Positions 1 through 29,643 of a DNA stretch of 29,643 bases are shown here, in pieces. Below the pieces are notes generated by a model that was not told the origin of the DNA, did not search any database, and saw only the letters and a program-made list of their open reading frames with translations. Made by a program: the position numbers and the translations under genes. The stretch spans positions 1-29,643 of the forward strand of contig JAZNMD010000181.1 of the NCBI GenBank assembly GCA_045579385.1, in the 5' to 3' direction. The DNA is from Clostridia bacterium (GTDB lineage: Bacteria; Bacillota; Clostridia; Monoglobales; Monoglobaceae). How positions within the stretch are numbered: position 1 is the stretch's first letter; each line of letters opens with the position of its first letter.

Positions 1-2
1 TC

Positions 3-224
3 TCCATCTCAAAAAATGAACACGGGCGAACACAGTTCGCTCCTACGATATCGAGGATAATTAAGCAATTCAAGGGCGCAGTTAGCAAGCGGGTCGGCAG
101 ATCTGTATGGCAAAGATCCTATTTTGATCACATCATTCGAAATCGGCAGGATTATGAAGAAACCTTAAGATATATTGACGAAAATCCTAAAAAAATGCAA
201 ATTAAAAATCAAACGACAATGTAG
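3..224 (+). CDS. C-terminal part of a REP-associated tyrosine (Y1/HUH) transposase (RAYT / IS200-like TnpA); 5' end lies outside the window
   Basis: Not in the ORF track. Frame 3 reads SISKNEHGRTQFAPTISRIIKQFKGAVSKRVGRSVWQRSYFDHIIRNRQDYEETLRYIDENPKKMQIKNQTTM*. The motifs IIKQFKG, WQRSYFDHIIRN and YIxxNP (catalytic Tyr) are typical of RAYTs. Confidence 0.85.
   Translation, partial: SISKNEHGRTQFAPTISRIIKQFKGAVSKRVGRSVWQRSYFDHIIRNRQDYEETLRYIDENPKKMQIKNQTTM
24..46 (-). repeat. GTAG-type REP-like palindrome inside the RAYT coding sequence
   Basis: Minus strand reads GTAGGAGCGAAC-TGT-GTTCGCCC: a GTAG foot followed by a GCGAAC/GTTCGC stem. Confidence 0.7.
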
Positions 225-243
225 TGCGAAGTGTATTCGTTCG
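221..243 (+). repeat. Degenerate second REP-like copy overlapping the RAYT stop codon
   Basis: GTAGTGCGAAG-TGT-ATTCGTTCG resembles the 24-46 copy (GTAG..GCGAA.TGT.TTCG) and is in inverted orientation. Confidence 0.5.
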
Positions 244-301
244 AAAAATTACAAAAAAACCTTTAAAACGAATATTTTTCCACGAAATTTCGCAAAAAAG
301 C

Positions 302-330
302 TTGACAGAATTGAAAGATAGTATTACAAT
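302..330 (+). promoter_or_regulatory. Sigma-A promoter P1 of the S-layer gene
   Basis: TTGACA(302-307)-17 nt-TACAAT(325-330), with an A/T-rich upstream region. Confidence 0.75.
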
Positions 331-405
331 ATATGACATAAAAGACCAATTTTTTATCAATATGTAGTTGAAGCCGCTTTTATTTTGACAAAAGAATTTA
401 AAATG

Positions 406-422
406 TGTTACAAGTTTGTTAC
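406..422 (+). promoter_or_regulatory. WalR(YycF)-type direct-repeat box
   Basis: TGTTAC-AAGTT-TGTTAC matches the WalR consensus TGT(A/T)A(A/T/C)-N5-TGT(A/T)A(A/T/C). It ends 15 nt upstream of a -35. Confidence 0.55.
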
Positions 423-437
423 ATTTTTAAATTCGTG

Positions 438-467
438 TTGACATATGCGGCAAATTGGTGTTATAAT
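438..467 (+). promoter_or_regulatory. Sigma-A promoter P2 (extended -10) of the S-layer gene
   Basis: TTGACA(438-443)-18 nt-TATAAT(462-467), with TG at 459-460. Confidence 0.75.
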
Positions 468-496
468 CAGGTAAGTTAAAGGGATAGGTGCGTGAT

Positions 497-578
497 TTGT
501 ATCTATCTACCACAACTCAAAGCCTCCCTTGTGTAAAGGGAAGGGGACCACGCAAAGCGTGGTGGAGGGATTGTATCT
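497..578. repeat. Double-hairpin REP-like element flanked by an 8-bp direct repeat
   Basis: TCCCTT-GTGTA-AAGGGA (525-541) and ACCACGC-AAA-GCGTGGT (547-563), followed by GGAGGGATTG. TTGTATCT occurs at 497-504 and 571-578. Confidence 0.55.
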
Positions 579-598
579 CTCATCTAATTTACTTATGA

Positions 599-633
599 AA
601 AAAAATTAAAACAATATATATTTTTTAAAGGAG
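599..633 (+). repeat. 35-bp perfect direct repeat, copy 1 (ends in an SD sequence but no start codon follows)
   Basis: AAAAAAATTAAAACAATATATATTTTTTAAAGGAG, identical to 808-842. Confidence 0.95.
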
Positions 634-807
634 CCGCAGCGTTAAGAAAACAATCCAGTGAATTGTTTTTAGCGAAGGATTGTGAAAACAGAGATGTTTT
701 CACTGTTAAAAGAAAATCCGTAAGGATTTTTACAATAGCATCCGACGAGAAAAATGCGGACAGCGTGATTCTTAAAGTGGCTTCGAAATAAATATTCATA
801 ATGTTGT
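634..807. other. Hairpin-rich insert between the two 35-bp repeats
   Basis: Stems AAAACAAT/ATTGTTTT (647-669), GTGAAAAC/GTTTTCAC (682-703) and AAAATCC-GTAA-GGATTTT (713-730), with a possible closing stem CCGCA(634-638)/TGCGG(755-759). Confidence 0.6.
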
Positions 808-842
808 AAAAAAATTAAAACAATATATATTTTTTAAAGGAG
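808..842 (+). repeat. 35-bp perfect direct repeat, copy 2 (contains the functional RBS of the S-layer gene)
   Basis: Identical to 599-633. AAAGGAGG is followed by ATG at 854. Confidence 0.95.
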
Positions 843-853
843 GATTTGAGACT

Positions 854-3800
854 ATGTTAAATCTCAAAAAAGTGATTGCTTCTATTTGCGTTATCGCTAT
901 GATGCTCACAACTGTTGCTTTTGGTGCAACATACAGTGACGTTACAGAAGACAGTGCATATTATGAAGCAGTTGAAACACTCAACAAACTCGAAATCGTT
1001 ACAGGTTACGAAGACGGTACTTTTAAGCCTGAAGACGGCGTTACAAGAGCAGAAATGGCTGCGCTTATCGCTCGTATCCAGGGCTATGGCGAAACAGCTA
1101 AGGCTTCTGCTAACACAGCATTTACTGATGTACCTGCTAGCCACTGGGCTTCCGGTTACATTGCAAACGCTGCTGGCCTTCGCATCATCAACGGCTATGG
1201 CGACGGAACATTCGGTCCTGAGGATCCGGTTAAGTACGAACAGGCTGTTAAGATGGTTATGGCTACACTTGGCTACACACCTTTTGCTGAAAAGAACGGT
1301 GGTTACCCCGCAGGCTGGCTCGCTGCAGCTCAGAGATACGATGTATCACTTGCAGTTGCTAACGCAGCAGTAGGTCAGGATGCTAACCGTGGTACAGTTG
1401 CTCAGCTTCTTGAAAACGCTCTTGACACACCTCTCATGGTTCAGTCAAAGTGGAACACCAATGGCGAAGTTGAATACGAAATTGCTGATGGTAAAGATAA
1501 GAGAGATTACAAAACTCTTATGAGTGAAAACCTTGGCTACGTTAAAATTCGTGGTGTTGTTGAAGATGCTGACTGCATTTCTCTTGCAAGCGAAGGCGAA
1601 ATCACACTTAACACTTCTAACACAGGCAAAGACAAGGGCCCTGGCATCTGGATTGATGTAAAGGATGCTTACAAGACAAACAACTCAGACTTCTATGACA
1701 ACAATGGCAACTTGAAGGCTGCTGCTGATCGTACCTACTACACAGGCGGTATGGACATAGACGAAGGTGCATATCTTGGTAGAAGCGTAATCGGTTATGC
1801 TAAGAAAGATGCTATGGATGACTATCAGCTCGTTTCTATCGCTATTGATACAAACAGAGATGATACTCTCGTAATTGATCTTGATTCATATGCTGGCATC
1901 AATGCTGCTGGTACAGAAATCAGCTATGTTAAAGATGGCGCAAACGATACAACAGAAGTTGATATTGATTTTGATGCACCCGTAGTATACAACAATGTAT
2001 GTGTTTCTGATGGTGAAAATATAGTTGCTGGCAACAATGTAAACAATAACAAGGCTGTATTTGATGCTGCTATTCCTTCAGTTCCTTGTCTCTATGGTGG
2101 TACGATCACTCTTATTGACAATGACGAAAACAATGGTTATGATGTAGCTATCATCGAAGCAGCTGCTACAGCAGTTGTTAAGAAGGTTACAGAAGATATG
2201 GTTGCTTTCAAGACAGGCACAACTCTTTCAAATGGTAACGTAATGGCTGGTATTGAACTTGGCCGTGAAGACAAGATTGTTGAAATCTACAAAGATGGCG
2301 AATTAATTGACGCTGCAGAACTCAACGAATGGGATGTTCTCTCAGTTATCGCTAACAAGGATAACTCAACAATTATCGTTGCTGAAGTTGTTACAAATCA
2401 GATTATTGGTACAGTTACATCAACAAAGACTTCAAAGACTTCTGCTACAAAGGCATACAAGATTGAAGATACTTGGTATGATGTTGCAACAAGCGCTTAC
2501 AAAGCAGGCGTAAATGACCTTGAAATTGGTGTAGGTGGTACATTCTACATTGACAAGTATGGCAAGATTGCTGCATTTGACGAAGATAGTGCTCTTGCTG
2601 GTGGCGCTGCTGCTAACTATGGTTATGTTGCTGCTGTTGAAGCTAAGGTTGCTGACTTCTCAGGTGATGGATACGCTGCAAAGGTTCAGATGGTTACAGC
2701 TGACGGTGTAGAAGTTCTCACACTTAAGAAGAACGCTAAGATTAATGTAGCAGTAGACGCTGTAAATAATACAACTGGCGCAGCTGGTGCTGATGGAAAC
2801 ATGGATACATGGACAATCGATTCAACTGGTTGGGCTGCTGCTGATGTAGTTGTTGATATAACAGCTAGTGGCGAAGGCGCTGTAACAGGTACACAGGATA
2901 CTGTTCTTGAAGACTTGATTGTTGCTCTTAAGGGATATGTTGTTAAGTATACTAAGAACTCAGCTGGTCAGATTTCTGAAATCACAGTTGCAGGTCATGA
3001 CAATGACAAGTTTAAAGTTATGACTACTACTGACAACACTTCTGCTGAATTTGATGCTGACAACAGCAGATTTACAAACGGCGGCGGTTATGTAGACGAA
3101 GATGCTATCGTATTTATCATTGGTGGTTTCACTGGTGGTGCTGGTAACACAAGCATAACTGACAGTAAGGTTGGCACACTTGCAGACCTTGATGACGAAA
3201 ACATATACACACTTGCTGCTAAATATGCTGATGCTAAGGCTGACGATTGCAACATTATCGTTATCGATGCTGATACAGTTGCAACAAGCGCAACATCTGG
3301 TCTTGCTGTTATTACAGAAGTTGGCGAAAGCACAAATGATGATGGCGAAGCTATCTACATCCTCAGCTACTATGTTGACGGCGAACTTAACGAAGGCGTT
3401 TCTTCAATCGCTAAGACAGACCTCGGCGTAGCACTCACAGCTGGTGACGTTGTTAAGGTTAAGGTTGGCAGCGATGGTCTTATCTCAGATATCAAGATGG
3501 TATTTGACTTTGCTACAGATGTAAGAACAGCTTACAACGATTCTACTACATTGGTTTCAATGGCTACAAACGCTAACGATACAACTACAAAGGAAATCTT
3601 TGCTGGTGGTACAGTTGTTGCTTACAAGGATAGCTCAACACTTGCAACAATTTACACAGATTATGTAACTGGTACTGACGGAAACAAGGAATACAAGCTC
3701 AGCCAGGCTGAAAATGTATACGTAATCGACGGTACAGGTCTTAACATGACTGTAAAGGTTGGTTCAGATGCTAACTTCAGAGCATTTGAAAAGCTTTATG

Positions 3801-4006
3801 ATGGTACTGCAAATGTTACTGCTTACCTTGATGACGTAGCTTTAGGTACATTCGTAATGGATGGTACAACAGATACAGATGGCAACGGAACAACTGACAA
3901 GGAAGAAGCTCAGTCTTATGCTGACCACGTATATGTAAGAGCTTACGAAGGTAAGGTTAAGGATGTTATCATCGTTAAGACAGACGCTGACCTCAGAATT
4001 AAATAA
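854..4006 (+). CDS. S-layer homology (SLH) domain protein, probable major S-layer protein (1050 aa)
   Basis: Sec signal peptide (MLNLKKVIASICVIAMMLTTVAFGA). SLH repeats ...GYEDGTFKPEDGVTRAE, ...HWASGYI...GYGDGTFGP, and a degenerate ...NRGTVAQLL. Acidic, Ala/Thr/Asp/Gly-rich body; strong codon bias; multiple consensus promoters. Confidence 0.9.
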   Translation: MLNLKKVIASICVIAMMLTTVAFGATYSDVTEDSAYYEAVETLNKLEIVTGYEDGTFKPEDGVTRAEMAALIARIQGYGETAKASANTAFTDVPASHWASGYIANAAGLRIINGYGDGTFGPEDPVKYEQAVKMVMATLGYTPFAEKNGGYPAGWLAAAQRYDVSLAVANAAVGQDANRGTVAQLLENALDTPLMVQSKWNTNGEVEYEIADGKDKRDYKTLMSENLGYVKIRGVVEDADCISLASEGEITLNTSNTGKDKGPGIWIDVKDAYKTNNSDFYDNNGNLKAAADRTYYTGGMDIDEGAYLGRSVIGYAKKDAMDDYQLVSIAIDTNRDDTLVIDLDSYAGINAAGTEISYVKDGANDTTEVDIDFDAPVVYNNVCVSDGENIVAGNNVNNNKAVFDAAIPSVPCLYGGTITLIDNDENNGYDVAIIEAAATAVVKKVTEDMVAFKTGTTLSNGNVMAGIELGREDKIVEIYKDGELIDAAELNEWDVLSVIANKDNSTIIVAEVVTNQIIGTVTSTKTSKTSATKAYKIEDTWYDVATSAYKAGVNDLEIGVGGTFYIDKYGKIAAFDEDSALAGGAAANYGYVAAVEAKVADFSGDGYAAKVQMVTADGVEVLTLKKNAKINVAVDAVNNTTGAAGADGNMDTWTIDSTGWAAADVVVDITASGEGAVTGTQDTVLEDLIVALKGYVVKYTKNSAGQISEITVAGHDNDKFKVMTTTDNTSAEFDADNSRFTNGGGYVDEDAIVFIIGGFTGGAGNTSITDSKVGTLADLDDENIYTLAAKYADAKADDCNIIVIDADTVATSATSGLAVITEVGESTNDDGEAIYILSYYVDGELNEGVSSIAKTDLGVALTAGDVVKVKVGSDGLISDIKMVFDFATDVRTAYNDSTTLVSMATNANDTTTKEIFAGGTVVAYKDSSTLATIYTDYVTGTDGNKEYKLSQAENVYVIDGTGLNMTVKVGSDANFRAFEKLYDGTANVTAYLDDVALGTFVMDGTTDTDGNGTTDKEEAQSYADHVYVRAYEGKVKDVIIVKTDADLRIK

Positions 4007-4026
4007 TTTAATCTGAATCAGATTTT

Positions 4027-4057
4027 AAAAGAGACGACTTCGGTCGTCTCTTTTTTT
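4027..4057 (+). terminator. Rho-independent terminator of the S-layer gene
   Basis: AAAAGAGACGAC-TTCG-GTCGTCTCTTTTTTT. Confidence 0.9.
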
Positions 4058-4064
4058 GTATAAC

Positions 4065-4129
4065 GAAAACCACGCGATAGTCGCGTGGTTTTCACTATAC
4101 AAAACCAGCCATCCTTTGTCGGATGGCTG
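4065..4129. repeat. Two additional perfect hairpins between convergent genes
   Basis: GAAAACCACGCGA-TAG-TCGCGTGGTTTTC (4065-4093) and CAGCCATCC-TTTGTC-GGATGGCTG (4106-4129). Confidence 0.7.
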
Positions 4130-4144
4130 AATACTTTTCTGATA

Positions 4145-5284
4145 TCAAGTTAAATTATATATACTGTCAAAAATTCTTTCCCGTTCCCACGCATCTTTGA
4201 TTTCCGAATTACCCAGCTTGTTTATCTGGGAAGTGTTTCTGACTATCGGCAGCGTGGCTTTCTTTTTTGCGTCAGCAATGAGCTTTTTCCCCGTCTCGTT
4301 GTGTGCAAGAATTTTTATATAGCAAGGGTCAGCCTTTCTGTCAGCGTCAGTCAACCCCAAAAGTGCAGATAAAACAATTCTTCTTATGCGGCTGTGTGTG
4401 TAGCGTTTTGTTTTTATATGGTCAACCAGTTCTTCAAGTGAGGTTGCGGATAACGCTGCTGCCTTAATACGATTTTCAAGCCCCTCTGAAACATCTGCTA
4501 TCTTTGCAAGTTCTTCGGCAGATATTCTGGCAAGATGGAAAAATACTGTTTTTTCAAGTGCCTTTAAAGAGTGCGGAGCCTCATTTTTTAAAATTTCAAC
4601 AGCAGCACTCGGTATATAGTGTGAGGCTTCCAAAAAGTTTCCGCCTAAAATAAGTTCACGGATATAACTTGCCGAGGCGGTGTCGGATAAAGGCTCTGCA
4701 GAATCGTGGCTTGCACCCGTTCGCTTTATAAGAACAGGCGTGATACTGCTTTTAAGCAGGGCAAGTGCCTTGCAGTATTCAATGCCTAAAAGATTGTTGG
4801 GGGAAGACAAAACTTCTTTTGCAGAAGCCCCTAAAAAATCTCCCGTGGCATTTGCTCTGGCGGAGGGGAAAGAGATCCCTTTTGATGTATATTCCTTAAG
4901 CTTTTTCGAAAACTCGTCTGTTTCGTTTGCCAAAAACGAAGATATCTCCATTATGGACGCAAGATCATCACTTTCTGCTCCGAAAGAAAGAAAATCAACA
5001 CTGCCCAAGGCGTCAAGGATTTTCACAGCACCGCTTGCAAAAAGCTCTGCCGACGCAGAGGAATAGCAGGCGGGAAGCTCCAGAACAAGGTCAGCACCAT
5101 TTTCCACAGCAAGCTTTGCCCGCAGTTCCTTTGGATAAACAGCCACATCGCCACGCTGAACAAAGTTACCGCTCATCAGGGCAATTATTGCATCCGCACC
5201 AGTCTTTTTCCTTGTTTCCTCTATATGAAATTTATGACCATTGTGAAATGGGTTATATTCGCATATTATTGCGGCAGTTTTCAT
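4145..5284 (-). CDS. tmcAL: tRNA(Met) cytidine acetate ligase (YlbM/TmcAL nucleotidyltransferase)
   Basis: ICEYNPFHNGH (HIGH motif), MSGNFVQRG, PNNLLGIEY, SASYIR, KTKRYTHSRIRR. Start moved to the ATG at 5284 (GAGGT RBS). Typical position divergent from pta-ackA. Confidence 0.9.
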   Translation of the reverse strand: MKTAAIICEYNPFHNGHKFHIEETRKKTGADAIIALMSGNFVQRGDVAVYPKELRAKLAVENGADLVLELPACYSSASAELFASGAVKILDALGSVDFLSFGAESDDLASIMEISSFLANETDEFSKKLKEYTSKGISFPSARANATGDFLGASAKEVLSSPNNLLGIEYCKALALLKSSITPVLIKRTGASHDSAEPLSDTASASYIRELILGGNFLEASHYIPSAAVEILKNEAPHSLKALEKTVFFHLARISAEELAKIADVSEGLENRIKAAALSATSLEELVDHIKTKRYTHSRIRRIVLSALLGLTDADRKADPCYIKILAHNETGKKLIADAKKKATLPIVRNTSQINKLGNSEIKDAWERERIFDSIYNLT

Positions 5285-5417
5285 ATGTCGTACCTCACTG
5301 AATTTAAAATGATGGTTCTTTATCAAAGCGTTGATTACAATCTATAATTATTATATACAATTTTTTATCCAAATGGAAGAGTTTTGCTGTAAAAAAACAA
5401 AAATTTGCCTGTAAACC

Positions 5418-5446
5418 TTGCATATATGAAAAAATTGTTATATAAT
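5418..5446 (+). promoter_or_regulatory. Sigma-A promoter of pta-ackA
   Basis: TTGCAT-17 nt-TATAAT. Confidence 0.65.
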
Positions 5447-5491
5447 GTATAAGTATAAATTATTGTTATTTTTAATTATCGGAGGCGTAAT

Positions 5492-6490
5492 ATGAGTAAG
5501 TTTTTGGACACAATAAAGAATCGTGCCAGAGCAGACAAGAAGACAATTGTTCTTCCCGAATCAATGGATGCGAGAACATTCGAGGCTGCAGAAAAAGTAC
5601 TTAAGGAGGATATAGCAAACATTGTTATTATCGGAACTCCTGAGGAAGTTGAAAAGTACGGTAAAGGCTTTGATATAAGCGGGGCAACAATTATCAACCC
5701 CTATACATACGAAAAAACAGAGGAATATTTAAACCTTTTTGTTGAACTCAGAAAGTCAAAGGGGCTTACATATGAAGAAGCAAAAGCAACTGCTTTGGGC
5801 GATTATATGTATTATGCCTGCCTTATGGTAAAAGCAGGGGATGCAGATGGCGTTGTTTCAGGTGCTTGTCACTCCACTGCGAATACATTAAGACCAAGTT
5901 TGCAAATAATAAAGACAAAACCAGGTGTAAAGCTTGTGTCAGCATTCTTCCTTATGGTTGTTCCTGATTGTGAGTATGGCTCCAACGGAACATTCATCTT
6001 CGCTGACAGCGGTCTTGAACAAAATCCTGACCCTGAAAAGCTTGCTGCAATTGCGGCTTGCTCGGCAGAATCCTTTGAACTTCTTGTTCAGGAAGAAGCT
6101 GTTGTTGCAATGCTTTCACACTCAACAAAGGGCAGTGCAAAGCACGATGACGTAACCAAGGTGGTTGAGGCTACCAGAATCTGTAAGGAAAACAACCCGG
6201 GACTCAAAGTCGATGGCGAGCTTCAGTTGGATGCGGCAATTGTTCCGTCCGTCGGAGAGTCCAAGGCTCCTGACAGCCCGGTTGCAGGCCATGCAAACGT
6301 TTTGGTATTCCCTGACCTGGATGCAGGAAATATCGGCTACAAGCTTGTTCAACGTCTTGCAAAGGCAGAGGCTTACGGTCCTGTTACTCAGGGTATAGCA
6401 ATGCCTATAAATGACTTGTCACGTGGTTGCAGTGCTGATGATATTGTTGGCGTTGTTGCAATCACATGTGTTCAGGCACAAAAAAACTAG
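5492..6490 (+). CDS. pta: Phosphate acetyltransferase
   Basis: IVLPES, VAMLSHSTKGS, DGELQLDAA, ANVLVFPDLDAGNIGYK, GPVTQG, DLSRG. Confidence 0.97.
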   Translation: MSKFLDTIKNRARADKKTIVLPESMDARTFEAAEKVLKEDIANIVIIGTPEEVEKYGKGFDISGATIINPYTYEKTEEYLNLFVELRKSKGLTYEEAKATALGDYMYYACLMVKAGDADGVVSGACHSTANTLRPSLQIIKTKPGVKLVSAFFLMVVPDCEYGSNGTFIFADSGLEQNPDPEKLAAIAACSAESFELLVQEEAVVAMLSHSTKGSAKHDDVTKVVEATRICKENNPGLKVDGELQLDAAIVPSVGESKAPDSPVAGHANVLVFPDLDAGNIGYKLVQRLAKAEAYGPVTQGIAMPINDLSRGCSADDIVGVVAITCVQAQKN

Positions 6491-6555
6491 CTTTATAATA
6501 ATGGTCGACAAAGGACACTTGTTATAATTTCTCAAAACTCAGGAGGAGGATATCT

Positions 6556-7755
6556 ATGAAAATTTTGGTTATAAATGCAGGAAGCTCGTCACTTAAGTAT
6601 CAGCTTATTGATATGGAAACAGAGAAGGTTCTTGCAAAAGGTCTTTGTGAGAGAATCGGGATTGAAGGTTCAAAGCTGAATCACACTCCCGACGGCGGCG
6701 AAAAGATTGTTATTCAGGAAAATATGAAAGACCATTCCGATGCAATCCGTATGGTGCTTGATGCTCTCACAAGTGCGGAATACGGTGTTATCAAGAGTAT
6801 GGATGAAATTTCAGCAGTGGGACACAGAGTTGTTCACGGTGGAGAAACATTCAGCGGCTCGGTTATCATCGATGCAGACGTTAAAAAGGCTCTGGAGGAT
6901 TGTATTCCTCTTGCACCTCTTCACAATCCGGCAAACCTTATCGGTATTGCGGCTTGCGAAGAAGCAATGCCCGGCGTACCGCAGATTGGTGTTTTTGACA
7001 CAGCTTTCCATCAGACAATGTCAAAGGAAGCTTATATGTATGCTGTTCCTTATGAACTTTATGAAAAGCACAAAGTAAGAAGATATGGCTTCCACGGTAC
7101 TTCACACAAGTATGTATCTCTTGAAGCTGCAAAAATGCTTGGCAAGAAGCCCGAAGAGCTTAAAATGATTACCTGCCATATGGGTAACGGTTCAAGTATC
7201 ACAGCTGTTGACGGCGGAAAATCAGTTGACACATCAATGGGCTTTACTCCTCTTGCGGGTGTTGTTATGGGTACCAGATGCGGCGATATTGACCCCGCAA
7301 TCGTGAAATTTGTTGCTGAGCAGGAAAACCTCAGCCTTGATGAAGTTGACAATCTTCTCAACAAAAAGTCAGGTGTTCAGGGTATTTCAGGCGTAAGCTC
7401 AGACTTCCGTGACCTTGAAGCTGCACAGGCTGAGGGGAATGAACGTGCAGACCTTGCCCTTTCAATGTTCGTTGAGAGCGTAAGAAAGTTTGTTGGTGCG
7501 TATATGGTTAAGATGGGAAGAGTTGATGCTGTTATCTTTACTGCAGGTATTGGCGAAAACACACCTGTTATGAGAGCAGCAATCCTTGAAAACCTTGAAA
7601 ACTTTGGCATCAAAATTGATGACGAAAAGAACAAAAAGGCTATCCGTGGTGTGCAGATGGATATTTCTGCTGACGATTCAAAGGTTCGCGTTTTGGTTGT
7701 ACCGACCAACGAGGAGCTTATGATTGCCAAGGAAACAATGGAGCTTTTAAAATAA
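6556..7755 (+). CDS. ackA: Acetate kinase
   Basis: [54 protein letters not shown]. Confidence 0.97.
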
Positions 7756-7766
7756 AATAAAGGTTT

Positions 7767-7800
7767 GGGCTGCATTTGTTAAGGTGCAGCCCCTTTTCTT
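7767..7800 (+). terminator. Terminator-like hairpin between ackA and sigH
   Basis: GGGCTGCA(7767-7774)/TGCAGCCC(7785-7792) followed by CTTTTCTT. Confidence 0.6.
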
Positions 7801-7821
7801 AAAGGAAAGGAGTGAGAGGCT

Positions 7822-8433
7822 GTGTACATAGATTATGACGGATTGTCGGATGAGCAGTTGGTGGAGCTTTCACTTAAAGAGGACGATATTGCTACCGAAT
7901 GCATTCTTGCCAGATACAAAAATCTTGTCCGCGCCAGGGCAAGAATGTATTTTTTGGCAGGGGCAGACAGGGAAGATATCATACAGGAGGGGATGATAGG
8001 TCTTTTTAAAGCTATCCGGGATTTTGACAAGGACAAGCTTGTTTCCTTCCGGGGATTTGCGGAGCTGTGTATAAAAAGGCAGATACTTACCGCAATCAAA
8101 ACTGCGACAAGGCAAAAGCACATGCCACTTAATTCGTACGTTTCTTTAAGCTATCCTGCTTATGAAAGTGATGCAGATGGTGGCCTGGAAGAAATTTTGG
8201 CAGGTTCTGTGGACGCTGACCCTGAACGACTTTTTATAGCTAAGGAAAACACAGCCTTCCTTACTGACAGAATGAATGAGGTTTTGAGCACGCTTGAACG
8301 TTCTGTACTGGAGCTTTATCTGGAGGGTAAATCCTATCAGGAAATTGCGGTTGCGTTAGGTAAACCGGCAAAGTCAATTGACAATGCTTTGCAACGTGTC
8401 AAAAAGAAAATGGAACGATTTGAGGACATATAA
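7822..8433 (+). CDS. sigH: RNA polymerase sporulation/transition sigma factor SigH
   Basis: GTG start with AGGAG RBS. YFLAGADREDIIQEGMIGLFKAIRDF, FAELCIKRQILTAIKTATRQKHMPLNSYVSL, KSIDNALQRVKKK. Confidence 0.93.
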   Translation: MYIDYDGLSDEQLVELSLKEDDIATECILARYKNLVRARARMYFLAGADREDIIQEGMIGLFKAIRDFDKDKLVSFRGFAELCIKRQILTAIKTATRQKHMPLNSYVSLSYPAYESDADGGLEEILAGSVDADPERLFIAKENTAFLTDRMNEVLSTLERSVLELYLEGKSYQEIAVALGKPAKSIDNALQRVKKKMERFEDI

Positions 8434-8553
8434 AAAGCGATAAAAATTTTACCTAAAACACAAAAAATCAGATAAGTCAAGAGGCTTTAAAAGAAAATTT
8501 TTTTAGATTATGTAAACTGAAAAAATCTAAAGTTTGGTTTACATAATTCGGAG

Positions 8554-8610
8554 TGTGGACAAAGAATAGCGTAATATAAGTTATTCACAGACTTATTCAC
8601 ATTATCCACA
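8554..8610. promoter_or_regulatory. Cluster of four DnaA boxes
   Basis: TGTGGACAA (8554-8562, reverse, 1 mismatch), TTATTCACA (8581-8589), TTATTCACA (8593-8601), TTATCCACA (8602-8610). Confidence 0.75.
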
Positions 8611-8769
8611 TTGTTAACTATTTATTTAAAAAATCGGGGTAGAAAAAGGTCGAAATTGGGGAAAACCCCTATTTTACGCTATAAAAAATAAAATGTAAAA
8701 ATTTGCCTTTTGGTTTACAATAATTTTTTAACAAATAAAAGTCAGATTAAAAAAATACAGGAGTAAAAA

Positions 8770-9318
8770 ATGGTAAAAAGAATAGTTGTGCCGCTTAGCA
8801 AAGAGGTCGTTGAAACGCTCAGATGTGGAGAGCGTGTTTTGATCAGCGGCAGGATATATACTGCAAGAGATGCAGCGCACAAAAGGATGACAGAGGCGTT
8901 GGCTCGTGGCGAGGAATTGCCTTTCAAAATAGATGGAGAAATTATTTACTATGCCGGACCCGCGCCTGCAGCTCCGGGACGGGTTATTGGCTCGTGCGGA
9001 CCAACCACAAGCGGACGAATGGACGCATATGCACCTTCGCTTATCAGACTGGGACTTAAGGGTATGATTGGCAAAGGCGAACGCAGTGCTGAAGTCATTT
9101 CTGCGATGAAAGAGTGCAAAAGTGTATATTTTGGTGCGATTGGCGGTGCGGGTGCTTTGATTGCAGAGTGCGTCAAATCGGCGGAGCTTGTTGCGTATGA
9201 GGATTTGGGAACTGAAGCTGTGCGTTGTCTTACGGTTGAGGATTTTCCTGCGGTGGTTGTAATTGACAGCCTTGGAAGTAGCCTTTACGACAAACATACT
9301 CGAAGAGAAATTCTTTAA
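8770..9318 (+). CDS. Fe-S hydro-lyase (fumarate hydratase / tartrate dehydratase) beta subunit
   Basis: YTARDAAHKR, YYAGPAP, GPTTSGRMD, IGKG, YEDLGTEA, VIDSLG. Confidence 0.92.
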   Translation: MVKRIVVPLSKEVVETLRCGERVLISGRIYTARDAAHKRMTEALARGEELPFKIDGEIIYYAGPAPAAPGRVIGSCGPTTSGRMDAYAPSLIRLGLKGMIGKGERSAEVISAMKECKSVYFGAIGGAGALIAECVKSAELVAYEDLGTEAVRCLTVEDFPAVVVIDSLGSSLYDKHTRREIL

Positions 9319-9324
9319 AAGTAC

Positions 9325-9353
9325 TTGCAAATATTATAAAAATGGGGTATACT
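9325..9353 (+). promoter_or_regulatory. Sigma-A promoter of the DUF1858 gene
   Basis: TTGCAA-17 nt-TATACT. Confidence 0.6.
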
Positions 9354-9428
9354 GTAAATGTAGCCGGTGCTGCATAAAAAGTCTTTGCAATACCGGAAAT
9401 GAATTAACATAAAAGGAGAATACAGAAA

Positions 9429-9638
9429 ATGGCAAAAGTAACAAAGGATACAATAATACTTGACGTTCTTCAGTTGGATCCCGGAACAGCACCATTTTTC
9501 CTTGAGATAGGAATGCATTGCTTAGGATGTCCATCGGCAAGCGGCGAAAGCATAGAACAGGCTTGTATAGTGCATGGTACTGATGCAGACGAGCTTGTTG
9601 ATAAAATCAACGCCTATTTGGAGAGTAAGGAAGCTTAG
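9429..9638 (+). CDS. DUF1858 / hybrid-cluster-protein-associated redox disulfide domain protein
   Basis: GMHCLGCPSASGESIEQACIVHG signature; AAGGAG RBS. Confidence 0.88.
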   Translation: MAKVTKDTIILDVLQLDPGTAPFFLEIGMHCLGCPSASGESIEQACIVHGTDADELVDKINAYLESKEA

Positions 9639-9671
9639 ATTAGCTTTTAAACTTTGGATTATCAAGGGTTT

Positions 9672-9706
9672 GCCGCATGAAAGAATTCTTTTGCGGCTAA
9701 CTTTTT
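9672..9706 (+). terminator. Probable terminator of the DUF1858 gene
   Basis: GCCGCA...TGCGGC stem with inner AAAGAA/TTCTTT pairing, followed by a T-rich tract. Confidence 0.5.
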
Positions 9707-9777
9707 GCTTTTTAAGCCGACTCACTTTGGTTTAAGAGGTATATCGGGAAAAATTTTTTGAAAATTTAAAAATAATG

Positions 9778-9806
9778 TTGACAAATATATATATTTTGTG
9801 TATAAT
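9778..9806 (+). promoter_or_regulatory. Consensus sigma-A promoter of the tRNA-Val pair
   Basis: TTGACA-17 nt-TATAAT (perfect consensus). Confidence 0.85.
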
Positions 9807-9846
9807 GATTGCTGACGCTCTTGATGAAGCGTGAATTTTAAGGTAT

Positions 9847-9922
9847 GGGCGCATAGCTCAGCTGGGAGAGCATCTGCCTTACAAGCAGAGGGTCATAGGT
9901 TCGAGCCCTATTGTGCCCACCA
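9847..9922 (+). tRNA. tRNA-Val(TAC), copy 1
   Basis: 76-nt cloverleaf; anticodon arm TCTGC-CTTACAA-GCAGA; GGTTCGAG T-loop; encoded CCA. Confidence 0.97.
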
Positions 9923-9959
9923 TTCCTTTTAACAAGCAATTCAATAGAGCCAATTATGT

Positions 9960-10035
9960 GGGCGCATAGCTCAGCTGGGAGAGCATCTGCCTTACAAGCA
10001 GAGGGTCATAGGTTCGAGCCCTATTGTGCCCACCA
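9960..10035 (+). tRNA. tRNA-Val(TAC), copy 2 (identical to copy 1)
   Basis: Same 76-nt sequence, 37-nt spacer from copy 1. Confidence 0.97.
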
Positions 10036-10062
10036 CATTTTCTTTTATCGGGGAAGTTAAAA

Positions 10063-10557
10063 ATGATGCTTGATTTATCGCCGATTATCAATTATGAAGG
10101 AAAGACATTGCCGGTTGAAGCTGAACTTGAGCTTTCTGCAAGCGAGGCAGGACTTGTGTTTTTTAAGCCTGTTAAGGTTTCGGGGCAGATGACAAACATT
10201 GGCGGCAGTATTGAACTTTCGTGTGATATAACCGCAATGCTTCTCTGCGCTTGCGACAGATGTTGCGGAGAGTTTAAGGATGAATTTAAGTGTGTGCTTA
10301 GCGAGACCTTAAGAAAGGAATCGATGAAAGCCGAAAGCGGAGAAAATCCCGATGTGATTTATTTTCAGGGAAGTCAGATTTCATTATCAGAGCTTGTGCT
10401 TAATACGATAATTGTTTCGCTTCCGTCCAAGCTTTTATGCAAGGAAGATTGCCGCGGACTGTGTCCAAGCTGCGGTGCAGATCTTAATCTGGGGGATTGC
10501 GGGTGCGACACAAGACCTGTTGACCCAAGGTTTGATATATTGGACAAACTGTTTTAA
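10063..10557 (+). CDS. yceD: DUF177/YceD family protein (ribosome-associated, Zn-binding)
   Basis: CDRC and LCKEDCRGLCPSCGADLN...C.C....DPRF motifs; lies upstream of rpmF. Start moved to ATG 10063 because the track start overlaps the tRNA. Confidence 0.9.
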   Translation: MMLDLSPIINYEGKTLPVEAELELSASEAGLVFFKPVKVSGQMTNIGGSIELSCDITAMLLCACDRCCGEFKDEFKCVLSETLRKESMKAESGENPDVIYFQGSQISLSELVLNTIIVSLPSKLLCKEDCRGLCPSCGADLNLGDCGCDTRPVDPRFDILDKLF

Positions 10558-10622
10558 GTAGATTATGCAAAGGTGTACGCTTTTGTTAAAAATATATTTG
10601 ATTGGAAAGAGGTGTAGCTGAT

Positions 10623-10802
10623 ATGGCAGTTCCAAAGAGAAAAACATCTAAAGCAAGAAGAGATAAAAGAAGAGCAAATTGGAAGCTTTTGATTCCCGGT
10701 ATGGTAGCTTGTCCTCAGTGTGGTGAATTTAAAATGCCTCACAGAGCTTGCAAGGCTTGTGGACATTATAAGGGTAAAGAAGTTATAAAGGTTGAGGCGT
10801 AA
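10623..10802 (+). CDS. rpmF: 50S ribosomal protein L32 (Zn-ribbon form)
   Basis: [18 protein letters not shown]...CPQC...[10 protein letters not shown]; GAGGT RBS. Confidence 0.97.
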
Positions 10803-10863
10803 GCCTTATCTTTGAAGGTTGTTTTTGACAAACCTTAAAATCTTTTTGTTTTAATCATTAAGG

Positions 10864-10900
10864 CTCGTGTCGGACAACAGATGTCCGGTGCGGGTTTTTT
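10864..10900 (+). terminator. Terminator downstream of rpmF
   Basis: CTCGTGTCGGACA-ACAGA-TGTCCGGTGCGGG (several G-U pairs) followed by TTTTTT. Confidence 0.7.
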
Positions 10901-10957
10901 TGTTTGTCATTAGAGACTTTCTGTAAAAAAATTTACAAATTGTTTTTTATAAAAATA

Positions 10958-10986
10958 TTGTAATCACTGTGCAAATATGTTAAAAT
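10958..10986 (+). promoter_or_regulatory. Sigma-A promoter (extended -10) of the DUF624...rodA operon
   Basis: TTGTAA-17 nt-TAAAAT with TGn before the -10. Confidence 0.55.
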
Positions 10987-11022
10987 ATTAAATGTGTATT
11001 TTAAATTAAGAGGGGAAATATA

Positions 11023-11949
11023 ATGTTTTTTGGAAACAATTATCAAAGGCCGGGGAAAGGGGTTAACAAGCGCCCCGAGGGGACTCCCAGAATTTCTATA
11101 TTTTTTGAAATTCTCTGGATGAAGCTCTGGAGCCTTTGTAAGCTGAGCGTACTTTATGTAATTTCTGCAATACCGACACTAATTGTTGTGATGTTTTTTG
11201 CAGGGGCGATTTCGTCGCCGATTACAAATTCAGTAAGCTCTTTTCTTTTATTCTCGAATGAAACAAATTCGCAAGTTTCATTGAACCCGGACGAGATAAT
11301 GGTAAGCCTTGTCTGGTTGGATTTTTCGATAAGATTTTTTGTGGGGCTGCTTTTTATGGTGTTCTTGGGTATGGGACCCGTTACCGCAGGGGCATCATTT
11401 GTAGTTAGAAATTTTGCTCGTGAAGAGCAGGCTTGGGTCTGGAGCGACTTCTGGCAGCACGCAAAGTCTAATTTCGGGCAGGCGCTCATTGTCTGGATTT
11501 TGGACATTCTGGTTTGCTTCGTGCTGGGTACTGCTGCTAAATTCTACTCCAATATGGGCGGTGCAGGAGTGATTTTGACGGCGTTTATGTTGTCGATAGT
11601 CATAATTTATATAATGATGCATTTTTATATCTATCAGCTGATGGTAACGTTCAAGCTTTCAATTGCACAGCTTTTTAAAAATTCGCTTGCTTTTGCGATT
11701 TCGAATTTATTTAAAAATCTTTTGCTGTTAGTTGTACTTGCTCTGTTACATATCGGCATAGCACTTACGCTTGCGCTTACAGCAAACCTTATGTTCTTGT
11801 TGTTGTTTATGCTTCTTGAAGTGGTGCTGCTGGTCGCAGTTTCGGCATTTACCACAAACTTTTTTGTGTATCCAATCACAGAAAAATATATTAAATTGGC
11901 AGATGAAAAAATTGAGGCTGAGGCAGATGCCTCCCAACTCGCGGAATAA
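11023..11949 (+). CDS. DUF624/YesL-like polytopic membrane protein
   Basis: N-terminal RPGKGV, then GPVTAGASFVVRNFAREE...WSDFW and several hydrophobic helices. Confidence 0.7.
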   Translation: MFFGNNYQRPGKGVNKRPEGTPRISIFFEILWMKLWSLCKLSVLYVISAIPTLIVVMFFAGAISSPITNSVSSFLLFSNETNSQVSLNPDEIMVSLVWLDFSIRFFVGLLFMVFLGMGPVTAGASFVVRNFAREEQAWVWSDFWQHAKSNFGQALIVWILDILVCFVLGTAAKFYSNMGGAGVILTAFMLSIVIIYIMMHFYIYQLMVTFKLSIAQLFKNSLAFAISNLFKNLLLLVVLALLHIGIALTLALTANLMFLLLFMLLEVVLLVAVSAFTTNFFVYPITEKYIKLADEKIEAEADASQLAE

Positions 11950-11977
11950 ATAAAAAATTTGAAAGGTGATGATTTAA

Positions 11978-13597
11978 ATGAAAAAGAACAACCACTATCC
12001 CTATTATGAAATGCCGGAGATCAATGATTTCCGCCACTTTGTAGATTTTATGAGGGAAAATTACAAGGACAACATTGCTTTTATGTTTGAAGAAAATAAA
12101 AAAGATGTTGAGGTAAATTATGCAAAGTTTACTGACGATATCGACAATCTTATTGCATATTTCCTGGGAGCAGGGTTAAAGGATGATAAAATCGCACTTT
12201 ATGGCGAAAACAGCTATAAGTGGATTGTTACATATTTTGCGGCAATTGCCAGCGGAAACATTATTGTTCCGATTGACAAGGAGCTTTTGGGTGCAGATAT
12301 CAAGACTTTGGTAAATGATTGCGAGGCAAAAGTTCTTGTTTATTCTGCATCAAAAGCCGGTATAATTGAAGAAGTTAAGGCTGATATGCCAAGCGTGGAA
12401 GCTTTTGAAGAAATTACAAATCTCGAACAGCTTTTTGAAAAGGGAGCTGCATTGATTGCATCGGGAGAGGTTGATGTAAAAGCGGTTTCTCAGGACGTTG
12501 AAAAGATGTGTGCTCTTATCTATACTTCGGGAACAACAGGCAATCCCAAGGGCGTTATGCTGTGCCAGAGAAACCTTTTGTTTGATATGACACACAGCTG
12601 CAGCAACCTTTTAGAGCCGCCCAACACAGTAGCAGTACTTCCGCTCAATCATACCTTTGGTATGATGGCAAGTGTGCTTTGTCAGGTGTATGCAGGGTAC
12701 AGAACTTATATAAATAACAACCTGAGAAATGTATTAAAAGATATAAATACATTAAAGCCGGCACATATTTCAGTTGTACCTTTGTTTGCAGATACATTCT
12801 ATAAGGGAATCTGGAAAAATGCTAAGAAAACAGGCAAAGATAAACTGCTTAAAGTGATGATTAAGGTCAGCAATGCACTTCGAAAGATTGGTATTGATTT
12901 AAGAAGAGTTTTCTTTAAATCTGTTATAGCTGCATTTGGCGGAAATCTTGAAATGCTGATAGTTGGCGGTGCTCCGCTTGATTTGACGGTTGCAAAGGGC
13001 TTTGAGGATTTGGGTATTACTGTTATCGGCGGCTTTGGTATTACCGAGTGTTCGCCAATTGTCTCAACTGACAGAAATCACGATTACAAGTTTGGCAGTG
13101 CAGGGCTTCCTATCCCCGGCGTTGAAGTAAAGATTGATAACCCTGACGAAAAGGGCGAAGGAGAGCTTTTGATCAAGGGCCCCATTGTTATGCTTGGTTA
13201 CTACAACAACCCCGAAGCAACTGCTGAGGTGTTTGATGGCGAATGGTTCCGCACAGGCGATATAGGAAGAATAGATGAAGAAGGCTTTATCTTCATAACC
13301 GGAAGAAAAAAGAATATTATCATTACTTCAAACGGAAAGAATGTTTATCCTGAGGAAATAGAAGCTGTTATCCAGAAGGTTGAAGGCGTTGGCGAAGTGC
13401 TTGTGTTTGACGACGGAGGCGTGATTTGTGCTGAAATCTATACCGAGCTCAAAGAAGAAAAGGACAGAATAAAAGCAGAGGTGCAGGCACTTAACAAGAC
13501 CTTACCGTCATACAAACAGGTGCAGAAGGTTATCTTCCGTGATACTGAGTTTGAAAAAACTACCACAAAAAAGATTAAGAGATTTTTGAGGAAATAA
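11978..13597 (+). CDS. Long-chain acyl-CoA synthetase (AMP-binding enzyme)
   Basis: [54 protein letters not shown]. Confidence 0.9.
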
Positions 13598-13598
13598 T

Positions 13599-14267
13599 AT
13601 GGTTAACATCGGCAATGAGTGGGATGCTCTTTTGGCAGAAGAGTTTGAAAAAGACTATTACAAAAAATTGCGTTCGTTTCTCATAAAGGAGTATAATCAA
13701 AGGCGGATTTACCCCGATATGTATGACATTTTCAATGCACTTAAATACACATCATATAGCAGTGTCAAGGCGGTAATTATCGGTCAGGACCCATATCATG
13801 GCGAAGGGCAGGCGCACGGGCTGTGTTTTTCGGTAAAAAAGGGGATTGAACCACCGCCATCGCTTAAGAATATGTATAAGGAGCTTAAAGAAGATATCGG
13901 GTTTGTACCCCCCGCCCATGGCGAACTTGTAAAATGGGCAAAAGAGGGAGTGCTTATGCTTAATGCGGTGCTTACCGTGAGGGCAGGCGAAGCAAACAGC
14001 CACAAGGGTATGGGCTGGGAGCATTTTACCGACAAGGTGATTAAGCTGCTTAACGAGAGAGAAAAACCGATAGTGTTTATATTGTGGGGTGGAAACGCCC
14101 GTCGCAAAAAAGAGCTTATTACAAATCCCCGACATAAAGTGCTGGAGGCGGCGCATCCAAGCCCGCTTTCGGCATACAATGGGTTTTTCGGTTGCAGACA
14201 TTTTTCAAAAACCAATGAAATCCTAAAGCAGATGGGACAGACCCCTATTGACTGGAGTCTGGATTAG
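13599..14267 (+). CDS. ung: Uracil-DNA glycosylase (family 1)
   Basis: GQDPYH, PPPSL, LNAVLTV, LWG, HPSPLS. Confidence 0.97.
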
Positions 14268-14281
14268 TACGGAGGAAAGTT

Positions 14282-15007
14282 ATGAGAAATACGGTAAATA
14301 TCCTTGGGGTTAATGTGGACAAGGTGACGTTTGACGAGGCTCTTTCCAAGGCGGAGGCGCTTTTGGAAAGTGATGGAGCGTCAGCAATATTTACGCCAAA
14401 CCCTGAAATTATTATGCTTGCGTGCGAAGATGCAGAAATGATGGGAATTTTAAATTCTGCCGATCTTTGCACAGCAGACGGGATAGGTGTGGTTTATGGT
14501 GCTAAAATATTAAAGCAGCCTGTTCCTGAGCGCGTTGCAGGGTTTGACCTTACTTGTGCCCTTTTGGAAAAGCTTTCAAAAAAAGGATATGGAGTGTTCC
14601 TTTTTGGTGCAAAACCTGGGGTTGCTGATATGGCAAAGGCAAAGCTTGAAGAGAAATACCCCGGAATTTTGATTTCAGGAACAAGAAATGGTTACTTCAG
14701 ACCCGAGGACGAAGAGAAAATCGTTGAAGAAATAAATTCGTCAGGCGCCAAACTTTTGCTTGTCTGTCTGGGGGCACCCAAACAGGAAAAATGGATAGCG
14801 GCTCATCGGGACAAGCTAAGCGTAAATCTTTGTATGGGCGTTGGCGGAACCTTAGATGTTATTGCTGGGGTTACGCAACGTGCTCCGGAAATATTTATAA
14901 AGCTAAATCTTGAATGGGCGTACAGAATACTTAAAAATCCGTCAAGAATAGGGCGGTTTATGGCACTTCCAAAATTTGCGTTAAGAGTGATTTTCAAAGG
15001 AAAGTAG
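14282..15007 (+). CDS. tagA: WecB/TagA/CpsF family glycosyltransferase (N-acetylmannosaminyltransferase)
   Basis: TPNPE, ADGIGV, ERVAGFDL, LGAPKQE, GVGGTLD, LEWAYR. Confidence 0.9.
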   Translation: MRNTVNILGVNVDKVTFDEALSKAEALLESDGASAIFTPNPEIIMLACEDAEMMGILNSADLCTADGIGVVYGAKILKQPVPERVAGFDLTCALLEKLSKKGYGVFLFGAKPGVADMAKAKLEEKYPGILISGTRNGYFRPEDEEKIVEEINSSGAKLLLVCLGAPKQEKWIAAHRDKLSVNLCMGVGGTLDVIAGVTQRAPEIFIKLNLEWAYRILKNPSRIGRFMALPKFALRVIFKGK

Positions 15008-15018
15008 AGGATGCAAAA

Positions 15019-15555
15019 ATGCTTTATATGTTTTTGGCCGATGGCTTTGAAGAGACCGAGGCAATAGGTTCCTTAGATGTTATAAGACGTGCAGGGCTTG
15101 ACATAAAAACCGTGTCGATTGGAGACCGGATTGTCAGCGGAAGCCATGGCGTAGCAGTCAAGGCAGATATATTGGAAACTGAAATCGATTTTGATTCTAT
15201 GGATGGCATTATTCTGCCGGGGGGACTTCCCGGTACCACAAATTTGCAAAAAAACAGCACTGTACAGCGTTCTGTTGAACTTTGCAAAAGTGAGGGGCTG
15301 CTAATGGCGGCTATCTGTGCTGCTCCATTGATTTTGGGAGAAAGTGGGGCATTAAACGGACGCAAAGCGGTTTGTTACCCCGGCTTTGAAAAGCATTTAA
15401 TCGGTGCAGAGGTGCAAAACATCTTGTGTGTCACAGATAAGAATACAATCACAGCAAAGGGAGCAGGTGCTTCTATGTTGTTTGGTGCAAGTATCGTTGA
15501 TTATTTTAAAGCTGGCGAGGGCAGGAAGATTCTTGATTCAATGCAGTACGCCTGA
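15019..15555 (+). CDS. DJ-1/PfpI/YajL family protein
   Basis: GFEETE, LPGG.PG, AICAAP (nucleophile Cys), CYPG. Confidence 0.9.
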   Translation: MLYMFLADGFEETEAIGSLDVIRRAGLDIKTVSIGDRIVSGSHGVAVKADILETEIDFDSMDGIILPGGLPGTTNLQKNSTVQRSVELCKSEGLLMAAICAAPLILGESGALNGRKAVCYPGFEKHLIGAEVQNILCVTDKNTITAKGAGASMLFGASIVDYFKAGEGRKILDSMQYA

Positions 15556-15572
15556 TTTTTTGGAGTGGTTAT

Positions 15573-16478
15573 ATGTCGGATAAAAAGTATGCTCTCAGGA
15601 AACGTGTCAAAAGTGTCAGATGGATGATATTCTGGGTTGTTCTGGCGCAGTTTGCGGCAGAAATAACAATCGAAGCGGCGGTAAGCTTTATGGCAAACCC
15701 GCCTCATCGGTATATCCGGATTGCCCTTGTTGAGCTTATTGCCATCGGCATACCCATCAGTATTTATGCTCACACTATCTGGAGCGGCAAAGGGGTCAAA
15801 AAAGAACTTTGCCTGAGCAGATGCAGCGTGCTTGAGGGGCTGCTTGCAATCGGACTTGGCGTTTCGGGGCAGTTTGTGATGATGGTACTCAATATTCCTG
15901 CAAATTATCTGCTTACCACTTTTTTTGACAAGCAAAGTGCTGACGTAATCCCCGTTGCAACCCAGTGGTATGAGATAATACTGGGAATTGGTGCATTGGT
16001 TATAGTTCCCGCGGTTTTGGAGGAATTCTGGATGAGGGGAATTATATTCCACGCTTACAGTCGGTGTAATACAAAAGGGGCAGTGATATTTACGGGTTTT
16101 ATTTTTGCATTACTGCATTTCAAAATGAGCGAATTTGCGGGCTTTTTGCTTATGGGGATAACAGCTTCAATCATTATGCTTAAAACAAAGTCACTTTATG
16201 CCGCTATGCTTTATCATGCATTCAGCAATCTGACTGCACTGTTTTTCGGTGCATATATCGTGCCATATATAGCGGAGTTTTTGTGGGGGACGCTTGCGAT
16301 TGCTTCGGTGGTTTTTGTGGCACTTTTTATGACTCTTGTGAAACAGAAAAATAAAATAAAAAGAAATCGCATCTTCAGCTCAGGCTCTCTTTTTATTACA
16401 AGTATATTAAGCTTGCCGGTGATTTTGAGTGTTGTTGTGGTGTGCGTAAAATTCTTTCTTTTAAAAGTTGCGGGGTGA
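15573..16478 (+). CDS. CPBP (Abi/CAAX) family intramembrane metalloprotease
   Basis: EEFWMRG, FALLH and HAFSN motifs within multiple TM helices. Confidence 0.85.
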   Translation: MSDKKYALRKRVKSVRWMIFWVVLAQFAAEITIEAAVSFMANPPHRYIRIALVELIAIGIPISIYAHTIWSGKGVKKELCLSRCSVLEGLLAIGLGVSGQFVMMVLNIPANYLLTTFFDKQSADVIPVATQWYEIILGIGALVIVPAVLEEFWMRGIIFHAYSRCNTKGAVIFTGFIFALLHFKMSEFAGFLLMGITASIIMLKTKSLYAAMLYHAFSNLTALFFGAYIVPYIAEFLWGTLAIASVVFVALFMTLVKQKNKIKRNRIFSSGSLFITSILSLPVILSVVVVCVKFFLLKVAG

Positions 16479-16483
16479 TAACC

Positions 16484-17530
16484 TTGATTAAAAATCTGTT
16501 CAATAAAGAAATAAAGCTTGACCTCAAAAAAGTATGGATTTTTTTGTGTGTAATAGCAGCTGTTTTTATACTGATTCAGGCAGTTTTAGTTCTGGGGGAT
16601 GTCTTTGGCTGGCAAAAGGACGAAACGCTAACGGTAATTATCCCTGAAAACGCTGTGGTAAGTGATATTGCGACTATTTTAAAAGAAGATGAAGTGATAC
16701 GTTATCCACTTTTATTCCGTGTGTATGAAAAGCTTGGGGGCGACAAGGTTTTTCAGCAGGGAGGACATATTTTAAACAAAAATCAAAGCTACAAAGAGAT
16801 AATCAAAAAGCTTACATCCGCACCGGACCTTACGTTTGACCAAACTGTTTCCGTGCTGATACCCGAAGGACTTGAGGCGTGGCAGATTGCAAAGCGACTG
16901 GAGGACGCGGGGATTGTGGACAGCGATGCGTTTTTAAAAGAGCTTGATGAGGGTGAGTTTGATTTTGAATTTATAAAAGATATAAAAAGAAAAGAAAATC
17001 GCTTAGAGGGGTACTTGTTCCCTGCAACCTATGAATTTTTTGTAGGGGAAGGCGAACACAGTGCGATAAATCGTATGCTTGAGGCATTCGAAGCACGGGT
17101 TTTGCCTATTTATGAACAGTCGGGTACAAAATATTCATTGGATGAAATTGTGACGATGGCGTCTTTGGTAGAAAGAGAAGCAGCAAATGACAACGAACGT
17201 GGAAAGGTTGCGTCGGTGTTTTACAACCGGATTGACCGGGATATGACTTTGGGGTCATGTGCAACAGTGCAGTATATACTCAAGGAACGCAAAACCATCT
17301 TGTCCAATGCGGATACAAAAATCAAGTCGGATTACAACACATATATAAACAGGGGTCTGCCGATAGGGCCGATTGCATCTCCCGGAGAGGCGTCGGTAAA
17401 GGCGGCACTTTATCCTGAGGACACGGATTATCTTTATTTTGCCGCAAGGATGGACGGAAGTGAAAACCTTTTCAGCAAAACACACGCCGAGCATCTGGAA
17501 AAAGTGCGGATTTTGCAAAACGGAAATTAA
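16484..17530 (+). CDS. mltG: Endolytic transglycosylase MltG
   Basis: Single N-terminal TM; LEGYLFPATY, ASLVERE (catalytic Glu), YNTY...GLPIGPIASPG, LYF. TTG start at 16484 chosen for its GGGGTG RBS. Confidence 0.92.
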   Translation: MIKNLFNKEIKLDLKKVWIFLCVIAAVFILIQAVLVLGDVFGWQKDETLTVIIPENAVVSDIATILKEDEVIRYPLLFRVYEKLGGDKVFQQGGHILNKNQSYKEIIKKLTSAPDLTFDQTVSVLIPEGLEAWQIAKRLEDAGIVDSDAFLKELDEGEFDFEFIKDIKRKENRLEGYLFPATYEFFVGEGEHSAINRMLEAFEARVLPIYEQSGTKYSLDEIVTMASLVEREAANDNERGKVASVFYNRIDRDMTLGSCATVQYILKERKTILSNADTKIKSDYNTYINRGLPIGPIASPGEASVKAALYPEDTDYLYFAARMDGSENLFSKTHAEHLEKVRILQNGN

Positions 17531-17556
17531 AAAACTGATTAAAGAAGGGTGCCTGA

Positions 17557-18219
17557 ATGAAAGCCTGGATAGAAGAGGATAATATAAATTATGAATATAT
17601 AATACGATACTTAAGGGATACCATCCCTCAAAGCGAAGGACAGCTCTTTGAAATGGAGCAGTATGCCAAAAAAAACGAGGTGCCTATCTCTCAACCGGAG
17701 AGTATACGATTGATAGAGGTCCTGCTTAAAATGATGAGAGCAGAAAAAATTCTTGAAATAGGCTCGGCGATTGGGTACTCGGCAATAAGAATGAGCAGAG
17801 CAACAAACGCTGAAGTGATAACGGTTGAGCTGTCTGATGAGATGGCAGATATTGCAGAGGAAAATTTCAAAAAAGCCGGGCTCAGCGAAAAAATCCGACT
17901 TATTCGTGGCGATGGTAGACAGGTGCTTGAAGAAATGGCAGGAAAAGAGCTTTTTGACGTTATATTTGTGGATGCTGCCAAGGGACAATATATGGAGATT
18001 TTTGACGATTGCACAAGGCTTTTAAAAAAAGGCGGAGTTTTGATTTCCGATAATATTTTGTATAAGGGAATGACAGCAACAGACGAGCTTGTGGTAAGGC
18101 GGAAAATTACCATAGTAAGACGCCTGCGTGCATATCTTGAAATGCTTAAAAACAATAAAAATTTCAGTACAGCTATTGTGCCGATAGGCGATGGCGTTGC
18201 ACTCAGCTTTAAGGAGTGA
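17557..18219 (+). CDS. O-methyltransferase, YrrM/TrmR family (probable tRNA ho5U34 methyltransferase)
   Basis: LEIGSAIGYSA SAM motif, FDVIFVDAAKGQY, DN, PIGDG; lies directly after mltG as yrrL-yrrM does in Bacillus. Confidence 0.8.
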   Translation: MKAWIEEDNINYEYIIRYLRDTIPQSEGQLFEMEQYAKKNEVPISQPESIRLIEVLLKMMRAEKILEIGSAIGYSAIRMSRATNAEVITVELSDEMADIAEENFKKAGLSEKIRLIRGDGRQVLEEMAGKELFDVIFVDAAKGQYMEIFDDCTRLLKKGGVLISDNILYKGMTATDELVVRRKITIVRRLRAYLEMLKNNKNFSTAIVPIGDGVALSFKE

Positions 18220-18227
18220 GATAGGAA

Positions 18228-19346
18228 TTGAACATTCATAATCTTAACAAACATAACGATTTTAAAAAGAACTTTGACTTTTTGCTGTTTGGCCTTGTGC
18301 TGGGGGCGGCTGTTTTTGGTATTGTTATGATTTCAAGTGCGGCACCGTCGCCGTTTAAATATACCTTTGTGCAGTCAATGGCTCTTGTTTTGGGATTATG
18401 TGCAATAGCTGTGCTTATGGTGCTTGATTATGAATATCTTGCGGGGATTACAGGTTATTTGTACCTGATTTCAGTAGTTTTACTTATTCTGGTGTTGATT
18501 CCCGGAATAGGAACATATGAAAACGGAGCAAGAAGCTGGTTTCGTTTTGGCTCACTCATTGGTATTCAGCCGGCAGAACTTGTGAAAATTGCATTTATAA
18601 TTACTTTTTCAAAGCATCTTTCTGAGGTTGATGACCTGATTGACAGACCCAGAAACGTGGTATTTTTGCTTATTCATATGGGGATTTTAATCGGCCTTAT
18701 ACTGCTTCAGCCTGACTTTGGCACAGCTGTGGTTTTTGTGTTTATTGCAATTGCAATGCTGTTTGCAGCTAAAATCAGCTGGAAGTATCTTGCAGGCGGA
18801 TTAGGCGCGGTTGCGGCTGCTTTGCCGATTGCCTGGTTTTTTATACTGAAACCTTATCAAAAAGAAAGAATTATAAACCTGTTTAACCCTGAAAATGACC
18901 CGTCAGGTACGGGGTATCAGGTAATACAGTCCAAGATAGTTGTCGGCTCGGGCAAATTCTTCGGGTGCGGTCTTTATCAGGGCGGAAGCAAATACAACAA
19001 CTTTTTGCCTGAACGCCATACGGATTTCATCTTCTCGGTTATATGTGAAGAATTAGGATTCTTAGGCGGAGTGTTGACGGTTATCCTGCTTACAGCAATA
19101 GTGATAAGATGCCTGGCGATAGGAATGAAGGCACGCAACAACTTGGGGTTATATATCTGTGTGGGTGTTGCTGCTATGTTTGCTTTCCATATTATCGAAA
19201 ACGTGGGAATGTGCATAGGTCTTATGCCAGTAACGGGTATTCCGCTGCCATTTTTCAGTTATGGCGGCTCGTCAATGCTGACCAACCTGATAGCAATAGG
19301 ACTGGTTCTCAATGTGAAATACCGAAGTAAAGCAATAAACTTTTAA
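18228..19346 (+). CDS. rodA: Rod shape-determining protein RodA (SEDS family)
   Basis: GARSW, IQPAELVKI, QPDFGTA, YQKERI, GYQVIQS, PERHTDFIFS, GIPLPFFSYGGSS. Confidence 0.9.
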   Translation: MNIHNLNKHNDFKKNFDFLLFGLVLGAAVFGIVMISSAAPSPFKYTFVQSMALVLGLCAIAVLMVLDYEYLAGITGYLYLISVVLLILVLIPGIGTYENGARSWFRFGSLIGIQPAELVKIAFIITFSKHLSEVDDLIDRPRNVVFLLIHMGILIGLILLQPDFGTAVVFVFIAIAMLFAAKISWKYLAGGLGAVAAALPIAWFFILKPYQKERIINLFNPENDPSGTGYQVIQSKIVVGSGKFFGCGLYQGGSKYNNFLPERHTDFIFSVICEELGFLGGVLTVILLTAIVIRCLAIGMKARNNLGLYICVGVAAMFAFHIIENVGMCIGLMPVTGIPLPFFSYGGSSMLTNLIAIGLVLNVKYRSKAINF

Positions 19347-19356
19347 AAGGACAATA

Positions 19357-19392
19357 AAAAATGGTTGCAAGATTAGTCTTGCAACCATTTTT
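19357..19392. terminator. Bidirectional terminator (rodA / rhamnosidase)
   Basis: AAAAATGGTTGCAAGA-TTAG-TCTTGCAACCATTTTT. Confidence 0.9.
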
Positions 19393-19405
19393 GTTGTAAT
19401 AAACG

Positions 19406-21535
19406 TTAAATTGTAAAGCTGTATTCGCCTGCGTCATAGCTTCCTGAATGACTTCCAAGCTCAAGCTTAAATGGAATTGGCGAGCTTATGTAGTAAACAG
19501 AAGCCTGTCTTTTTACTGTTATGCCACGAACTGTAGCAGTAAATTCTTTCAGATTTTCAACCGCATACGGGGCAATTCTTAAAGTATCCCATCCAAAACC
19601 GTCAACATTGATACCTGCCACAATGCGGAAGAACCAACCGCTGACAGTTGCCATAAAGTGATGGTTAAGACTTTGTGGATTTTTCTCAAAGTCAAAGTTG
19701 AATTGCTCAGGCAAGGTTGTTGGTACTGTGAGCAAGCTTTTTGCATAGCCAAGCTCCTTTTCGTTTGTAAGAACCTCAAAAATCAGGTCGTTGTAGCCAT
19801 AGCGACCAAATACGTCAAACAGCATTCTTAAACCGTGAACGCCGCATTTAAATGATTTGTTGTCGTTAATAACAATCTGTGCCGCAGCGTCAACGTGGGA
19901 CTGGATTTCGTCGTCTGTCAGTATGCCTGTATAAACTGAGCCGATAAGAGTGGTAAAGTGACGGTCTGTAAGCTGTCCGTCGGACATATATTTTTCCCTG
20001 AACTGACGGCGTATTTCTTCGGCGAGAGCCTCCCATTCGGAAGCATCACGCCCTGTTACCCGTGCAAGCTCTGCCATAGCAAGTGCGTCCTGACGATACC
20101 AAAGGGTGTCGGTTACTTCGATTTTACATCTGGGGTTATCGATTGACACCCAGTCGCCCACGCCAAAGTCCATAAGACAGTTTTCGCTGCGGGATTTAAA
20201 ATATTTCATCATCAAAACCATATTATCCCACATCAGGTCTATTACTTCGCGGTTACCGGTGTACTTATACATATAGTATGGAATCAATATAATTGCACTG
20301 CTGAAGTCAAGCCCGTTGGCAAAGTTAAAGGGCCAGTCAAAGCGGCAGGGAATAATTGAAGACAAATGCCCGTCTGCAGTCTGGTCGTCCTGGAACAGCT
20401 TCATCCATTCGTAATACATATTATATGCGTCAAATTCCATTGACACAACCTCAGATGTAAGCATACCATCGCCTGTCCACTCGTTTTGTTCACGCTGAGG
20501 ACAGTCAAGCATTACGCCCTGGCAGCACTCTAAGATTGAGTTCACACAAGCCTTGTGAAGCTTGTTGAGTATCGGGCTGGAACATTCAAAGGAAGAAAGA
20601 GGCTTTATGTCGGTGTGAGCTTTAATTGCGGTTACCTCAACATCCTTTGCACCTGTTACCTCAACATACCTGAACCCGTGGAAAGAGAATAAAGGCTCAA
20701 AGGTAACTTCCTGGTCGGGGTCGCTGTAAATCACATCACGATGGGTCATTTCCTTGTGAGCTGTCCAATGGAAGCCGTTTGTCGATGCGTGAAGGCCATC
20801 TCCGGTAAGCCATTCGGTGTAAAGAACAGAAACCTCTTCTTCGTGCGTACCCCTTATCTTAATACGCACCCAGCCTGAAATGTTGTCGTCAAATGAGAAA
20901 ACACCGGGTGCAATTTCTTTACCGGGAATTTCCTCTGCAATCTTTTTGGGGGGAGTTGTAACAGGACGAAGTTTCCCTCCTGGGCCTGCACAGATAAATG
21001 CGTGGTCCCAGGTATCTGTGGAAGTTTCGGGGAGGTTCCATCCGGCAACTTCAAGTCTTGGGTCATATTTTTCGCCGCATCTGCGCAAGCTGAAAAGAAT
21101 TGGCGACGGATGACACTTAAAAGATGTGTCACTGACGATGGTTTCAGTCTCGCTGGTTTTATATTCAATATCAAGCTGTGCTATCATACGTGGTGTCGGA
21201 ACACGGAAAGAATATTCAGGGTCCACAAGACATATTCCTCCAAGGATAATTCCCAAACGGTTGATACCGCTCTTAATATAATCGGTAAGATCATAGGTGT
21301 TATATATTGCAGATTTGTTATAAGCGGACCTTTGAGTTGGATGCACAGTGTTCGGGAGACGATCCCCGTTTAAGTAGTATACTCCCTGACCGAGACCGCA
21401 TATATTAAGTGTTACTTTGCTGACAGGAGCCTTTATGTCAAAATCCCGTACAAAGTAGGGTTGAGGACGGTCAGCCCCTGGGGCATACCACACTTTCCAG
21501 TCAACATCAGTTATCCATTTTGCATTTTCAAACAT
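19406..21535 (-). CDS. Alpha-L-rhamnosidase family (GH78) glycoside hydrolase, no signal peptide
   Basis: FHGFRYVEV, DCPQREQNEWTGD, GDW, TTLPEQF, SLNH. Start set at ATG 21535 (GAGGTG RBS). Confidence 0.88.
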   Translation of the reverse strand: MFENAKWITDVDWKVWYAPGADRPQPYFVRDFDIKAPVSKVTLNICGLGQGVYYLNGDRLPNTVHPTQRSAYNKSAIYNTYDLTDYIKSGINRLGIILGGICLVDPEYSFRVPTPRMIAQLDIEYKTSETETIVSDTSFKCHPSPILFSLRRCGEKYDPRLEVAGWNLPETSTDTWDHAFICAGPGGKLRPVTTPPKKIAEEIPGKEIAPGVFSFDDNISGWVRIKIRGTHEEEVSVLYTEWLTGDGLHASTNGFHWTAHKEMTHRDVIYSDPDQEVTFEPLFSFHGFRYVEVTGAKDVEVTAIKAHTDIKPLSSFECSSPILNKLHKACVNSILECCQGVMLDCPQREQNEWTGDGMLTSEVVSMEFDAYNMYYEWMKLFQDDQTADGHLSSIIPCRFDWPFNFANGLDFSSAIILIPYYMYKYTGNREVIDLMWDNMVLMMKYFKSRSENCLMDFGVGDWVSIDNPRCKIEVTDTLWYRQDALAMAELARVTGRDASEWEALAEEIRRQFREKYMSDGQLTDRHFTTLIGSVYTGILTDDEIQSHVDAAAQIVINDNKSFKCGVHGLRMLFDVFGRYGYNDLIFEVLTNEKELGYAKSLLTVPTTLPEQFNFDFEKNPQSLNHHFMATVSGWFFRIVAGINVDGFGWDTLRIAPYAVENLKEFTATVRGITVKRQASVYYISSPIPFKLELGSHSGSYDAGEYSFTI

Positions 21536-21576
21536 ATGAAACACCTCACTGTAATTTTGAAATTCAATTTACGTTT

Positions 21577-21605
21577 ATTCTAACATAATGAGGCTAACTT
21601 AGCAA
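21577..21605 (-). promoter_or_regulatory. Sigma-A promoter of the GH78 gene
   Basis: Minus strand TTGCTA-17 nt-TAGAAT with TGn. Confidence 0.55.
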
Positions 21606-21682
21606 TACCAAAAACAAAAAAACTTACAAAATATAACAGACAAAAAACAAATATAAGAGGAACGGACGAAGGGGCATTTCCC

Positions 21683-21711
21683 TTGACTTTATAGGGGGTT
21701 AGAGGTATAAT
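21683..21711 (+). promoter_or_regulatory. Sigma-A promoter upstream of the structured RNA / pseudokinase-cca unit
   Basis: TTGACT-17 nt-TATAAT. Confidence 0.75.
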
Positions 21712-21715
21712 GAAT

Positions 21716-21916
21716 GTATCTTAGGGAAAAACGAATTTTTCGTTTTTCCCAGCCAAATATAGCATTTGGCTGGGAAATTGTAAAACAATTTCCCGATACT
21801 TTATTAAAACTAGGTTCTTGAAAGTTACTTTTTATAAAAGCAACTTTCTTAGCCGCAATAAAGCGGCATCAAAACATTGATTGCATCAATGTTTTGACAA
21901 AGAACCGTCGTTATAA
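21716..21916 (+). ncRNA. Candidate structured RNA (leader or sRNA): two consecutive four-way junctions
   Basis: Six hairpins of 5-13 bp, grouped three-and-three inside closing stems GTATC/GATAC and GGTTCTT/AAGAACC. Begins at the expected TSS of the promoter at 21683-21711. Confidence 0.5.
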
Positions 21917-21972
21917 TGAACTGACAGTATATAAAAGAATTATTGTGGATTAAACGAAAGGAGCTGTGCGGT

Positions 21973-22818
21973 ATGTATTTTAATTTTGGAGAGAGCAACC
22001 TGCTTTCAATGATTTCAAATCTTAAACATATGGTAAGGTTGAATTATACTGCGATTGAGGCAGTTGAATTCAGGGAGCCTTTGTCTGCCGTCTCAGCACA
22101 GCAACTGCAGCTTGCAAAGTTTTGCGACCTGCAACTTAATCGCATGTGTAATATTATTGAATATCTTATGGAGAAACATCCTGCAGACAAAAAGGCAATA
22201 CAAAGTTTTTATATAAAAGATATTATTGAAGGGATTACAGAACAATTCTATCTGGCAATATCGAGATGTAAAGATGTAAATATCGAGATTGATATAAGAA
22301 CGAATGAAAAAGCGGATATAATGATTGACAAATCAAAGTTTGAGCTTGTTTTTCTTAATATTCTTTATTGCTGCATTAAAGACCGTGAAGAAGACAAAAA
22401 CAGAAAAACCAAAATCATTGTTACAGTAAGCGAAAGCAAGGGCAGAGTACTTTTTCGTATCAGGGACAACAAGCTGCCCTTGCGTTTAGGAGATAAAGAA
22501 GACGTCTTTGCAATGCCTGAAATGACAGGAGATGCATCGCGTGATTTGTCCGCCGAGGCCCTTATTTATTTTTCACTGCACGTTGCGGACAAGGCGGCAA
22601 GTGAAATGGAGGGCACACTTCGTCACACACCGCTTAAGTCAGGAAACAGATTCGACATCAATCTTCCAAAGGAACACAAGGGCGTATATCGCGCAAACAG
22701 TACTGCAGAGTATTTGCCGACATACAGCTATTACAACGAGTTCGTTGCTGACATCAAGATTAAAATATTCGAAAAAATAATCCAGGAACTTGAAGGCGGG
22801 GAGGTGCCTTTTCTGTGA
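21973..22818 (+). CDS. Degenerate histidine-kinase-like protein (HisKA + HATPase_c fold, catalytic boxes eroded), no sensor domain
   Basis: Aligns by eye to clostridial HKs: ISNLKH (H-box ISHELR), FLNILYCCIK (N-box LNLLSNAIK), IRDNKLP (DxGxG), FSLHVAD (GLGL), GNRFDINLP. Start ATG 21973 with AAAGGAG RBS. Confidence 0.65.
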   Translation: MYFNFGESNLLSMISNLKHMVRLNYTAIEAVEFREPLSAVSAQQLQLAKFCDLQLNRMCNIIEYLMEKHPADKKAIQSFYIKDIIEGITEQFYLAISRCKDVNIEIDIRTNEKADIMIDKSKFELVFLNILYCCIKDREEDKNRKTKIIVTVSESKGRVLFRIRDNKLPLRLGDKEDVFAMPEMTGDASRDLSAEALIYFSLHVADKAASEMEGTLRHTPLKSGNRFDINLPKEHKGVYRANSTAEYLPTYSYYNEFVADIKIKIFEKIIQELEGGEVPFL

Positions 22819-24035
22819 TGCTTCCGCATTTCGTAGAGGACATAATTAAAAAAATCAGCGACAGCGGTTTTCAGGCATTCGTCGTGGGAGGCTCTGTAAG
22901 GGATCTTTTATGTGGTAAAAAACCGGTCGACTGGGATATTACCACCTCGGCAACACCAACAGAGATTATGGAGATTTTTTCGGACGAACGAATAATTCCC
23001 ACGGGGATAGAACACGGAACTGTAACCCTTATTGCAAAGGGAATTCCCGTTGAGATAACAACCTACCGTATAGATGGCGATTACAAGGATTGCAGGCATC
23101 CCCAAAGTGTGATCTTTTCGGCAAATGTAGAAGAGGATTTAAAAAGGCGGGACTTTACGATAAACTCTATGGCATATAACGAAGAAGCTGGCTTAATTGA
23201 CCCGTTTGGAGGCAGAAAAGATTTAGAGGACAGGCTTATTCGCTGTGTGGGCGAGCCAAAGCAACGGTTTAAAGAGGACGCCCTTCGCATAATGAGGGCG
23301 TTAAGATTTTCAGCTGCACTGGGATTTGATATTGAGGCTTCCACAAAGGATGCGGTTTTTGCGTCCTCAGAGCTTTTAAAAAACATATCAGCAGAACGAA
23401 TATCTGCTGAGCTTTCCAAACTGCTTGAGGCAGATACACCTCAGAAGGTCTTGGCTGAATACAAAGCGGTTTTTGAAGAAATTTTTGGGGTTAAGCTTGA
23501 AAAAACTTTGTGGGAAGAAGTGGTAGAGGCTGTTTCGCTCGCAGAGAGGGACGCTTCGACAAGACTTTCCTTGCTTATTTGTGGTGTAGCCTGGGAGGAT
23601 GCAGTAAATATTTTAAAAAAACTTCGATATGACAATAAAACTCAAAAAGAGACAAAACTCCTGTGCGATTATCAAAAAATAAAGCTTCCGACGGACCCAT
23701 ATCTTGTAAAAAAGGAGATTTTTAAAATCGGGGAAGAGGCATTTTTAAAAGTACTGGGGGCAAAACGGACATATAAAAAAGCTCTGGGCGTTAAAGACCG
23801 GGAGCTTGAGGAAACGGAAAGAGTTTTTAATAATATAATCCATGAAAGCCAGTGTTGCTCGTTTAAACAGCTTGCTGTCAAAGGCGAAGATGTCAAAAAA
23901 CAGTTTGGAGTTCAAGGAAAGGCTGTGGGAGACATACTCCGCGCCCTGCTGGATGCAGTAATGCTTGAAAAATGCAGGAACCAAAATTCTGAGCTTATAA
24001 AATACGCAAGAGAAAATATTTTCAACAAGGCATAA
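22818..24035 (+). CDS. cca: CCA tRNA nucleotidyltransferase
   Basis: VGGSVRD, DWDITT, EITTYR, DLKRRDFTINSMA, EDALRIMRA, SAERI. ATG overlaps the upstream TGA (TGATG); GTG at 22815 is an alternative start. Confidence 0.92.
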   Translation: MLPHFVEDIIKKISDSGFQAFVVGGSVRDLLCGKKPVDWDITTSATPTEIMEIFSDERIIPTGIEHGTVTLIAKGIPVEITTYRIDGDYKDCRHPQSVIFSANVEEDLKRRDFTINSMAYNEEAGLIDPFGGRKDLEDRLIRCVGEPKQRFKEDALRIMRALRFSAALGFDIEASTKDAVFASSELLKNISAERISAELSKLLEADTPQKVLAEYKAVFEEIFGVKLEKTLWEEVVEAVSLAERDASTRLSLLICGVAWEDAVNILKKLRYDNKTQKETKLLCDYQKIKLPTDPYLVKKEIFKIGEEAFLKVLGAKRTYKKALGVKDRELEETERVFNNIIHESQCCSFKQLAVKGEDVKKQFGVQGKAVGDILRALLDAVMLEKCRNQNSELIKYARENIFNKA

Positions 24036-24052
24036 AACAAGCCTGTTTGCAA

Positions 24053-24730
24053 TTACAGAAAAATTGCAATAATCACGGTAACAACTCCGCAAAGACCAAC
24101 AGCGATGCCGCTTACCGAACCTTCGGTTTCCCCTATTTCTATGGCTTTGGTTGTGCCGAGAGCGTGACTTGATGCACCAATAGCAAGCCCTGCGGCAACA
24201 GAATCATCCACCTTGAACCATTTGATGAAGTAGGGTGCAAAAATAGCACCGGTTATTCCGGTTACACAAACTGCAGCAATGGTTATGGGAACAATACCGC
24301 CCAGCTGTTCTGATAGATTGCCAGCAAAAGCGGCAGTTATTGATTTGGGCAAAAGACTTGCAGTCAGGTCGTCGGGGAGATTAAAAAGTCTGCACATTAA
24401 AAATATGCTGACAAGTGCAGCTGATGCACCGGTAACAGAACCGACAAGTATCGGCAGGAGATTTTTTTTGATTATATCAAGCTTTCGGTAGATTGAAACC
24501 GCAAGCGAAGCGGTTGCAGGGGCAAGGAACATGGAAACAAAGCCTGCACCTTGCATAAAGCTTTCAAGCGGTATTTTAAACAAAGTAAGTATTGCGATTA
24601 TGATAAGAGCCGCCACGGGCATAGGGCTGAGGATTGCGTAGTTAAAGCGCTTTCTTATGGCAAGAGCCACCTGATATGCGCCTATACAAAGAGTAAACCC
24701 GAAAATAGGACTGTTTAAAATATCAGACAT
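24053..24730 (-). CDS. lrgB: LrgB/CidB family membrane protein
   Basis: LAPATASLA, PKSITAA, GLAIGASSHALGT. Start at ATG 24730, overlapping lrgA. Confidence 0.9.
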   Translation of the reverse strand: MSDILNSPIFGFTLCIGAYQVALAIRKRFNYAILSPMPVAALIIIAILTLFKIPLESFMQGAGFVSMFLAPATASLAVSIYRKLDIIKKNLLPILVGSVTGASAALVSIFLMCRLFNLPDDLTASLLPKSITAAFAGNLSEQLGGIVPITIAAVCVTGITGAIFAPYFIKWFKVDDSVAAGLAIGASSHALGTTKAIEIGETEGSVSGIAVGLCGVVTVIIAIFL

Positions 24731-25097
24731 TTTTCTTAGCCTCCTTTGCTTTGCCAATAAGACGGATTGTGAGCTTGACTGCATATGCAGTTGCTGCAAA
24801 GGTTATAACCGTGGTTACGATACAAATAAGTAAGAATTGCCACCAAATATTACGCAGAACATCAACGTATGAAACAATGGCAACAGTTGCCGGCACAAAC
24901 ACAAGCCCCATATTTTGTGCCAGAAAATCCGACACGGGCTCAAAATGCGAAGGCTTTAATATTCCAAAGAACAAAAGTAAAAAAACAAGCACCATGGCAA
25001 GCACGCTTCCCGGGAAGGGGAATGGGAGAAAATGAGATATTATGTCACTTATAAAACATACTCCGAAGAGTATAAAAACTTTTTTCAAAATATTCAT
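24723..25097 (-). CDS. lrgA: CidA/LrgA family holin-like membrane protein
   Basis: PFPGSVLAM...FVPATV pattern; sits upstream of lrgB. Confidence 0.88.
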   Translation of the reverse strand: MNILKKVFILFGVCFISDIISHFLPFPFPGSVLAMVLVFLLLFFGILKPSHFEPVSDFLAQNMGLVFVPATVAIVSYVDVLRNIWWQFLLICIVTTVITFAATAYAVKLTIRLIGKAKEAKKNV

Positions 25098-25136
25098 CAG
25101 GACACCTCAAAAGCTAATCTTTGATAATTACAATAG

Positions 25137-25165
25137 ATTATATTATATTTTGGTATAAAATGCAA
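25137..25165 (-). promoter_or_regulatory. Sigma-A promoter of lrgAB
   Basis: Minus strand TTGCAT-17 nt-TATAAT. Confidence 0.6.
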
Positions 25166-25234
25166 ATAAATTATTGAAAAATCAAAAAAATATGCCCAGG
25201 GGGCATATTTATTCGTGAAAGAGAGGCAACATTT

Positions 25235-25741
25235 ATGAAAGAAATTTCTGTTAGGTCAAAGGTGTGTTGTTTTACGGGTCATAGATATATTCCAAGGAAC
25301 TTTGAAAAAATCCTTATCAGGCAAACTGCGGTTGCGATTGAAAAACTTCTGTCAAAAGGAGTCAGCACGTTTCTTTCCGGAGGTGCAGTAGGATTTGATC
25401 TTATGGCGGCAACAGTTGTACTGGATATAAAAAAAAGATTTCCCGGTTTGTCTTTGGTAATGGTGCTTCCCTGCAAGGATCAGAGCGAGCGTTGGAGCAT
25501 TAAAGATAAAAAGCTTTATAATTATGTTTTAAGTGAAGCGGATGAGGTGATTTACTTATCCGAAAAATATTGTACAGGGTGTATGCACAAACGAAACCGG
25601 GTTATGGTTGAAAACAGCGGATATTGCGTTTCCTATTACACCGTCAAAAGCGGCGGAACAGCACACACCATAGGTCTTGCAAAAGAGCAGGAATTGGTAA
25701 TTTTTAACATGGCGGAAAGCCTTATCCCAGATGACTTATAA
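25235..25741 (+). CDS. DUF1273/YpsA-like SLOG family protein
   Basis: CCFTGHR, GGAVGFDL, RNRVMV, SGGTAHT. Confidence 0.85.
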   Translation: MKEISVRSKVCCFTGHRYIPRNFEKILIRQTAVAIEKLLSKGVSTFLSGGAVGFDLMAATVVLDIKKRFPGLSLVMVLPCKDQSERWSIKDKKLYNYVLSEADEVIYLSEKYCTGCMHKRNRVMVENSGYCVSYYTVKSGGTAHTIGLAKEQELVIFNMAESLIPDDL

Positions 25742-26042
25742 GCGTTAAGCTTACCCCTATACATAAAAGGCAGACTGTGATAAAGGCAAAAAAAAGCAAC
25801 TTTTTTGACTGTGAACTTTTTTCAGGCTTTGCTTTTGTGCTGGGGTCACTTTCTTTTATGCGGTCAACCTGACGGATGTAATTGTCGATTATTTGCTGTG
25901 CTTCGGCTGCAATATTGCTTTCGACAGAGCGGGAAGCCTTTTCTTTTTGGCTACTTGACTTAAGGATAAAGATTGCCTGGTCGATATTTTCAGAATCGAT
26001 ATTATTTATAATTACAACTCTTCGTGATTTTTTCTCGGTCAT
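25722..26042 (-). CDS. Hypothetical protein with a C-terminal membrane anchor (106 aa)
   Basis: AAGGGG RBS; soluble N-terminus (RRVVIINN...DQAIFILK) and a hydrophobic C-terminal helix; overlaps the DUF1273 3' end by 20 bp. Confidence 0.7.
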   Translation of the reverse strand: MTEKKSRRVVIINNIDSENIDQAIFILKSSSQKEKASRSVESNIAAEAQQIIDNYIRQVDRIKESDPSTKAKPEKSSQSKKLLFFAFITVCLLCIGVSLTLISHLG

Positions 26043-26114
26043 ATGATTTACATCCCCTTATTATTTTGTAGTTAATCTTAAAGGGAGGATTTGCAAAATA
26101 ATAAAAATTTATAC

Positions 26115-26166
26115 AAAAACAGATAACAAAGACACGCCTCGGCAAAAGGCGTGTCTTTGTTATCTG
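26115..26166 (-). terminator. Terminator of the SSB-like gene
   Basis: 20-bp perfect stem (26120-26139 / 26147-26166), 7-nt loop, followed by TTTTT on the minus strand. Confidence 0.85.
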
Positions 26167-26171
26167 CAATA

Positions 26172-26810
26172 TTAAGGCTCAAAACAGGTTTTGTCAAGCT
26201 TCGCAACTGAAACCTCAAATGCGGTCTTGGACTGTGTTTCGGTGTCACTAATTTTCTTTTGGTATTCCCGGCTTTGAATTCTGCCTTTTATAATCACATT
26301 GTCGCCCACCTTCAACCTTTCGGCATAGCGTGCATTTCTGCCCCAGGCAATGCAGGGGATGTAATCCGACTTGTTGTAGGAGCGGTTTACAGCAAGCAAT
26401 ATATCAGCAATTTCACGCCCGAATGGGGTGGTGCGGTAGACGGGTTGTTTGCATATATAACCGTTAAGTATAATGGAGTTCGAGATATCGAAGGGCTCAT
26501 CTTCCTCAAATTTTTCGATATTCTTGACAAAAACCGTAAGAATAAGGCGGTTGCCGGTGCTTGAAAAGTTGTTGTAGGAACGGAACTGACCCTCAATTCT
26601 GACATTGTCGCCCGTTTGTATTCCATCTCCCACAAGAAACTTTTCGGAAACAGTTACTTTTATAATATCCCTTGCTTCGCTGAGCCTGGGAGTATCAAGT
26701 AAAAAGGTATAAAACATTTCTTCGTATACTTCGTGAGAAAATTCTGGCTCAGTCAAAACTGTGCCGGATATCTCCACTTTATTATTTTCTGTGTAATTTT
26801 CGGTATTCAA
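26172..26810 (-). CDS. Single-stranded DNA-binding protein with two tandem OB folds
   Basis: TTG start with AGGGAG RBS. Internal repeat GDNVRIEGQFRSYN / GDNVIIKGRIQSRE; SDYIPCIAWG motif; no acidic DDDIPF tail. Confidence 0.85.
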   Translation of the reverse strand: MNTENYTENNKVEISGTVLTEPEFSHEVYEEMFYTFLLDTPRLSEARDIIKVTVSEKFLVGDGIQTGDNVRIEGQFRSYNNFSSTGNRLILTVFVKNIEKFEEDEPFDISNSIILNGYICKQPVYRTTPFGREIADILLAVNRSYNKSDYIPCIAWGRNARYAERLKVGDNVIIKGRIQSREYQKKISDTETQSKTAFEVSVAKLDKTCFEP

Positions 26811-26910
26811 AATAATTCACTCCCTAAGCCTTAAGTGTTTTAATATATAGCTATTTATATTTGAATAATATGAGAAATAGAACATTAATAAGATTTCCCA
26901 TTTAAAAAAA

Positions 26911-29643: not shown

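Follow-up and report, generated by a model that had tools for sequence, protein, structure and literature searches.

A small folded insertion element in the leader of a clostridial S-layer gene carries a putative guide segment antisense to its insertion site

An insert between exact repeats in the S-layer leader

We analysed a 29,643-nt stretch of DNA (the window) from G000, a MAG with a 1.24-Mb assembly that is 79% complete. Related contigs are from Clostridia, one of them from Monoglobaceae, and where a source is named it is a herbivore gut sample. The locus of interest is the 5′ leader of a gene for an SLH-domain surface protein, whose homologues carry the name S-layer homology domain proteins. 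Downstream of the gene's promoter, the leader contains two identical 35-bp sequences 209 bp apart, only the second of which is followed by a start codon (ATG at 854); both points had been made in a first-pass annotation and were borne out by sequence comparison. Exact repeats of at least 35 bp with a period of 100–600 bp occur only six times in the assembly. The features of the locus, all on the + strand, are as follows.

438–467, +: host promoter of the SLH gene, sigma-70-type and conserved (12/12 consensus match; near-identical −35 and −10 boxes in orthologous leaders)
599–633, +: repeat copy 1 (X1), the end of the original host leader, with G633 as the insertion junction (exact repeat; orthologous leaders)
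633–734, +: three-hairpin scaffold, the core of the family, sharing G633 with the junction (covariance model R1, 104 bits)
634–678, +: hairpin H1, with a 2-nt AA bulge and a basal purine-rich internal loop (covariation)
682–703, +: hairpin H2, with a GAGA tetraloop (covariation; GNRA in 103 of 131 copies)
713–730, +: hairpin H3, with a GTAA loop (predicted fold; the loop varies within the family)
740–756, +: putative anti-target ('guide') segment, antisense to the insertion junction
741–760, +: local hairpin able to hide the guide, kept in all five S-layer-site elements
757–807, +: spacer, of which 785–807 is a diverged copy of the S-layer leader (19/23 match to an empty-site leader)
808–842, +: repeat copy 2 (X2), the element-side copy of the target end (exact repeat)
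854–4006, +: SLH-domain surface protein of 1,050 aa, a probable S-layer protein and the host target gene (Pfam SLH, 3.7e-31)

The working Shine–Dalgarno (SD) sequence of the SLH gene, at 837–843, is supplied by X2, and the duplication extends in diverged form beyond the exact 35-mer to about 785. The insert folds better than shuffled sequences, with z scores of −4.8 as RNA and −3.2 as DNA. Three hairpins had been proposed between the repeats. Compensatory changes among family members back H1 and H2, whereas H3 is weaker and poorly aligned. The GTAA loop is present at H3 here. A proposed CCGCA/TGCGG closing stem did not hold up, being unused in the minimum-free-energy fold; covariation pairs 634–635 with 677–678, and the TGCGG lies inside the local hairpin at 741–760. 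Taken together with the guided-insertion mechanism described below, the 209-bp unit at 634–842 is probably a non-autonomous miniature insertion element that comprises a scaffold, a guide and an element-borne copy of the target end.

Upstream of the main S-layer promoter, a second promoter-like site (302–330) and a conserved block (385–435) are kept in all orthologues and may be tandem promoters or an operator. A REP-like double hairpin, separate from the element, lies in the same leader at 514–567, a spot that holds similar or other REPs in G013, G004, G034, G041 and G033. Positions 1–223 encode a C-terminal fragment of a REP-associated tyrosine transposase (RAYT; NF047646, E 6e-10) with its own GTAG-tagged REP hairpins at 24–46 (− strand) and 221–243; its place is taken in most relatives by a GIDA-family (trmFO-like) gene and in one by a probable DUF559 gene. 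After the S-layer gene, several relatives have a Y1 transposase-like gene of about 250 aa (L339, 4051–4797; L343, from 5403). Two tandem tRNA-Val(TAC) genes, 113 bp apart, lie at 9847–10035 of the window.

Distribution, targets and lateral movement of the scaffold family

Orthologous leaders were compared across the genus. Among 28 leaders, 23 were empty, with one repeat copy and no insert, and five carried the element (G000, G033, G034, G007 and G039), two of them, G039 and G007, as tandem arrays of two or more units; the carriers are scattered on the tree. The closest S-layer allele found (89% amino acid identity) is an empty site. The leader ranges from 102 to 510 nt across orthologues and contains unrelated REP-like inserts in several genomes, and it therefore tolerates structured insertions.

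A covariance model built from the scaffold, which is about 102 nt long, detected it in all 33 genomes of the genus with 1–19 copies each (five in G000), and of 33 genera sampled in the order, 2 had it by a stricter pattern. Outside the genus, a class-wide search that scored 33 candidates per genome gave at least one strong copy in another family and at least some weaker matches sharing H1. In an alignment of 21 copies, 94.7% of cells were paired and 19 of 31 pairs had changed on both sides; slid controls came to about 44%. In 136 of 137 copies the + strand gives the better fold of the two strands, which identifies it as the predicted functional strand and is compatible with both RNA and single-stranded DNA. 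Rfam scans of the window and 27 loci gave no family matching the scaffold, viral contigs gave no match to the scaffold pattern, and JGI metagenomes gave no G000-type repeat; the H1 pattern occurred in three JGI contigs, and the one inspected shares the H1 hairpin only.

The 5′ boundary of the scaffold is sharp and is preceded by G in 131 of 137 copies. An exact repeat of at least 20 bp ends at this junction in 41 of 109 evaluable copies, compared with 16 of 1,590 random positions, and the duplications range from 11 to 111 bp. One scaffold serves 18 site groups. The recurring targets, with gene names read from the sequences, are 5S rRNA and the T-arm regions of several tRNAs; among protein genes, the tsf and ppdK 3′ ends and the prfB and S-layer starts; and REP hairpins. 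The scaffold is antisense to the gene at the tsf and ppdK ends and sense at the S-layer and prfB starts. Wherever both repeats are visible, the element is oriented such that its repeat rebuilds the end of the gene; X2 completes the tRNA, tsf, ppdK and S-layer ends, so that the interrupted gene is intact. Copies in REP hairpins are often without a duplication.

Some copies depart from this plan. In L308 around 14400 (G004:C11:78304-78404, − strand) and in L309, the scaffold lies at the extreme end of a probable aldolase gene and appears to provide its stop codon, with no duplication. One tRNA-Arg copy, at L306:616-1410, has a gene for a four-helix-bundle protein (TIGR02436) lying between its guide and its repeat, and the unit can therefore carry cargo. 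A divergent scaffold subfamily sits at the ssb start and the rpsI end (L028 and L043), each with a duplication. In other families of the class (L086, L089, L090, L092, L094 and L095), there are elements that share H1 but have a mirror architecture: the tRNA T-arm copy on the 5′ side of the scaffold is inverted, and the direct copy is on the 3′ side. In G000 itself (C129:4383-4700), the 3′ part of a tRNA is duplicated (57 bp) on either side of an unrelated-looking hairpin array of 201 nt, which probably represents a further family of this type.

We next compared the carriers at the S-layer site. G000 and G033 share 99 of 102 scaffold positions (97%) and 81% of their spacers, against 61% identity at fourfold-degenerate sites of pta and ackA and 80% over the first 600 bp of the S-layer gene. 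In G039, a closer relative of G000, the scaffold at the same junction is 66% identical, and scaffolds of S-layer-site carriers differ by as much as a third. On a tree of two genes, pta and ackA, restricted to genomes with both in full plus G007 (partial ackA), the five carriers require five changes, and a single clade was rejected (p-AU 3e-5). The 35-bp repeats of G000 and G033 match at 32 of 36 positions, yet are identical within each genome, and the G000 repeat resembles the empty allele of its own lineage. In G034 and G007 the insertion lies 2 nt upstream, with a homologous guide. Because a 97% identical scaffold contrasts with 61% identity at fourfold sites, and each genome has an exact repeat of its own sequence, this comparison points to lateral homing between the two species. 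Scaffolds at least 95% identical share a site in 22 of 22 cases, and none of the copies compared combined a near-identical scaffold with a freshly written guide, as re-targeting in progress would. At the ppdK and tRNA sites the second repeat copy travels with the element. These sequence patterns indicate site-specific lineages that move laterally and have their repeats homogenised later.

The first-pass annotation had suggested an undescribed small structured mobile element among its readings, and proposed searching the genome and its relatives for other copies with long flanking duplications. That reading is upheld by the sites that are empty in relatives and by the existence of well over 100 further copies, many with long flanking duplications; tandem arrays and incongruent inheritance also favour it. 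No description of the scaffold family was found in the literature, in full-text searches that covered few subscription papers. The data support a family of small, gene-less, folded and mobile elements, of which we could find none described.

An anti-target segment and comparison with known systems

Just 3′ of H3, at a fixed distance after the scaffold, lies a segment antisense to the element's own insertion junction. The longest stretch of the tail that matches the reverse complement of an element's own junction averaged 6.2 nt, compared with 3.8 nt for permuted targets and 3.7 nt for a same-sense control covering the tail region only; these and the other guide statistics overstate independence, since copies at one site are kin. 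For 9 of 18 site groups the best-ranking target was their own, and the junction lay opposite element position 107–111 in 43 of 54 well-paired copies. Pairing between guide and target runs past the junction (2.88, against a permuted maximum of 2.47). Of the 16 copies that are informative because their two repeats differ, 14 have a guide that matches X2 more closely than X1, and guides vary along with target variants at the tRNA-Pro, tRNA-Arg, tsf, ppdK and 5S sites. The guide is short (about 6–17 nt) and interrupted, and roughly one copy in four shows little or no complementarity. In the window, 740–756 pairs with 842–845 across the junction and with 828–835, around a purine-rich loop, in a predicted duplex of −9.1 kcal/mol; three other S-layer-site carriers that were tested give the same duplex shape.

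IS200/IS605 transposons are not known to duplicate their target on insertion, and PATEs are gene-less derivatives of these single-strand transposons. IS608-type members resemble the present element, as proposed here, in their folded single strand, strand-asymmetric hairpin and choice of target through base pairing with the element (PMC5934647, PMC6006769). The natural IS608 guide, however, is 4 nt, lies 5′ of the hairpin foot and recognizes a conserved tetranucleotide, whereas the segment here is longer, lies 3′ of the scaffold and is site-specific; the IS608 guide can be engineered to 12–17 nt (PMC5934647, PMC6006769). A strand-biased fold and an anti-target segment are present here with different placement and length. 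The element does not fit a PATE or MITE of this family well: there is no conserved tetra- or pentanucleotide target (only the G at −1 is fixed), 11–111 bp are duplicated, no cognate Y1 gene is adjacent, and PF01797 is not commoner in carrier genera, as judged from incomplete MAGs.

The IS110/IS1111 elements with bridge or seek RNAs, and MITEPpu9, are similar in having a structured non-coding module, a target-complementary patch, gene-less derivatives and insertion into REPs (PMC12288879). Here, in contrast, no transposase is adjacent or co-distributed, only one target strand is matched, and the duplication is long rather than a dinucleotide core. A bridge-RNA element was rejected on the same-sense control, which was at background (3.7 nt, tail only), on the long repeats and on the distribution of DEDD transposases, which do not follow the element.

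At tRNA 3′ ends, tyrosine-integrase islands and CIMEs, bounded by attL and attR, restore the interrupted gene end with the element's own copy and accrete in tandem. The present element likewise restores its target gene with a copy it carries. Unlike the islands, it has no integrase, is about 200 bp long, varies in repeat length at one site, and places one scaffold at many unrelated targets including mRNA starts and the ends of protein genes. The attL/attR-type origin raised in the first-pass annotation gained no support, with no integrase among recurrent neighbours and no fixed att core across the 18 site groups.

REP, REPIN and BIME repeats associated with RAYTs are also small, palindromic, multicopy, lineage-restricted and clustered in tandem (PMC6006769, PMC3333891), and the RAYT fragment lies 400 bp upstream of the element. 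A REPIN was rejected: the scaffold consensus has no GTAG/CGTC tag or inverted REP doublet, and RAYT/Y1 genes do not track it. A derivative of a retro-element or group II intron was likewise set aside, since reverse transcriptase (RT) genes do not track, the strands mismatch and no Rfam intron matches. The Gut-1 RNA motif is a hairpin-array repeat of gut Clostridia found in the same genomes (RF01706; PMC2864571); its matches lie at other coordinates, and the scaffold does not match its covariance model. Overall, the element is likest to base-pair targeting of the IS608 or bridge-RNA type combined with the gene-restoring habit of tRNA islands, and differs from each in its defining features (PMC5934647, PMC6006769, PMC12288879).

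Mechanism, alternatives and meaning

We think it likely, though short of firm, that the guide on the folded strand pairs with the target and that strand exchange at the G, carried out by an enzyme supplied in trans, brings in the scaffold together with the guide and the target copy. As regards the chemistry, we infer that the element would act as a folded single strand, DNA or RNA, whose guide would pair with the target strand across the junction before strand exchange. Tandem arrays would arise by re-insertion or unequal exchange, and the two repeats would be made identical within each host by copying or gene conversion. A broader proposal, tentative and rather unlikely in our estimation, is that these elements form a distinct, gene-less and naturally re-programmable class, in which a scaffold of about 100 nt and a 3′ guide would steer integration of a single strand to a G within practically any gene end that is conserved, through a host or phage enzyme not so far linked to mobility or through catalysis by the folded strand itself.

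We searched for a candidate enzyme. ORFs around about 160 copies comprised housekeeping neighbours only, with no mobilizing protein, and the longer flanks listed included no autonomous version. A motif scan of G000 ORFs returned only the RAYT fragment and one IS200-like ORF. RT genes occur in 8 of 32 genomes of the genus, about as often as in genera without pattern hits, and do not track the element; Y1/RAYT genes (PF01797) occur in 19/32 and 2/10 genomes of carrier genera versus 16/24 and 14/21 in genera without pattern hits, and IS110 DEDD transposases in 9/32 and 1/10 versus 10/24 and 9/21, all of these being family-level tests on incomplete MAGs in which a specific subfamily could still track.

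The alternative with most in its favour, possible although we regard it as unlikely, is a REP-like mobile repeat with one precise end and no guide function. The antisense segment and the long duplication would then be by-products of insertion, through fold-back or template-switch repair, retained as essential gene ends stay intact, and later spread would reflect homologous recombination or gene conversion at conserved sites. Many copies do lie in REP hairpins and lack a duplication, and at such sites the opposite arm of a pre-existing hairpin can account for the 'guide'; the targets are conserved loci, favouring recombination, and no dedicated enzyme tracks the element. However, the fixed register, the G–U wobbles and the way in which guides follow later substitutions in X2 suggest that pairing is maintained, and what was transferred at the S-layer site spans less than about 300 bp, flanked by homology that is short and imperfect.

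Far less probable is a SINE-like retro-element that entered through target-primed reverse transcription, in which case the 35 bp would be a long target-site duplication. The pattern of one sharp and one variable end, the spread of duplication lengths and targets in highly expressed genes would suit it. Priming at the sharp end, however, needs the opposite strand as template RNA, whereas the structured strand is almost always the + strand, and at the ppdK and tRNA sites X2 is not a copy of recipient sequence but moves along with the element. Together with the RT distribution and the lack of an Rfam intron match, this leaves the retro-type origin in the first-pass annotation without support.

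We also considered whether the insert is a domesticated, recombination-removable leader cassette, with a decoy ribosome-binding site (RBS) and structure, that switches S-layer expression, as had been suggested. Deletion between the repeats would give a normal leader, unit number varies, and the guide can pair with the SD region, a pairing predicted to dominate in G034 (opening cost 10.6 versus 7.6 kcal/mol). Against this, the predicted cost of opening the SD-to-ATG region in G000 is 6.95 kcal/mol with the insert versus 7.36 kcal/mol without it, and removing the unit in silico changes it little in G033 and G039 as well, leaving only G034 with a predicted occluded RBS; the first SD lacks a start codon, and the same family occurs at unrelated and antisense sites. 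A programmed switch is very unlikely on these sequence comparisons and folding predictions, because presence is patchy (absent from 23 of 28 leaders) and the scaffolds are divergent, not being conserved between carriers, in leaders that also tolerate unrelated REPs. An assembly artefact is scarcely credible even in a MAG of this completeness, since four other independently assembled genomes have the same arrangement, each with its own repeat sequence.

Returning to guided insertion, the element at the S-layer locus would, as part of that explanation and with the same fair confidence, be a tolerated passenger in the leader. We speculate that the hairpin that can hide the guide, present in all five carriers, may make this site tolerable.

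The S-layer site indicates that the family is bound neither to tRNAs nor to one direction of transcription, and it provides a case of movement between species with a repeat that matches the recipient. If the antisense segment selects the target, the element would be a natural base-pair-guided insertion system of about 200 bp that has no sequence relationship to bridge RNAs or to the ends of IS608, and the search for its enzyme would have a definite and testable aim. Should the segment be no more than a scar, the family would still explain common duplicated gene ends in gut Clostridia, which are easily misread as att sites or regulatory switches.
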